From NCBI GenBank assembly GCA_963796105.1, contig CAWCKJ010000004.1, positions 96,001-160,000 of the forward strand: a DNA stretch of 64,000 nucleotides. The letters are read 5' to 3'. Of this stretch, positions 1-64,000 are shown piece by piece. Made by a program: the position numbers and the translations under genes. The notes beneath the pieces were generated by a model. It worked only from the letters and a program-made list of their open reading frames with translations. It had not been told where the DNA came from and did not search any database. The stretch is from a candidate division FCPU426 bacterium (lineage in GTDB: Bacteria; Oederibacteriota; Muellerivitia; Muellerivitales; Muellerivitaceae). The stretch's first letter is position 1. Every line of letters starts with the position of its first letter.

Positions 1-495
1 GCTATTGGAGAACCAATTCCCTAACCGCTGGGAATAAGCGAAACTCCCCTCATATTCCGAGGCGCTGATTTGGTCTCCCACTCCCCCGTAATCCCCCGTG
101 GCTGTTTCCAGGGAGCCCGCGAATGAACCAGTCCCCAAGTAATTAATGGAACCGCCGAAAGCCCCGTCCCTATCCATATTCTGGCTGAAAGCAAAATACT
201 CGCTGTCCACCCCCTGCATCCATTCGCCGTGGGTTAAGTTGAACTCCGTCCCCCGGGCCAGCATCAAACCAGCCGGATTCCAGTACATTGCAGTAGGGTC
301 GTCAGCCACGGCCGTAAAGGCCTCACCCATACCCACCGCACGAGCGCCCATTCCGATTTTCTCTCCGTTCAAGCTGGTACTTCCGGGTCCAGTGGTCTGG
401 GCGGAAAGGAAGGTTGGAATCAGGCTGAGGAAAAGCATTGGAACAATTGAAGCGGCGAATAATTTTAGTTTAGAAGAAGGTATTGCTTTTTTCAT
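1..495 (-). CDS. PorV/PorQ (UPF0164/FadL-like) outer-membrane beta-barrel protein, 3' end beyond window edge
   Basis: Manual translation from ATG 495, open to position 1 (not in the ORF track): signal peptide, then GARAVGMGEAFTAVADDPTAMYWNPAGL, the N-terminal motif of the PorV/PorQ/FadL family. Confidence 0.75.
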   Translation of the reverse strand, partial: MKKAIPSSKLKLFAASIVPMLFLSLIPTFLSAQTTGPGSTSLNGEKIGMGARAVGMGEAFTAVADDPTAMYWNPAGLMLARGTEFNLTHGEWMQGVDSEYFAFSQNMDRDGAFGGSINYLGTGSFAGSLETATGDYGGVGDQISASEYEGSFAYSQRLGNWFSNS

Positions 496-518
496 ACTAT
501 ATCCCGTTAATGTTGAAT

Positions 519-2969
519 TCATTGCATGACCACCAATAACTTTCCTTTTAATAGAACTTGGTCGCCTTTTTTAACGAGGTAATAGTATATTCCGCCTGAA
601 ATCATATTTCCAAAATTATTGCGTCCATCCCATTGGATTAAACCGTTCACTTCCTTCTCGGTATTTACCCATTCCCCTGAAACCGTATAGATTTCCATGG
701 TAGATCCAGCAGGACAAAGGTAGGCCTTTAAAACCCCGTTCACGGCGTAATTGGGGTTGAAGGGATTTGGCCAGACATGCAGGCCGATAGGGGTAGGCGT
801 CGGGGTGATCGTGTTGATGGGCGTGACTGTTGGGGAAGGCGTATCCGTTATGGTGGGCGTGAGGGTTTCTGTCAAGGTGGGGGTCAGGGTTGGACTCGGG
901 GTGGGGGTCGGACTAGGGGTCGGGGTTGAGCTGAAAGTATTAGTTGGAGTCTCTGAAGGTGTCCCCGTAGGGGTAATAGTCGGGGAGTTTGTCGGTGTGG
1001 CAGTAAAACAACTGCCCGTAACGGTTAAGTTAACCGCATTGGATACTGTAACAGGTATGTTATTGGCGCTCATGTTAAATTGGTTGGTAACGGACCCAGG
1101 GCAGGAAACCTGACCCCACCAGGTCAGGGATTGATCCTGGGAGATGAAGGTACCTGGGTTTGACCAGCTTAAAAGAGAGGTCGCAGCGTTAAAAGCAGTC
1201 ACGGTGCCGGAGGATACTCCCCCGAAACCTCCGAAAGAAACGTCAGGGGGAACAGTATCCGTGATGTTGTAATTCACGATGGGTCCAGGCCCAATCACCA
1301 TCAGGTTGGAGTACCAATTCGTGCCAGCGGTGGCATCCCCCTGCCAACCCTGTTGCCAGACACCCGCACAGGCAAATGGTGACGTATCGATATATTGGTA
1401 AGCGTAGGAAGAAGGTTGGGGAGTACCCCGGAGCCAGATCCAAACGCTGAATATTAGGCTACTGCCAGAAGGTTGCACTAAAACTTGGACCGTGTACCAC
1501 TGGCCCGCAACGGCCGTTACAGGCGGGGCATTAGTTCCGTATTGGTTGACATTAGATCCATTGTTTTTTTGGATGTAAAGGTAATCAGGAGAAGAATCGA
1601 GTGATAATCCCACCATATAAGCTTGAGTGACTCCTCCATTGATAGAATAAGCCAAAACCATATCCGCATCCCCGGGTGGACTTGTACCCTGAGCACCTGC
1701 GGCTGTCACAGGAATCTGTATATCGCCTTGCACAACGAAGGGTGCGCATAAATTCAAACCTGGACTGTTTCTCAAAAGGAGAGGGTAAGCTCCGCCAGAA
1801 TTAGCTTGCGGCACCGTTACCGAAAGGAATTGGTTGCTCACCGAGTCCGAATTGACATTCCAGGTTCCGGCGTAACCATTGATGGGTATGTCTGTGTAAT
1901 TAGTCAAATCAAAACCCCAGGCAACCTGTCCCGCCACGGAAATCGTCGAATTGATGGGAACATTGTCATAAGAATCGTACCATTGCAAATTTTGGCCATT
2001 GGCGGTCCAATTCAGCGTGTAGGTGACGTTATTGTTGGCCGCGATGGAATTTGAGGATTCACTCTTGGCCAAGGTGAGTTGGGGAATATGGACCGTCACG
2101 GTCACCGGGCCTGTAAGGCTCGTCCCCAGCGACGTGCTGCCAGTGGCCGTGTTAACCAAAGTGCTTCCCTCTACCGCGGAGGAATTGACCCTGCCCAGCA
2201 CCCAGGCGGCACCTGTCTGGGGGGCGCCAATGGTTCCATAATTCCAAGACACGCTATTTGTTCCGGAATAGTAAGCTCCCGGCAGGCTCGCGGCGACAAA
2301 AGTCATGTTGGGAGGAAGAACATCGTTTATCGCGCAACTGGTGGAATTCACGAAATTATAATCGATATCAAAGAGAATCAGGCTGTCGGGAGCCGCCGTG
2401 CTGACCGCCGCGCTCTTGGAGACGTTGAAGTTGGGGGAAGGAAGTGGGATGTTAAGCGTGGTGCTGATTTGTTGACCAATATTGTTGTTGCATTGCACCC
2501 AATAATCCCCCGCTGCTACGATTAAATTTGTAGATCCAGGTCCGGTATTGGCAGGAATAGTTACATTGAAAACTTGAGTATAAGGGCAAGCGGGAGGTGT
2601 ATTCGGAACATTGGTTCCCCCAAATCCGTTGGCTCCGCAATTAGCAGGCGGTCCAGGATCACAGGCATCCGCGCGGTTAGAGGTCGTCGGATTGCCAGCG
2701 GGAGTATTTGAATCCACCAATAATACTTGATTGTTTGTTGGGCAGGATTGCATCGTTGTGGAATTGGGATTTAGGGCCACCAGGAAAAAGGGTGTTTGGT
2801 TCGCCGTATCGCAATAGACCACCGTAACACCAATAACCGAACCAGGTGAAGGGTTTAAATTGGAAACATAGACATTATCAAAGGTAACCTGAGAAGCCCC
2901 CGCTAAGAAAGGAGCTCCAAGGCTTCCTGTGATCAAAAAAATTAAAAACACTAGCCAGCGGTTTTTCAT
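519..2969 (-). CDS. Secreted surface protein: DUF11-like repeats, beta-sandwich/lectin-like domain, Thr/Pro linker, T9SS-like C-terminal domain
   Basis: Signal peptide from MKNRWLVF (likely start 2969); DUF11-like 'VSKS..AAP..I.F.I.Y..I.D.LP.N.TFV'; TPT linker; C-terminal WPNPFNP..IYTVSGE.V..WDGRN..G..GIYYY. Confidence 0.7.
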
Positions 2970-3176
2970 AAGCTTCAGACTTTTAAGTTTATTAAAAATT
3001 TTAACCATTGAAATAAACCACCCGGACAATGAAACGATTGGCCTAAAGGTTTAACATTGTTTTCTGTTTTTATTTGTTTTTTCGGATTATTTTAACCAAA
3101 GTTTGATCATTAGGGGTGAATTTAAAGGATTTTTCGGTTTTATAATTCATTCATAATCAATTCCATCCCATTTTTG

Positions 3177-4865
3177 TTAAGGATTATTTACCAGAAGGAA
3201 CTTCCCACGCTGCAAAACCTGATTTCCCTTCTGAACCGTAAAAAAATAAATGCCCATCGCGGCTTGGGTTCCGAACCGGTTTCTCCCGTCCCATGTAGCT
3301 GTTCCCTGGATTTCTGCCACGGTTTGCACCCATTCCCCTGACACTGTGTATATCCACACCATGGAGCCTTGCGGAAGATATGAAAACTTCAAAACACCTC
3401 CAACGGCGAAATTTGGATTGAAGGGATCGGGCCAGTGGCGAATGGGTGGTGTGGGCGTCGGGGTAATCGTAGGAGTGGATGTGGGCGTGGGAGTCGGGGT
3501 TACTGTGGGCGTGGGAGTGGCGGTAGGAGTAGATGTGGGAGTATCCGTGATAAATAGGACACCTGCCGGATAACCGTAAGCGTCTCTAGTGTCAGATCCA
3601 TATTCAACTAAGCCGAATGGAACAGATCCATTCAGATGATGGTTTCCAGCCGTCACGGTAACCACCGCCCCAGAGTACCCGCTGGAGCCGATAGGGCTGA
3701 AGGCCGCCGCAGGTATGGAAGCCCCATCTAGGACAATTCCTCCGGCCCCTGAGGCGGACACCGTGATGTTCTCGTAATTATAGGTGAACCCCGTAGCAGG
3801 CATGGCGGCCAGGTAGTCCGAGGCGTATTCATTGACAGGTGGAATGGTAATCATGGAAGGATCCCCGACAGCCGCGTTATCCCACAAATGGCCATTGGAA
3901 TACTGCATAACATAGATGGGATAGTTGGAGGATATGGAAGAAGGCGCGGATAGGATTTGTTCCAAGAATTTTCCCCGGTTTAAATTAACGGCTTGGGCTC
4001 CACTCACACTCACATTTGTTCCGTCCTGAGAGGCCAGGACCCGGAATGTATCTCCCGCCCTTCCCGTGATGGGCATGGTGATGAAATTGGTTCCCCACCA
4101 TTGGAGGGGCCATAACTGCTCCACGATGAAATTACAGGTGTAAACCGTGGCCGGGATGTCGGCGCAGGAATTGCTTCCCCACACCGCGACCGGCTGGTTG
4201 GAGTCGATCAGTGTCCCTGTCAAATCGCCTCCCTGATCGCCGTCCTGAAGCTGGTACAGATCCCCCGAATTGAGGGCGACAATGTAAGGGGCTCCTGCGG
4301 TCCTCGTGCTGACCGTCAAAGCGGGGGTAATGGTGACCGATGTGCCATTCTGGATCCCGGCCACAGCGAAACCTGTCGAGACACCCGTGATGGTCTGTGA
4401 GTTGGTATAAGCCAAGGAAATGTAATGGTTTCCCAGCGCGTTAACCGGCAGGCCCAGGTAGCCGTCAGTACTGTGGGGTTCATAGCTGATCCCGTAAACC
4501 GCGACCGGGTTTTGGGAAATCAGATGAATCCCAAGCTGCGTAACTGAGTCGGACACGCCTATTTCAGCCGCGAGGGGAATGGAAAGCACGGTGCTGGAAC
4601 CGGAGGAAACGGTGAAAGAGGTTGAATAGCCAATTCCCGGGATTTGCACCTGTCCGCTGTTGTTGGTTTCGCTGGTAACAAGAAGGCTGTCGAAACGGCC
4701 TGTGTCGGTGTCCAAATGATCCGCCTGGGGAAAGGCCAGCCAGAATTCCGTTCCCAGATTACTGACGGAAGCCAGGGAAGATCTCACGGGCATGATTAAA
4801 ATGAAACAAAATAGAATTGCATAGGGATGGATTTTCAAGGATTTTCGCCCATTCGGATTCCGCAT
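3177..4865 (-). CDS. IgGFc-binding-domain surface protein with Thr/Pro linker and T9SS-like C-terminal domain
   Basis: GTEFWLAF, STDGYLGLPVNALG, GDLTGTLIDSNQPVAV, VEQLWP..WG and GDPSM motifs of the IgGFc_binding domain; C-terminal [23 protein letters not shown]. Confidence 0.8.
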   Translation of the reverse strand: MRNPNGRKSLKIHPYAILFCFILIMPVRSSLASVSNLGTEFWLAFPQADHLDTDTGRFDSLLVTSETNNSGQVQIPGIGYSTSFTVSSGSSTVLSIPLAAEIGVSDSVTQLGIHLISQNPVAVYGISYEPHSTDGYLGLPVNALGNHYISLAYTNSQTITGVSTGFAVAGIQNGTSVTITPALTVSTRTAGAPYIVALNSGDLYQLQDGDQGGDLTGTLIDSNQPVAVWGSNSCADIPATVYTCNFIVEQLWPLQWWGTNFITMPITGRAGDTFRVLASQDGTNVSVSGAQAVNLNRGKFLEQILSAPSSISSNYPIYVMQYSNGHLWDNAAVGDPSMITIPPVNEYASDYLAAMPATGFTYNYENITVSASGAGGIVLDGASIPAAAFSPIGSSGYSGAVVTVTAGNHHLNGSVPFGLVEYGSDTRDAYGYPAGVLFITDTPTSTPTATPTPTVTPTPTPTSTPTITPTPTPPIRHWPDPFNPNFAVGGVLKFSYLPQGSMVWIYTVSGEWVQTVAEIQGTATWDGRNRFGTQAAMGIYFFTVQKGNQVLQRGKFLLVNNP

Positions 4866-4923
4866 GGCAAAATGATACCAAATTAACCCCTAAAACCTAA
4901 AATCCGGACTCAAACTAAAAAGT

Positions 4924-4959
4924 AAAAAAAAAGCCCCCCGTAGGATCTACGGGGGGCTT
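4924..4959 (-). terminator. Intrinsic terminator downstream of glnA
   Basis: Perfect 13-bp stem AAGCCCCCCGTAG-GAT-CTACGGGGGGCTT followed by a U-run on the minus strand, 15 bp after the glnA stop. Confidence 0.85.
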
Positions 4960-4974
4960 GGTCGTCACCCGATA

Positions 4975-6390
4975 TTAGATATCGTGGTAAAGCACGAACT
5001 CGTAAGGATGAGGGCGTAAGCGGATCGGATCGATTTCCTTGGTCTTCTTGAAATTGATCCATTCCTCGATCAGGTCCTCGGTGAAGACCCCGCCTTTCAA
5101 CAGGTACTCGTGGTCTTCCTCCAGCGCCTCCAGCGCCTCCGGTAGTGAGCCCGGGACGTTCTTGACCTTCTTCAACTCGCGCGGCTCCAGGTCGTACAGA
5201 TTGACGTCCATCGGTTTGCCCGGATCGATCTTGTTCTGGATTCCATCCAAACCCGCCAGCAGCATGGCCGGGAAGGCCAGGTACGGGTTGCAGGACGGGT
5301 CCGGTGGGCGGAACTCGACACGCTTGGCTTTCGGGCTCTTGGAGTAAAGCGGGATACGGCAGGCGGCCGAGCGGTTTCTCTGGCTGTAAACCAGGTTGAC
5401 CGGCGCCTCGAAACCCGGGGTCAAACGCTTGTAGCTGTTGACTGTCGGGCAGATGAAAGCGCAAAGCGAGGCGGCGTGCTTCAGAAGGCCGCCGATGTAG
5501 TAAAGACCGGCCTGTGAGAAACCGGCGTAACCTTTCTCGTCGTACATGACATTGGTGCTTCCCTTCCAGATGGACTGATGGACGTGCATGCCCGAGCCGT
5601 TGTCCCCGAAGAGGGGCTTCGGCATGAAGGTAGCCACCATGTTATGGCGACGCGCCACGTTTTTGATCACGTACTTGTACTTCAGGAGCTTGTCGGCCAT
5701 GCTCACCATACTGTCGAACACGATGTCGATCTCGGCTTGTCCGGCCGTGGCCACCTCATGGTGGTGCTTCTCGATCGGCACACCGATCTCCTGCATAAGG
5801 GTGGTCATCTCGGAACGGATGTCCTGCTGGCTGTCATTGGGCGGAACCGGGAAGTACCCTTCCTTATTGCGGATCTTGTAAGCCAGGTTGGGATACTCGT
5901 CGCGGCCCATGTTCCACAGACCCTCCGTGGAATCCACGGAATAATAACCCGCGTTCATGGTCTGGTCGAACTTCATGTCGTTGAACACGAAGAACTCAGC
6001 TTCAGGTCCCCAATAGGAGATATCGGCAATACCTGTTGTCTGTAAGTACTTTTCTGCTTTTTGTGTGACATAACGCGGGTCACGGGAATAAGACTGCCGA
6101 GTGACGGGGTCCACCACGTTACAGATCAAGACGAGGGTGGTAGCCTCAAAGAATGGATCGATGAAGGCCGTGTTAGGGTCCGGTATCAGGAGCATGTCGG
6201 ACTCGTGGATGGCCTGGTATCCGCGAATGGAGGAGCCGTCAAAACCGCTACCGTCCTTGAATACATCCTCATCGAAAAACTTCACGGGCTGGGTCCAATG
6301 CTGCCAGACGCCGGGAAGGTCGATGAAACGTAAATCTACGTATTTCACGTCCTTCTGCTTGATTAAATCCATTACTTCCTTCGGGGTCAT
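4975..6390 (-). CDS. glnA: Glutamine synthetase type I
   Basis: FDGSSIRG, HHHEVATAGQAEI, FMPKP..GDNGSGMHVHQS, RNRSAACRIP and adenylylation site NLYDL; GGAGG RBS. Confidence 0.98.
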   Translation of the reverse strand: MTPKEVMDLIKQKDVKYVDLRFIDLPGVWQHWTQPVKFFDEDVFKDGSGFDGSSIRGYQAIHESDMLLIPDPNTAFIDPFFEATTLVLICNVVDPVTRQSYSRDPRYVTQKAEKYLQTTGIADISYWGPEAEFFVFNDMKFDQTMNAGYYSVDSTEGLWNMGRDEYPNLAYKIRNKEGYFPVPPNDSQQDIRSEMTTLMQEIGVPIEKHHHEVATAGQAEIDIVFDSMVSMADKLLKYKYVIKNVARRHNMVATFMPKPLFGDNGSGMHVHQSIWKGSTNVMYDEKGYAGFSQAGLYYIGGLLKHAASLCAFICPTVNSYKRLTPGFEAPVNLVYSQRNRSAACRIPLYSKSPKAKRVEFRPPDPSCNPYLAFPAMLLAGLDGIQNKIDPGKPMDVNLYDLEPRELKKVKNVPGSLPEALEALEEDHEYLLKGGVFTEDLIEEWINFKKTKEIDPIRLRPHPYEFVLYHDI

Positions 6391-6543
6391 CTTTATTCCT
6401 CCTCAATTTAAGATAAAACTTGTTAAAATTTTCCGCTTTACCGGTTTGGGCCCAAAACATCTTGAATAGGTCCAAGGGGGTTAAAAACCGAAACAGTATA
6501 TCGCCCGGAAAGCCGCCAACAACAAGAAAGCGACACATTTTTA

Positions 6544-6559
6544 AGCAAAAGTCTTGCCA
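6544..6559 (-). promoter_or_regulatory. Sigma54 (-24/-12) promoter for glnA
   Basis: Minus strand TGGCAAGACTTTTGCT matches TGGCAC-N5-TTGCW spacing, ~155 bp upstream of glnA; a sigma54 activator gene is nearby. Confidence 0.85.
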
Positions 6560-6627
6560 GCGAGTGGCGAAAACAATTTTGTTGTTTTTATTATTTCATT
6601 TTCGCATGCTTCTGTATTAAGTGACCC

Positions 6628-6655
6628 TTGAAATAAAGGAATACATAGGTATACT
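6628..6655 (+). promoter_or_regulatory. Sigma70-type transposase promoter
   Basis: TTGAAA-N16-TATACT, conserved in the related IS at 23337-23364. Confidence 0.6.
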
Positions 6656-6676
6656 GTCCGCTACGGGAGGTGGTAC

Positions 6677-7585
6677 ATGAGCTACCAGCGGATGAAAAGC
6701 ATTAAAATTCTGAGGAAAATCCACACGGAAGAAGAAGCCCGCCAATGGGTGTGGAGATGCCGTTTCGGCGGGAAAGACTTTGTTTGTCCCCAATGTGAGG
6801 GCGAAAGCTTCTGGCAACACCAGGCCAAGCCTGAAGTGAGGGAATGTGACTATTGCCGGAAACGTCTTCGGCTTCGCGCCGGGACGATTTTTGAAAGCTC
6901 CAAGCTGCCTCTTTTAACCTGGGTCAGGGCCATCAGTTTGATGATGCAGGGCAAACGGGGTATTTCGGCCCTGGAACTGAAGCGGCATTTAAATCTTTCG
7001 GATCATTCGGCATGGCTTCTATTGCATAAGATCCGGGAAGGTCTTAGGCAAAAGGACGAAAGCTATACTCTAAAGGGCGTCATTGAGTTGGATGGGGCGG
7101 TTTTTGGGAAAAAGGCCAAGGAAAACCAAGTGGAAGTCTTGGTGGCGGTGGAAAGCAAGGAATGGGTGGATGAGAATGGTTGCAAGAAGGAAAAAGCGGG
7201 TTTTGCCAAGGTGAAGGTAGCTATGGAAACCAAGTGGGAGAGCCAGGAATTCGTGAATCAGACTATGGAAAAAGGCTCTTTCCTCAACACAGATGCTTCG
7301 CCAGCCTTGCGTGAACTCAAAGGAGTGGAGGCAGACTACCGGGTGATGGCCAATGACCCGAAAGAGTTGGAAAGTTGGTTGCCCTGGGTACACCGGTTCA
7401 TTTCCAACGCCAAGGCCTGGATCATTGGAACTCATCATGGCGTTGATGCTAAGTATTTAGGCCGGTATCTAAGTGAATATGCCTATCGGTTCAACCGTCG
7501 TCATGATCCCGATTCCTTATTTCACCGTGCTTTGACCGCATGTGCCTTAGCAAAACCCATTACAGCACGGTCACTTTGTGCATAA
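6677..7585 (+). CDS. IS1595-family DDE transposase
   Basis: Zn ribbon CPQC..CDYC, GTIF, IELDG, NTD, HHGV..KYL..YLSEY.YRFNRR. Confidence 0.95.
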   Translation: MSYQRMKSIKILRKIHTEEEARQWVWRCRFGGKDFVCPQCEGESFWQHQAKPEVRECDYCRKRLRLRAGTIFESSKLPLLTWVRAISLMMQGKRGISALELKRHLNLSDHSAWLLLHKIREGLRQKDESYTLKGVIELDGAVFGKKAKENQVEVLVAVESKEWVDENGCKKEKAGFAKVKVAMETKWESQEFVNQTMEKGSFLNTDASPALRELKGVEADYRVMANDPKELESWLPWVHRFISNAKAWIIGTHHGVDAKYLGRYLSEYAYRFNRRHDPDSLFHRALTACALAKPITARSLCA

Positions 7586-7691
7586 GCATACATTTTCGAG
7601 CGGATATTAAGGCATTCTTGGTCAAAAAAAATAAAAACGGGAAATTAGCCTGTAACATTTTATTTCTTAAAACATTATGAGCCAGCGGATT

Positions 7692-9296
7692 TTAGGACAA
7701 AAAGGTAGGTTTATATCCAATTTTGTATTTCTTTAGTCGGTAACCTAACTGTCTCGGGGTGATTCCGAGCAGTTTGCAAGCCCTGGATTGGACCCCTCCG
7801 CATTTTTCCATCGCTTCCATGACTCTCTTCTTCTCCAAGTCCGAGAGTGTTTCCTCTTGGTCGGGGGGATAGCTTGATTTTTCGTCATCCTGTTCCATCA
7901 CGGATCCGAGGGGTGAGGATCCACCAGGACGCAATCCCAAAGGTTGGGGGACCTCTTCGGCGGTGATTTCATTCCCCTTGGCCAAAACCGCCATACGCTC
8001 GATGGTATTTTCCAATTCCCTGACATTCCCTAGCCAGGGATGGTTCACCAACCGTCCCATGGCCTCCGTGGAAATCTGGTAATGAGCGCGATTCTCCCGG
8101 TTGTATTTCTCAAGGAAATATGAAACCAGAAGGGGAATATCCTCCTTGCGGGACCTCAGAGGGGGAAGGAAAATGGGAACCACGTTTAGCCGGTAGTAAA
8201 GATCTTCCCTGAACTTTCCCTCACCAATGGCCTTCTCCAGGTTCCGGTTGGTGGCGGCGATGATCCTCACATCCGAGCTGATGGTTTTGCTGCCCCCCAC
8301 GCGCTCGAACTTCCTTTCCTGAAGAACCCTCAGGAGCTTAACTTGGGTGGAGAGGGTGATGTCCCCCACCTCGTCCAGGAACAAGGAGCCGCCGTCCGCA
8401 AGCTCGAATCTTCCCTTCACCATTTCGGAGGCGCCGGTATAGCTGCCCTTCTCGTGGCCGAACAACTCGCTTTCCAGCAGGGTCTCTGGCAAGGCGGCGC
8501 AGGAGACTTTGATAAAGGGTTTTTGCGCGCGCGGGCTGTTGTAATGGATGGCGCGCGCGATAAGTTCCTTCCCGGTGCCGGACTCACCGCGAATGATGAC
8601 GGTGGTCCGGGTGGGGGCCACTTTTTGCACGCATTTGTAAACTTCCACCATGGACCCGGATTCCCCCACGATATTTTCCAACTTGTACTTACCCTTCAAC
8701 TCAGTCTGGAGCTCGCGGTTCTCCTCCATCAGGCTATCCTTTTCCCGCTGGATCATCTGGTGGAGCTTCAGGTTTTGGCCGATAAGGGAGGCCACGGTGG
8801 AGAGGAGACGGACGTCCTCCTCATAGGAAATATCCGAGTCCTTGAAAAGACGGTCCACCGACAGGACCCCGAGATTCTCGCCCTTGATCTTGATCGGCAC
8901 GCAGAAGAAAGAAATGTTCTGCCTCTTGATGTCTCCGCGGGCTTTGGTGCGGTTGAGGAATAAAGGCTCTTTCCCAATGTCAGGAATGAACATGGGTTCG
9001 CCCTTTTCCATCACCTTCCCCGTGACGCCCTCTCCGATGCGGTATTTACCCCTGGCGATCTCCTCTTTGGTGAGGCCGTGGGCCGCCTCGATGGAAAGCT
9101 GGCCTGTTTTCTTATCGAGGATCGTGACCGTTCCCCGGTTCATATCCAGCAATTGGGAAAGAGACTCCAGAATCTGGTTCAAGGACGATTTGAAATCCAG
9201 GGTGGAAGCCATCTTGTGAGTGATTTCATAAAGGGTGGTGAGTTCCTGGATTTTACGCAGTAATTTCTTTTGGGAATCTTTGGATGGATCAGTCAT
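7692..9296 (-). CDS. NifA-like sigma54 enhancer-binding protein (GAF - AAA+ - Fis HTH)
   Basis: N-terminal GAF ([19 protein letters not shown]), [46 protein letters not shown]-terminal HTH. No nif genes in the window. Confidence 0.9.
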
Positions 9297-9519
9297 GGTT
9301 TACCCCATCTCTCGTTTCAAATCCGCGGTCGAATGAAATCTTCTTTCTATAACAAAACAGGATAATAGTCACTTTTAGGGGATTTTCTACATTTATGTCG
9401 AAATACAGTTTTGAAAAGCTTTTTTTAACACTTTCCTTATGCGGTTTTCGTCCAAATTCCGTCGTTTTAACTAACACCGAATTAGCCAAAAAGCTTTGTT
9501 TATGCTAAAAGGGTCCCCT

Positions 9520-10854
9520 ATGAAAACCAATAAAATTTACTTCTTCCTTTTGTTAGCTATGCCTGGTTTGGGACAAGCCCAAACCGCGCTGACTCTGGAT
9601 GACTGTATAAAGGAAGCCACTGCACACAACCGAGACCTTCTGACTGCCATACAAACAGTCAAGGCCGCCGAAAATACCAAAGTAGCCAGCTTGGGACAGT
9701 TTTTCCCACAAATTAATTTGAACGCCTCCCTTTCGAGAAGCGGAGCAGGTGGATTAAATGATGCCTTGAATGGCGACAGTTGGTTAAGTTTTCCTCCCTT
9801 AAGCAACTCCTATCCTGGTCCATATTTATATGAAAATGGGCCTTCTGCATTAGGTTCCAATATTTCCTTGAATGTGCAACAGGACATTTTTTCCGGTTTC
9901 AAGGATTTTGCCGCAGTGGATACTGCCAACGCCCAGTTGGATCAGGCCCGAGCCCAGCTCACCCAGGCTAAGGCCCAGCTTTCTCATGACTTGAAAAGTG
10001 ATTTTTACACCCTTCTTTACACCCAAAAAGAAATTGATCTTCTCAAGGAAATCCTGGACCGGCAAAAATACAACATGGACCTTGTTGAAATGAACTTCAA
10101 GGGAGGCACTGATAACAAGGGATCCTTCTTGCAGGCCCAGGCGGCCTACGAGGAGGCGAAATATGAATTGAGCCAAGCTCAACGAGCATTGAAGGTTGCC
10201 CAACGCCAATTGGCACCCGTCTTGGGCCGTAATGAGTTGGACACAATCTTGGTCCAGGGAGATTTCGACGTCACCACCGCCCCGCCTCCATCGCCTGATT
10301 TTTTAAAACTCGTCCTAGAAACGCCGGCCCATCTGGAATCCCTGGCCCAATTGCACCTCTCCGAAAGCGGTTATGTCACCGCCCGGGGAGCTTTTCTTCC
10401 GACCCTATCGGCTAACGCCTCGCTCTCAAGAAGCGCGTGGGACTCTGGGGGGAATCAGCCTGGTTGGTCGGCGGGACTTCAATTGAGCCTCCCCCTCTTT
10501 ACCGGCGGCAAGGATTGGTTTGACCTTCAAAGCGCTGAGGAATTGAAAAAAGGAGCGCAATACACGTTGCAAAGCACGGACATGAAGACGGAAAGCAGCC
10601 TGGAAAACGCCTTCGCCTCCTATCAGGATTCCTTCGAGCAAATCGGTGTCTTGCAGACCCAGCTGACAGCCGCACAAACTCAGGAGGAAATCGCCAAGGC
10701 CGAATATTTGAACGGCCTTCTCATTTTCGTGAACTGGAACCAGATCGAAGACGCATTAACCACCCAGGAAAAATCCAAACTTTCAGGATTTTTAAGCCTA
10801 GAAACTGCCAAGGCCAATTGGGAATTAACCGAAGGAAAGGGAGTGATACCATGA
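9520..10854 (+). CDS. TolC-family outer-membrane efflux protein
   Basis: Signal peptide; LTLDDCIKEA..HN, FFPQINL, FLPTLSANAS, LSLPLFTGG OEP repeats; stop overlaps the downstream MFP start (ATGA). Confidence 0.9.
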   Translation: MKTNKIYFFLLLAMPGLGQAQTALTLDDCIKEATAHNRDLLTAIQTVKAAENTKVASLGQFFPQINLNASLSRSGAGGLNDALNGDSWLSFPPLSNSYPGPYLYENGPSALGSNISLNVQQDIFSGFKDFAAVDTANAQLDQARAQLTQAKAQLSHDLKSDFYTLLYTQKEIDLLKEILDRQKYNMDLVEMNFKGGTDNKGSFLQAQAAYEEAKYELSQAQRALKVAQRQLAPVLGRNELDTILVQGDFDVTTAPPPSPDFLKLVLETPAHLESLAQLHLSESGYVTARGAFLPTLSANASLSRSAWDSGGNQPGWSAGLQLSLPLFTGGKDWFDLQSAEELKKGAQYTLQSTDMKTESSLENAFASYQDSFEQIGVLQTQLTAAQTQEEIAKAEYLNGLLIFVNWNQIEDALTTQEKSKLSGFLSLETAKANWELTEGKGVIP

Positions 10855-11867
10855 AGAGACGGCCGGAAGTCCAAATAGCTCGAGCCATCACAATCATTTT
10901 AATAACTACCAGTTTTTTAACAATTGGTTGTTCCAGCGGAAAGAAAGGCAAAGGAGGGGGTTTCCGTGCTGTTCCAGTGGTCAAGGATGACCTTCAGATC
11001 ACGGTTCTATCCACGGGCAACGTGCAACCCCAAAACCAGTTAGCCGTTTATTCACCGATCGCCGGGCGCATTGAGAAAATCCTTGTCTTGGAAGGAGACA
11101 ACGTTCGCAAGGGACAAAAGCTGATGGAGTTGAGTTCCACTGAAAGAGCAACCCTCTTGGATGAGGCCGCTGCCCAGGGCCCAGACCAGTTGGCCCATTG
11201 GCAAAAGTTGTACCAGGAAACACCCCTGCTTTCCCCCGAAACGGGACAAATCATATACTTGCCAACTGTGCCGGGCCAAATTGTGGGAACAAGCGTCACC
11301 CTTATGGTCATGTCCGATCATTTGATCGTCAACACCCAGGTGGACGAAACCGACCTAGCCCAGATCAAGATGGGCCAGGAAGCAACCATCACCCTGGATG
11401 CCTATCCCAGTGATCCCATTGAGGGAAAAGTCCGTCGGATTTCCTACCAATCCACCCTCGTCAACAACGTCACCACTTACGAGGTTGATGTCTGGCCGGC
11501 GAAGGTTCCTCCCTTTATGCGAAGCGGAATGACGGCCAACGTGGTCTTCAACGTCAACGAAAAAGATGACATTCTCCTGATCCCCTCGGAGGCTATTCAG
11601 CAAACACCTGACGGCCAGACCTATGTCCTCAAGGGAACCGGCAAACCCAACAGTTTGCCCCAAACCGTGATGATCCAAACCGGCTTGACCGACGGCAAAC
11701 AAACCGAGGTCACCTCCGGTCTGCAGGAAGGCGACAAAGTCCTTATTAAATCCTTCTCGGCGGGTCTCGTGGCGGCCCCGACCGCCGGGACCAATCCCTT
11801 CATGCCCAACGTGCGGGGCGGGGCTACCAGACCCAGCGGCGGCGGGGGTGGCGGAGGCAGCAGATAA
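10851..11867 (+). CDS. MacA-like periplasmic adaptor (MFP), putative lipoprotein
   Basis: LTIGC lipobox; lipoyl halves SPIAGRIEKILV.EG..V.KGQ; VDETDL..IK.GQ; RSGMTANV; TGLTDG..TEV.SGL.EGD.V. Confidence 0.88.
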   Translation: MKRRPEVQIARAITIILITTSFLTIGCSSGKKGKGGGFRAVPVVKDDLQITVLSTGNVQPQNQLAVYSPIAGRIEKILVLEGDNVRKGQKLMELSSTERATLLDEAAAQGPDQLAHWQKLYQETPLLSPETGQIIYLPTVPGQIVGTSVTLMVMSDHLIVNTQVDETDLAQIKMGQEATITLDAYPSDPIEGKVRRISYQSTLVNNVTTYEVDVWPAKVPPFMRSGMTANVVFNVNEKDDILLIPSEAIQQTPDGQTYVLKGTGKPNSLPQTVMIQTGLTDGKQTEVTSGLQEGDKVLIKSFSAGLVAAPTAGTNPFMPNVRGGATRPSGGGGGGGSR

Positions 11868-11973
11868 CTTGAAGACTGTTCGCGAGTGATTGTTCGCCGG
11901 TTATTTTTCAGATTTTTCAATACATTACTTTCAATCGTGTGCTGTCACCTGTGAACTGATTTAGGAGAAGATA

Positions 11974-13950
11974 TTGAGCGTCATCGAAATCACGGACATC
12001 CACAAGGTCTATAAAATGGGCGACACGGAAGTGCGCGCCCTCAACGGGGTTTCTTTACGGGTAGAACCGGGAGAGTTTCTGGCCATCATGGGACCGTCTG
12101 GTTCCGGCAAGTCCACCATGCTCCAAATCCTGGGGCTTCTGGACACACCCGACTCCGGTTCCTACAAGCTCCTGGGGCGGGAAGTTTCCACACTAAAGGA
12201 GGATGAGTTGGCCGCAGTCCGAAGCCAGACCCTGGGCTTCATTTTCCAGATGTTCAACCTCCTGGCCCGCACTCCAGCCCTGGAAAACGCCTCTCTTCCC
12301 CTTTTATATGCCAACCCCGACGCCCCTCATGGAGACCCTAAACAAATCCTGAGGGAAGTGGGCCTGGGCGACCGGGAACATCATAAGCCCAACGAGCTCT
12401 CCGGGGGCCAGCAACAGCGTGTGGCCATCGCGAGAGCATTGGTAAATAAGCCCCGTTTGATCCTTGCCGATGAGCCCACCGGAAACCTGGATTCCAAAAG
12501 TTCAGAGGAAATCATCCAGCTTCTCGAGAAAATGAATGAAAGCGGTATCACTGTTGTGATGGTCACCCACGAGCCCGACATCGCCGAGCACGCCCGGCGG
12601 ATCATCCACATGAAGGATGGAAAAATCCAATCGGATGAAATCAACCCCCGTTCCAAGGCTATTGCTCCCTCGATGTTAAAAACGGAAATTTCACAGGATC
12701 AATTCCAATTTCATTCAACTTTCAACCTCCGGCAGGTTCGCGAGTATTTCAGCCAAGCACTCCGGGCCCTCATGGCCAACAAGGTGCGTTCAAGCCTGTC
12801 TGTTCTGGGCATTCTCATCGGGGTCGGTGCGGTCATCGCCATGTTGGCTGTGGGAGCGGGCGCTCAGAAATCCCTCGAACAAAGACTGGCCTCCCTGGGA
12901 ACCAACCTCCTAATGCTCCGGCCGGGCTCCATAGCCGTGGGAGGGGTCCAACAAGGCTTGGGCGGCACCAGCCGCATTACCCTTCAAGACGCCGAGGCGG
13001 TTGCCAAAGTGCCCATGGTGAGCAAAATCGCCCCTGAAATCTCGGGCCGAGTCCAGGCCACTTACGCCGACAAGAATTGGAACACCCAAGTGACGGGAAC
13101 CACCCCCAACTACGCTCCCATGCGCGCCGCTGTTCCGATTTACGGACGCTTTATCACCAAAGACGATGTTCAAAAACGCAACCGGGTCTGCCTGCTGGGC
13201 CTGACTGTCATCCAGAAGCTTTTCGGGGACAATGCCAGCCCTATTGGTGAATTGATCAAGATCAACCGGGTAAGTTTCCAGGTTATCGGGGTTTTGCCCG
13301 TGAAGGGCTCCAATGGTTTCCAGGACCAGGATGACACCATCGTGGTTCCAGTCACCACAGCCATGTACCGGCTTTTCGGCAAGACGTACGTGAACATGGT
13401 GGATATCGAGGCGGACAGCCCACAGGACACCGGCCCCGCCTGCGACGCCGTTCAAGCCTTCATGATGAAGCTCAAGCATATCCCCAATCTGCCGACCAAT
13501 CAGGACGCCTTCCAGGTAAGGAACATGGCCGACATCCAATCGGCTTTGAGCGCCTCAACCCAGATCATGACGGTTCTTTTATCCTGCATCGCCGCCATTT
13601 CCCTTTTGGTGGGCGGTATCGGCATCATGAACATCATGCTGGTGTCCGTGACTGAACGTACCCGGGAAATCGGCCTGCGCAAAGCCATCGGCGCTAGGCG
13701 GCTGGACATCCTCTCCCAATTCCTCATTGAATCTGTGGCAGTCAGTTTGATGGGGGGAATCATTGGCATCATATTGGGCTGGTTTACCACCATCATGATT
13801 TCGCATTTCGCGGGCTGGGCCACTATCGTAAGCGTCAATTCCATTATTTTAGCTTCCGGATTCTCGATCCTCGTGGGAATGGTTTTCGGTATCTGGCCGG
13901 CCTATAAAGCTTCCCGCTTGAGCCCCATTCTGGCCCTGAGATACGAATAG
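11974..13950 (+). CDS. macB: MacB-family ABC transporter (ATPase + FtsX permease)
   Basis: GPSGSGKST, LSGGQQQRVAIARAL, ADEPTGNLD, LGI.IGV, GGIGIMNIMLVSVTERTREIG; TTG start with AGGAG RBS. Confidence 0.92.
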   Translation: MSVIEITDIHKVYKMGDTEVRALNGVSLRVEPGEFLAIMGPSGSGKSTMLQILGLLDTPDSGSYKLLGREVSTLKEDELAAVRSQTLGFIFQMFNLLARTPALENASLPLLYANPDAPHGDPKQILREVGLGDREHHKPNELSGGQQQRVAIARALVNKPRLILADEPTGNLDSKSSEEIIQLLEKMNESGITVVMVTHEPDIAEHARRIIHMKDGKIQSDEINPRSKAIAPSMLKTEISQDQFQFHSTFNLRQVREYFSQALRALMANKVRSSLSVLGILIGVGAVIAMLAVGAGAQKSLEQRLASLGTNLLMLRPGSIAVGGVQQGLGGTSRITLQDAEAVAKVPMVSKIAPEISGRVQATYADKNWNTQVTGTTPNYAPMRAAVPIYGRFITKDDVQKRNRVCLLGLTVIQKLFGDNASPIGELIKINRVSFQVIGVLPVKGSNGFQDQDDTIVVPVTTAMYRLFGKTYVNMVDIEADSPQDTGPACDAVQAFMMKLKHIPNLPTNQDAFQVRNMADIQSALSASTQIMTVLLSCIAAISLLVGGIGIMNIMLVSVTERTREIGLRKAIGARRLDILSQFLIESVAVSLMGGIIGIILGWFTTIMISHFAGWATIVSVNSIILASGFSILVGMVFGIWPAYKASRLSPILALRYE

Positions 13951-14043
13951 CATCTTTTTTAGGGGTGGTTTTTCTTCTTCTCCACCTCAGAAAATCCGGC
14001 GTCATGTATAATTTGCTGACTTTATGCTGAAAGGGCTCGAAAC

Positions 14044-14991
14044 ATGAAAAAAAGGTTTTTCTGGATCGGGTTGTTGATTTTTCTAGCGGTCCTGTCAACT
14101 TGCCTATATTTCATGTTCCGGACGAAAAGCACCCCGGTAGCCTACCACTCCGTCCAGGTCGCGAAAGGAGATCTCCGGGCCACAGTCCTTTCCACGGGAG
14201 TAGTTCAGCCTGAAAACCGACTGGAAATAAAGCCCCCTGTCTCGGGACGCATTGAAAAGGTTTTCGTGAAGGAAGGACAAAACCTCGAAAAGAACCAGGT
14301 GCTGGCCCGCATGAGCGGTGGTGAGCGGGCCTTATTGCTGGACGCGGCCCGGACCCAGGGCCCTGCTTCCGTGGCCTATTGGTCCTCTTTCTACAAGCCC
14401 ATCCCTATCCTGGCCCCGCTGGATGGCGTTCTCATCAAAAGAAACATCCAACCTGGCCAAACCGTGGGAACAGGGGACACACTGCTGGTCATGTCCGACC
14501 ACCTTATCGTGAGTGCCCAAGTGGACGAAACGGACTTGGCTCGCATCAAGGTGGGCCAAGAAGCCAACATCACGCTGGACGCCTATCCTGGCCAGGCGGT
14601 GGAGGCGACCGTGGACCAGATCGCCTTCGAGGCCCAGACCGTGAACAACGTAACGGTTTACAACGTCGATGTCCTGCCTAAAAAGGTTCCGGATTTCATG
14701 CGAAGCGGCATGACCGCAAATGCCGCTTTCATCATTGCCAAGAGGAAGGGCGTCCCTGTTTTGCCTTTCGAGGCTATCAGCCATGAGAACGGCAAAGCTT
14801 TCGTGCTGATCGCCGACCCGACCCATCCAAATAAGCCCCTGAAAAAGGAAATCACCACCGGCATCACGGACGGTCAAAAAGTTGAGGTGCTGGATGGCTT
14901 GAAGGAAGGCGACACGGTCCAGGTTGCCGAGGGTTCTATCGGGGGCGGGCCCAACCCTGTCCCGCCTTGGGAACGGAAAACAGCGAAGTAA
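14044..14991 (+). CDS. Second MacA-like periplasmic adaptor
   Basis: N-terminal TM anchor; same motifs as 10851-11867 (VDETDL, RSGMTAN, TGITDG). Confidence 0.88.
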   Translation: MKKRFFWIGLLIFLAVLSTCLYFMFRTKSTPVAYHSVQVAKGDLRATVLSTGVVQPENRLEIKPPVSGRIEKVFVKEGQNLEKNQVLARMSGGERALLLDAARTQGPASVAYWSSFYKPIPILAPLDGVLIKRNIQPGQTVGTGDTLLVMSDHLIVSAQVDETDLARIKVGQEANITLDAYPGQAVEATVDQIAFEAQTVNNVTVYNVDVLPKKVPDFMRSGMTANAAFIIAKRKGVPVLPFEAISHENGKAFVLIADPTHPNKPLKKEITTGITDGQKVEVLDGLKEGDTVQVAEGSIGGGPNPVPPWERKTAK

Positions 14992-15018
14992 AATCCCAAG
15001 AGGTCATCTCAAAACCTA

Positions 15019-15188
15019 TTTCACCACAGAGGCACAGCTTAATTCATCAACATCGGTAAGACAGAACGGCATTGCGAATGTCATTTCTTCATTGTTTTAA
15101 AAGCAAATTAAAAATGCGGGCATCTCAAAAAGAAACTTAATTATTAACCAATATTGCTTTAGCTGCGTCTCCGTGTCCCTGTGGTAAA
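15019..15188. repeat. Short inverted-repeat element with AT-rich core (MITE/REP-like)
   Basis: Left TTCACCACAGAGGCACAG pairs imperfectly with right CCGTGTCCCTGTGGTAAA; lies between macA2 and macB2. Confidence 0.6.
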
Positions 15189-15212
15189 ACTTGTTCTACG
15201 GAAACTGGTTCA

Positions 15213-17183
15213 ATGATCGAAATTTCCAACCTCTCGAAAGTTTACAAAATGGGCCAGGAGGAAGTCCGAGCCCTGGATGATGTTTCCCTTTCCATAGGGG
15301 AAGGCGAATTCGTGGCTATCATGGGCTTGTCCGGCTCTGGCAAGTCCACCCTTCTTCATATATTAGGCCTTCTCGACACCCCGGATTCAGGCTCCTACCG
15401 ATTGATGGGCAAGGAAGTCGCCAATTTGAGCGAGGATGACCTTGCCTCCATCCGCAGCCAGACAATCGGTTTCGTTTTCCAACAATTCAACCTTCTGTCC
15501 CGGACCACTGCGTTGGAAAACGCCTCCCTACCCCAACTGTACGCTTCCAGCTCATTAAGCCCGGAGCGCCCGCGGAACTTGTTAGCAGAGGTGGGTTTGG
15601 GGGCCCGAACCGTCCACAAGCCCAACGAGCTTTCAGGGGGCCAGCAGCAGCGCGTGGCCATCGCGCGGGCACTGGTCAACAATCCGGTTATGATCCTGGC
15701 CGATGAGCCCACTGGGAACTTGGACACGAAAAGTTCCTTTGAAATCCTGGACCTCCTGCAAAAACTGAACCGCGAGGGCATCACGGTCATCCTGGTGACA
15801 CATGAAACCACCATCGCCCAACACGCCAGCCGCGTCATCCACATCAAGGACGGACGCATTGACTCGGATGAAAGACTTAAACCGCAAATGCCCGCCTCCT
15901 CCCCAAAGGCGGCCACCGATCGGGGAGTTTCAATCGATTCCGTTCAGCCTTCCGGACTGAATCTGGTTAAGTATTTCAAGTTCTTCCTCCAGGCCCTACG
16001 TTCCCTTCGGTCCAATAAACTTCGGACGGCCCTTTCGGTATTGGGGGTCCTCATCGGTGTCATGGTGGTGATCGCCATGATGGCGATGGGCGCCGGGGCT
16101 AAGATTTCTCTCCAAAGGGCCATAGCCACTCTGGGCGCCAACGTAATCCAAATCCAGCCTGGCACGCGCAATATCCGCGGGGTTTCCCTGGGTTGGTGGG
16201 ACCCCATGACACGCCTAACCCTGGCGGATTGCCAGGAAGCGGGCCGTTCTATTTCTTACGTCAAAAGCACCGCTCCCGAGGTCTGGGGAAAGGTGCAGGT
16301 TACCTATGGGGACAAGAACTGGAACACCTATTTGATCGGCACAACCCCCGCTTTCGCTCCCATGAAAGCCTCGGAACCTACGGCCGGGAATTTTTTCACG
16401 GAGGACGACATCCTGCAAAGGAACAAGGTCGCCCTCCTGGGCATGACGAACGTGCGCCAGCTTTTCGGCAAGGAAAACCCCATCGGCGCCAACATCAAAA
16501 TCAACAAGATCAACTTCCAGGTCATCGGGGTGCTCCCGGAAAAAGGCGCCAACGCTTGGTGGGACTCGGATGACAACATCCTGGTGCCGGTCTCCACCGC
16601 CATGTACCGCGTGCTGGGCCAACAGTTCATCGGCGTCATCGATGTGGAGGTGGACGCGCCGGAACACATCCCGGCGGTCAAGGACTCCGCGAAAGATTTG
16701 ATGCTCCAGCGACACCACATTCCCTCCACCCAGGACAAGGCCTTCCGGATCAACGACATGGCGGACTACCAGAACGCCATGTCCCAGGGCAACACCACCC
16801 TTTCCATCCTGATCCTGGGGATCGCGTTTTTCTGCCTCCTGGTGGGCGGCATCGGCATCATGAACATCATGCTGGTAACAGTCACGGAAAGAACCCGTGA
16901 AATCGGCCTGCGCAAGGCTGTGGGGGCAAAGCGAAGGGACATCTTGTTCCAATTCCTCATCGAATCCGTGGTGGTAAGCCTCATAGGAGGAGTGATCGGT
17001 ATCCTTTTGGGTTGGCTCGCGGCGGCCCTATTCAGCCAAATCGTCGATTGGCAAGCGCCCGTAACGATCGGAGCGATACTCCTGGGGTTCTTTTTTTCGG
17101 TGGGAGTGGGGGTTGCGGCCGGCTTCTGGCCGGCATTCAAGGCCTCCCGTTTGAACCCGATTGATGCCCTCCGTTACGAATAG
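15213..17183 (+). CDS. macB: Second MacB-family ABC transporter
   Basis: GLSGSGKST, LSGGQQQR, DEPTGNLD, GGIGIMNIMLV.VTERTREIG, C-terminal PIDALRYE. Confidence 0.92.
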   Translation: MIEISNLSKVYKMGQEEVRALDDVSLSIGEGEFVAIMGLSGSGKSTLLHILGLLDTPDSGSYRLMGKEVANLSEDDLASIRSQTIGFVFQQFNLLSRTTALENASLPQLYASSSLSPERPRNLLAEVGLGARTVHKPNELSGGQQQRVAIARALVNNPVMILADEPTGNLDTKSSFEILDLLQKLNREGITVILVTHETTIAQHASRVIHIKDGRIDSDERLKPQMPASSPKAATDRGVSIDSVQPSGLNLVKYFKFFLQALRSLRSNKLRTALSVLGVLIGVMVVIAMMAMGAGAKISLQRAIATLGANVIQIQPGTRNIRGVSLGWWDPMTRLTLADCQEAGRSISYVKSTAPEVWGKVQVTYGDKNWNTYLIGTTPAFAPMKASEPTAGNFFTEDDILQRNKVALLGMTNVRQLFGKENPIGANIKINKINFQVIGVLPEKGANAWWDSDDNILVPVSTAMYRVLGQQFIGVIDVEVDAPEHIPAVKDSAKDLMLQRHHIPSTQDKAFRINDMADYQNAMSQGNTTLSILILGIAFFCLLVGGIGIMNIMLVTVTERTREIGLRKAVGAKRRDILFQFLIESVVVSLIGGVIGILLGWLAAALFSQIVDWQAPVTIGAILLGFFFSVGVGVAAGFWPAFKASRLNPIDALRYE

Positions 17184-17299
17184 CTTTTCCTCAACTTTGA
17201 TCGGATTTTCCCCTTCTTCCTTCTCTGGAAATCGGTATATTAACGTTTGCTTTTTCAACAAAGACTGGCTGCTGACAATTCTTCAGCCAAAGGAACCTT

Positions 17300-19123
17300 G
17301 TGAGATTCCCAAAATTAGGTTTGTTAACCCTTAAACTGCTATTGGTGGTTTTACTGCCAGTGGCGGCTTATCTTTGGTCAACCCAGGATATCCTTAAAAA
17401 ACAAATTCAGACTGTCGTAACTAACGACCCAGAAATCACCCTTTCCCGCGGCCTCTCCACCGTCAAACTTGCCCTTAATCAATTTCAATCTGAAGTGCTC
17501 ATCAGGACTACTCGGTTGGCTGGCAAGGATAAACTGCGACAGTTGATGACCGCGAAGAAAATAAAAATCTCCAAAATTTCTTCATTTTTGGCCGGTTCCA
17601 CGAACCCTGAAACCGCTCCCCTGCTCGTCCTAGCCGAGCCGGATGGATCGGCCCTTTATAACAGCCTCGCGACACCTACCCCAACAGTCGAAGTCCAACT
17701 CACTCCCACCTCAACCTCCACCCCCATTTCCAAAAAGAAAAAATCAAAGAAATCCTCAAAATCATCCAAAAAAATCTCCACGATTCCAACTCCGCCTCTT
17801 CCATCGGTCAATGACGTTCCAGGCATCGATGAAGCGCTCCATGGGGCCCCGACCACCGGCATCCTTCCTTTCCAGGATAAGTTTTATTTCGCGGCCGCGG
17901 TTCCCATCCCCCTTTCGTCCCGGAAAACAGGCGCCTTAATGATCGGAGTCCCCTTTGACAGTCAGACAGCCGAAGACTTGAAGAAATCCATTCAAAACGA
18001 CCTGGTTTTTTATTCCCAAGGAAAGATCCGCTTTTCCACCTTAGCCGCGGCCGTTGAGAGTGAAATCGGAAAAGGCTTAACCGAATCAGGATGGCAGGAA
18101 ACCGAAGCGCCGCCCTCCCAACCCCTGACTTTCAACCAGACGCCTTGCGCTTGGAACGCCATTCCGGTGATGGACATACGCCATCAAGTCTTGGGTTCAA
18201 TCCTGATCTTCCAACCGCTCCAGCGAAAAACCACGGTGGTGGGCGATCCCCAAAGACTGATCCTGAAATGGGGTTTGATCCTTCTTCTCTTTCTTTTCGC
18301 ATTAGTATCCCTTTTAGGCCGGGACATCATCCGGATCTTGGGCGATTTGGGGGAGGCTGCCGGGAAAATCAGGGACGGCGATCCTGAACCCTCCCTACCC
18401 GTCAGAAGAATGGATGAGCTCGGGGACTTGGCCCGCTCCATGGGGGATATGGCCGAGGGCTTGAGGGAAAAGGACCGGATCTCGCTGGTGTTAGGCAAAG
18501 TAGTTTCACCCCAGGCGGCCAAAAAAATCCTGGCCGAGAAGGATTACTTCGCGCTCAAGGGCGAAAGGCGGGAGTGTACCTTGATGCAGGCTGATCTCAG
18601 GGGATTCCAGGTCCTGTCCGTGAATATGAACCCCGAAGCGCTGGTGGATTCTTTGAACCAGTATTTCCAGATCATCAACCAGGTAGTTTTCAAGTACGAG
18701 GGCATGTTGGATAGGTTCTCCGGAGGAACAGCCCTCGCGGTTTGGGGCGCGCCTTTTACTCACGAGGATAAGGAATGGAGGGCTGTTCAAAGCGCCCTGG
18801 AAATACAGGAGTCACTGCGGGAATTCAACATTTCCCGAATTCAGAAGAACCAGCCGCCTTTTAACCTTGTGATCGGAATCCATACGGGAACCGTGGTGAC
18901 TGGGAATCTGGGATCGGAACAGCACTGTGATTACAGCGTCATCGGAGAACCCCTTCAGGTGGCTTCCCGTCTTTGTTCCATGGCCTCCCCCAACCAAATT
19001 CTCGCGACTGAGGAAACTTACCAGAAAATCAAAACCCAGGTATCTGCCAATTCTTTGAAACCTATGGCCGTACAGGATTCCAACGATTCACTTCAAACCT
19101 ATGAAATCGTAAAGTTGATTTAA
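17300..19123 (+). CDS. Membrane sensor - HAMP - class III adenylate/guanylate cyclase (degenerate active site)
   Basis: Two TM segments, HAMP (DELGDLARS), ADLRGF, IGIHTGTVVTGNLGS..DYSVIG, ASRL; several catalytic residues are substituted. Confidence 0.85.
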   Translation: MRFPKLGLLTLKLLLVVLLPVAAYLWSTQDILKKQIQTVVTNDPEITLSRGLSTVKLALNQFQSEVLIRTTRLAGKDKLRQLMTAKKIKISKISSFLAGSTNPETAPLLVLAEPDGSALYNSLATPTPTVEVQLTPTSTSTPISKKKKSKKSSKSSKKISTIPTPPLPSVNDVPGIDEALHGAPTTGILPFQDKFYFAAAVPIPLSSRKTGALMIGVPFDSQTAEDLKKSIQNDLVFYSQGKIRFSTLAAAVESEIGKGLTESGWQETEAPPSQPLTFNQTPCAWNAIPVMDIRHQVLGSILIFQPLQRKTTVVGDPQRLILKWGLILLLFLFALVSLLGRDIIRILGDLGEAAGKIRDGDPEPSLPVRRMDELGDLARSMGDMAEGLREKDRISLVLGKVVSPQAAKKILAEKDYFALKGERRECTLMQADLRGFQVLSVNMNPEALVDSLNQYFQIINQVVFKYEGMLDRFSGGTALAVWGAPFTHEDKEWRAVQSALEIQESLREFNISRIQKNQPPFNLVIGIHTGTVVTGNLGSEQHCDYSVIGEPLQVASRLCSMASPNQILATEETYQKIKTQVSANSLKPMAVQDSNDSLQTYEIVKLI

Positions 19124-19174
19124 AGAATTTCAATATTTTCCATCTGTCTTCATTTCCCAAACTCAAAAGGATTC

Positions 19175-20248
19175 ATGAAAAAAACCAATAACAAATCCAA
19201 TCATCCGGCTGAACTTCAAAAAGCTTTGCTCAAATGGTTCGATCGCAACCAGCGGGACCTTCCCTGGCGGAAAACCAAGGACCCCTACTCGGTCTTTGTC
19301 TCTGAAATGATGCTGCAACAAACCCAGGTCAAAACGGTCATCCCCTATTACGAAAGATTCATGAGGGAACTCCCGGACTGGACGTCGCTCGCTGTGGCCC
19401 CTGAGGAAAAAGTCCTCAAGCTTTGGGAAGGTTTGGGTTATTACCGAAGGGCCCGGAACCTGAGGCTGGCGGCCCAAATGATCGCGAGGGATTTTAAAGG
19501 GAAATTGCCCGATCAACTCGATCAAATCCGAATCCTTCCCGGTGTAGGCCCTTACAGCGCCGGGGCTATCCTTTCCATCGCCTTTCAAAAACCCATACCC
19601 CTTGTGGATGGAAACGTGAAACGGGTTTTCTCGAGACTGTTTCTTCTCAAAGGCAGCCTTAAGTCCGGAATCGGACGGGAAAATGTCTGGAAACTGGCCC
19701 AATCCCTGGTACCGGCCAAACAACCGGGGGATTACAACCAGGCCCTCATGGAACTCGGGGCCACCACCTGCCTTCCGGAAAATCCCTTGTGCTTGTTATG
19801 CCCTTTGAATTTCCTCTGCCAAGCCGCCCAGAAGGGCCTCCAAAACAAGTTCCCCGAGACAACCCCCGCCCCGGAAATAGTTGAGGTTTTCATGTCCGCG
19901 CTATTGATTCGGAATAAAAACAAGTTTCTGCTGCGAAAAAGACCGGAAAAGGAAAAATGGCTGAAAGGGCTCTGGGAATTCCCCAGCGCGGAGGGAGTTA
20001 CCTTTGAGGAAGCCCTTCGAAAATCAGAAAGGCTATTGAAGATCAAGGCATGGCGAAAGGAACTTCAGGAAGTCCGGCACCAGATTACAAACCACAGGAT
20101 CCGGTTGAAGTTTTTTCAAGCTCCCGTCCCCAAAACTGGAAAATTACCAGTAGGATTCAAGTGGGTATCGATGGAAGGGTTGGCTAAACTGCCTTTTTCC
20201 AGCGCCCAGGGAAAATTGAGAAAATGGGTCCAAAAACCTGCTGTGTGA
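19175..20248 (+). CDS. mutY: A/G-specific adenine glycosylase
   Basis: RDLPWR, SEMMLQQTQV, WEGLGYY.RA, HhH LPGVGPYSA, VDGNV.RV, Fe-S motif C-X6-C-X2-C-X5-C, C-terminal GLWEFP. Confidence 0.96.
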   Translation: MKKTNNKSNHPAELQKALLKWFDRNQRDLPWRKTKDPYSVFVSEMMLQQTQVKTVIPYYERFMRELPDWTSLAVAPEEKVLKLWEGLGYYRRARNLRLAAQMIARDFKGKLPDQLDQIRILPGVGPYSAGAILSIAFQKPIPLVDGNVKRVFSRLFLLKGSLKSGIGRENVWKLAQSLVPAKQPGDYNQALMELGATTCLPENPLCLLCPLNFLCQAAQKGLQNKFPETTPAPEIVEVFMSALLIRNKNKFLLRKRPEKEKWLKGLWEFPSAEGVTFEEALRKSERLLKIKAWRKELQEVRHQITNHRIRLKFFQAPVPKTGKLPVGFKWVSMEGLAKLPFSSAQGKLRKWVQKPAV

Positions 20249-20283
20249 TTTGTAAAGGCCAGTCCCTAACCAAAGTTCCAAGC

Positions 20284-20550
20284 TTATTCAGACTCGCCAA
20301 ATTTGGCTTTGGCCAATCCTTGAATAGCCTTGATCGCTTGTTCCGCGCTCGTGCCATCGGCCTCGATTTCAAGTTCAGTCCCCTCAGGCGCAGCCAGGTT
20401 GAGAAGCTCGAAGATGCTGTTGGCGTTGGCTGATTTCTCTTTGTTCTTAACCAGGATGGGACAGTCATAGGCTTTAGCCATCAGAACCAGCCGGACAGCC
20501 GCCCGGAGATGCAATCCATGCTTATTTTTAACCACGATTGTGCTCGTCAT
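20284..20550 (-). CDS. ptsH: HPr phosphocarrier protein
   Basis: N..GLHLRAA (His15 equivalent) and ANANSIFELL (Ser46 equivalent); 88 aa. Confidence 0.9.
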   Translation of the reverse strand: MTSTIVVKNKHGLHLRAAVRLVLMAKAYDCPILVKNKEKSANANSIFELLNLAAPEGTELEIEADGTSAEQAIKAIQGLAKAKFGESE

Positions 20551-20693
20551 AAAAACTCCCCCTTAGTCGCCTATGGAGTTTGGACGGGTCAGGAAGGAAA
20601 AGCTACCGAGAGAGGGGAAAATTAACAGTTTCGAAACACGATAAATGGGCCTAGCAATTACAAAATTATGTCTGCTGTCTTTCCTTCCATATA

Positions 20694-21227
20694 CTACTCT
20701 TCCAACAGGTCAAATTCCCCAAAAACCACGTTGAGGTTCAAGGTCAGGCAGGGCTTTCCTTCCTGGTAGGCCTTGTTCTTGTAAAGGTAGGTTCCGACCG
20801 CGGCGGTGTTGCCGTCGGGAAGTTTGGCGTTCCCGAAGGCCGCGTTAGCCCGCACTAGGGTGGGAATATCTTTCTTGATCTTGACGGTGGAACTTCCAAA
20901 AACTGTGTTGGCCGCCACAGTCATGTCCTGGCCCTTGAAAGGCACGCCCGTCAGGTCGATGACTCCCTTTCCAAAAACCACGTTATATTCCCCATCCTTG
21001 GCCGCGGCCTGCACATTGCGGCAGTGGAAAAACACGTTGGGCCCCGCCTGCTCCTTATGAAATCCGCCAAAGATGATCTTGACGCCCAGGTAGATGAGAA
21101 ACAGGGCGAAAAAAATCCGGATGACTGGAATATCGATATTGAGGGTGTATTTTAAGATCAAGGAAATCCCAAAGAGAATTAACAAAGCCCCCCAGACGAT
21201 GCCTGAAAAAAAGATTCCCATTTTCAT
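20694..21227 (-). CDS. LiaF-like membrane protein
   Basis: WG..LI..G TM pair, then repeated VFG / IDLT beta motifs; GGAGG RBS before ATG 21227. Confidence 0.65.
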   Translation of the reverse strand: MKMGIFFSGIVWGALLILFGISLILKYTLNIDIPVIRIFFALFLIYLGVKIIFGGFHKEQAGPNVFFHCRNVQAAAKDGEYNVVFGKGVIDLTGVPFKGQDMTVAANTVFGSSTVKIKKDIPTLVRANAAFGNAKLPDGNTAAVGTYLYKNKAYQEGKPCLTLNLNVVFGEFDLLEE

Positions 21228-21337
21228 TTCTCCTCCTAATGCCGTAGTCCTCGATCGGTTATTATTCCCGCGGAAATAGGTATAAACCATGACTCCCATC
21301 ATACCTTCGTATATTTACACTGCTGTTTCTTTCGTTC

Positions 21338-22606
21338 TCACGCTCTCGCGACCGGCAGTTCATCCCACCTTGTCGTGTAGCGGGGCGACTTGTACTCGAA
21401 CCGGGTGGTCCAACTGCGCTTAAACCCCTCCGTGGAAATCCGGACGGTTCCCCACCCCATCTTGCCGTTGATCAAATCCACAACCCGCATCAGGGCGTTC
21501 TGCCTGGACGCATCCGCGCGCCAAAAAAGGTTTTGCTGGATCTCGTCCTCCGGGACCAGTTCCGTGTAAAGCAATCCGATGCGCTTGTACTTGAAACCCG
21601 GCTGGTACAGTTGGTCTATGGCATGGTTTGCCATCATTACCAGGCGGGGTGTGTAGTTCGTGGGTTCCGGCAGGTTGCATATAGTGGAGCTTTCGTATTG
21701 GGGATCCCGCTCCCGGAAGGGGTCGGTGGAAATCCACACGAGCATGGAAGCCACCGCCTGCTTCTGTTGGCGGGCCTTCTCGGCCGTCCTCGTGACATAG
21801 GCCGTCATGGCTTCCTTCAACAGGTCCTTGGATTCCACCAGGAAGCTGAAACCCTTGCTGGAGCCGATCATCTTCTTGGGCGGCGGCGCCTGCTCCAACG
21901 GCAGGCAGGAAACGCCGTTGAGTTCCATCAAGATCCGCACGCCCACCACCCCCATCTTCTTTCGAATCAAGCGGCTTGGCGCCTTCTTGAAACCCAGCGC
22001 GTTCTCAATGCCCAGGCCTATGAGGAATTCCTCATAGGCCCAGCCGACCCCCCACACATCCCCAATGGGCACGCTCTCCAGGGCCCGATCCACATCGGAG
22101 GAGCCTACCAGGTTGACCACCCCATCCGCTTCGGCGGATTTCTTCGCCACCTTGTTGGCGATCTTGGCCAGGCTTTTGGTCTCTCCCACGCCGATGCTCA
22201 CCGGGATGCCCGTGAGGTTCTCTACCGTCTCCTTGATCCCGCGGCAGTAAGCCGTGAGGCCCGGGGGGGCGAAACCCGACAGGTCCAGGAAGCACTCGTC
22301 GATGCTATAAACCTCGATTCGGGGGGTGAACCGGGAAAGAACCTTGCGCACGCGGTTGGACATGTCCCCGTAAAGGGCATAATTGCTGGAATATACGAAA
22401 GCCCCGTTCTCCTCGATTCGCCGGCGCTCCTGGAAAAAGGGCGCGCCCATGCCGATACCCAGGGCCTTGGCTTCCCGGGAACGGGCCACGATGTTGCCGT
22501 CGTTGTTGGACAACACCACCACGGGCTTGCCCCAAGCCTTGGGGTTAAAGGCCTGCTCACAGCTGGCATAAAAGGAGTTGCAGTCCACCAGGGCGAAGAG
22601 GGTCAT
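21338..22606 (-). CDS. umuC: Y-family DNA polymerase V large subunit
   Basis: FALVDCNSFYASCE, VVLSNNDG, SSNYALYGDMS.R, YSIDE, C-terminal SPRYTTRWDELP; start overlaps the umuD stop. Confidence 0.95.
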   Translation of the reverse strand: MTLFALVDCNSFYASCEQAFNPKAWGKPVVVLSNNDGNIVARSREAKALGIGMGAPFFQERRRIEENGAFVYSSNYALYGDMSNRVRKVLSRFTPRIEVYSIDECFLDLSGFAPPGLTAYCRGIKETVENLTGIPVSIGVGETKSLAKIANKVAKKSAEADGVVNLVGSSDVDRALESVPIGDVWGVGWAYEEFLIGLGIENALGFKKAPSRLIRKKMGVVGVRILMELNGVSCLPLEQAPPPKKMIGSSKGFSFLVESKDLLKEAMTAYVTRTAEKARQQKQAVASMLVWISTDPFRERDPQYESSTICNLPEPTNYTPRLVMMANHAIDQLYQPGFKYKRIGLLYTELVPEDEIQQNLFWRADASRQNALMRVVDLINGKMGWGTVRISTEGFKRSWTTRFEYKSPRYTTRWDELPVARA

Positions 22607-23064
22607 GGGCGCTTTTTTTTGAAGGAGTGGATCACGTGTTCTACCACCCCGAAAACACGGAACTCCGCCAGCTCGTTCACGGGAATGGGCTGATAAGCCG
22701 GGTCCCGGGGATTTTCCGGCAGGAGATATAGCTTGCCGTCCTTCAGGCCCAGGGTCTTGACCGTCCATTCCCCGTTGAGGGCTGCGATGACGATTTCCCC
22801 CGGCGCGGCTTTTCCGGCCCGGTTCACCACCACCACGTCCCCTGAGCGGATGCCCACGCCCTCCATGCTGTCGCCCACGACCCGGAAGGCGAAGGTGGAC
22901 TCGGGGTGCCGCAGGAGGATCTCGTTAAGGTCAAGCGGCCTTTCCAGGTAGTCCTCAGCGGGACTGGGAAAGCCCGCCGGGAGGGCCGGCTCGAAGCACC
23001 GCAGGGTGGGCAGGGTGCCGTATAGGAGCTTCGTGAGGTTGGAAAACCACAGGGAATGGGACAT
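22603..23064 (-). CDS. umuD: UmuD (peptidase S24) autoproteolytic subunit
   Basis: AGFPSPAEDY cleavage region, GDSM (Ser), TVK (Lys); GGAGG RBS before ATG 23064. Confidence 0.93.
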   Translation of the reverse strand: MSHSLWFSNLTKLLYGTLPTLRCFEPALPAGFPSPAEDYLERPLDLNEILLRHPESTFAFRVVGDSMEGVGIRSGDVVVVNRAGKAAPGEIVIAALNGEWTVKTLGLKDGKLYLLPENPRDPAYQPIPVNELAEFRVFGVVEHVIHSFKKKRP

Positions 23065-23084
23065 GGACCACCTCCAGGATTTAT

Positions 23085-23120
23085 GTATACACGTGTATAC
23101 CTTTTCCAGGAAGCTGTCAA
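23085..23120 (-). promoter_or_regulatory. umuDC promoter with perfect 16-bp palindrome (candidate SOS box)
   Basis: TTGACA at 23120-23115 on the minus strand; GTATACACGTGTATAC at 23085-23100 covers the -10 region. Confidence 0.65.
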
Positions 23121-23203
23121 GGGGAAGAAAGCAGAACTTCATCTCACCACAGCGGTGCTTCGCACATTCTTAATTTTAAACGACGTTAAGCAAAACCAAG
23201 TCT

Positions 23204-23301
23204 TAGCCACGGATTCAGGGGATGCATTTAGATAGTCTGAAGAAAAAAAGCCTTAAATATTTATGTTATTAAATCCCATGTATCCCATGCATCCGTGGCT
23301 A
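23204..23301. repeat. Inverted-repeat element with 9-bp sub-periodicity (MITE/REP-like)
   Basis: TAGCCACGGATTCAGGGGATGCAT ... ATCCCATGTATCCCATGCATCCGTGGCTA around an AT-rich core; related copy at 57894-58092. Confidence 0.7.
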
Positions 23302-23313
23302 GAGATTGTTTTT

Positions 23314-24301
23314 AATGCCTCTCCAAACGGTACCTGTTGAAATAAAGGAATACAGGAGTATACTCATTGTTGGAGGGGCAAATTATGAACTACCAACGGA
23401 TGAAGGGGATTGAGATTTTCAAGGAAATCGATACAGAAGAAAAGGCACGTCAATGGGTGTGGAAGAGCCGTTTTGCCGGAAAAGACTTTGTTTGCCCACA
23501 ATGTGAAGGAGAAAGTTTCTGGCAACACAAAAACCGCCCCGAAGTGCGGGAATGTGACTATTGTCGAAAGCAAATACGGCTTCGAGCCGGAACGATCTTC
23601 CGGAAATCCAAGATCCCAATCTTAACCTGGTTGAGGATGATTGGATTGGTGATGCAAGGGAAAAGGGGCATTTCAGCCCTGGAACTTCAGCGGCAATTGG
23701 GAATGCCCTCCTACGATACCGTTTGGAGGATGTTGCATAAGATTCGGGAAAGTCTTCGACAAAGGGATGAAAATTACCAACTCAAGGAAATCATTGAGTT
23801 GGATGGGGCTGTATTCGGCAAGAGAGAAAAGGAAAACCAGGCTGAAGTGCTGGTGGCGGTTGAAAGCAAAGAATGGATAGATGAGAAAGGGCGCAAAAAA
23901 GAGAAAGCGGGTTTTGCAAAGATAAAGGTGACCGCAGAAACCAAGTGGGAAGCCCAAGCATTCGTCGATCAAGCAATCCAGAAAGGCGCCATGATAAACA
24001 CGGATGCCAGTCCCAGCTTGAGAAACTTGGAAAACGTGGATGTGGAGTACCAGGTAACAGCCAATGACCCAGTGGTGTTAAATCACTGGTTACCTTGGGT
24101 CCACCGATTCATTTCCAACGCCAAGGCTTGGATCCTAGGAACCCATCATGGAGTCAACGTGAAATATCTGCCTGGATACTTGAGCGAATATACTTATCGG
24201 TTCAATCGTCGCCATGACCCAGATTCCTTATTTCACCGGGCCTTAACCGCTTGCGCTTTGGCAAAACCCATTACTGCGCAAGCGTTGTTCGGATAGGCAT
24301 G
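23314..24301 (+). mobile_element. IS1595-family element (ISSod11-like), 988 bp
   Basis: TIRs AATGCCTCTCCAAAC / CATGCCTATCCGAAC; 8-bp TSD TTGTTTTT at 23306-23313 and 24302-24309. Confidence 0.9.
23385..24296 (+). CDS. IS1595-family transposase (diverged paralog of 6677-7585)
   Basis: Same Zn ribbon, IELDG and YLSEY.YRFNRR motifs; clearly homologous but not identical. Confidence 0.95.
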   Translation: MNYQRMKGIEIFKEIDTEEKARQWVWKSRFAGKDFVCPQCEGESFWQHKNRPEVRECDYCRKQIRLRAGTIFRKSKIPILTWLRMIGLVMQGKRGISALELQRQLGMPSYDTVWRMLHKIRESLRQRDENYQLKEIIELDGAVFGKREKENQAEVLVAVESKEWIDEKGRKKEKAGFAKIKVTAETKWEAQAFVDQAIQKGAMINTDASPSLRNLENVDVEYQVTANDPVVLNHWLPWVHRFISNAKAWILGTHHGVNVKYLPGYLSEYTYRFNRRHDPDSLFHRALTACALAKPITAQALFG

Positions 24302-25002
24302 TTGTTTTTTAGTTGTATGTTCGCTTTCCCAAGACACTGGGGGCCCTCGTTGCGGGCGTTGCTCATGAAAAGGGAAACCGGGTAGGAAGCCATTGGGGAG
24401 GCGGGAAAAGGCTTGAGGAATTTCTTGAGTTTTTCCACGTCCTGGTTTTGGGGGTCCAGCCAGGCTACGAAATCCTTCTCCTCAATAATGACCGACATCC
24501 GGTCGTGGACCGGAGCCAAGATGGAATTCGCCTCGGTCGTGATGAGCGTAAAGGAATGGATCGGCTCCCCCTTTCCGTCCTTGGGTTTCCAGAATTCCCA
24601 AAGGCCCGCCAGGCAAAAGGGCTCCTCGTTTTTCATGTAAAAGTAAAAGGGTTGCTTGGGCTTGGTTTTCTGGTCCCACTCGTAGAACCCGTCGATGGGC
24701 ACCAGACAGCGCTGTTTCTTGAAAGCCGACCAGAAGGACGGGTTCTCGGCCACCGTTTCCGCCCGCGCGTTGGCCAGTTTGAACCCGATAGTTGGGTCCT
24801 TGGCCCAGGATGGCACCAGGCCCCATTTGAGCGTTTCCATGACGGGCTTAGTTTCGTTAAACGGGATCCGGATGCAGGGCACCAGGCTGGAGGGGGCGAT
24901 ATTGAACCGGGACTCGAAGTTTTCCAGGCCCACCTTGAGGGCGATCTGGAATTTCTTGGCCAGGTTCTTGGGTTTAGTTTTCTGGGCGAATCGTCCGCAC
25001 AT
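24271..25002 (-). CDS. SRAP/YedK (HMCES) abasic-site protecting protein; last residues IS-derived
   Basis: N-terminal MCGRF, WGLVPSWAK, NAR.ET, GFYEW, LAGLW, HDRM. Confidence 0.93.
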   Translation of the reverse strand: MCGRFAQKTKPKNLAKKFQIALKVGLENFESRFNIAPSSLVPCIRIPFNETKPVMETLKWGLVPSWAKDPTIGFKLANARAETVAENPSFWSAFKKQRCLVPIDGFYEWDQKTKPKQPFYFYMKNEEPFCLAGLWEFWKPKDGKGEPIHSFTLITTEANSILAPVHDRMSVIIEEKDFVAWLDPQNQDVEKLKKFLKPFPASPMASYPVSLFMSNARNEGPQCLGKANIQLKNNMPIRTTLAQ

Positions 25003-25183
25003 GATGACTACTTTATTTCAGAGCGATATGGAAATCCGCTTAAAAAATTTGAATTCCCACCTTGAAAGCCAAAAGCCAGGAATAATTCACCATAATCCAC
25101 ATTCTTTAAGATTTTGGTGAATATCCTGGCCTTGGAATATTAAATAAATTGACCGGCTAAGAAATAACCTCTCGGTTATCTCT

Positions 25184-25960
25184 TTACGACTTGAATATCT
25201 TCTCGAAAAATTCCTTCATGGCCTTCCAGGACTTTTCATCCGCGCTCTTGTTGTAAAGCGCCCCTTTCAACTGCCCCTTGGCCTCGGGATTGGTGAAGCT
25301 GTGCTGGGCACCGGGATAGGTGATGATCTTGTAATCCACTCCGGCGTCCTTCATTTCCTTCTCGAAATCCGGAACCTTGGAAAGCGTGAAATTGTCCGCT
25401 CCGCCCTGGCACACCAGGACCTTGCCCTTGATGTTCTTGGCGTCCTCGGGCGTCGGGGAATCCAACCCGCCGTGGAAGGTCACGATGCCCTTTACGTCCG
25501 CGCCGCTTCGGCCAAGTTCCAGCACCGCCGCCCCGCCGAAACAATAGCCGATGGCCCCCAACTTGTCAGGGTCCACGTTGGGGCTTTGTTTCAACTGGTC
25601 CAACCCCGCGTTCACCCTCTCGCGGAACAGTTTCCGGTCCTTGTAATATTGGCCCGAGGTGGCCATGCAGGCCTCCACCTTCTCGGGCCTCACGCCCTTT
25701 CCGTAAATGTCGGCGGCAAAGGCCACGTAGCCCAGCTTGGCCAGCTTTTCCGCGCGGGATTTGGCGTACTTTCCCAGACCCGTCCATTCGTGAACCACTA
25801 GGATTCCAGGCCTTTTCCCCTGGAACGAGTCGTCGTAAGCCAGATAACCCTCCAGGACCGTATCGCCGTCCTTGTATTCCACTGTTTGAGTCTGCACTTT
25901 CGCCATGACGGGACTCCCTAAAACGAACAATAGCATTAAAGCACTCAGCCACTTATTCAT
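25184..25960 (-). CDS. Dienelactone hydrolase family protein (with signal peptide)
   Basis: VVHEW.G, LA.LGYVAFAADIYG, nucleophile GYCFGG, FHG, YPGA.HSFTNP. Confidence 0.9.
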   Translation of the reverse strand: MNKWLSALMLLFVLGSPVMAKVQTQTVEYKDGDTVLEGYLAYDDSFQGKRPGILVVHEWTGLGKYAKSRAEKLAKLGYVAFAADIYGKGVRPEKVEACMATSGQYYKDRKLFRERVNAGLDQLKQSPNVDPDKLGAIGYCFGGAAVLELGRSGADVKGIVTFHGGLDSPTPEDAKNIKGKVLVCQGGADNFTLSKVPDFEKEMKDAGVDYKIITYPGAQHSFTNPEAKGQLKGALYNKSADEKSWKAMKEFFEKIFKS

Positions 25961-26128
25961 CACGCGTCCTCCCCATATTAAAAATATGAACGACTAGAGG
26001 TATAAGGCGAAGAAAGGGTGAAAACAAGGGGTGTCAGGGCGGAAAGGCTCATTAGGATCATTATGACTGGTAGCCTTTGACTCCCTTTTCAAATGTTGGG
26101 ATGGTAGAATCTTTTTCAAGGCGGTTAA

Positions 26129-26374
26129 ATGTCCAAAAAAATCATAGTTTATACCACTTCCTGGTGCGGGGACTGCCATAGGCTGATGTCCGAACTAAAA
26201 GAACACGCCGTCACTTTCGAGGCGCGGGACATCGAGCAAAACGAGAACGACTACAAGACCATGATGGGATTCACCAACGGGAAGAGGGTCATCCCCACTG
26301 TAGACATCGAGGGGAAAATACTCATCAATCCCCGTTTTTCCCAGGTCGCGGAAGTCCTTGGAATTCCTGTTTGA
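26129..26374 (+). CDS. Glutaredoxin-like (NrdH/mycoredoxin-type) protein
   Basis: VYTTSWCGDC, NG.R.IPTV; 81 aa. Confidence 0.85.
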   Translation: MSKKIIVYTTSWCGDCHRLMSELKEHAVTFEARDIEQNENDYKTMMGFTNGKRVIPTVDIEGKILINPRFSQVAEVLGIPV

Positions 26375-26507
26375 TAATCCAGCGCTCAAAACCCTACTAC
26401 CATTCTATTTCCACTCCCCTCCGCCTTTTAAAAGCGTTATGATTGTATCCGTTCATTCAGCCGGGGGAGCCGGCTCCAATTAATCCAGCCATTCCAGGGA
26501 GGGTTTC

Positions 26508-26978
26508 ATGAAAATCCATAAGGAAGCGAAAGTTCCCAGCTTTTTGAAGGAATTGAACCTTTTCGAGGGCCTTGAACACTCCGTCATCAATCAGATCTTC
26601 CGGTTGGGGCTGGTTCAGCACTTCAAGAAGGGGGATTCGGTTATCCGCGAGGGCCAATACGGCGGAAGGCTCTATATCCTGATCAACGGCAAGGCCGAGG
26701 TCGTGAAATCCGTCAAGGGAAGCAGGACCAAGGTCAAAAAGCTGGCCATTTACAACCGCGGGTCGGTCTTCGGGGAAATGAGCGTCTTTGACGGCGCGCC
26801 TTACTCGGCCACCGTCCGGACCTTGGCTGAAAGCGACATCCATATCATCCGGGGTTCGGATTTGGAGAATTTCCTCAAGAAAAACCCTGCTTCCGCCTAT
26901 TTGATCTTGCGGACCCTCTTGAGTTCCATTTCTAACAGGCTGCGCCGAACGAACCAGGCCCTTTCCCTGGCGGGCTGA
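26508..26978 (+). CDS. Stand-alone cyclic-nucleotide-binding domain protein
   Basis: LF..L, G..VIREG, LYILINGKAEV, G.VFGEMS..DG.P.SATV; C-helix but no HTH. Confidence 0.85.
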   Translation: MKIHKEAKVPSFLKELNLFEGLEHSVINQIFRLGLVQHFKKGDSVIREGQYGGRLYILINGKAEVVKSVKGSRTKVKKLAIYNRGSVFGEMSVFDGAPYSATVRTLAESDIHIIRGSDLENFLKKNPASAYLILRTLLSSISNRLRRTNQALSLAG

Positions 26979-27023
26979 GGCTGATTCCGTGATAATTTAG
27001 AATCTTCCTATTTTTCTATCTCT

Positions 27024-29582
27024 CTAAGGCTTTGAATCCCGCGGGCTGGATTGCGCCCTCTCCACCAGTTCATCCAACGGTACCCATCCGGTCGCCCCGG
27101 GGACGGTCACGTTGATGTCAGGAAAATGGTCCCCGCCCCCAAAATAGACAGTCATTTTCACATGGTGTAACCCGGGCGGGAGTTTCACAAGATTGGTATT
27201 AAGCGCCTGTTTGGTTTTCGGGGGAACGGTTAGGACCCTTTTTCCATCCACGTCAAACCATACGATATTGCGGGTTTTGATCTCGAAAGAGTAGGAACCC
27301 CCGGCTTGAATTTCCCAATTCCCCTCCAATATCGCGCAATGCTTCCAATCATTCAGGGGCGCCGATGGAAGGTTTTCGTTCCAGCGGGCCACCCGGTCCT
27401 CATAGAGGATCAATCCCCGGCCCAATCCGTAATGATCATACCAGCGCCTCCGCCAGGTCCAGCCCGGCACACTCCGGACATGGATAAAGGCCTTTCCGTC
27501 CTCAGGAACCCGATCAAAAGGGATTTCCGTCCAGAAGAGGTGGGGTATGTCATTATCCCATTGGAAAAAATCCCGTTTTTTACCCCATTGGGTCCCGGGA
27601 AATTCCGCCTCTAATTTTTTTTGAGCCTCCACATCCTGGCCCCAAACGAGGATGGCTAGGTCCTTACCCTTCTCCCCCGCCGCCATGTCAATGGAGTTGG
27701 AGGCGCCAGCCTCGAATATTTCCTCACCGTCGGACAAGATATCCATAGAGCAGTTATAGAACCGCGGTTTCGGAACCAAGTACACCCGGTGATCCGGCAG
27801 TTCCTTCTCGGCCTGGTCCCAGACGGTGGTGCTGTCCGTCCTTTGCCCCATCCAATCCCAAATAAGCCCATGGTTCTTTCCCATTTCCCAAGCCAGGCCC
27901 GCCGCCAGGGCCAGAACAAAGATAAACTTGCCCGCCCCGCCCGGTTGCGTTTGAAGGAAAGCGGTCCAAAGCCGGTTCAAACCCCAGGCCCCGCCTGTAA
28001 GGATCGGGACGCTGCAGAGGACGTATCGGAAGGAGTGGGGCCCGTTGGAAAGCACCGGGGTGGTCGCGGACACAAGGAACAATAGGACGATGTAGCCCTT
28101 CAGCCAGCTTGGCCGGGCCAGGAAATAGGCCAAGGCCAGCAACGCGCAGGCGATGTCCAGGAACTCGTAAAGGGAATCCCCAATGGAGGGAATCTGGGAG
28201 GGGTGGACCGTCTGTCCCAGGAACAAATCCCAGGTAAAGACGATGTTCCTCCAAACTTTATACAATCCCTGCCCCGGGTCGCAAAAATCCCTGTTCCAGG
28301 CGGTGATGGCCTGGACATGTTGGGAATAGTTGGGATAAAGGTAAAAGGGGGCCATGAGAATGGCTGCCGCCAAGGCCCCGGTGGACCATCCCAAGAGTTT
28401 ACTGAAGCCTTTTTTTCTCTCATTAATAAAAACATGCAGGTAGCTGAACCCAAACAAAAAACCCAAGCCCGCGAGAAAAACCTGGCTCGTCATGATCCGC
28501 ATTGGGATATTGTCCCCGTTCAAAAGGGTGTTTTTGTAGAGGAACAACACCGCCCAGGCCGCCAGGAGAAAAGGGCCCAATATCACCCGGGTAAAAACAA
28601 ACCGCCTTTCCTTAGGATCTGAATAAACCCAAAGCCAGAGAACCCCCAGCATGACGGGCAGCCACGGACGGAACGGCACATAGGTATAACCCCCGAATCC
28701 CAGGGCCAATCCCCACTCCAGGAAATGGCTCAAACTCGGTTTCTTTATCGTACGTAAAAGGAAAAGGACAGATAGGGCCCCGGCCAGCACGCAGGTTTCG
28801 TTGTCATAGCAGAACTTCGTCACCATGATCATGAACTTGCAGGTGGAGCCCAGGGCCAGGAGCAGGATCCCCATCCTTCTCCCGCCGATCTCCTTGCCGA
28901 TCAAGTAAAAAATCCAAAGAGCGGCCATGTCGATGAGGCTGTCGCTGAAGAGCATGATGAAGTGGCCGTTGGCTTGGGGCAGGAGGATCCAGAGGAAGGC
29001 CGTCATGTAGGAATGAAAAGGTTCCCTGGTTCCCATCCAAAACATGAAGGGACAGTCATGGTAATCCAGGATGTTCCTCACGTCGGCCGTGAGGGTGTAA
29101 TGGTCGTCCCAAAAATATCCCGGGGGCTGGTGGGGATTTTCCAGCCTGAAATAAGCCCCCAATCCCATGAATACCCAGAACCAGAACCTGCCCGCGCCTT
29201 TCGAAAGGTCCCAGCTTCCCTCATCCAAAGGGGGAAATTTCCTGAAGTAATAAGCGAGGAGGCCGAACCCCAAGCAGATCAGAGGGACCGCGGGCAGGTG
29301 CCCGAACAGGTTATCGCGGGGAATGCGTGGAAAGTCAAAATGCACGAAGGGATTGCCCTTGTAAAAAAGAAGATTGAAACAAGGCAGGGAAAGAAGGCCC
29401 GCCATGACGATAAGCCATGAGGCGAATAGAAACTTGAAATCCCGTCCCAATGATGGGCCTGGTTGCGGTTGAACCGCCAGCGCCGGAACGGAGGAAATGA
29501 TGGCCGCGTTCTTTTTCGGGGGGCGCTTGAGCTTCGGAGCCTTGGGATCTGCCCTTTTCTTCTGTTTTTTTCTGACGGTCAT
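27024..29582 (-). CDS. GT-C (ArnT/PMT, GT39-like) membrane glycosyltransferase with C-terminal PA14-like domain, paralog 3
   Basis: R....PPGYFWDD motif after the first TMs, many TMs, GYTYVPFR; C-terminal G.Y.F....N..W..VDGK.V...V.L.PG.H. Confidence 0.7.
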   Translation of the reverse strand: MTVRKKQKKRADPKAPKLKRPPKKNAAIISSVPALAVQPQPGPSLGRDFKFLFASWLIVMAGLLSLPCFNLLFYKGNPFVHFDFPRIPRDNLFGHLPAVPLICLGFGLLAYYFRKFPPLDEGSWDLSKGAGRFWFWVFMGLGAYFRLENPHQPPGYFWDDHYTLTADVRNILDYHDCPFMFWMGTREPFHSYMTAFLWILLPQANGHFIMLFSDSLIDMAALWIFYLIGKEIGGRRMGILLLALGSTCKFMIMVTKFCYDNETCVLAGALSVLFLLRTIKKPSLSHFLEWGLALGFGGYTYVPFRPWLPVMLGVLWLWVYSDPKERRFVFTRVILGPFLLAAWAVLFLYKNTLLNGDNIPMRIMTSQVFLAGLGFLFGFSYLHVFINERKKGFSKLLGWSTGALAAAILMAPFYLYPNYSQHVQAITAWNRDFCDPGQGLYKVWRNIVFTWDLFLGQTVHPSQIPSIGDSLYEFLDIACALLALAYFLARPSWLKGYIVLLFLVSATTPVLSNGPHSFRYVLCSVPILTGGAWGLNRLWTAFLQTQPGGAGKFIFVLALAAGLAWEMGKNHGLIWDWMGQRTDSTTVWDQAEKELPDHRVYLVPKPRFYNCSMDILSDGEEIFEAGASNSIDMAAGEKGKDLAILVWGQDVEAQKKLEAEFPGTQWGKKRDFFQWDNDIPHLFWTEIPFDRVPEDGKAFIHVRSVPGWTWRRRWYDHYGLGRGLILYEDRVARWNENLPSAPLNDWKHCAILEGNWEIQAGGSYSFEIKTRNIVWFDVDGKRVLTVPPKTKQALNTNLVKLPPGLHHVKMTVYFGGGDHFPDINVTVPGATGWVPLDELVERAQSSPRDSKP

Positions 29583-29597
29583 TTCACGACTTCCTCG

Positions 29598-32108
29598 CTA
29601 TGGGGTTCCATGGGCAGGTTTTGAAACGACCGTGGAAGTATGAGATCCCGAAGTTAAATCATCCAGGAAAATTTCCGCCGCCGAGCCCGGCTGGACAACG
29701 GAAACCCTCGGAAATTTTTTCTCCCAGGTGAAATTAAGCACCATTTCCACGCGATGGTTCCCGGGAGCAAGGTCCACTTGGGCGATCCCGGTATGGGTTC
29801 CCCCGTCAGCGGGGATGTCGAGGATCTTCTTCCCGTCCACGAAGAACCAAACAAGGTTCGACGTCTCCATTTTCAGGGTGTATTTTCCTCCTGTGCTGAC
29901 GTACCAATTTCCTTCCACCCTGCCTGAATGCCAGCAATCCATAAATTCCTCCGCCGGCAGCTGGTCGTTCCAGCGAAATACCCTGTCCTCATTCAAAATA
30001 AGGCCCCGTCCCATGCCGTAATGACCGTACCAACGCCTCCGCCAGGAGAATTCCGGCACAAGGCGGGCATGGAAAAACCCCTGGTCGCTGACCGGCACCC
30101 GGTCGAATGGGATTTCGGCCCACCAGAGATAGGGCGTCTCACTTTCCGGCTTGCCGAATCTCTGGTGTTTGTTCCATTGGAGGCCCGGAAATTCCTCCTC
30201 AATCTTCCTCTGCGTTTCCACATCCCCGCCCCACAGGAGCACAGCCAGGTCTTTTCCTTTCTCTCCCGGCGGAAGGTCGATGGAATTGCTGTCGGTGGTT
30301 TGAAACAACTCCTGCCCATCGGCCAGGATATCCATAGCGATGGTATAAAAGTTAGGACGGTTCTTGACCATGTAAACACGGTGGTCAGGAAGCTCCTTTT
30401 GCGCCTGGTCCCAGACGGAGGTAGTGTCAGTTCGTTGGGCCATCCAGGTCCAGGTTAGCCAATGGTTTCTATCGACTTCCCAACCCAGGATCGACAAAAG
30501 GGCGATTAAGAAAACGGCTTTGGCCCCGGCGGGCGCAGTGCGTGGCATGGCCAGCCATAGCCGGTTAACACCCCAGGCGCCCGTGACGAGGATGGGCAGG
30601 TCGCAGATCACGTAGCGGAAGGAATGGGGCGCGTTGGAGATGACCCCGGGCAGGAGTGCGGTTACGAAAAGCAACAAGACGAAGCTTGTCACCCACCGTG
30701 GCCGCGCGATGAAGGAAGCTAGGCCCAGCAGGGCGCAGCCCACCGCGAGGAACTCGTAAAGGGAGTCCCCGATGGCGGGAAGCTGGGAGGGATGGACGGC
30801 CTGCTGGAATAGAAGCTGCCAGGTGAAGAAGATGTTCTTCCAGACTTTGAGCCAACCCTCTCCTGGCCTGGTAAATTCCTTGCTCCAAGCGGAAACATTC
30901 GACACATGGTCGAAGTAATGGAGGTGGAGGTAGAGTGGGGCCATGAGCAGCAAGGCCGCCAGGGCGCCGGATGCCCAGCCGAACAGCCTGCTGAATCCCT
31001 TCTTTTTTTCCCTACGAAAAACACGGATGAAACTCCATCCCAGGAGAACCGCCACGGGGGCGAGAAAATAGATGCTGGTGAGGCCCCTCATGATCAGGCT
31101 GTTCGGGGGCAGGAAGGAATTTTTGTACATGAAGATGACCGCCCAGGCGCCCAGAAAACCGGGTCCGATCACCGCCCGGTGAAAATCAAACCTCCTTTCC
31201 TTGGGACGAAGCGCCACCCAAATAAAAACGATTCCCAGCATGAGCGGGGCCCAGGGCCGGAAAGGAACGTAGGTGTAGCCCCCGAAGCCCAGCGTGAGTC
31301 CCCATTCCAGGAAATGGATCCAATCTGGTTTTTTCAACAGCCGGAGGAAGAACAAAAGCGCGAGGGCCGCCCCCAGGACGCAGGTGTCGTTGCCGTACTC
31401 AAACCGGGTCACCATGATCATGGTCTTGCAGGTCGCCCCCATGGCCAGGAGGATAACGCCCATCCGCCTGCCTCCTATTTCCTTTCCCAAAAGGTAAAAT
31501 AGCCAGACCGCCGTCATGTCGATGACGGTATTGCTCAAGAGCATGACGACCTGCCCAGAGGCCGAGGGCAGGAGGAGCCAAATCGAGGCGGTCAGGTAGG
31601 GAAAAAAGGGCTCCCGCCAGCCCGAGGGAAAGAGAAGGTAGCGGTTATGGAGGTCCAGGATGTTGCGGATGTCGGAGGTATGCGTGTAATGGTCATCCCA
31701 GAACCAGCCGGGGGGCTGGTGGATGTTTTCCAGGCGGAGATAAGAACCCAGAATCATGAAAAACCAGAAGCCTAATCTGGCGGACCAGGGGGGAATATCC
31801 CACTGGCTGTCCTCGGCTGGTTGAGCCCGCCGGAATAAAAGGATGAGGGCGATAAATCCGGCCCAAATCAACAAAGTCGGGGGAAGATGGGCGAAAAGGT
31901 TGTCGGTTAGGACCGGCGGAATATCGTTGCTGGTGAAAGGATTTGAAGAACCCAGCAGAAGGTTGTAATTGGGGACTGCCAAAAGCCCGGCCAGGAGCAC
32001 CAGCCAGGCTCCCGCCAGTAAAGTGAAATTCCACCCCGCGTTCGGCGCCAAGGAATATTTCAACCCCTTTCGAATATTCCGCCTGTTTTTTTTCTTTGTC
32101 GGGGGCAA
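29598..32108 (-). CDS. GT-C/PA14 membrane glycosyltransferase, paralog 2
   Basis: PPGWFWDDH, REPF, GYTYVPFRPW, PA14-like C-terminus; TTG start. Confidence 0.7.
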   Translation of the reverse strand: MPPTKKKNRRNIRKGLKYSLAPNAGWNFTLLAGAWLVLLAGLLAVPNYNLLLGSSNPFTSNDIPPVLTDNLFAHLPPTLLIWAGFIALILLFRRAQPAEDSQWDIPPWSARLGFWFFMILGSYLRLENIHQPPGWFWDDHYTHTSDIRNILDLHNRYLLFPSGWREPFFPYLTASIWLLLPSASGQVVMLLSNTVIDMTAVWLFYLLGKEIGGRRMGVILLAMGATCKTMIMVTRFEYGNDTCVLGAALALLFFLRLLKKPDWIHFLEWGLTLGFGGYTYVPFRPWAPLMLGIVFIWVALRPKERRFDFHRAVIGPGFLGAWAVIFMYKNSFLPPNSLIMRGLTSIYFLAPVAVLLGWSFIRVFRREKKKGFSRLFGWASGALAALLLMAPLYLHLHYFDHVSNVSAWSKEFTRPGEGWLKVWKNIFFTWQLLFQQAVHPSQLPAIGDSLYEFLAVGCALLGLASFIARPRWVTSFVLLLFVTALLPGVISNAPHSFRYVICDLPILVTGAWGVNRLWLAMPRTAPAGAKAVFLIALLSILGWEVDRNHWLTWTWMAQRTDTTSVWDQAQKELPDHRVYMVKNRPNFYTIAMDILADGQELFQTTDSNSIDLPPGEKGKDLAVLLWGGDVETQRKIEEEFPGLQWNKHQRFGKPESETPYLWWAEIPFDRVPVSDQGFFHARLVPEFSWRRRWYGHYGMGRGLILNEDRVFRWNDQLPAEEFMDCWHSGRVEGNWYVSTGGKYTLKMETSNLVWFFVDGKKILDIPADGGTHTGIAQVDLAPGNHRVEMVLNFTWEKKFPRVSVVQPGSAAEIFLDDLTSGSHTSTVVSKPAHGTP

Positions 32109-32238
32109 TTTATTCTCGCTTTTATGGACGGCAGTATTCCCAAACGACTCATTTTAACGGCACTCCCCCAGAGGGGGAGTTCTTTTTTCAACTATTCCAT
32201 GAATAAATACCCGGGGCTTGATCGGACAAGTTTTGATT

Positions 32239-34755
32239 TCAAGTTCCAGAAGGATTGGCTTCCTCCAAATTCGCCACCAGTTCATCCAATGGGACCTTTA
32301 TGCCCGTCCCGGGCGCCGTAACCTCAATGGGTTGGAACTGGTTCTGGTAAGCCAATGTGGTCGCCAGCTCGACTTGGTGGACCCCCGGCGAAAGGTCCAC
32401 CTCGGAGGTTTTGTCCACCAGGTCGCTTTGAGGAGGGATATAGAGAACCCTTTTCCCGTCCAAAAGGAGCCAATTGACGGAGGAGGTTCTCACTTCGAAT
32501 CGGTATCGGCCCCCCTTGCGGATGTTCCAATTCCCAACCACCCTGACCGAATGCCAGGTATCCAAATAATCCTTGGTCGGCAGTTGGTCGTTCCAATGGG
32601 CCGTCCGGTCCTCGTAGAGGATCATGCCCCGCGCCAGCCCGTAGTGGCCGTACCAGCGCCTCAACCAGGTCGCCTCCGGGACCCCGCGGACATGGAACAA
32701 GCCCGATTCCCCCTCGGGTATATTCTTGAAGGGCACCTCGGCCCACCACAAGTAAGGAACCTCATCATCATGTTGCAGGCAAATTCTTTGCTTGTTCCAC
32801 TGGATTCCGGGAAATTCCTTCTCGATCTTCTTTTGGCTCTCGACATCCTGGCCCCAGACGAAAACGGCCAGGTCCTTTCCCTTTTCCCCCGGCGTAAGGT
32901 CAATCGAATTGCTCTCCCCGGCTTGGTAAATTTTCTCCCCATCAGACAATATATCCATGGCGCATGTGTAGAACTTGGGGTGTTGAAACAGGTAAACCCG
33001 GTGGTTGGGCAATTCTTTTTCCGCCTGGTCCCAGACGCTCGTGGTGTTGGTCCTCTGGCCCATCCACTCCCAAGTGAGGCGGTGGTTCTTGCCCGTTTCC
33101 CAGGCCAATGATCCCAGAAGAACCAGGGCGAACGCCCATCGGTACGCCCGTCCAGGTTTAAGCTGGAGAAACGCCAGCCATAAACGGTTCACTCCCCAGG
33201 CCCCGGTCAACAGGAGGGGAATGCTGCATATCACGTATCGGAATGAGTGCGGCCCGTTGGACAGTGAGGCCGTTAAAACAGAAAGGAAAAACAAGGAAGC
33301 GAGAAAACTGCTGAGCCATCTGGGCCTCGCGATGAAATATGCCCCTCCTAGGAGCCCGCAGGCCGCGGCCAGTAACTCGTAAAGGGAATCCCCGATGGCG
33401 GGAATTTGAGAGGGGTGGGCCACCTGGCCGAACAGCAGACCCCAGCTGAATTGAATGTTCTCAAGGACCTTCCGGAACCCCTCCCCGGGGCCGCTGAAAT
33501 CCTTGTTCCAGGCCATGACGTCCGCGACATGCTCTGAGTAATGGGGAAATAAATAGAGGGGAGTCATCAGCAAGGCGGTGACCAGGGCCCCCGTCGCCCA
33601 GCCGAACAACTTGCTGAATCCCTTCTTCCTTTCGCGCCAAAACACCTCCGCATAGCTGGCGGCTAAAAGGGCTCCGAAGGGGATCAGGACAACGGGTCTC
33701 GTCAGGAATCGGATGATCGCGTTATCCCCCGGCAGGAGATTGTTCTGGTAGAGGAACATGAAAGCCCATGCTCCCAGAAGAGCCGGTCCAAGGGTGATCT
33801 TGAAAAAATCCAGCCGCCTTTCCTTGGGATCGTTGAACACCCACAGCCAAACCGCGCCCAGCATGGCCGGCGTCCAGGGCCGGAATGGCACATAGGTATA
33901 ACCCCCGAACCCCAGGGCCAGGCCCCACCAGAGGAAATGGGGCCAAGTGGGTTTTTTCAGGACCCTGAGGAACGCCAAAACGGCCAGGGCTCCGGCCAGG
34001 ACGCATGTTTCGTTGTCGTAGGTGAACTTGGTCACCATGACCATGGTCTTGCAAATGGAACCCATGGCTAAAAGCAGGATGCCCATCCGCCTTCCCCCGA
34101 TTTCCTTGCCGGCCAGGTAAAAGATCCACAGTGCGGCCAGATCGATAAGGGTGTCTGAGAAGAGCATGATGAAATGGCCCGTAGCCCGGGGCAGGAGAAT
34201 CCATAAGAAAGCCGTCAGGTAGGAATGGAATGGCTCCCTCCATCCCATGGGAAACATGAAATGAAAAACGTGATTGTCCAGGATATTGCGGATGTCCGAG
34301 GTGAGGACGAAATGATCGTCCCAGTAAAAGCCCGCGGGTTGATGGGCGTTTTCCAGGCGGAGGAACGCCCCCAATGCCATGAAAAACCAGAACGCTATAC
34401 TGGCTGGGACTTTTTCCAGATCCTCGACCCCGTCCCCCGCCGGAGGAATCCTTCGGAAAAGGAAAATCATGGCGATGAAACCTCCCCAGATCAGCAGGGC
34501 ACCCGGCAGGTGGGTGAAAAGGTTGTCTGGCAGGACTGGGATTCCGCTGTGGATGAAGGGATTTCCGGGATAAAAGAGAAGATTGTAGTTGGGCAGGGAA
34601 AGAAGGCCCGCCATGACCAGGAGCCAGGAGGCCAGAAGCCAAGCGGAAATTTTCCATTGGTTGGCCGCCGGTCCCGTGAGGCTCCGTTTCCCCCGGCTCG
34701 CGGCAGGCCGGGTTGAATGCACGAACGGTTTTTTTATTTTTCTTTTACTGGCCAA
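32239..34755 (-). CDS. GT-C/PA14 membrane glycosyltransferase, paralog 1
   Basis: PAGFYWDDH, REPF, GYTYVPFRPW, PA14-like C-terminus; TTG start. Confidence 0.7.
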   Translation of the reverse strand: MASKRKIKKPFVHSTRPAASRGKRSLTGPAANQWKISAWLLASWLLVMAGLLSLPNYNLLFYPGNPFIHSGIPVLPDNLFTHLPGALLIWGGFIAMIFLFRRIPPAGDGVEDLEKVPASIAFWFFMALGAFLRLENAHQPAGFYWDDHFVLTSDIRNILDNHVFHFMFPMGWREPFHSYLTAFLWILLPRATGHFIMLFSDTLIDLAALWIFYLAGKEIGGRRMGILLLAMGSICKTMVMVTKFTYDNETCVLAGALAVLAFLRVLKKPTWPHFLWWGLALGFGGYTYVPFRPWTPAMLGAVWLWVFNDPKERRLDFFKITLGPALLGAWAFMFLYQNNLLPGDNAIIRFLTRPVVLIPFGALLAASYAEVFWRERKKGFSKLFGWATGALVTALLMTPLYLFPHYSEHVADVMAWNKDFSGPGEGFRKVLENIQFSWGLLFGQVAHPSQIPAIGDSLYELLAAACGLLGGAYFIARPRWLSSFLASLFFLSVLTASLSNGPHSFRYVICSIPLLLTGAWGVNRLWLAFLQLKPGRAYRWAFALVLLGSLAWETGKNHRLTWEWMGQRTNTTSVWDQAEKELPNHRVYLFQHPKFYTCAMDILSDGEKIYQAGESNSIDLTPGEKGKDLAVFVWGQDVESQKKIEKEFPGIQWNKQRICLQHDDEVPYLWWAEVPFKNIPEGESGLFHVRGVPEATWLRRWYGHYGLARGMILYEDRTAHWNDQLPTKDYLDTWHSVRVVGNWNIRKGGRYRFEVRTSSVNWLLLDGKRVLYIPPQSDLVDKTSEVDLSPGVHQVELATTLAYQNQFQPIEVTAPGTGIKVPLDELVANLEEANPSGT

Positions 34756-34972
34756 TTTCGATTCCCTTCTGAAAAAGGACCGTAAGACTATACCGGGAGG
34801 TTATTTGATGGGATTTGCGGGTGAAATTCATTCCAGCGGTTGAATTATATCAAATAAGCGGAAAGGGTTACTTCAACAAGAAAACCCTTTTGAATTTAGG
34901 TCTTAAGGTTCGGCCATAGGGAAAATCTAAGCCGGTTTGTAATGAAACCTCAGGGCTTGTTTCGGATTAATT

Positions 34973-37900
34973 TCATCTCAAAACAAGCAATTTGGCGACG
35001 AGGCGGCCCTGGGGTGTCTGGACCACCACGTAGTAGATCCCGTTGGAAAGGGGCTTCCCTGCCTTGTCCGTCAGGGGGATTGGGACATCCGTCACCCCCA
35101 CTGGCACTTGGGTCCTGTCAATCTCGTTCACCTTCCTGAAGGACAATGTGAATATCTCGATTCGTACCAACGGCTCGCTTTGGGCCAGGATGATCTGGAT
35201 CGTCACTGGCTCCGTTCCATCCACAGGATTCGGATAGACAACAATCTTGTTCTTGCCAACCGGTGTCGGAGTTCCCGTCAAGGTGGCCGTCGGAGTGTAC
35301 GATGCGGTGTAAGTCGGTGTGGAAGACGGCGTCTTCGTGTAGGTGAACGTCGCCGTGAAGGTAGCCGTGGGGGTCCCGGTGGCTGTGGGTGTCGCGGTAT
35401 AGGTCCATGTCCTCGTCGAGGTAGGGGTGAAACTTGATGTTGCTGTGAAGGTGGCGGTGTTCGTTCGTGTTTGGGTCGGAGTTGGCGAAGCCGAAACGGT
35501 CATCGTGTTCGTGACCGTCGTGGTAGCGGTGAGGGATGCCGTAGGCGTCATCGAAGCCGTGGGTGTCGGCGTATTCGTCCAGGTATAGGTAGGGGTGGAC
35601 GTTGAAGTAAATGTCGCCGTAGGTGTGGAAGAAGGCGTATTGGTAAAGGTGGAAGTCGGAGTGTTGGTGGACGTGTCGGTGACCGTCGGGGTCGGCGTGT
35701 AGGTCAAAGTATTGGTCGCAGTAGGCGTCGGGGTGCGTGTCGGGGTGTTCGTATAGGTGGGTGTAACCGTCGGTGTGTTGGTGGGCGACTGGGTTCCGGT
35801 GTTGGTATTGGTCGCGGTAGGCGTCACCGTCGGCGTATTCGTGTTCGTCGGCGTCGAGGTATTAGTGGGTGTGTTCGTCTTGGTGCTGGTGGCGGTATTC
35901 GTGAATGTGTTGGTGGGCGTTGAAGTCATTGTATTTGTTGAAGTATGTGTCGGGGTCGCGGTGTTGGTGGAGGTGGAAGTGGGTGTCTTTGTTGCCGTGG
36001 CGGTTGGCGTGTTGGTGGACGTGTTGGTCAGTGTCGGAGTCTGCGTAGATGTCGAGGTGAGCGTCGGGGTGGGCGTCGAAGTGCGTGTCGGGGTGCTCGT
36101 ATAGGTGGGTGTGATAGTCGGAGTGTTGGTGGGGGACTGGGTTCCGGTGTTGGTATTGGTCGCGGTAGGCGTCACCGTCGGCGTATTCGTATTCGTTGGA
36201 GTCGTGGTATTAGTGGGTGTGTTCGTCTTGGTATAGGTGGCTGTGCTCGTAAAGGTACTTGTCGGGGTCGATGTCGGGGTGAATGTGGCCGTATTAGTCG
36301 ACGTAGGTGTGGATGTCCGAGTCGGGGTTGTTGTCGGCGTGTTGCTCAAAGTATTCGTCACTGTTGGGGTCGGAGTGGATGTCGAAGTATTCGTCGGGGT
36401 GGGTGTCGGGGTCCTGGTCGGGGTAATGGTAGGCGTATTCGTGGGGGAAGTGGTCCCCGTATTGGTATTGGTCGCGGTAGGCGTCACCGTCGGCGTATTC
36501 GTGTTCGTCGATGTGGCTGTATTGGTGGGTGTGCTGGTCCTGGTATTGGTAGCTGTGCTCGTAAAGGTGCTGGTCGGGGTCGAAGTCGCTGTGGAAGTTG
36601 AAGTATTCGTGGAGGTCGGCGTAGCGGTTCTGGTCGGTGTGGCAGTCGGCGTATTGGTAGATGTGTTCGTCACCGTTGGGGTCGAAGTGGATGTCGAAGT
36701 ATTCGTCGGGGTGGGTGTCGGAGTCCTGGTCGGGGTAATGGTAGGCGTATTCGTGGGGGAAGTGGTCCCGGTGTTGGTATTGGTCGCGGTAGGCGTCACC
36801 GTCGGCGTATTCGTGTTCGTCGAAGTCGCGGTATTGGTGGGGGTATTCGTCCTCGTGTTGGTGGATGTGTTCGTAAAGGTGTTGGTTGGGGTCGAAGTCG
36901 CTGTGGAAGTTGGAGTATTCGTGGAGGTCGGCGTAGCGGTTCTGGTCGGTGTGGCAGTCGGCGTATTGGTTGGAGTGTTTGTTACTGTTGGGGTCGGGGT
37001 GGAACTCGAGGTATTCGTTGGAGTGGGTGTCGGGGTCCTGGTCGGGGTAATGGTAGGCGTATTCGTGGGGGAAGTGGTCCCCGTATTGGTATTGGTCGCA
37101 GTAGGCGTCACCGTCGGCGTATTCGTGTTCGTCGATGTGGCTGTATTGGTGGGTGTGCTGGTCCTGGTATTGGTAGCTGTGCTCGTAAAGGTGCTGGTCG
37201 GGGTCGAAGTCGCTGTGGAAGTTGAAGTATTCGTGGAGGTCGGCGTAGCGGTCCTGGTCGGGGTTGCTGTCGGCGTATTGGTAGATGTGTTCGTCACCGT
37301 TGGGGTCGAAGTGGATGTCGAAGTATTCGTCGGGGTGGGTGTCGGGGTCCTGGTGGGGGTGATGGTAGGCGTATTCGTGGGGGAAGTGGTCCCGGTGTTG
37401 GTATTGGTCGTGGTAGGCGTCACCGTCGGCGTATTCGTGTTCGTCGAAGTCGCGGTATTGGTGGGGGTATTCGTCCTCGTGTTGGTGAATGTGTTCGTGG
37501 GGGTATTGCTGGGTGTTGAAGTCGAGGTGTTTGTGGAAGTATTTATCGGTGTATTGGTCCTCGTCGGAGTGGAAGTGGATGTTGCCGTATTTGTGGCGGT
37601 ATTGGTAGAAGTGGTCGTCAAGGTGGCGGTAAGAGTATTAGTTGACGTGTTGGTCCTGGTTGGAGTAGGAGTGGCTGTTGCCGTATTCGTGGCGGTATTA
37701 GTCGGGGTATTCGTGGGTGTGGATGTCACAGTATAAGTCGGTGTATTCGTCCGGGTCGCGGTCGGGGTAAGCGTCGGGGTGTTTGTGGCGGTATTGGTCG
37801 AGGTGTTCGTCCTCGTCGGAGTTGGCGTAGCAGAAGGCGTAGCGGTGAGGGTGACCGTGTCGGTCACAGTGGCCGTAGGCGTCATCGAAGCCGTTGCGGT

Positions 37901-40342
37901 ATTCGTCCTGGTCGGAGTGGGAGTGGATGTTGCCGTATTTGTAGCGGTATTAGTCGGGGTACTAGTGGGTGTAGCTGTCGTCGTATTCGTGGATGTGTTT
38001 GTCCTGGTCGAGGTGGAGGTAAGAGTCACCGTATTGGTCGCGGTGCTGGTGGAGGTATTCGTCAGGGTAGCCGTGGCAGTATTGGTAGGTGTATTCGTCC
38101 TGGTCGGGGTGGGAGTGGATGTTGCCGTATTTGTAACGGTATTAGTCGGCATATTCGTGGGTGTGGATGTCACCGTATTAGTTGGTGTATTTGTCCTAGT
38201 CGGGGTTGAGGAAAGGGTCGCCGTATTGGTGACTGTGTTGGTAGAGGTATTCGTTCGGGTCGCGGTAGCCGTGAGTGTCGGGGTGTTTGTGACGGTATTG
38301 GTCAGAGTATTCGTGGAGGTAGATGTCACCGTATTGGTTGCGGTATTCGTCCTAGTCGGGGTTGGAGTGGCCGTCGCTGTATTGGTGACTGTGTTGGTGG
38401 ATGTGTTCGTCCTTGTCGCGGTCAAGGTTGGGGTGTTGGTGAAAGTGTTCGTCAGGGTGCTAGTCGCCGTATTTGTGGGCGTATTGGTGCGGGTGTTGGT
38501 GGATGTGATCGTGGGCGTCGCGGTGGCGGTATTAGTGGCCGTGTTTGTCCTAGTCGGGGTTATAGTCGGCGTTTGGGTCGGGGTGTTCGTGGCCGTGTTC
38601 GTCCTAGTCACGGTGGGAGTGGAGGTCCTAGTGGGCGTGTTGGTGGCGGTGCTCGCGACGGTGCATACCACCGAGATGGCGATGCTGTTGCTGGTCACGG
38701 GTCCCCCCCCCGACCAACTGGCGATCCCGGCGTCGGTGACGACATTGCAATAATCGCTCGAATTGACGCTGTAAGACCCCACGATGAAGGTAATGGGTAC
38801 GCAGGCACCCCCCGGCAGGTTGCTCACCACCCAAGTCAAGTTGGGGTAGGCCGTGCTGGTGGGGTTGATGGTCACCGCGGCGCCTGACTCCGTCACTGTC
38901 CATTGGCTATAACCCGGCCCCTCAAAGGACCATCCCAGGGGGTTCGTAATGCTGTCCGTCACCGTGACCGAATTGGCCGTAACCGCCCCGGTCCCATTGC
39001 AAACATTCAGGAACATCGTGATGGGGCCGGTATCCGAATAATTAGAAGTAGGTCCTCCCGTGGTCTTGGTGAGGGTGATTTTAGGGGGGACCGTTGTTGG
39101 AGTAGGAGTAAATGTGGGTGTAAAGGTGCTGGTATGTCCGGGGGTGTTGGTGGGGACGGGAGATCCGCTGGAGCAATTGGGGGTCGGGGTCTGGTTCAAG
39201 TTATACAACCAGGTGGAAACCGGCGCGCCGTGGTAGGAAGTGGTGGGATAGCCGCTGAAACTCGTTATTAGTGTCGGGCTATCATCGGAGCTGAAGCACC
39301 AGGCCATGGCCGAATAAACGTAATTGTTACTGTTGCTTCCATCAATCCAAGCGAGAGTCTGAGTGTCCCAATTGGCAGGGTCGCTGGAGGCCGCGCCGAA
39401 TTCCTCAATCATTACGGCATAGTTGCCTGTGATCGTGGTCACTTCCGGATCCCAACCGCCGGCCGTCACACCCTTGTTGTTATAAACGTGGGAGGAATAA
39501 AGAACCCCATATCCCGAACCGGTGTCGGTTAGGGGCCTTGCTGGCACGCCCGACAAATCATAGGCATAACCGATCCCACCCGCCACGCAAATGTTATTCG
39601 CGCCCGTGCCGCGGATGGTGCTTAAGAGGGTCTGCAAACCGACATAGCCCCCGTTCCCGGTCACAGCCTCGTCCCAAGTAGTCGGATAGGGTTCGTTGAA
39701 CATGTCGTATAAGACCGCGGGATTATTGGCATAGGTTGAGGCAACGGAGGACCACAAGGTCACCGCGTTGGCATCCGGTAACGGCTGTTGGCCCGTAGCC
39801 GTGTTCCATCCTGTGCCGCAAGGGGCTGTGGCGGTGGTTTGTGTCCCGGACCAATGCAGGTCCAAATCCACATACACGTTTTGGGAGGAACAATAGTTGA
39901 CGATGGCCGCGATCATGTCCCGATAGGCCGATTGGGTAGGGGTATAGTTGTTTGCGCACCCGAACCAATAACCCTGGTTGAAAGGAACCCGGACGCAGTT
40001 GATATGCCAAGCCGTGACAGCTTCACTGATAATGGCAACATAATTAGTCATGCTAACGCCGTCGACTGTCGTCGTAGGATACCCGGTCCCGGTGTCCCCT
40101 TCGGGATAGTATTCCAAGCCGGAAACATCCACACCCTTTAAGCGGACTGCGCAATTGCCGCTTGCGGTTACGATCTGATTTCCTGAAATTTTAAGTTGAG
40201 GAGGGGCTGCTTGGGAAAGTTGGGGATTGAGGCCAAATCCTAAAAACACGAATAGAATACACCCATATAATTGGCTGGTAAAAAACGATTTCAGCCTTAG
40301 GCCGACTTTATTAGGTTTTATGTATCCGTTCAAGGAATTCAC
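34973..40342 (-). CDS. GH5 glycoside hydrolase + DUF11-like domain + very long (Thr-X)n linker + T9SS-like C-terminal domain
   Basis: VRLKGV..SG.EY, NCVRVP, LDLHW, acid/base MFNEP, HVY, nucleophile EEFG, W; C-terminal [21 protein letters not shown]. Start codon uncertain. Confidence 0.85.
35770..37500 (-). repeat. Coding tandem repeat, 312 bp (104 aa), ~5 copies plus one 348-bp-spaced copy
   Basis: Anchor GTGGTCCC recurs at 36450, 36762, 37074 and 37386 (step 312); variant copies near 36131 and 35783. Confidence 0.85.
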
Positions 40343-40632
40343 CCTTTGTTGACTGCACGAACATAAATGAATACGAAACGTGTTTCAATCCGTTTCAAAA
40401 AAAACGCTAAACCGTTTTAGTAAATATACCACTTTTTCCATTATTTCAACTATTTGTCCCCTAAATTAGTGGTTTTTAGGTAACCGGTATAATCAAAAGA
40501 AAACACGTTCAACCTTACCTCATCATGAAAAAACTAAAAAAGTTATATTGCCGACAGTACATTCATCACTCCTTTTCGACTTATCATTTAGACTCATTCC
40601 CCTTAGAAGTTTTAAAAACTAGAGGAGATCCA

Positions 40633-41328
40633 ATGTCCCACGTGACTTGTTTCCAACATATCGACTGTGAGGGCCCTGGGTCGGTATTGGAAATCCTGAA
40701 AAATAAAAATATTGCCCTAAAGGTCGTGAAACCCTTCCGCGGTGAAAACATCCCGGAAAAAATCGGCGATGGACTCATCGTCCTTGGCGGCCCGATGGGA
40801 GTGTATGAGCAGAACGAATATTCCTGGATGAACCTGGAAATATCGGCGATCCAGGAGTGTTTGAAAAAACAAATCCCGGTCTTGGGAATCTGCCTGGGCG
40901 CGCAGATGCTGGCCCATGCCGCGGGCGGAACCGTCTATAAGGGCATCCAGCCGGAAGTAGGTTGGTATCCCATCCGATTATCAAACGAGGGCCGGTGGGA
41001 CCCGCTCTTGTTGGGATTGCCGGAAGAGGTCATGGCCTTCCATTGGCACGGGGACACCTTTTCCCTTCCCCTTGACGCGGTGAGGCTCGCCGGCAGTTCC
41101 AATTATCCGAATCAATTATTCAAATTGGGAAACAACGCTTACGGCTTCCAATGCCACTTGGAAACCACGGAGGAAATGATCAAGGAGTGGGTCTTGGTTT
41201 ACGAAAAAGAGCTGGAGCCGAAGGGTTCCCTTCCCCGCCAGCCCATCGAGAAAAACCTTCAGGCGAACGCCTCGAATTTGAGAAACACCGCCGAGACTGT
41301 CTTTTCCCGCTTCGCCGCGCTTCTTTAG
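40633..41328 (+). CDS. Type 1 glutamine amidotransferase (GATase1, GMP-synthase-like)
   Basis: QH...EGPG, LIVLGGPMGV, nucleophile GICLGAQ, HWHGD, QCHLE; GAGGAG RBS. Confidence 0.9.
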   Translation: MSHVTCFQHIDCEGPGSVLEILKNKNIALKVVKPFRGENIPEKIGDGLIVLGGPMGVYEQNEYSWMNLEISAIQECLKKQIPVLGICLGAQMLAHAAGGTVYKGIQPEVGWYPIRLSNEGRWDPLLLGLPEEVMAFHWHGDTFSLPLDAVRLAGSSNYPNQLFKLGNNAYGFQCHLETTEEMIKEWVLVYEKELEPKGSLPRQPIEKNLQANASNLRNTAETVFSRFAALL

Positions 41329-41345
41329 GATCGTGAGCCGGCAGG

Positions 41346-42809
41346 TTATTTCAAGTCTTGGGACCGGTCGGAAGGGATTTTGAAGGTTTGCCTGATTTCA
41401 TCCGTGGCCAGTTTTTCCTTTTCCGCGTCGATGATGATCCGCGAGCCGGACCAGTTGAAATCGTCGATCTCGATCACGTGGTAGCCGCCGGCTGGATTTT
41501 TCAAGGCCTCCAACAAATCCTTCATTTCTGAAATAGGGCATCCGTTAACTTTTTTTACGATGACATTCGTCAGCTTATCATACCCCTTGTTGATTTCATG
41601 CGGCAGGACGTGGCTCATAAGCACGACTTGCTTTTGTTCCGCCGAGGGAAGCCCGTGAACGGCCAGGTCCTGCAATTCCGGCTTGAAAGCGTCCCAATTG
41701 GCCGCCGAGAAATAGTTCATGGTTAGGGGTACGAAAACCAAGCCTCCCATCATGAGATAGGTGGGGTGACGCTCATCCTGCCGGTCGGGAAGGAGCTTCA
41801 CCGCGGGCTTCAAGGGCATCTTCACGTTCAGGGGCTTCCCGTCCCGGATGATGTCCAGGCTGATCTTCTCCCCGATGGAGTAAAAGGTAGCGAGGTAGAT
41901 CTCGGGGATCCTGCCCGTTTTTTTCAGGGTGATGTAGCCCTCATCATCAACCGGATTCCCGTCGATGGCCGTCAAAACGTCCCCTTCCCTCAAGACCCCG
42001 TCAGCCGACCCCCCGTAGAAAATCTTGGTGATGATTTCCCCTGTTTGTTTCGGTGAAATTTTGAAAAAGTCGCGTAGGGTCTGGTTTTTCAAATCCTGGG
42101 TGTAGAAACCCAGGTCTGGGAAGCCTTCATAAGGGCGCCCGCCCTGGATGCCCTTGAAAAACCTCTGGATCACGTTCACGGGAATAAGCGACCCGGTTTT
42201 ATCAGGTTTTCCCGTGGAATCGAAGGGGATCCCCACGAGCTTGCCCCCGTTGAAAACCGGACAGCCGTTGTTGGAGGCGTCGATGGCGGCGTTAGTCAGG
42301 ATGCCCGGCATGGAACGGCCCCCCTCGGAACTCCAGACCATTTCCAAGCCGGATACGGAGTCTTCCTTGATCGAAAGTTCATCTCCGCCTTGGATCACGA
42401 GCTTGTCGCCCCGTCCCGGCAGTTCGGCGTACTCCACGGGTTTGGTGTCCGTAAAGAAATCCCCGTCCTGCACGCTCAAGAGGGCCAGGTCCAGGTCGAA
42501 CCCCACCTGCTCCACCTGGGCCACATACCGCTTGGTTTCCCCAAATTTCTCCACCTCGATGTAATTTCCCTTGTTGACCATGTGGGCAGTGGTGAGGATT
42601 CGCTTCCCCGGCAGGATGGTCCCGCATCCCCTCAACTGGACCTCCGAGCCCGGCTTCCAGGGCTCGTAATAGTCGACGCTTTGGGCCGCCGTGTACACCT
42701 TGACCACGGACTTTCTCGTGGTCTCATCGCCTCCCCAAACCCTGGCGCAGAAGAACAAGCCGAGTCCTAATACCAGCGTGATCCTCAAACAAGGGAAAGC
42801 GGTCCTCAT
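41346..42809 (-). CDS. Deg/HtrA-like trypsin + PDZ protein lacking catalytic Ser (pseudoprotease)
   Basis: ILTTAH and DLALL are present, but AAINPGNSGGP is replaced by AAIDASNNGCP; paralog of the upstream gene. Confidence 0.8.
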   Translation of the reverse strand: MRTAFPCLRITLVLGLGLFFCARVWGGDETTRKSVVKVYTAAQSVDYYEPWKPGSEVQLRGCGTILPGKRILTTAHMVNKGNYIEVEKFGETKRYVAQVEQVGFDLDLALLSVQDGDFFTDTKPVEYAELPGRGDKLVIQGGDELSIKEDSVSGLEMVWSSEGGRSMPGILTNAAIDASNNGCPVFNGGKLVGIPFDSTGKPDKTGSLIPVNVIQRFFKGIQGGRPYEGFPDLGFYTQDLKNQTLRDFFKISPKQTGEIITKIFYGGSADGVLREGDVLTAIDGNPVDDEGYITLKKTGRIPEIYLATFYSIGEKISLDIIRDGKPLNVKMPLKPAVKLLPDRQDERHPTYLMMGGLVFVPLTMNYFSAANWDAFKPELQDLAVHGLPSAEQKQVVLMSHVLPHEINKGYDKLTNVIVKKVNGCPISEMKDLLEALKNPAGGYHVIEIDDFNWSGSRIIIDAEKEKLATDEIRQTFKIPSDRSQDLK

Positions 42810-44335
42810 TGGCTTCCTCCCTTCAGGTCGGCCGAGCGGTCGCTGGGGATGCCGTACTTGTCCAGGATATCCTCCGTGGCCTGCTTGGACTTGGCCGCGT
42901 CGAGGATGATCTGGGTCCCGACTTCCCTGGGCTTGTCGATCTCGATGATATGCCGGCCGTCCTGGGGGTCCTCGAAGGCCGCGATCAAGTCCTTCATCTC
43001 GGAGATGTTGTGCCCGTTCACCTGGGTGACGATGAGGTTGCTGAATTTGGAGTCGTAACCCTTGTTGATGGAGCCCGAGAGGATGTGGTTGATCAGGATG
43101 ACCTGCTTGCGGTTTTCCGAGGGAAGGCCGTGGAAATAAAGGGCCTTCAGGTCCGTGGAGGTATCCTTGCCGATACCGGGATAGTTCGAGTTGAACGGCG
43201 TGAAAATAAAACCGTCGAAGATGAAATAGGTCGGCTGTTTGTCGTATTGGACGAGGGGGATCAGGCGGGACTCTTCCTTCAAGGTCACGGTTAAATCCAG
43301 GGGTTTCTTGTCCCTCAGGACTTTTAATTTCATCTTGTCCCCGATATGGCGCAAACAGAGGGGATAACTGAAATGGATTCTCTCCCCTTTCCGGAAGGAA
43401 ATGGTCCCGTCGTTGGCGATGGGGTAACCGTCGATGGACATCAGGATGTCGTTTTCTTGGACCTTCTCCCAGGCCGAGGAGTGATAGATGACCTTGGAGA
43501 CCAAAAGTCCCGTCTGGTCCGGCTTCATGCCGTAATAGGACCTCAGGGTGTCGTTCTCCATGTCCTCTCCGTAGATCCCCAGTGTCGGGATTCCCCGGTA
43601 AGCGCCGTTCTTGATCTCATCCAGGAATCTCTTGATAACCGGAACCGGGACGAAAAAGCCGGTGTTCTGGGCCACCACCGCGTTGTAGCCCTGGAACGCC
43701 ACGCCCACCATCTTCTTGTCCTTGAATACCGGGCCCCCGCTGTTGCCGGGATTGATGGCCGCGTCCGTTTGGACGTCCAGGAGGTACCGCCCGGAGTGGG
43801 CATAGGTGGATATCTCGATCCTGGAAACGACTCCCTCGGTGATGGAAAGCTCCTCCCCTCCCAAGGGAAACCCGTAAACCGCGACCTTGTCCCTCTTGAA
43901 AGCCAGTCCCCCGAAGGTGACAGGCAGGGTGCCGGTAAAGAAATCCTCGTCGATCACCTTGAGGATGGCCAGGTCGCAGTCATGGGCCACGAATTCCCTC
44001 TTGGCGATGTATTTTCGGCTGTCCCCTTCCTTAAGCACCTCGATGAAAATCGCGTTGGAGACCACGTGAGCGTTGGTAAGTATCCGGTTCCCCTTGAGGA
44101 CGCATCCGCTCCCGCTCATGAATTGAGAGGAACCAATCCGCCAAGGCTCGTAGTAGTTGGGCTCCTGCGCGGTCGTGAAAATCTTGACCAGGGACTTCTG
44201 GAGAAGGTCGCCTGCCGCCCAGGAATGGCTGGGGGCGAGGGCAAACAAGGATAGGGAGAGAAGGCCGATGATTCGAGCGGCCGTGGACAACCGGCCGGAT
44301 TGAAAGCCATTCATTTTTCGAGAGTTCTTATTCAC
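42806..44335 (-). CDS. Deg/HtrA serine protease (plant Deg2/Deg9-like, PDZ domains)
   Basis: ILTNAHVV, CDLAIL, G.P.GG..LSITEGVVSRI, Q.DAAINPGNSGGP, Deg2-like C-terminal PDZ. Confidence 0.92.
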   Translation of the reverse strand: MNKNSRKMNGFQSGRLSTAARIIGLLSLSLFALAPSHSWAAGDLLQKSLVKIFTTAQEPNYYEPWRIGSSQFMSGSGCVLKGNRILTNAHVVSNAIFIEVLKEGDSRKYIAKREFVAHDCDLAILKVIDEDFFTGTLPVTFGGLAFKRDKVAVYGFPLGGEELSITEGVVSRIEISTYAHSGRYLLDVQTDAAINPGNSGGPVFKDKKMVGVAFQGYNAVVAQNTGFFVPVPVIKRFLDEIKNGAYRGIPTLGIYGEDMENDTLRSYYGMKPDQTGLLVSKVIYHSSAWEKVQENDILMSIDGYPIANDGTISFRKGERIHFSYPLCLRHIGDKMKLKVLRDKKPLDLTVTLKEESRLIPLVQYDKQPTYFIFDGFIFTPFNSNYPGIGKDTSTDLKALYFHGLPSENRKQVILINHILSGSINKGYDSKFSNLIVTQVNGHNISEMKDLIAAFEDPQDGRHIIEIDKPREVGTQIILDAAKSKQATEDILDKYGIPSDRSADLKGGSQ

Positions 44336-44555
44336 GTATTAAACACCTTTGCTTAAGGTCATCGGTCTCTTTGGACCGCGGATATGATAATGGATATCCC
44401 GATTTTTTGCCGTATTTTCGCTATTTATTCTTGGGCTTCACCGGTACTTATCCTCCACCCTTCCCATTTGCCCCGCTGTGTTCTTTGTTTTTACTTTTTC
44501 AAACATCCATCCATTCCCCTTTGGCCCCATAGCCTCCTTAAGTTATGCTAACTCC

Positions 44556-46901
44556 ATGAAATTTCCAGGCTCCGAGACCCTCAAAAAAGTCCTTCTTTCT
44601 CCCGCCTCCAACCGCAAGGCCTTAGGCGCCCTGGTCCTGGCCCTGGCGGTCCTGGCCCTTTTCGGCAGGGCCCTTTTCTCCCTAGATACCTTGGTTTCCA
44701 ACAAGGATTTTTCCCTCGCCAACCAGTTCTACGCCTGGCGGGAATTTGGTTTCTCCGAATTGGCGAAGGGGCATCTGGCTCTTTGGGACCCCTACCTCTT
44801 TTGCGGGGCGCCCTTTTTCGCGGGTTTCCAGTCCGCCCTCCTCTATCCTCCCAATTGGCTCTTTCTCATTCTTCCCCTGGTTTTCGCCTTGAACTTTTCC
44901 ATCGCCCTCCACGTTTTCTTGGCCGGTTTTTTTACCTACCTATGGCTGGGCGCGAACCGCTTGAGCTGCCTGGCTTCCCTTTTCGGCGCTTTCGTCTTCA
45001 TGTTCGGCGGCGCCTTTTTCCTCCATGTCTATGCCGGCCACATGCCCAACCTTTGCACCATGGCCTGGATACCCCTGATCTTCCTCTGGGTGGAAATTCT
45101 CCTGGATTCCCCCACCCTTAAAAATGTCCTGGTGGGCATCGCTATCCTCTCCCTCCAGATCCTATCCGGACACGCCCAATATCTTGATTACACCTTTTTC
45201 CTGGCGGGGCTCTATGCCCTGTTTCTCATTTACAAGAACCAGGAGAACCGTTTGAGAAAAATTTTCTGCGGGCTCTCCATGCTCCTGGGAAGTTTCGCCC
45301 TCACCGCCATCCAATGGCTCACGACCCTGGGGGCCCTCGGCGAGAACCTCCGGAACATCGAGGGCTCCCTGGAATACCAGCGGATCTATTCCCTCCCCTT
45401 CGTGAACGCCTTGACGGTCATGGCCTCGGGACTTGCCGGAAAGAATGTCCGTTTCGCCTGCATGCCGTCCCGTTATTGGAATGAGGCCTGCCTATTCATC
45501 GGCATCGTGGCTTTCCTGGCGGCCCTTTACTCCCTGGCCAGGGGAGAAAACCATAAGGAAAAAAAATGGGTCATTCTGGGTCTGGGACTGTTCGCGCTAT
45601 TGCTAGCCTTTGGTTTTCATACCCCCCTTTATCCCCTCCTGAACCAATGGATTCCCTCTTTCAACTCCTTCCGGGGCAGTTATAAGTTCGCTATTTTTTT
45701 CCAATTGGCTTTCTCATTCCTCGCGGCGCTGGGAATTCAAGCCTGGTTGACCGACGCGAAGAAAGTGATTTGGCCCGCCCACCTGGCCCTCGGACTAGGA
45801 GTGGTCTTCCTGGCAGCCGCCCTTTTGGAATTCCGGGGATCCGGTTTGGAGGGAATTCCGGACACTCTCACCCTTAATGATTTGTTCCCCCTTTCATCGC
45901 AAGATCCCCGGTACCTGGAGCAATTGTCCGCGGCGAAGATCGTCAACCTGGCCGGCGCTTCCATCCTGTTGCTTGTATTTGGCCTTGTCTGGATGGCAAG
46001 ACCCCTTGGGGAGGGGAGAAAATACGCCCTGGCCTTGCTGGGCATGGTGAACCTCTGGGCCTTCGGCTGGTCCAACCTATCGGGGTTCAACGCCAAGGAG
46101 ATGTTGACCTGGCAGTCCGGGATCAGGGATAACCTGGCCCAAAACCTGGGGGACAACCGGGTTGATTGGGTGCTCAACGGCAACCGCGCCCTTTCCACGA
46201 GATTGCCGGATATCTGGGGCGACGACCCCCTGGTCCCCAAAAGGTACAATTACTTCATCACCTATTCGGGCAACCCATCAGCGGATGAGTCCGAGGACCC
46301 CTCCGCCAAAAAAGTTAACCTGACCGCCCCAAAAATCCGGTTGATCCGACTGATGAAGTTATTGGTCTATAAAAACGGCGGGATGAACCTGAACGAGATG
46401 ACCTATCCCCTCCTGCCCCGGGCCTTCTTGGCGGGGCGGTGGAAATGGGAGGGCACCCCCCAGGATCTGATGAATGATATTTCCCGGCCTGGTTTCGACC
46501 CAGGGGACGAGGTCCTGCTGGAAAAGGCTCCGACCCCATTGCCCGAGGAAAACCCGGGCCAGGGGAAGGTCTGGCTCCAGGACAAGACCACGGATGAGGT
46601 GGAATTCCGCGTCCAAACCGAAAAACCCCAGATCCTCATGGTGACCGACAACTATTGCCAAGGGTGGAAAGCCCTGGCCTACCCCGACAGCTCCCAGCAA
46701 ACCTACGAAGTGATGCCGGGTGATTATTTCGGCCGGGCCATCCCGCTGAGCGCCGGGAGCCACCACTTTCTCATGAAATACGAACCGGGCGCTTTCATCG
46801 TCGGGAAGTGGATATCCATAGCTTCACTCCTTACTTACTTCCTGGCCTGGGGATGGTGGTGGAGAAAAAATTGGAATGGCAAATTCATCTCAAACCATTG
46901 A
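44556..46901 (+). CDS. YfhO-like GT-C membrane protein
   Basis: G.L.LWDPY..CGAPF.A..QS..LYPPN, many TMs, C-terminal L...DNY..GWKA...R...LSAG.H...Y.P. Confidence 0.75.
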   Translation: MKFPGSETLKKVLLSPASNRKALGALVLALAVLALFGRALFSLDTLVSNKDFSLANQFYAWREFGFSELAKGHLALWDPYLFCGAPFFAGFQSALLYPPNWLFLILPLVFALNFSIALHVFLAGFFTYLWLGANRLSCLASLFGAFVFMFGGAFFLHVYAGHMPNLCTMAWIPLIFLWVEILLDSPTLKNVLVGIAILSLQILSGHAQYLDYTFFLAGLYALFLIYKNQENRLRKIFCGLSMLLGSFALTAIQWLTTLGALGENLRNIEGSLEYQRIYSLPFVNALTVMASGLAGKNVRFACMPSRYWNEACLFIGIVAFLAALYSLARGENHKEKKWVILGLGLFALLLAFGFHTPLYPLLNQWIPSFNSFRGSYKFAIFFQLAFSFLAALGIQAWLTDAKKVIWPAHLALGLGVVFLAAALLEFRGSGLEGIPDTLTLNDLFPLSSQDPRYLEQLSAAKIVNLAGASILLLVFGLVWMARPLGEGRKYALALLGMVNLWAFGWSNLSGFNAKEMLTWQSGIRDNLAQNLGDNRVDWVLNGNRALSTRLPDIWGDDPLVPKRYNYFITYSGNPSADESEDPSAKKVNLTAPKIRLIRLMKLLVYKNGGMNLNEMTYPLLPRAFLAGRWKWEGTPQDLMNDISRPGFDPGDEVLLEKAPTPLPEENPGQGKVWLQDKTTDEVEFRVQTEKPQILMVTDNYCQGWKALAYPDSSQQTYEVMPGDYFGRAIPLSAGSHHFLMKYEPGAFIVGKWISIASLLTYFLAWGWWWRKNWNGKFISNH

Positions 46902-46991
46902 CCATTCCGCCTTATTGAAAGATACCTGGAACCGTGGGATATAATGAGACTAAATTCATAACATCATCACGTTTATTTCAAGGCAGTTAAA

Positions 46992-47272
46992 ATAGCCCTT
47001 GTTTTCGGATGGGATGTGGACCAGTCAGCTATTAATCTTAAAAAACATGGTGTATCCTTTGAGGAAGCCGCCACTGTGTTGAGCGACCCATTATCCTTTA
47101 CCTTCGATGATCCGGGCCATTCATTGACTGAACATCGCTTTATAACGATAGGCCTATCAACGGATGGGAGGACCCTGGTATTTTCACATACTGACAGGGG
47201 ACATTTAATAAGGCTCATTAGCGCCCGAAAGCGACAAGGCGAGAGAGGAAGTTCTATGAGAAAGAAAAATAA
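46992..47272 (+). pseudogene. BrnT-family toxin, degraded (ATA in place of start, 1-nt deletion fusing it to the antitoxin)
   Basis: (ATA)ALVFGWD....NLKKHGVSFEEA..D..HS..E.RF..IG..IRLISARK. Adding one A at 47228-47230 gives the canonical ARKATRRERKFYE and a stop at 47270-47272. Confidence 0.8.
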
Positions 47273-47474
47273 AAACGAATTGCGGTCGGAATACGACTTT
47301 CAGCGGTTAAAAGGCGGTGTGAGGGGAAAATACGCGGATCAATACCATTCAGGGACCAATCTCGTCCATTTGGATCCCGACGTTGCCAAAGTTTTCGAAA
47401 ACGCCGAGTCGGTCAACCAGACCCTGCACTCATTAATTAAATTCGCCAAAACCCAAATGGCGCATAGCCGCTGA
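47256..47474 (+). CDS. BrnA-like antitoxin
   Basis: ELR.EYDF..L.G.VRGKY....GTN.V.LDPDVA..F..AESVN..L; typical partner downstream of BrnT. Confidence 0.75.
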   Translation: MRKKNKNELRSEYDFQRLKGGVRGKYADQYHSGTNLVHLDPDVAKVFENAESVNQTLHSLIKFAKTQMAHSR

Positions 47475-47562
47475 TTATCCTGCGTTTTATTCCCCCTCAC
47501 CCAAACATCGCGGGATTCTCCATTTATTGAGCCATAATTGATCCATCTTTAGGAGGCGGAAA

Positions 47563-47934
47563 ATGAGCGACAAATCCCAGATTCAATGGCTTCCGGAACC
47601 CGAGGATAAGGACTATCCGGCGGCCCAATCCTACCTGAGCCTTTTCCATACCGAAACCGAGACCATCGGTTTTGTGAAGAAGCTCAAGGACGCCAAGATC
47701 ACCCAGTTCAAGGCCAAGGACATTTTCCGGGCCTCGGGACTGTCGCTGTTGGGCGTCAGCAACTACCACGTCGGCAAGGACCAGCAGAAAATCAAGGATG
47801 GTAAAGCCCTCTCACCACTCCTGTTGGTCCGGGACCCCCAGAACGGAAAGGTCGTCATCGCCGACGGCTACCACCGCCTCTGCGCGGTCTATTCCTTCAA
47901 CGAGGATGAGCTGATCCCCTGCAAAATCGTTTAG
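47563..47934 (+). CDS. Small ParB/sulfiredoxin-like domain protein
   Basis: LSP.LLV...VIADGYHRLCA motif; AGGAGG RBS. Confidence 0.7.
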   Translation: MSDKSQIQWLPEPEDKDYPAAQSYLSLFHTETETIGFVKKLKDAKITQFKAKDIFRASGLSLLGVSNYHVGKDQQKIKDGKALSPLLLVRDPQNGKVVIADGYHRLCAVYSFNEDELIPCKIV

Positions 47935-47972
47935 CCGTTTCTTACCCAAAAACTATGTCTAAATTTTTTAAA

Positions 47973-48184
47973 TTAAAATCGTTGAGTCAATGTCAAACCG
48001 GGCGAGTGGGTGTGGGGTAATAAAATCATTGATAAATTTTGATCCGGCACGACCTCGTGGTTGTAACGCAACACGGCGTCTGTCCTGCACTTATCCGCGT
48101 CACTCTTCAACATAAATCCGATGGCGACAGCAACAACTCCCGAGCCTGTGAGTAACCAAAATGGCGTTTGATCAGCGCCTTTAG
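47973..48184 (-). pseudogene. 3' half of membrane-protein gene split by the IS1380 transposition unit
   Basis: Manual translation: (K)GADQTPFWLLTGSGVVAVAIGFMLKSDADKCRTDAVLRYNHEVV...TQRF*; in frame with 53963-54379 across the TTTAG duplication. Confidence 0.85.
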
Positions 48185-48211
48185 AGCCTATTTACCCTTT
48201 ACCGGGTGATA

Positions 48212-48272
48212 AGGCCCCGGGCTTGCCCGGGGCCTAGCCGTGTACTTGGCCGGGGTCATGCCCCGGCCAAGT
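48212..48272. repeat. Two adjacent GC-rich REP-like hairpins
   Basis: AGGCCCCGGGC-TT-GCCCGGGGCCT (48212-48235) and ACTTGGCCGGGG-TCATG-CCCCGGCCAAGT (48244-48272). Confidence 0.7.
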
Positions 48273-48420
48273 GGCAGCTCGGTCCAAGTACTCAAAGGTC
48301 ATCCAGTCGTATCCTGGATTTGATCCGATAGTATTTAAAGTAGAAAAGGGAGAGCTGTCCCTTGACGGTGTCAACGCCATTTCAAACCCCATCCGCGCAT
48401 TCCGCTTTGGGAGGGATCAT

Positions 48421-48452
48421 AAAAAAACACCGCCCCGGGGTGCGGGGCGGTG
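48421..48452 (-). terminator. Intrinsic terminator of the lipoprotein gene
   Basis: CACCGCCCCG-GGGTG-CGGGGCGGTG followed by a U7 run on the minus strand. Confidence 0.75.
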
Positions 48453-48548
48453 CCGGTGCTTCACGATCGTTATTGGACCTTGTGTGATCTTCACCATCAG
48501 AAGGGGGCTTGGCCCTCCCCGGCGAAGCGTACCTAAGAATGTCCCGTT

Positions 48549-51500
48549 TTATTGGAACGCCATGACCGTGGCGTTACCGCCGCTGTTGCCATCCGAAAAA
48601 GCCACGTAAGTCGTGCCGTTGGGGGAAAATGCCAAGGACGTATAACTGGCCGATCCGGCGGAGAAACCCGCGCTCCCCACGTTCGCCCAACCACTCCCGG
48701 TGAAGCCCATGACTGTGGCTTGGTTACCGTTTGCGTAATCCTGAAAAGCCACGTAGGGTTTGCCGGAATAAAAAGCCAGAGACGTATAATTGGCCGTCCC
48801 GGCGGAAAATCCCGCGTTCCCCACGTTTTGCCAACTGCCCGAGGTGTATTCCATGACCGTGGCTTTATAATCATTGCCGCAATCCTGAAAAGCCACGTAG
48901 GGATTGCCGTAGGCATCAATAGCCAGCGACGTATAATTGGCCGGCCCGGCGGAAAAGCCCTCGCTCCCCACGTTTTGCCAACCGCCCGAGGTGTACTCCA
49001 TGACCGTGGCTTTATAATCATTGCCGTATGCGTAATCCTCAAAAGCCACGTAGGGCTTGTTGTTGTACATGGCCAGCGATATATAATTAGCTTCCCCCGA
49101 GGAGAAATCCGGACTCCCTACATTCACCCAATTTCCTCCGATGTACGCCATCACCGAGGCTTTATTGCCGTTCGCTTGATCCTGGAAAGCCACGTATTGC
49201 GTGCCATAGCCGTCAAAAGCCAGCGACGTATAATTAACCCCTCCGGGGGCAAAACCAGCGGTCCCCAGGGTCGCCCAACCGGACCCGCTGTCATACATGA
49301 CCGTGGCGTTACCACCAACATTCCCATCCGAATAAGCCAAGTAGGGCGCGGTGCCGCTGATGTTAAAAACCAGGGACGTATATTGGACCCAGGCGGCGGA
49401 AAAACCCGCGCTTCCATAATTTGCCCAACTGCCATTGCTGTATTCCATCACCGTGGCTTTAGTGCCGTTGGCGTCATCCCGAAAAGCCACGTAGGGATTC
49501 CCGTCGGTGTCAAAAGCCAGCGACGTATATTCGGCCTGTCCGGCGGAGAAGCCCGCGCTCCCCACGTTATTCCAGTTCCCGTGGGGGTTGTGCACGTTCA
49601 AGGTGGCGGTCGCCGTAGGGGTTGATGTGTTGGTCGGGGTTGATGTGATGGTGGGCGTTGCCGTGAAAGTCGGGGTATTTCCGCCGCAGTAATTCATATA
49701 AATACTAAACGAAACTTCATTTTCAACGGACCCTCCACTGGGGTAAGTTCCGGGAAAGGCCCCGAAACTGTAGCTCACGAATACGGTCTTATCCCCAAAA
49801 CCCGTAACCACCTGGGTGGAATTTTGAACCTGGCAAACTAGCCAATAAGTCCCCGCATTGAGGTAAGCCGCCGGAACCGGGATCGTGTTCCAGCCGTTGA
49901 CGGCCGATTGGGCCGCCCCCTGCGTAATAAGGCTGATGGGGCCCGTCGCCTCGCTACCGGAATAAAGGGCCGCGTTCACTTGGCCCGAGGCGCCGCTCAA
50001 ATAAACCGAAATACTCTCGATGCCCTCCCCGACTACCGGAATGTTCACCTCGTTTGCCCACAGGTCTCCTGCCCCGGGTATTAAATTCAGGTATGGGCTC
50101 GTGATTCCAGCTTGGGACGGCGACGAGCAATTAATCGTGGTACTGGTGGGTGTGAGTGTGGGTGTAGGGGTCACGGGAATAGTGATCGTGACGGCGTCGA
50201 TATAGACATTTCCCGTCGCCCCGGCGGCGATACCCGGAATATCAACGCCGAACTGGGAAATATGGTGGGTATCCACGGCACCCGTTGAGCCGGTTCCGCC
50301 GGACCCGGAAGTCAGGGGGATCAATTGCACCCACTTGCCGCCGGTCACATTGGTCCATTGGCCTTCAAAGAGATAAGTCGCGGAGGCCCCGCCCACGGCG
50401 GTCGCGCTTTCATCGAAAACTATGGCGCCGGTGTTGCCCAAACTGGCGTCGCAGTAAACATACGCCCCTATCGAGGCCCCGTTGAAATCCTGGGCGGTAC
50501 TATAGCTGACTTCAAGCTGCAAGGCCCCGGTTACCGCGGCTGAATTGGTGACGCTCACCGCCAATGCCCCCGAACTGCCGGTAGACAATTGGGCCGTGGA
50601 TATGCCGATGGTGTTGATATTCACGGTCGTGCCGCCGTAGGGATCCGAATGCCAGCAATCCATGCTGCTCGCGAAGGTATAGGTCGTCTGGAGCGTGGGC
50701 GCGTAGCAAATGGTGGGTGTGATGGTGGGCGTTGCCGTGAAAGTCGGGGTATTTCCGCCGCAGTAATTCATATAAATACTAAACGAAACTTCATTTTCAA
50801 CGGACCCTCCACTGGGGTAAGTTCCGGGAAAGGCCCCGAAACTGTAGCTCACGAATACGGTCTTATCCCCAAAACCCGTAACCACCTGGGTGGAATTTTG
50901 AACCTGGCAAACTAGCCAATAAGTCCCCGCATTGAGGTAAGCCGCCGGAACCGGGATCGTGTTCCAGCCGTTGACGGCCGATTGGGCCGCCCCCTGCGTA
51001 ATAAGGCTGATGGGGCCCGTCGCCTCGCTACCGGAATAAAGGGCCGCGTTCACTTGGCCCGAGGCGCCGCTCAAATAAACCGAAATACTCTCGATGCCCT
51101 CCCCGACTACCGGAATGTTCACCTCGTTTGCCCACAGGTCTCCTGCCCCGGGTATTAAATTCAGGTATGGGCTCGTGATTCCAGCTTGGGACGGCGACGA
51201 GCAATTAATCGTGGTGCTGGTGGGTGTTTTGGTGGGGGTATAGGTGGGAGTATTGATCGGGGTATTGGTGATCGTATTGGTGGGGGTATTGGTCGGCGAA
51301 TTGGTCGGCGAGGTCGACCCCGTGCTGGTAATAGTGGAAGTCGGAGTGTAGGAGGGCGGCGCGGGCGAATTCACGAATTGGATCTCGTCCACCTGGAAAT
51401 TGAACGGCTGTCCCCCGGGGACCTGGAATTGCATGTTGATGATCTTGGCCCAGTCCAAGGCCACGGGAGCGCCCCAACCCTGCTGGGACAACTGCGTGGT

Positions 51501-52094
51501 GTAGAAAGTGTAGGGGGCCCATGCGCTGGTCAGCGTCACCGAGGCCCCGTAGCTGTCCCCGCAGCTCACGGCGCAGGAGCCGCCGTTGGCCAGCGTCATC
51601 GTCTCATCGGTGCCGATGGTGAAATGGACGACCTGGCCCGCGGGGGTGGAGAGGGCGTAAAACTTGACCCCCGTGTACCCGTAGGACTGCGCGTTATAGT
51701 CCAAGGGCGCGGATGCGAGGAAATTAAAGCCCAGACCCGCCCCATAGCCCGTGAAGCCCGAACCGTTGATGCCCATGGAGTAAAGCGTCCCGTTGGCGCC
51801 GCCGCTGGTGACGGCCAGGGGGTTGGGTAAAAGGGTTCCGCCCGTCCCGTCGTTGTAGGTGTACCAGTAGCCGTTCCTGCCCTGCTGGACGATGATTTGG
51901 GTGTTCTGGTCCTCCAGGTTGTCGATCATCATCGAGGCAGGCGAGGGAGACGTAGTGCTGGTCGGGGTGGACTTGCCGCCTCCCGGGGAAGAGGGGCTGT
52001 TTTTGCCCGGACAACCCAGGAACAGGAAGCAGATGGAGAAGCAGAGGAACAACAAAACCATCTTGCCGGATTGGGGAATGGAGAATCGGTGCAT
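48549..52094 (-). CDS. Modular surface lipoprotein: CBM11/CIA30-like domain, duplicated beta domain, CBM-like domain, C-terminal beta-propeller
   Basis: Lipobox LFLGC; IDNLED....G.WYTYNDG CBM11-like domain; TPT linkers; seven ~48-aa repeats W.NVG.AGFSAG.A.YTSLA...PYVAF.D...ATVM. Confidence 0.75.
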   Translation of the reverse strand: MHRFSIPQSGKMVLLFLCFSICFLFLGCPGKNSPSSPGGGKSTPTSTTSPSPASMMIDNLEDQNTQIIVQQGRNGYWYTYNDGTGGTLLPNPLAVTSGGANGTLYSMGINGSGFTGYGAGLGFNFLASAPLDYNAQSYGYTGVKFYALSTPAGQVVHFTIGTDETMTLANGGSCAVSCGDSYGASVTLTSAWAPYTFYTTQLSQQGWGAPVALDWAKIINMQFQVPGGQPFNFQVDEIQFVNSPAPPSYTPTSTITSTGSTSPTNSPTNTPTNTITNTPINTPTYTPTKTPTSTTINCSSPSQAGITSPYLNLIPGAGDLWANEVNIPVVGEGIESISVYLSGASGQVNAALYSGSEATGPISLITQGAAQSAVNGWNTIPVPAAYLNAGTYWLVCQVQNSTQVVTGFGDKTVFVSYSFGAFPGTYPSGGSVENEVSFSIYMNYCGGNTPTFTATPTITPTICYAPTLQTTYTFASSMDCWHSDPYGGTTVNINTIGISTAQLSTGSSGALAVSVTNSAAVTGALQLEVSYSTAQDFNGASIGAYVYCDASLGNTGAIVFDESATAVGGASATYLFEGQWTNVTGGKWVQLIPLTSGSGGTGSTGAVDTHHISQFGVDIPGIAAGATGNVYIDAVTITIPVTPTPTLTPTSTTINCSSPSQAGITSPYLNLIPGAGDLWANEVNIPVVGEGIESISVYLSGASGQVNAALYSGSEATGPISLITQGAAQSAVNGWNTIPVPAAYLNAGTYWLVCQVQNSTQVVTGFGDKTVFVSYSFGAFPGTYPSGGSVENEVSFSIYMNYCGGNTPTFTATPTITSTPTNTSTPTATATLNVHNPHGNWNNVGSAGFSAGQAEYTSLAFDTDGNPYVAFRDDANGTKATVMEYSNGSWANYGSAGFSAAWVQYTSLVFNISGTAPYLAYSDGNVGGNATVMYDSGSGWATLGTAGFAPGGVNYTSLAFDGYGTQYVAFQDQANGNKASVMAYIGGNWVNVGSPDFSSGEANYISLAMYNNKPYVAFEDYAYGNDYKATVMEYTSGGWQNVGSEGFSAGPANYTSLAIDAYGNPYVAFQDCGNDYKATVMEYTSGSWQNVGNAGFSAGTANYTSLAFYSGKPYVAFQDYANGNQATVMGFTGSGWANVGSAGFSAGSASYTSLAFSPNGTTYVAFSDGNSGGNATVMAFQ
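49644..51227 (-). repeat. Near-identical ~510-bp intragenic duplication (49644-50153 and 50718-51227)
   Basis: Offset 1074 bp; identical peptide TINCSSPSQAG...YMNYCGGNTPTFTATPTIT occurs twice. Confidence 0.9.
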
Positions 52095-52257
52095 AAGAGG
52101 CTTCCTATAAATAAAGTGTTAAAAAGTTGAAGATATCCCCTTCAATCACCCTTCTTCCCGCAGAAGGGGTATCGAAAAAACATCCCGATGAATGGGATTT
52201 AAAATTTCTCTTGGCAAAATTATTTTACGTGGGCGTGGAAAATCTAAAGAAGTTTAA

Positions 52258-53962
52258 CCGGGATTTCCCAGATGACTTCTTCCTGCAACATCGCCGGTTA
52301 ATTTGTTCCTCATTATATTGCCCCCCCCCCGCTTCTTCCATCGGAATTCAGAATTTTCAGGTCCCAGGCCAGTTGAATGAGCCCCAGGAAAAGGTTTATG
52401 TGCCCAAAAAACCTGAAAAATGACTTTCGGAAAGGCTATTCTCGTTGTGAGCGCACACTTATCCAACGATAGTTGATCGGGTTGCAGCCATGAAGCGTTC
52501 CTGCGGTTATCGCAGTACTGGTGCTCGCGGCCTTACCATCGCCAATAGCCGTTTCCGATTAAGGATTTCAGCAAACAGGCGTCGGGAAACCATCACCTCC
52601 GCCATCTGAAAAACCACGTACCGCGAATGGCGGATGACATTGGCCCCGATCTTGATGAGTTTTTCCCGCAAGGTCGTCAACGACCAATGTTTCACCATTT
52701 CTGGCAAGACCAGACGGCGCAGGAAGTTGCCCAGATTGTAAGCCAGTGCAAATAGTTGCAACCTTACTTGATTGTCCGCGAAGTCGTGGCAACTTAGTCT
52801 TGTCCACTTCATCGCGTACTTCCCCTCCTTGATCCACTGCTCAGCCGTGCCTCGCCCGTTGTAGAACCTCACCACCTGAGGAGCCGGTCGACGCATGTTC
52901 GTCACAATGAAACCAACCCTCGGGAAAAGCTCGCCATGGTGGTGTTCTATTTTCGCCACCACGCGGCGGGGTGTATTCCAACTGGCGGCTTGGTATTGGA
53001 AGCTGTGATACCGGAGGACAGGCTTGTAGGAAGGGCGGCCCACGGGACGGATTAAAAATGGCTCAATTTCCCGTTGCAGCACGTCATTAGCGGGTTGGCG
53101 GATCGCGTAAAGGTATCTTTCGTCTTCCAGGTACTCGTATAGTTCCTGACGGGCGAAGGCCGCGTCACCCCGGAAAAACCGGCTGATGGAAAGACCCCGG
53201 TAGCGGGCAACTACCGGTTCAAGAACCGAGCGCCATTCGTGGGCGCTGGCCACATTGCCGTTGCGCAACATCCCCCGTTCCAAATCACCGAACTGGTTGA
53301 AGCAGAAGAGAGGATGGTAGCAGGTACAGCCAAAATAACCGTTGTACAAGGAGCCTTCCTGATCCCCGTAGGTCTCGCTCACGGAGCTGTCCATGTCGAG
53401 GACGATCTGTTGGATGGGCTTTTTTTTATGGACCGCATCAATCCATTGGCCGGACAGATTAATCAGGCCGATCAGGTTTTTCGACTGGGTGAGAACCTCC
53501 GTTTCGAAACGTCCCATCTGGCTTGTGGAGGCGGCCTGTTTGTCCCTCGCCCGTCCTCCGATTACATGCCGCATTGCGGGATCGACACTCAAGCGCTCCG
53601 CGTCGTTGGTATCTTCGTATCCGGCCAAGCGGCTGAATACCGACTGGCGAAGAAGCGCCGTCATCGTGTGTTGCGTGTTCTTGCCGGTCCGCCGATCCCA
53701 AAGGATGTTTTCGGATGAGGCCGTCAAGCCGAAGGCTTCATCCAACTCGCGATAGGGAATCAACCCGCCGTCGGAAGTGACCTTCGCACCATGAAATTCC
53801 AGTTTGAGACCAGGATCAAAAACCACCCGAAGAGCGTCTTTTCTGCCTTCACCCATTGAATTTCCCCTTCTCGTAATCCCCGAAGTGAAGAAAAACCTTT
53901 GTTTATATAGCCAAACGATGTCTTATTATACTCGAAGAGAAATTTCATCTGGGAAATCCGGG
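52258..53962 (-). mobile_element. IS1380-family element, 1705 bp
   Basis: 18-bp TIRs CCGGGATTTCCCAGATGA / CCCGGATTTCCCAGATGA. Confidence 0.9.
52507..53856 (-). CDS. IS1380-family DDE transposase
   Basis: TSDGGL, GYED.NDA, LDMDS, YHPL, RGDAAF, Y..RG.AEQWIKEGK, N.VRLQL..LAYNL. Confidence 0.95.
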   Translation of the reverse strand: MGEGRKDALRVVFDPGLKLEFHGAKVTSDGGLIPYRELDEAFGLTASSENILWDRRTGKNTQHTMTALLRQSVFSRLAGYEDTNDAERLSVDPAMRHVIGGRARDKQAASTSQMGRFETEVLTQSKNLIGLINLSGQWIDAVHKKKPIQQIVLDMDSSVSETYGDQEGSLYNGYFGCTCYHPLFCFNQFGDLERGMLRNGNVASAHEWRSVLEPVVARYRGLSISRFFRGDAAFARQELYEYLEDERYLYAIRQPANDVLQREIEPFLIRPVGRPSYKPVLRYHSFQYQAASWNTPRRVVAKIEHHHGELFPRVGFIVTNMRRPAPQVVRFYNGRGTAEQWIKEGKYAMKWTRLSCHDFADNQVRLQLFALAYNLGNFLRRLVLPEMVKHWSLTTLREKLIKIGANVIRHSRYVVFQMAEVMVSRRLFAEILNRKRLLAMVRPRAPVLR

Positions 53963-54379
53963 TTTAGTAACTGTCCAATCATTCTCGAGTGAGCTTTTTG
54001 CCGTAATCTCATAAATAAACCCCGCCGCGCATAAAAGACCCCCTTCCACAAGGAAAGCCATGCCTGTGTTGTCATTGTCCGCGGAGGACCTGAGGAGTCG
54101 GTCCGCTTCCGGATCGTTAAGGGGGTCAAGGACCGCCTTCAATTGCTGGAAGGACTCTAATTTTAAGCCTTTATAATAATAGTTCTGGGTCGGCCTTTTA
54201 TCAGCTCCACCATGCTGGATCTCAATGGGATAGAATTTTTGTTCAGAACCAGATTTTTTAATCTTGGTTTTCTTGTATTCTGCTTTAAGAGTGTTTTGGC
54301 CTATTTGGGTGTCCAGCGATTGGCCAAACCCCCCGGACGCAATCAGGAATACTAAGAAAAAAACTGCTAATTTCCGCAT
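53963..54379 (-). pseudogene. 5' half of split membrane/secreted protein gene
   Basis: Signal peptide MRKLAVFF...; the ORF runs into the IS TIR after WTVTK and continues at 48179 if the insertion is removed (207 aa reconstituted). Confidence 0.85.
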
Positions 54380-54512
54380 ATTTTCTCTCCGTTGTTCATA
54401 ATCCACCTTTAATACGGTCCTATATTACTTCCGTTCAGGACCACTCAGATACATATTGTGAGAAGTGGTATCTAATCTCTGGTAAGCGAGGGCATCCGAA
54501 AGTCAGATCCCC

Positions 54513-54759
54513 CATTCCGACAGGGCTTCCAACAGCCAGATTGCGCATTCCGACAGGGAGCCCGGCTTTCCGACAGGGCTTCCGACAGTCAGACCGCCCA
54601 TTCCGACAGGGGGCCGTCCTTTCCGACAGGCCTTCCAACAGTCAGACCGTTCATTCCGACAGGGGCTCGGGCTTTCCGACAGGGCTTCCGACAATCAGAC
54701 CGCGCATTCCGACAGGGGCTCGGCATTTCCGACAGGGCTTCCGACATCTGTGGGCAGGG
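54513..54759. repeat. Array A: 53-bp higher-order tandem repeat built from TTCC(G/A)ACA cores
   Basis: CATTCCGACAGG starts at 54546, 54599, 54652 and 54705; cores are spaced 21/11/21 bp. Confidence 0.9.
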
Positions 54760-54799
54760 AATCTTGAAGTCAATGTTAAATTTTGAGTTTTGAATTCTT

Positions 54800-54846
54800 A
54801 ATTTTGGTAGATTTCCGGGGTTTGGAAATCCTCGATAATTCAACAT
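54800..54846. repeat. ~47-bp box, copy 1
   Basis: AATTTTGGTAGATTTCCGGGGTTTGGAAATCCTCGATAATTCAACAT; the last 26 bp are identical to 55984-56009; contains palindrome GATTTCC-N7-GGAAATC. Confidence 0.85.
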
Positions 54847-54985
54847 CCCGCCCCGAGTATTATCGAGGGGTTAACATTCAGAATTCATAATTGCCGTTAA
54901 AAAGTGAGTAGGATTTCCTTTGCCGACCGGCAGGTTAGCGACCCCGACCGCCGAAAAACCCGAATCGACCAGCGGGCTCCCGGAA

Positions 54986-55177
54986 CCTGCGGGCAGGACT
55001 CCCGAAAATTACGGGCAGGGCTCCCGACACCTGCGGGCAGGACCCCGAAACCTGCGGGCAGGGCTCCCGACACCTGCGGGCAGGGCTCCCGACACCTGCG
55101 GGCAGGCTCCCGACATCTGCGGGCAGGACTGCCAAAACCTGCGGGCAGGGCTCCCGGCATCTGCGGGCAAGGTTCCC
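54986..55177. repeat. Array B: nine 21-22-bp iteron-like repeats
   Basis: Consensus CCTGCGGGCAGGGCTCCCGACA; units start at 54986, 55008, 55030, 55051, 55073, 55095, 55116, 55138 and 55160. Confidence 0.9.
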
Positions 55178-55215
55178 AGCTAGTTCCCGAGTTCCCTGGT
55201 TCCCGGCTAATTCCT

Positions 55216-55865
55216 GAGTTCCAAGGTTCCAGGCCAGTTCCAGGAGTTCCAGAGTTCCAGGATTCCCGGGTTCCAAGGTTCCAGGCCAGTTCCAGGAGTT
55301 CCAGAGTTCCAGGATTCCCGAGTTCCAAGGTTCCAGGCCAGTTCCAGAAGTTCCAGAGTTCCAGGAATCCCGAGTTCCAAGGTTCCAGGCCAGTTCCAGA
55401 AGTTCCAGAGTTCCAAGATTCCCGAGTTCCAAGGTTCCAGGCCAGTTCCAGGAGTTCCAGAGTTCCAGGATTCCCGGGTTCCAAGGTTCCAGGCCAGTTC
55501 CAGGAGTTCCAGAGTTCCAGGATTCCCGAGTTCCAAGGTTCCAGGCCAGTTCCAGGAGTTCCAGAGTTCCAGGATTCCCGAGTTCCAAGGTTCCAGGCCA
55601 GTTCCAGAAGTTCCAGAGTTCCAGGATTCCCGAGTTCCAAGGTTCCAGGCCGGTTCCAGGAGTTCCAGAGTTCCAGGATTCCCGAGTTCCAAGGTTCCAG
55701 GCCGGTTCCAGGAGTTCCAGAGTTCCAGGATTCCCGAGTTCCAAGGTTCCAGGCCAGTTCCAGGAGTTCCAGAGTTCCAGGATTCCCGGGTTCCAAGGTT
55801 CCAGGCCAGTTCCAGGAGTTCCAGAGTTCCAGGATTCCCGGGTTCCAAGGTTCCAGGCCGGTTCT
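55216..55865. repeat. Array C: 12.5 copies of a 52-bp unit built from six (G/A)TTCC cores
   Basis: GAGTTCCAAGGTTCCAGGCCAGTTCCAGGAGTTCCAGAGTTCCAGGATTCCC every 52 bp from 55216 to 55840, with degenerate flanks at 55178-55215 and 55866-55922. Confidence 0.95.
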
Positions 55866-55961
55866 CGAGTTCTCGGTCAGTTATCGGGTTCCCGGCTAGT
55901 TCTCGGATTCCTGTGGTTCCCGGCCGGCGAAAAACCCACTAATTTCAAGTTTAAAACGCCA

Positions 55962-56009
55962 AATTTTGGCTAGATTTCCATACTTTGGAAATCCTCGATA
56001 ATTCAACAT
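55962..56009. repeat. ~47-bp box, copy 2
   Basis: AATTTTGGCTAGATTTCCATACTTTGGAAATCCTCGATAATTCAACAT; direct repeat of 54800-54846. Confidence 0.85.
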
Positions 56010-56133
56010 TTAAAATTAAAAATTCAAAATTGTTATTCCATGCCAATGGAATAACCCCTCTTGGGAACTTTTCCTTTTGAGCTGTGTCCAATGGGGTATA
56101 GGCAGTTCAAAACATTCACACAGGAGAAAGGTC

Positions 56134-57018
56134 ATGCGATTAAACAAGATGCTTCTAGCCGGGCTTCTGGTCCTGGGGGTCGCGAACACCCAGGCCGCCA
56201 CCAAGGAACATACCGTCAAATACCGCCTCGCGATCCAGGAGGACGACCGGCTGGTCCACGAGACCCGCCACCAGCCCTACCAGTTCCGGGTGGAAATCGT
56301 GAGCGATGACGAAGGGGTGAAACCAGAGACCTACCGTAACGGGCGGCCCTTTATCACAGCCTCCAGGGGGGAGAATTACTCGGTACGGCTCTACAATCCC
56401 CTGCCAGTGAGGGTGGCCGTGAACCTGACGGTGGACGGGCTTAATTCCATCACCGGCAAGCCCAGCGGCATCTCGGACGGCCAAAAATGGGTCATCGACC
56501 CCTATAGCTCCGTCACAATCCCGGGATGGCAGGTGAGCGGTGAGGAAGCCAGGCGCTTCTTCTTTACCAACAAACCCAAGTCCTACGCCCAATGGCGGGG
56601 GAATGAGATGGGAAAGGACCTGGCGGCCAACTGCGGTGTGATCGGCGCGGCCTACTTCTGGAACCAGGATGAGTTGAACCAGTATTACGATTCCCACCCG
56701 ATCTACCGTTACAGCCAACAGCCTTACCCGTATAACTCCTATCGCGCCAAGGCTTACGACAGTTTATGCGCTCCGCCCGCGCCCGCTTGCACCAGCGGAA
56801 TGATGGAAAGAAAAGCGAAAAAAGAAGCGCCTGAGGAGCAGGCGGGAACCGGCATGGGAGAGCGTGAATCCAACCCCACCTACCAGGTGTCTTTCGACTA
56901 CAACGCCGGGATGTATTCCCTCGACCAGGCCGTGGTCATCTATTACGACTTTGCCAAGACCCCGAGGCCCAACCCCTTCCCGGACCTCAGCTTCGCCCCG
57001 GAAATGCCCCTGCACTGA
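56134..57018 (+). CDS. Secreted conserved hypothetical protein
   Basis: Signal peptide; GE.YSVRL.N....RVAV.L.VDGL...I.GW....F.F....SYA...GVIG.A.F...AGTG.G; AGGAG RBS. Function unknown. Confidence 0.7.
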   Translation: MRLNKMLLAGLLVLGVANTQAATKEHTVKYRLAIQEDDRLVHETRHQPYQFRVEIVSDDEGVKPETYRNGRPFITASRGENYSVRLYNPLPVRVAVNLTVDGLNSITGKPSGISDGQKWVIDPYSSVTIPGWQVSGEEARRFFFTNKPKSYAQWRGNEMGKDLAANCGVIGAAYFWNQDELNQYYDSHPIYRYSQQPYPYNSYRAKAYDSLCAPPAPACTSGMMERKAKKEAPEEQAGTGMGERESNPTYQVSFDYNAGMYSLDQAVVIYYDFAKTPRPNPFPDLSFAPEMPLH

Positions 57019-57103
57019 AGCCACAAGCTGAAGCGCGGGACTTGGGTGTGCTAATGCCTAACTTCGCATTAGTACCGTAAGGCATCGGTGAGATAAAACA
57101 AAT

Positions 57104-57139
57104 GAACCCGGCTTGTTTCTAAGTCGGGTTCTTTTGTTT
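57104..57139 (+). terminator. Intrinsic terminator
   Basis: GAACCCGGCTT-N6-AAGTCGGGTTC followed by TTTTGTTT. Confidence 0.7.
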
Positions 57140-57300
57140 AGAGTAAAGTAGATATGCTCTCCGCCATACTTGTCATGAAATCAGGAAAAGATTAAAGGCA
57201 TTCAAGACTGCCTCCCAGGGATCTGAAACAATTCCCGTGACTCCCGACTATGATAAAGTGGTTATATCCAGCTTGATCTACTTCTCTTTGGAGGTTTTAT

Positions 57301-57876
57301 ATGAAAAAAATCGCGCTTGCGCCTAACACCATCCTTCATCCCCATCCCGTGATGCTTATCGGAACCTATGGAGCCGATGGGAAACCGAATCTCATGAACG
57401 CGGCCTGGGGCGGTATCAGCTCCAGCAATCCGCCCTGCGTGTCGGTGTCGTTGCGCGAAGCGACTCTCACCTACCACAACATCCTGCACAGTAAGGCGTT
57501 CACCGTCGGGATTCCATCCCGTAAATACGTCAAGGCCGCCGATTACGTCGGCCTCGTCTCGGGACGGGAACATGACAAATTCAAGGAAACCGGGCTCACT
57601 CCGCTCAAGAGCGAAAAGATCAACGCCCCGCTGGCCGCCGAATTGCCGTACTCCCTGGAATGCAGGCTTTTCCAGCAACACAAGCTTGGGTTACACACGA
57701 TCTTCATCGGGGAGATCATGGGAATTCTCGCCGACGAGGATGTCCTTGGTCCGAAGGGATTCCCGGATATTGAGAAGACCCAGGCGATTCTCTACGGAGG
57801 TTTCGAGGGCAACCACTATTACGCAATCGGTGAAAACCTCGGGGCGGCCTTTTCAATAGGGAAGAACCTCAAGTAA
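57301..57876 (+). CDS. Flavin reductase family protein (flavoredoxin-like)
   Basis: P.PV..IGTY..DG.PN.M..AWGG, T..NI....FTV, D..G..SGR..DKF, LEC, HT.FIGEI. Confidence 0.88.
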   Translation: MKKIALAPNTILHPHPVMLIGTYGADGKPNLMNAAWGGISSSNPPCVSVSLREATLTYHNILHSKAFTVGIPSRKYVKAADYVGLVSGREHDKFKETGLTPLKSEKINAPLAAELPYSLECRLFQQHKLGLHTIFIGEIMGILADEDVLGPKGFPDIEKTQAILYGGFEGNHYYAIGENLGAAFSIGKNLK

Positions 57877-57893
57877 CCAAAGAAAAAGAGGTT

Positions 57894-58092
57894 TTGCCAC
57901 GGATGCAGGGGATGCACGCGGATAGCCAAGACACTCAAAGAAAGAATGAATTTTAAATTTTCAGTTTTAAGATTTGAATTTCAGGCAAATCCCATGAATC
58001 CCATGTATGCCAGCCTTCCATAAAACTTCAAAGAGGCTGGTATAATGCCGATCCCATTTTGTTTTATGAATGATCGGTATATCCGTGGCTAA
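57894..58092. repeat. Inverted-repeat element related to 23204-23301, right arm interrupted
   Basis: GCCACGGATGCAGGGGATGCACGCGGAT ... ATCCCATGAATCCCATGTAT [~70-bp insert] ATCCGTGGCTAA. Confidence 0.65.
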
Positions 58093-58171
58093 GTATTATT
58101 TATGACTGATCTTTCTTCTAAGATTCTCTCAACTAAGAAATTCCTCTGAAATGATCGGGACATAGAAGATA

Positions 58172-60178
58172 ATGAAGCTCCTATACCCTAAGAAAGACGA
58201 ACATTTTTCCAAACAATCCATGGAATTAACTCCCCAAAACGCCCAGCCAAAACCCTATCCGCGCCTTTGGGTTTTTCCAATCATAGCTTGTTTCATTCTT
58301 CTTCTCGTTTTCTCAGCCCGCAAAATCACCGATTACGATTTGGGTTTCCATTTGAAAAGCGGGGAATGGATTGTCCAACACCACTTGGCGCCGAGCATTG
58401 ATACCTATACTTACGGCGCGGCGGGCCATGAATACGTGGATGCCCATTGTTTTTACCAGGTCCTCCTCTACGGCTTTTACAAATGGTTCGGTTATTCTTC
58501 CCTGACCCTGCTGAACATGGCTGTGATAGCCCTCGTTTTCGTCCTATTACTTCTCCGGATTCGGCTGACACAATCGCCTCCCTGGCTGATCTTCGTCCTC
58601 CTGTTCGTTTCGATTCTCATGATGGAAACGAGATTTATCGTCCGCCCGGAGGTGGTCTCCTGGCTGTTCCTGGGATTGACGTTCTATGTTCTGGAATTGA
58701 ACTTCCAAGGGCATAAGAAATGGCTTTGGCTTTTGCCGGTTCTCCAGTTTTTCTGGGCGAACATGGAGGGGCTCTTTATCCTCGGCTGGGCCCTCTGCGG
58801 GGCGTACTTTATCAGCGGATGGTTTCACGGAAGAAAAATAGACAAGAAATTAGCCGGATGGACCGCGTTATCAATCGGCGTGGATTTCCTGAACCTGAAT
58901 TTCGTGAAGGGAATCCTCTTTCCATTCAGTTTTATCGGCAAACTCCAGAATGGAAACATCTTCAAGTCGTGGATTTTCGAACTGCACCCATCCTGGCCGA
59001 TTATCCTCGGCCATAACGCGATCCTATATCTTAAGATTTACGCCCTCTTCAGCCTTTTGTTATTTCCATGCTTCATTTTGACGATCAAAAAAAGGAAAAT
59101 CCATGAGGCTCTGGTGCTGGCCGCGTTTTTTTACTTATCCTGCGCGGCCTTCCGGAATATCTCAATATTCATGGTGGCCGTCGCACCGATTGCGGCTGCT
59201 TGTTTTAAGGACTTGCTTGAAAAGCATGGATCGGTTTTAAGGAAGATCCAAAACCCATTCCTAAAGGAAAAACTCGCCCCAGTCTTTCTTTGCATTTCGG
59301 TCCTTTTGTTAAGCCTATGGGTATTCAACGACAATTACTACATTTCACAGGAAAGGGATAATCGATTCGGCTTCGGCCTTGACGAGGCTAATGGGCCCTA
59401 CAAAGCAACGGATTTCCTGGTTCAAAACCACCTGACTGGGAGGATTTACAACCACCTTAACTTGGGTGGGTGGTTGGATTGGAAAGCCCCCCAACAGCCT
59501 TTTATCGACGGGAGGCTGGAAGCGATGGGAGAGGGGCTGTTCCGGGAATTCCTGAACAGCTTTGAGCCGGGACAGCTTTCCAAGCAAATCGAGAAATACC
59601 ATCCCCAAATGATCATGTTCGAGTATTACCGGGTGCCCCTTTGGGACAAGGAATTAACGGTCCAACTACATTGGCGGCCGATCTACGTGGACGGGTATTG
59701 TGTCATTTATGCCGCGCCCGATTACGCCCCCCAGTTGCCGGATGTCACGAAAACCGATTATTTGAAAACTTATAATTTGCCGGCTCTCTCCATGGCCCAG
59801 GCCACCCAACTCCTGTTAAAACCCAAACCCTCATTCGAGAATAGGTGGTTCGATGGTTTTCTCCACAGAAGCCTTTATCCGGTTAATTTTGTAAATTTAT
59901 TCGTTTTTTCCCGCGCCCATGAGAAATATGAGGAGGCCCAATCTTTTCTAGGGGAAGCTCTGAGACAGTCCGAAGGGCGGATTTTTGACTCTTTTTATAA
60001 ATTTGGATTGCTCTATCTTCAATGCAGGAAATTCTCCCTGTCAACGCTTTGCATGGAAAGAGCCTTGGAATTAAGGCCGGGTAACGAACCTGCGCTGAAA
60101 ATGCTGGGGGAAATCTTCGAGCAATCGGAGAAATACGAGCAAACCGTCGAGCAAACGCTAAAAACAAAAAGAAGATAA
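58172..60178 (+). CDS. Multi-pass membrane protein (GT-C-like) with C-terminal TPR
   Basis: D.DLGFHLKSGEWI...P..D.YTY, R..VRPE, WAN.E, N..GGWL.W....FIDGR; TPR-like ERALELRP.N. Confidence 0.7.
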   Translation: MKLLYPKKDEHFSKQSMELTPQNAQPKPYPRLWVFPIIACFILLLVFSARKITDYDLGFHLKSGEWIVQHHLAPSIDTYTYGAAGHEYVDAHCFYQVLLYGFYKWFGYSSLTLLNMAVIALVFVLLLLRIRLTQSPPWLIFVLLFVSILMMETRFIVRPEVVSWLFLGLTFYVLELNFQGHKKWLWLLPVLQFFWANMEGLFILGWALCGAYFISGWFHGRKIDKKLAGWTALSIGVDFLNLNFVKGILFPFSFIGKLQNGNIFKSWIFELHPSWPIILGHNAILYLKIYALFSLLLFPCFILTIKKRKIHEALVLAAFFYLSCAAFRNISIFMVAVAPIAAACFKDLLEKHGSVLRKIQNPFLKEKLAPVFLCISVLLLSLWVFNDNYYISQERDNRFGFGLDEANGPYKATDFLVQNHLTGRIYNHLNLGGWLDWKAPQQPFIDGRLEAMGEGLFREFLNSFEPGQLSKQIEKYHPQMIMFEYYRVPLWDKELTVQLHWRPIYVDGYCVIYAAPDYAPQLPDVTKTDYLKTYNLPALSMAQATQLLLKPKPSFENRWFDGFLHRSLYPVNFVNLFVFSRAHEKYEEAQSFLGEALRQSEGRIFDSFYKFGLLYLQCRKFSLSTLCMERALELRPGNEPALKMLGEIFEQSEKYEQTVEQTLKTKRR

Positions 60179-60308
60179 ACAACCTGTAGGATTTCCGCTT
60201 CGCCCTTGAACAATCTTAATTTTTTCAGTCAAAACAAAAGTAACCGGTCTGTTCACAAGAGGGGTTCTTTATATTTCCGGTTAAATAGCGAATGATTTCA
60301 TAGAAACA

Positions 60309-61220
60309 TTAAAGCGATTCAAAATAATCTTCGTTTATCACTTTTAACGAATAATTTTGTTTAAGTTCTACACCCACATCATAATGGTACATTAATTCAG
60401 CCAATTCCCTTCCATCGATTAACTTGATTACAGAATCAAAATTGCCAATACATTCTTTTGCTTCTTTTGAAAATGAAGAACTGGTAATAAATATTCCTTT
60501 TTTGGATTTTCGTTCATTCAGGCTACCCACAAATTGCTGAATAGCCGGTCTCCCAACTTGGTTACCCTCACCATATCTTTTTGCTTGTAAATAAATTTTG
60601 TCTAGGCCCAATTTGTCCTGATTTATCACCCCATCGACCCCTCCATCACCACTTTTTCCCAAATGCAAAACACTTTCATCCCCAACCCCATAACCCATTT
60701 TTTTCAACAAATTGATAATCAACCTTTCAAAATCAATGGGGTCAATCGAACGAACTTTGCTGATTAAATCGGAAATTATCGCAGCCTTATATGTTTCGAA
60801 ATTTTGTTCAAGAGCCTCTTCGGGATTCTCATTTGTATCCCGTGATTTATTTTGCGCCTCCTCTTTATCTTTTTTTGGAAGAGCGCGAAATTGCTTGAAT
60901 GATTCATATTTATTAAGTACATCGATATTTATTTTTTTCACCCCACTTTTTAATAGAGCCTTACCTTCATCGGCAATAAGATACAAGCCTCGTTTAGGCC
61001 TTTTTAACAACCCAGCCTTGTACAAATAAAACAAAGCCCATTGTGTCCTATTATCTATTACTCTCTGTTTTCCACTTGGTAGTAACGCGTTTATTTCTTC
61101 TTCACTGAGTTTGAAAAATTTAATTACAGGGGGAAATATTTCATTGCTTTTAGCAGAGCCTTTCTCCGCAACAAACTTAAGGGCTGGCAACATTATGGTT
61201 TGATAATCCGGTATTGGCAT
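60309..61220 (-). CDS. mrr: Mrr-family (type IV) restriction endonuclease
   Basis: MPIPDYQ.IM.P.L, LPSG.Q....NR..WA..YL Mrr_N; FE..I..LL.KMGYG, GDGGVDG.I..D.LGLD.IY.QAKRY, G.FIT.S.F, LIDG..L; low GC. Confidence 0.93.
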   Translation of the reverse strand: MPIPDYQTIMLPALKFVAEKGSAKSNEIFPPVIKFFKLSEEEINALLPSGKQRVIDNRTQWALFYLYKAGLLKRPKRGLYLIADEGKALLKSGVKKINIDVLNKYESFKQFRALPKKDKEEAQNKSRDTNENPEEALEQNFETYKAAIISDLISKVRSIDPIDFERLIINLLKKMGYGVGDESVLHLGKSGDGGVDGVINQDKLGLDKIYLQAKRYGEGNQVGRPAIQQFVGSLNERKSKKGIFITSSSFSKEAKECIGNFDSVIKLIDGRELAELMYHYDVGVELKQNYSLKVINEDYFESL

Positions 61221-61385
61221 ATTGCTCCTAAAACAAAAATAATCTAAATTCATTATAAATAACCCATAGAATCCCGAGGGCGGGAAAATAAAAAAGCCCT
61301 CGCTCCCTTTCAGGCGCCAGGGCTTCGCGGCCTAAATTAAGCTTCTCTTTGATCAGGACGGGGCGTTACCTCTTTTTTTAGTCTT

Positions 61386-61604
61386 TTAGGCCGTCGCCAA
61401 CGCTACATTTTCAAACACCACCTTCTTCAAGACCTCATCCAAGTGTCCGATGTGATCCTTGGCGTCCAACAGCTCAATCCCGGCAACGGTTCCATCCTGC
61501 GCGTAATCCACCGCCAACCCATCTCCCAATTCCTTGGTGGTGACGGTCGTTTCCTGGAAGCTGATATACAGCACATCCGCTTCCTTGTCATAAGTGATTT
61601 TCAT
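61386..61604 (-). CDS. DUF2283-family putative antitoxin
   Basis: MKITYD.EADVLYI.F....D....G...GIE.L.A signature. Confidence 0.85.
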   Translation of the reverse strand: MKITYDKEADVLYISFQETTVTTKELGDGLAVDYAQDGTVAGIELLDAKDHIGHLDEVLKKVVFENVALATA

Positions 61605-61615
61605 TTCGCCCCCCC

Positions 61616-61721
61616 TCAGAAATAGAAAACGTAAACAGTATTCACGAATATCTCGTTTTCGCGCTCTTCAAAAACAGCCTTTACTTGTTTTGTATTATAC
61701 GTCTTTCCGTTCCATAGTTTC
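61616..61721 (-). pseudogene. 3' part of DUF4258-like toxin split by IS1595
   Basis: KLWNGKTYNTKQVKAVFEERENEIFVNTVYVFYF*; continues 63746-63902 in frame. Confidence 0.85.
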
Positions 61722-61773
61722 GGGACTTATATAGTTAACTCCGGAAAGGAATTGCCATGTATAATATAGGACT

Positions 61774-62412
61774 ATGGGTATTTTCTCAAAAACTGATCCA
61801 ATTAGAAATATTTTCAATTTTGGGTGGTTATTATTTTTGGGATTTTTGTTATCAATTGGAATTATCGGTTCCATTGACACAATCAAAACACACACGATGT
61901 ATGGAAATAGCATCATGAATTTTTATGATATTTTCCCAGGGTATGTCTGGGTGATTTGTGCATTTTTTGGTGCATGTGTAAAAATGTATCTAAAAATATT
62001 GGAACTTCAAAAAATACTCTTCGATTCTTTGATGACTCGGTTTGCGATTTATTTAGAAGATAATTTCAAAATTTTACAGAAATACGAAAAAAAACTTAGA
62101 AAAAAAGGTAAAAAAATAGCGAACTATCACGATCTTACTATTTATTATTGGCAATTAAGGCAAAAAGTCTCAATCGTTTTAAATAAGGCTGTTTCTCAAA
62201 ATCAAATTGGTCCTTTTTCTGACCCGAACGATTCCGTTGTTAGTTTAAATGTAGATGAACTGATTCCACTGGTAAATAAAGATAAAATGCATTTATTGAC
62301 ATTGAGTTTTAAAGCTAGAGACGCAACGTTAGTGTTAGGGGATGGTTTTACAAAAGAATTTTTGTCGTTGTATGAAGAGAAAACTTACAGATTTTTTAAG
62401 CTAGGTACTTGA
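61774..62412 (+). CDS. AT-rich passenger gene, two N-terminal TM helices, unknown function
   Basis: 212-aa ORF inside the left TIR; very low GC. Confidence 0.6.
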   Translation: MGIFSKTDPIRNIFNFGWLLFLGFLLSIGIIGSIDTIKTHTMYGNSIMNFYDIFPGYVWVICAFFGACVKMYLKILELQKILFDSLMTRFAIYLEDNFKILQKYEKKLRKKGKKIANYHDLTIYYWQLRQKVSIVLNKAVSQNQIGPFSDPNDSVVSLNVDELIPLVNKDKMHLLTLSFKARDATLVLGDGFTKEFLSLYEEKTYRFFKLGT

Positions 62413-62437
62413 CTCATGATCCGGAGTAAAGTATAAT
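62409..62437 (+). promoter_or_regulatory. Sigma70 promoter of the transposase
   Basis: TTGACT-N17-TATAAT, overlapped by the imperfect palindrome TACTTGACTC..GAGTAAAGTA. Confidence 0.7.
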
Positions 62438-62473
62438 GCCTTTAGTAGATGAATTAAGGCATGGAGGCGGGAT

Positions 62474-63403
62474 GTGAAAAATACAGCGATTAGCACTTTT
62501 CAACTCTTTAAATTATTCCCTGATAAGGAATCTGCGAGGGTCTATATTGAAAAACTCCGATGGCCGGATGGTCCGGTTTGCCCTGCTTGCGGAGAAACCA
62601 AGCGGATAGGTTCCCGCAGGCCAGAGTATTATTGCTGTAATGCCTGCCTTTTAGACTTTACGGTGCGAACCAATTCCATTTTTGAGCGTTCCCACATTCC
62701 GCTTCATAAATGGCTTTATGCCATGTATTTGCTGGTAACGGCACGTAAAGGGATTTCCAGTATGCAACTTTCCAAGGAAATCGGGGTTACTCAAAAATCG
62801 GCTTGGTTCATGCTTGGCCGTATCCGTGAAGCTTGCGGAAACGATTATTCAACTTTGAGTGGAACCGTTGAAATTGATGAAACCTATGTTGGGGGAAAAG
62901 AAGAAAATAAACATGCAAATAAAAAGCTTCATGCTGGGGGTGGTCCAGTTGGAAAAACTCCTGTTCTTGGAATGCGTGAACGTGGTGAAGGTGGGCACAC
63001 AAGGGCTTTGCCACTCAAGGCTGTAAACAGTGTCACTCTTTCCGAAACGGTTGCCTGGAATGTAAAAGAAGGAAGCACAATCAACACGGACGACAACCAA
63101 GGTTATGGGCCTTTAGACGATGTTTACAAACATGAATCGGTAAATCACAGCGCGAAAGAATACGTTAGGGGAAACGTAACCACTAATAGCATTGAAAGCG
63201 TTTGGGCGGTTTTGAAAAGAGGATTAAACGGGGTTTACCATCATGTGGAAAAGAAGCACTTGGGCCGTTATGTAAACGGATTCACCTTTCGCTTGAATGA
63301 TGGGAATGTGGAGCGCACTACCGATCAAAGAATCTCAAGCCTCTTAGCCGCTTCCGTTGGAAAACGGCTTACTTTTGACGAACTAACGAAGGTGGTTAAA
63401 TGA
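62474..63403 (+). CDS. IS1595-family transposase
   Basis: RWP..PVCPAC..C..C, GISS.QL...IGVTQK.AW, VEIDETYVGG, TDD, TNSIES.W...KR, YH.V..KHL.RY. Confidence 0.93.
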   Translation: MKNTAISTFQLFKLFPDKESARVYIEKLRWPDGPVCPACGETKRIGSRRPEYYCCNACLLDFTVRTNSIFERSHIPLHKWLYAMYLLVTARKGISSMQLSKEIGVTQKSAWFMLGRIREACGNDYSTLSGTVEIDETYVGGKEENKHANKKLHAGGGPVGKTPVLGMRERGEGGHTRALPLKAVNSVTLSETVAWNVKEGSTINTDDNQGYGPLDDVYKHESVNHSAKEYVRGNVTTNSIESVWAVLKRGLNGVYHHVEKKHLGRYVNGFTFRLNDGNVERTTDQRISSLLAASVGKRLTFDELTKVVK

Positions 63404-63507
63404 CCAAGGCCAAAGAAAAAATAAATAAGATGCTTGAAAAGATTTTTAAATATGGGCGACATAAACCAAGAAAAAAGAAAAAACAAAACAGAGAAAATGA
63501 AGGATAA
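63400..63507 (+). CDS. Small basic ORF coupled to the transposase
   Basis: ATGA overlap; MTKAKEKINKMLEKIFKYGRHKPRKKKKQNRENEG*; the next ATG follows immediately. Confidence 0.4.
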   Translation: MTKAKEKINKMLEKIFKYGRHKPRKKKKQNRENEG

Positions 63508-63717
63508 ATGATGTGGCATCGAATAATTTTTGTGATTATTGGGATTTTATTACTTGTCTCTTTGCTTTTTGATTTTTACCTTTCTATGTTATGGGATGAT
63601 AAAAATAATTTTTTTTCATCGTTTAACCCCAGTTTGGTTCGATTGTTCAGGATCAATTGGCTGGTGTCTTTAGGACTATTATTAGTTTTGATTATTTGTC
63701 TATTTTTGTTTAATTAG
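63508..63717 (+). CDS. Small two-TM passenger protein
   Basis: 69-aa hydrophobic ORF ending 8 bp before the right TIR. Confidence 0.5.
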   Translation: MMWHRIIFVIIGILLLVSLLFDFYLSMLWDDKNNFFSSFNPSLVRLFRINWLVSLGLLLVLIICLFLFN

Positions 63718-63745
63718 AGAATACTGAGTTAACTATATAAGTCCC

Positions 63746-63902
63746 ATAGTTTTCCATAGGGAAAACTTTTTCTGCATTGAAGCCGATTTTCCTTAGCGCC
63801 CTCCCACTTAGCTTCCCGAATAGCCGCCATCACTTCATCCTCGGCGCCTCCCCTCGAAACCAACCTTGAGACGGCATGACCCGACAATCGAATGGGTTTC
63901 AT
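63746..63902 (-). pseudogene. 5' part of DUF4258-like toxin
   Basis: MKPIRLSGHA..R...RG..E.EV..AIR...W; TATAAT lies 6 nt before the ATG. Confidence 0.85.
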
Positions 63903-64000
63903 AGGCTGATTATATCCTTCCGCGAATGGCCAAATGGGGCAAAACCAGGATAATGCGCCAAGAAGCCGTTTTCCAGCCAAGCTTATCATTAACGAACAAT

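Follow-up and report, generated by a model that had tools for sequence, protein, structure and literature searches.

The window analyzed here, a 64,000-nucleotide stretch of a contig from a candidate division FCPU426 bacterium, raises the question of how a block of 5,778 bp (positions 48185-53962) came to split a conserved host gene encoding a protein of ~207 aa. The block comprises a 1,705-bp insertion sequence (IS) of the IS1380 family (52258-53962) together with the 4,073 bp that lie past its right inverted repeat (IRR), and it is bounded on both sides by a perfect 5-bp duplication, TTTAG (48180-48184 and 53963-53967). The original prediction read this arrangement as one-ended transposition in the style of ISEcp1, a reading that the geometry of the unit and the in-frame restoration of the host gene both support: in all probability, the block was inserted by a single ISEcp1-type right-end read-through transposition, as a "transposable module." The features concerned are the following.

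47973..48179, minus strand: C-terminal part of the host gene, 68 codons plus stop, GADQTPFWLL...RYN...LTQRF*
48180..48184: target-site duplication, copy 2, TTTAG, 4,073 bp beyond the intact IRR
48185..48202: distal end of the unit, the putative cut used in place of IRR, with no detectable inverted repeat
48185..52257, minus strand: putatively captured DNA, 4,073 bp, beyond IRR and downstream of the transposase gene
48198..48275: REP-like double-hairpin repeat, 13 bp inside the distal junction
48426..48454, minus strand: terminator-like hairpin (12 pairs, 9 of them G-C, and a T run), ~95 bp past the cargo stop codon
48549..52094, minus strand: cargo gene, intact, for a predicted lipoprotein of 1,181 aa
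52253..52257: TTTAA adjoining IRR, now the first bases of the cargo
52258..53962, minus strand: IS1380-family insertion sequence, 1,705 bp (IRR, 52258-52275; left inverted repeat [IRL], 53945-53962)
52507..53856, minus strand: transposase gene, intact, 449 aa (Pfam PF13701)
53963..53967: target-site duplication, copy 1, TTTAG (CTAAA in the orientation of the transposase), abutting IRL
53963..54379, minus strand: N-terminal part of the host gene, 139 codons from the ATG at 54379, ending ...ENDWTVTK

The recurrence of a 5-mer is not significant by itself (the 7,257 bases beyond the right end contain CTAAA four times, twice with an open frame over the join), so the deciding evidence is homology of the host gene. 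On the minus strand, the N-terminal part ends at 53963 and the C-terminal part starts at 48179; without 48185-53962 and one of the TTTAG copies, they form a continuous frame, for a product of 139 + 68 = 207 aa. This restoration, part of the original prediction, is borne out by relatives. In tblastn searches, at seven of nine relatives' loci (eight ORFs, given that L017 has two paralogues), the two fragments hit the same ORF without a frame change and in the expected order, with E values of 1e-18 to 1.4e-25 for the N-terminal fragment (2.6e-9 in L023) and 4e-7 to 1.7e-19 for the C-terminal fragment; the two halves thus belong to a single protein family with full-length homologues. In the alignment, the join maps to a variable-length linker, and the predicted 207 aa compare with 201 to 236 aa, counted from the first Met, in six of the eight ORFs (the other two have 275 and 442 aa). 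At these seven loci, the gene is whole and has no lipoprotein gene inside it, and the arrangement that the original prediction had named as contrary to it, with the lipoprotein at this locus of relatives in the absence of the IS, was not seen. The host product is a signal-peptide protein of a family-restricted group; a Pfam search assigned it to no family, and in a word-based protein search the sole match to its N-terminal half was the window's own product. Interruption by the block would have inactivated the gene.

Assignment of the IS rests on several lines of evidence. Its transposase matches Pfam PF13701 (DDE_Tnp_1_4), which we take to be the model for IS1380-type transposases, over residues 11 to 434 of 449 (E = 7.8e-129). 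By tblastn, it is 24% identical to annotated ISEcp1 transposases over 90% of its length and 28 to 29% identical to other annotated IS1380-family transposases. The element also displays the features of the family: one DDE transposase, a length of ~1.7 kb, terminal inverted repeats (20-nt arms at 52256-52275 and 53945-53964, 95% complementary), and a short (4- to 5-bp) duplication. A scan for promoters returned five promoter-like sites versus a shuffle mean of 5.1, i.e., no excess. The 16-contig assembly of this genome contains two matches to the IS in total, the second copy being 88% identical; in this own-genome search, neither another IS nor a piece of one turned up close to the distal end of the unit.

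As originally predicted, the IS lacks an exact duplication at its own ends: its immediate flanks, TTTAA (52253-52257) and TTTAG (53963-53967), agree at four of five bases, and the second TTTAG does indeed lie 4 kb past the right inverted repeat, so IRR is internal to the unit and is not flanked by the duplication. A 5-bp duplication is nevertheless the hallmark of this IS clade. Among 15 full-length related IS copies for which both flanks are available, 7 are bordered directly, at the ends given above, by perfect 5-bp duplications (TTAAA twice, TTAAG twice, TTTAA, TTTAC, and TCAAA), which fixes the ends of the IS as well as the length of the duplication and reveals a preference for TTWAA-like targets. 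The TTTAA at IRR agrees with this pattern.

Together, these observations suggest a sequence of events in which the transposase would have acted at IRL and at a site 4 kb past IRR, such that the IS and the neighboring 4,073 bp moved as one unit into the host gene and generated the 5-bp duplication; the TTTAA next to IRR would be the scar of an earlier insertion at the donor site. The insertion is probably recent, since the frames of the transposase, the cargo gene, and each half of the host gene have all stayed open.

The distal end itself offers little to recognize. It had been described as weakly resembling the terminal inverted repeat, and matches exist (7/12 and 8/18), but a score of 7/12 is equalled or beaten at 282 of 6,989 downstream positions, which places the resemblance at chance level. 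Partial similarity of a substitute right end to IRR, a soft criterion, was not found here, and the unit in a sister genome (described below) matches at 4/12. The REP-like repeat just inside this end has 24 blastn matches in its own genome, itself included, most of which start at 48197-48201 and 15 of which end at 48275; it is native to this genome and its family. We found no Rfam family in 47900-48600 and no Pfam match for two small ORFs over the element.

The cargo gene begins 163 bp past IRR and has the same orientation as the transposase gene. Its product starts with a signal peptide that ends in ...LFLG|C, has a CBM11/CBM30-like N-terminal domain (residues ~41 to 250) and repeats of ~99 aa toward the C terminus, and further contains Pro/Thr linkers and a module that is duplicated internally. 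The protein has no match in Pfam, where even at E ≤ 5 no CBM family was recovered with the N-terminal domain, or among PDB sequences. An AlphaFold model of the N-terminal domain (pLDDT, 72.8; pTM, 0.74; based on a six-sequence alignment) has as its top Foldseek match the CBM11 structure 1v0a (E = 3.3e-8; TM score, 0.70 by target), with the CBM30 entry 1wzx also matched, and the Atlas lead for the CBM-like domain is 0.93. The domain is thus predicted to adopt a beta-sandwich fold of the CBM11/30 type, with sugar binding as a prediction only. Of the earlier label "carbohydrate-binding lipoprotein," the predicted lipoprotein and the CBM-like predicted fold stand, whereas membership in a Pfam CBM family does not; the terminator attributed to the cargo corresponds to the terminator-like hairpin at 48426-48454. 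By gaining this DNA, the cell may have acquired a predicted surface protein with a CBM-like fold.

Two features make a source within the lineage plausible: the cargo carries the REP-like repeat, which this genome and its relatives have as a native family, and its G+C content resembles that of its surroundings. Searches for a donor copy beside the same IS, as the original prediction had proposed, did not recover one. The cargo DNA is single copy in its own genome; among 40 relatives, a DNA search returned only segment matches of 64 to 70%; in 31 family genomes (including its own), a protein search gave a best identity of 42%, for the N-terminal domain; and scans of genome_contigs and metagenome_contigs detected no relative of the cargo. 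Nor did a proposed search for an empty site in relatives find one at the DNA level, and the same-genus genome yielded no host gene with this query. In nine public sequencing runs, a fraction of ≤0.10 of the sampled words was present; four of the runs gave contigs, all short; the majority represent IS relatives, and a few others are near-identical to parts of the IS or of the cargo gene. None of them extends across either junction or skips the unit, a result that has no bearing on an empty site.

Other copies of the IS clade show that the present unit has company; a search reported 561 related transposase loci. Eight of the 15 copies are not bordered by a duplication of their own, and at least two of these eight are read-through units. 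The independent second unit, in the sister genome G001 (L045), consists of the IS plus 449 bp, with TTTAC on both sides (5547-5551 and 7705-7709). Its 449 bp are 100% identical to the DNA adjoining another IS copy (L046), and the identity ends exactly at the duplication, making L046 a donor-like copy for this unit; the ORF spanning the join at L045 is only 92 aa, so the site is probably intergenic. The second IS copy in the window's own genome (C4:446157-447860) interrupts a subtilisin-like gene after codon 132. The remainder of that gene is absent from the assembly, and with a 769-aa paralogue as the probe, no convincing distal duplication was found. Further copies without an own-end duplication are L035, L036, L039, L040, and L046; for L035, L036, and L040, comparison with the same-genus genome G018 revealed little synteny, too little to locate empty sites. 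In six of the eight duplication-less copies, including both from the window's own genome, a co-oriented signal-peptide gene follows within 40 to 350 bp. It is tempting to regard this clade as one that, in a soil lineage not yet cultured, habitually shuttles genes for secreted and surface proteins, with read-through about as frequent as ordinary transposition and no need for an IRR-like end, a generalization that we consider unlikely; if it were true, a repertoire of surface proteins with carbohydrate-binding-like folds would be reshuffled by the IS.

The geometry of the duplication, the in-frame restoration of the host gene, the 5-bp duplications of the clade, and the unit in G001 jointly make ISEcp1-type read-through the best reading of the locus, and, judging from the scars, one transposase-mediated event is most likely responsible. 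That the flanks of the IS agree at four of five bases might instead indicate two separate events, in which the IS inserted alone (its duplication mutating later) and the 4-kb segment was already in the host gene by some other route, or in which the cargo entered afterward at the precise boundary between IRR and its copy of the duplication. Given the preference of the clade for TTWAA-like sites, however, a previous and a subsequent target would be expected to agree to this degree. Moreover, the cargo lacks both a mobility gene and termini of its own, a second insertion would be needed at the exact boundary of the IS, along with a CTAAA at the far end that restores the host frame, and the IS + 449-bp unit of G001 shows read-through occurring in this clade. 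We judge a history of two events to be very unlikely.

A composite transposon would also yield a short duplication around the whole unit and would invoke two IS copies, the distal one lost later. Yet 48185-48548 contains neither a remnant of an IS nor a solitary inverted repeat, and the loss must have been base-exact for the duplication to abut cargo DNA, which renders this course of events highly improbable. Finally, repeated ISs can cause false joins, and the 16-contig, metagenome-derived assembly does hold a second copy at 88% identity; but the 12% difference between the copies is too large for collapse, and a false join at the IS would not account for the other junction, where the cargo runs into the missing C-terminal half of the same host gene, at the duplication and in frame. 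We find an assembly error hardly credible.

Under the preferred reading, single-event read-through, an IS1380-family element only distantly related to ISEcp1 would have transposed a complete 3.5-kb gene, encoding a predicted surface lipoprotein, and knocked out another gene in the process. Along with the 449-bp unit in G001, this points to read-through as a property of the wider family and to a far end that need not resemble an inverted repeat. The locus would thus be a natural example of ISEcp1-type gene capture that is confined neither to resistance genes nor to the Enterobacterales.

The closest parallels are the ISEcp1 (ISEc9) units of Enterobacterales, which mobilize blaCTX-M, blaCMY-2, and other genes. 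As described in the available portion of one account (PMC6061673), these combine IRL with a distant substitute right end and carry cargo beyond IRR, downstream of and co-oriented with the transposase; the published substitute ends, such as IRR1, are also weak. Shared with the unit in the window, to the extent that the available texts detail them, are the single IS, the use of IRL and a distant end, the co-oriented cargo whose gene starts ~100 to 160 bp past IRR, and the 5-bp, A+T-rich duplication around the whole. Differences are that the transposase here is only 24% identical, the cargo is a predicted surface lipoprotein gene instead of a resistance gene, the host is an uncultured environmental bacterium, and the distal end has no detectable IRR-like sequence. 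One-ended (rolling-circle) transposition of IS91/ISCR elements, as outlined in the accessible part of PMC5737581, similarly moves variable lengths of adjacent DNA with one IS, but membership in that group was rejected on the basis of the IS1380-type DDE transposase, the terminal inverted repeats, and the 5-bp duplications.

The original prediction held that such capture is documented mainly for resistance genes, a point weakened by published IS1380-family cases with other cargo, insofar as the available sections of these papers describe them. The transposable modules (TMos) of ISPme1 and IS1247a in Paracoccus consist of one IS copy plus adjacent genomic DNA of various lengths (PMC3281130), comparable to the 4,073 bp in the window and the 449 bp in G001, although the TMos were caught experimentally in trap plasmids, whereas the event here is read from chromosomal scars. 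In Sphingobium herbicidovorans MH, an IS1380 element copied itself together with the adjacent genes yfcG, gstB, and rutE (PMC5737581); there, as here, nonresistance neighbor genes entered the chromosome of an environmental bacterium, but the host and cargo are different, and several identical copies exist in that strain versus one copy without a donor in ours. Both the read-through mechanism and nonresistance cargo have been published already, and the present locus is a clean but ordinary case.

The host gene, which lies on the minus strand, is split by a 5,778-bp unit (48185–53962) comprising an IS1380-family IS (52258–53962, 1,705 bp) and the 4,073 bp of cargo between its right inverted repeat (IRR) and a second TTTAG. 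In minus-strand order, the parts are as follows:

54379 down to 53963, minus: host gene N-terminal fragment, an ORF opening MRKLAVFFLV... and closing ...ENDWTVTK
from 53962, minus: IS left end (left inverted repeat, IRL), CCCGGATTTCCCAGATGA
52507–53856, minus: intact transposase ORF, 449 aa (Pfam PF13701, E 7.8e-129)
from 52258, read on the plus strand: IS right end, CCGGGATTTCCCAGATGA
first 163 bp past IRR: cargo leader
52094–48549, minus: intact cargo ORF, 1,181 aa
48454–48426: strong terminator-like hairpin after the cargo ORF
48275–48198: REP-like repeat of two G+C-rich hairpins, starting (C)TTTACCGGCTG
final 13 bp, past the REP-like repeat: last cargo segment
48179–47973, minus: host gene C-terminal fragment GADQTPFWLL...AVLRYN...LTQRF*, directly after the second TTTAG

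The observation behind the original prediction is confirmed: the IS has no duplication at its own ends (TTTAA at 52253–52257 versus TTTAG at 53963–53967), and TTTAG recurs at 48180–48184. The 7,257 bases past IRR contain four copies of CTAAA, two of which leave the frame open across the join; recurrence of the 5-mer by itself is no proof, and it is homology that settles the split gene. A six-frame search of 41 genomes (our own and 40 relatives) recovered N-fragment homologues in 16, all of the same family, the relatives' open frames being mostly 190 to 240 aa long. Run as separate tblastn queries against nine fetched loci, the two fragments match on the same strand and in the same frame in seven (L016–L021 and L023; L017 holds two paralogues), with the C part after the N part and 13 to 22 codons between them. 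E values there are 1e-18 to 1.4e-25 for the N fragment (2.6e-9 in L023) and 4e-7 to 1.7e-19 for the C fragment; the C fragment gave one insignificant match in a different frame in L022 and no match in L024. The alignment places both broken ends within one weakly conserved linker of variable length, with no conserved block missing or duplicated across the join, and the joined length of 207 aa compares with 201 to 236 aa in homologues, plus two longer ones. The halves thus come from one protein family rather than two, and in the seven relatives' loci the host gene runs through whole and contains no lipoprotein gene; on both points that could have refuted it, the original interpretation is favoured.

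Convergent to the split gene lies a 123-aa ORF (47563–47934, plus) with no Pfam match and 76 to 84% DNA identity across many family genomes. A 152-aa ORF (47016–47474, plus) matches the BrnT family of ribonuclease toxins over residues 1–72 (PF04365, E 2e-21); beyond these it may carry an antitoxin-like part, either fused or overlapping. Three successive tandem arrays, with long open frames on both strands, occupy 54515–55864:

54515–54746: 53 nt x 4.4
54974–55177: 22 nt x 9.4
55210–55864: 52 nt x 12.6, 97% matches

The cargo, described originally as a carbohydrate-binding lipoprotein gene with its terminator, does contain an intact ORF and a terminator-like hairpin; that the product is a lipoprotein is a prediction, its N terminus (MVLLFLCFSICFLFLG|C) agreeing with the usual lipobox pattern. 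Pfam and PDB sequence searches with the protein returned no match, but an AlphaFold model of residues 41–250 (6-sequence alignment; pLDDT 72.8) matches CBM11 (1v0a, E 3.3e-8) and CBM30 modules, and a language-model look-up points in the same direction. Carbohydrate binding, too, is thus a fold-based prediction. Within this bacterial family, domains of this kind are common (top identity elsewhere 42% among 31 family genomes, including our own), and cargo G+C content is similar to its surroundings. Within the cargo gene, a near-perfect internal duplication (at least 300 nt at 99%, spacing 1,074 bp, 49638–51011), by which one protein module is present twice, nearly identical, could be recent or an assembly effect; the 3′ part (48560–49622) carries three to four diverged 297-nt repeats.

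The inverted-repeat arms (52256–52275 and 53945–53964) span 20 nt and are 95% complementary. The transposase shares 24% identity with annotated ISEcp1 transposases over 90% of its length, and 28 to 29% with other annotated IS1380-family transposases. Our genome holds one additional copy of the IS (88% identity), and the relatives G001, G002, G011, and G016 hold many. In the comparison set (15 fetched stretches plus one extra locus), both flanks were available for 15 full-length copies, and in 7 of these, perfect direct repeats of 5 bp lie exactly outside CCCGG...CCGG (TTTAC, TTAAG twice, TTAAA twice, TTTAA, and TCAAA), which fixes the IS ends and the duplication length. The clade shows a TTWAA-like target preference, which accounts for the likeness of TTTAA (old scar) and TTTAG (new duplication) at the window IS.

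The second own-genome copy (G000:C4:446157–447860, equal to L002 1501–3204, outside the window) lies exactly behind codon 132 (...PTDQYYSSPYN) of a subtilisin-like gene, which it splits; in a 769-aa paralogue on contig C12 the catalytic domain follows past the break point, and the remaining part of the split gene was not found in our assembly. That copy is flanked by ATAAT and TTAAC, without duplication, and 149 bp past its IRR begins a co-oriented gene for a 519-aa lipoprotein with Pro/Thr linkers, whose CBM-like domain is 24% identical to that of the window cargo. In six of eight copies lacking own-end duplications (L035, L036, L039, L040, and the own-genome copies), a gene in the same orientation whose start resembles a signal peptide follows within 40 to 350 bp of IRR, and this also holds for the duplication-bearing copy L065; the pattern may come from insertion into promoter regions rich in A+T, or from the capture of such genes.

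An independent unit occurs in G001, where two IS copies (loci L045 and L046) share 449 bp directly past IRR at 100% identity and diverge beyond. On the plus strand of L045, TTTAC (5547–5551) precedes the 449 bp (5552–6000), the IS (6001–7704), and a second TTTAC (7705–7709); in L046 (given as 5552–7704) the same 449 bp continue into different DNA. By chance, the five bases past the end of identity would equal those preceding IRL in about 1 of 1,000 cases, so this IS clade demonstrably moves the IS with adjacent DNA of different lengths. L046 is the apparent donor of the 449-bp unit, yet its own ends lack a duplication.

At the far end of the window unit, the originally proposed likeness to the terminal repeat is correct as counted (7 of 12 matches) but no better than chance: of the 6,989 positions downstream, 282 equal or better it, and 176 of these lie within the unit; the far end of the G001 unit has 4 of 12 matches. 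The window unit ends 13 bp outside the double-hairpin REP-like repeat, a nearness that may be coincidence. This repeat has 24 blastn hits in our genome, itself included, occurs in a longer version of roughly 170 bp (up to 48366) in several copies in other family genomes, and has no match in Rfam or Pfam.

ISEcp1-style read-through into the host gene, as originally interpreted, is supported by the duplication, the in-frame join, the one-family halves, the intact gene in relatives, and the parallel G001 unit. A donor copy of the cargo was not found in our genome, 40 relatives (DNA), 31 family genomes (protein), genome_contigs, or metagenome_contigs, nor an empty site, at DNA level, in relatives' genomes; short contigs from public runs, which say nothing on an empty site, spanned neither junction; the N-fragment query did not find the host gene in a same-genus genome (six-frame search). 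Three rival explanations (a history of two steps, loss of one IS from a composite transposon, and a false join in the assembly) would each require a coincidence exact to the base at 48184/48185, and even jointly we regard them as improbable.

Gene capture of this kind is already known. In published descriptions, ISEcp1 units run from IRL to a supposed IRR and are accompanied by A+T-rich repeats of 5 bp (PMC6061673), a single IS1380-family copy forms transposable modules with neighboring genomic DNA of various lengths (PMC3281130), and an IS1380 element is copied along with yfcG, gstB, and rutE (PMC5737581). The ISEcp1 described there sits 116 bp before its gene (PMC6061673); the leader past IRR here is 163 bp.
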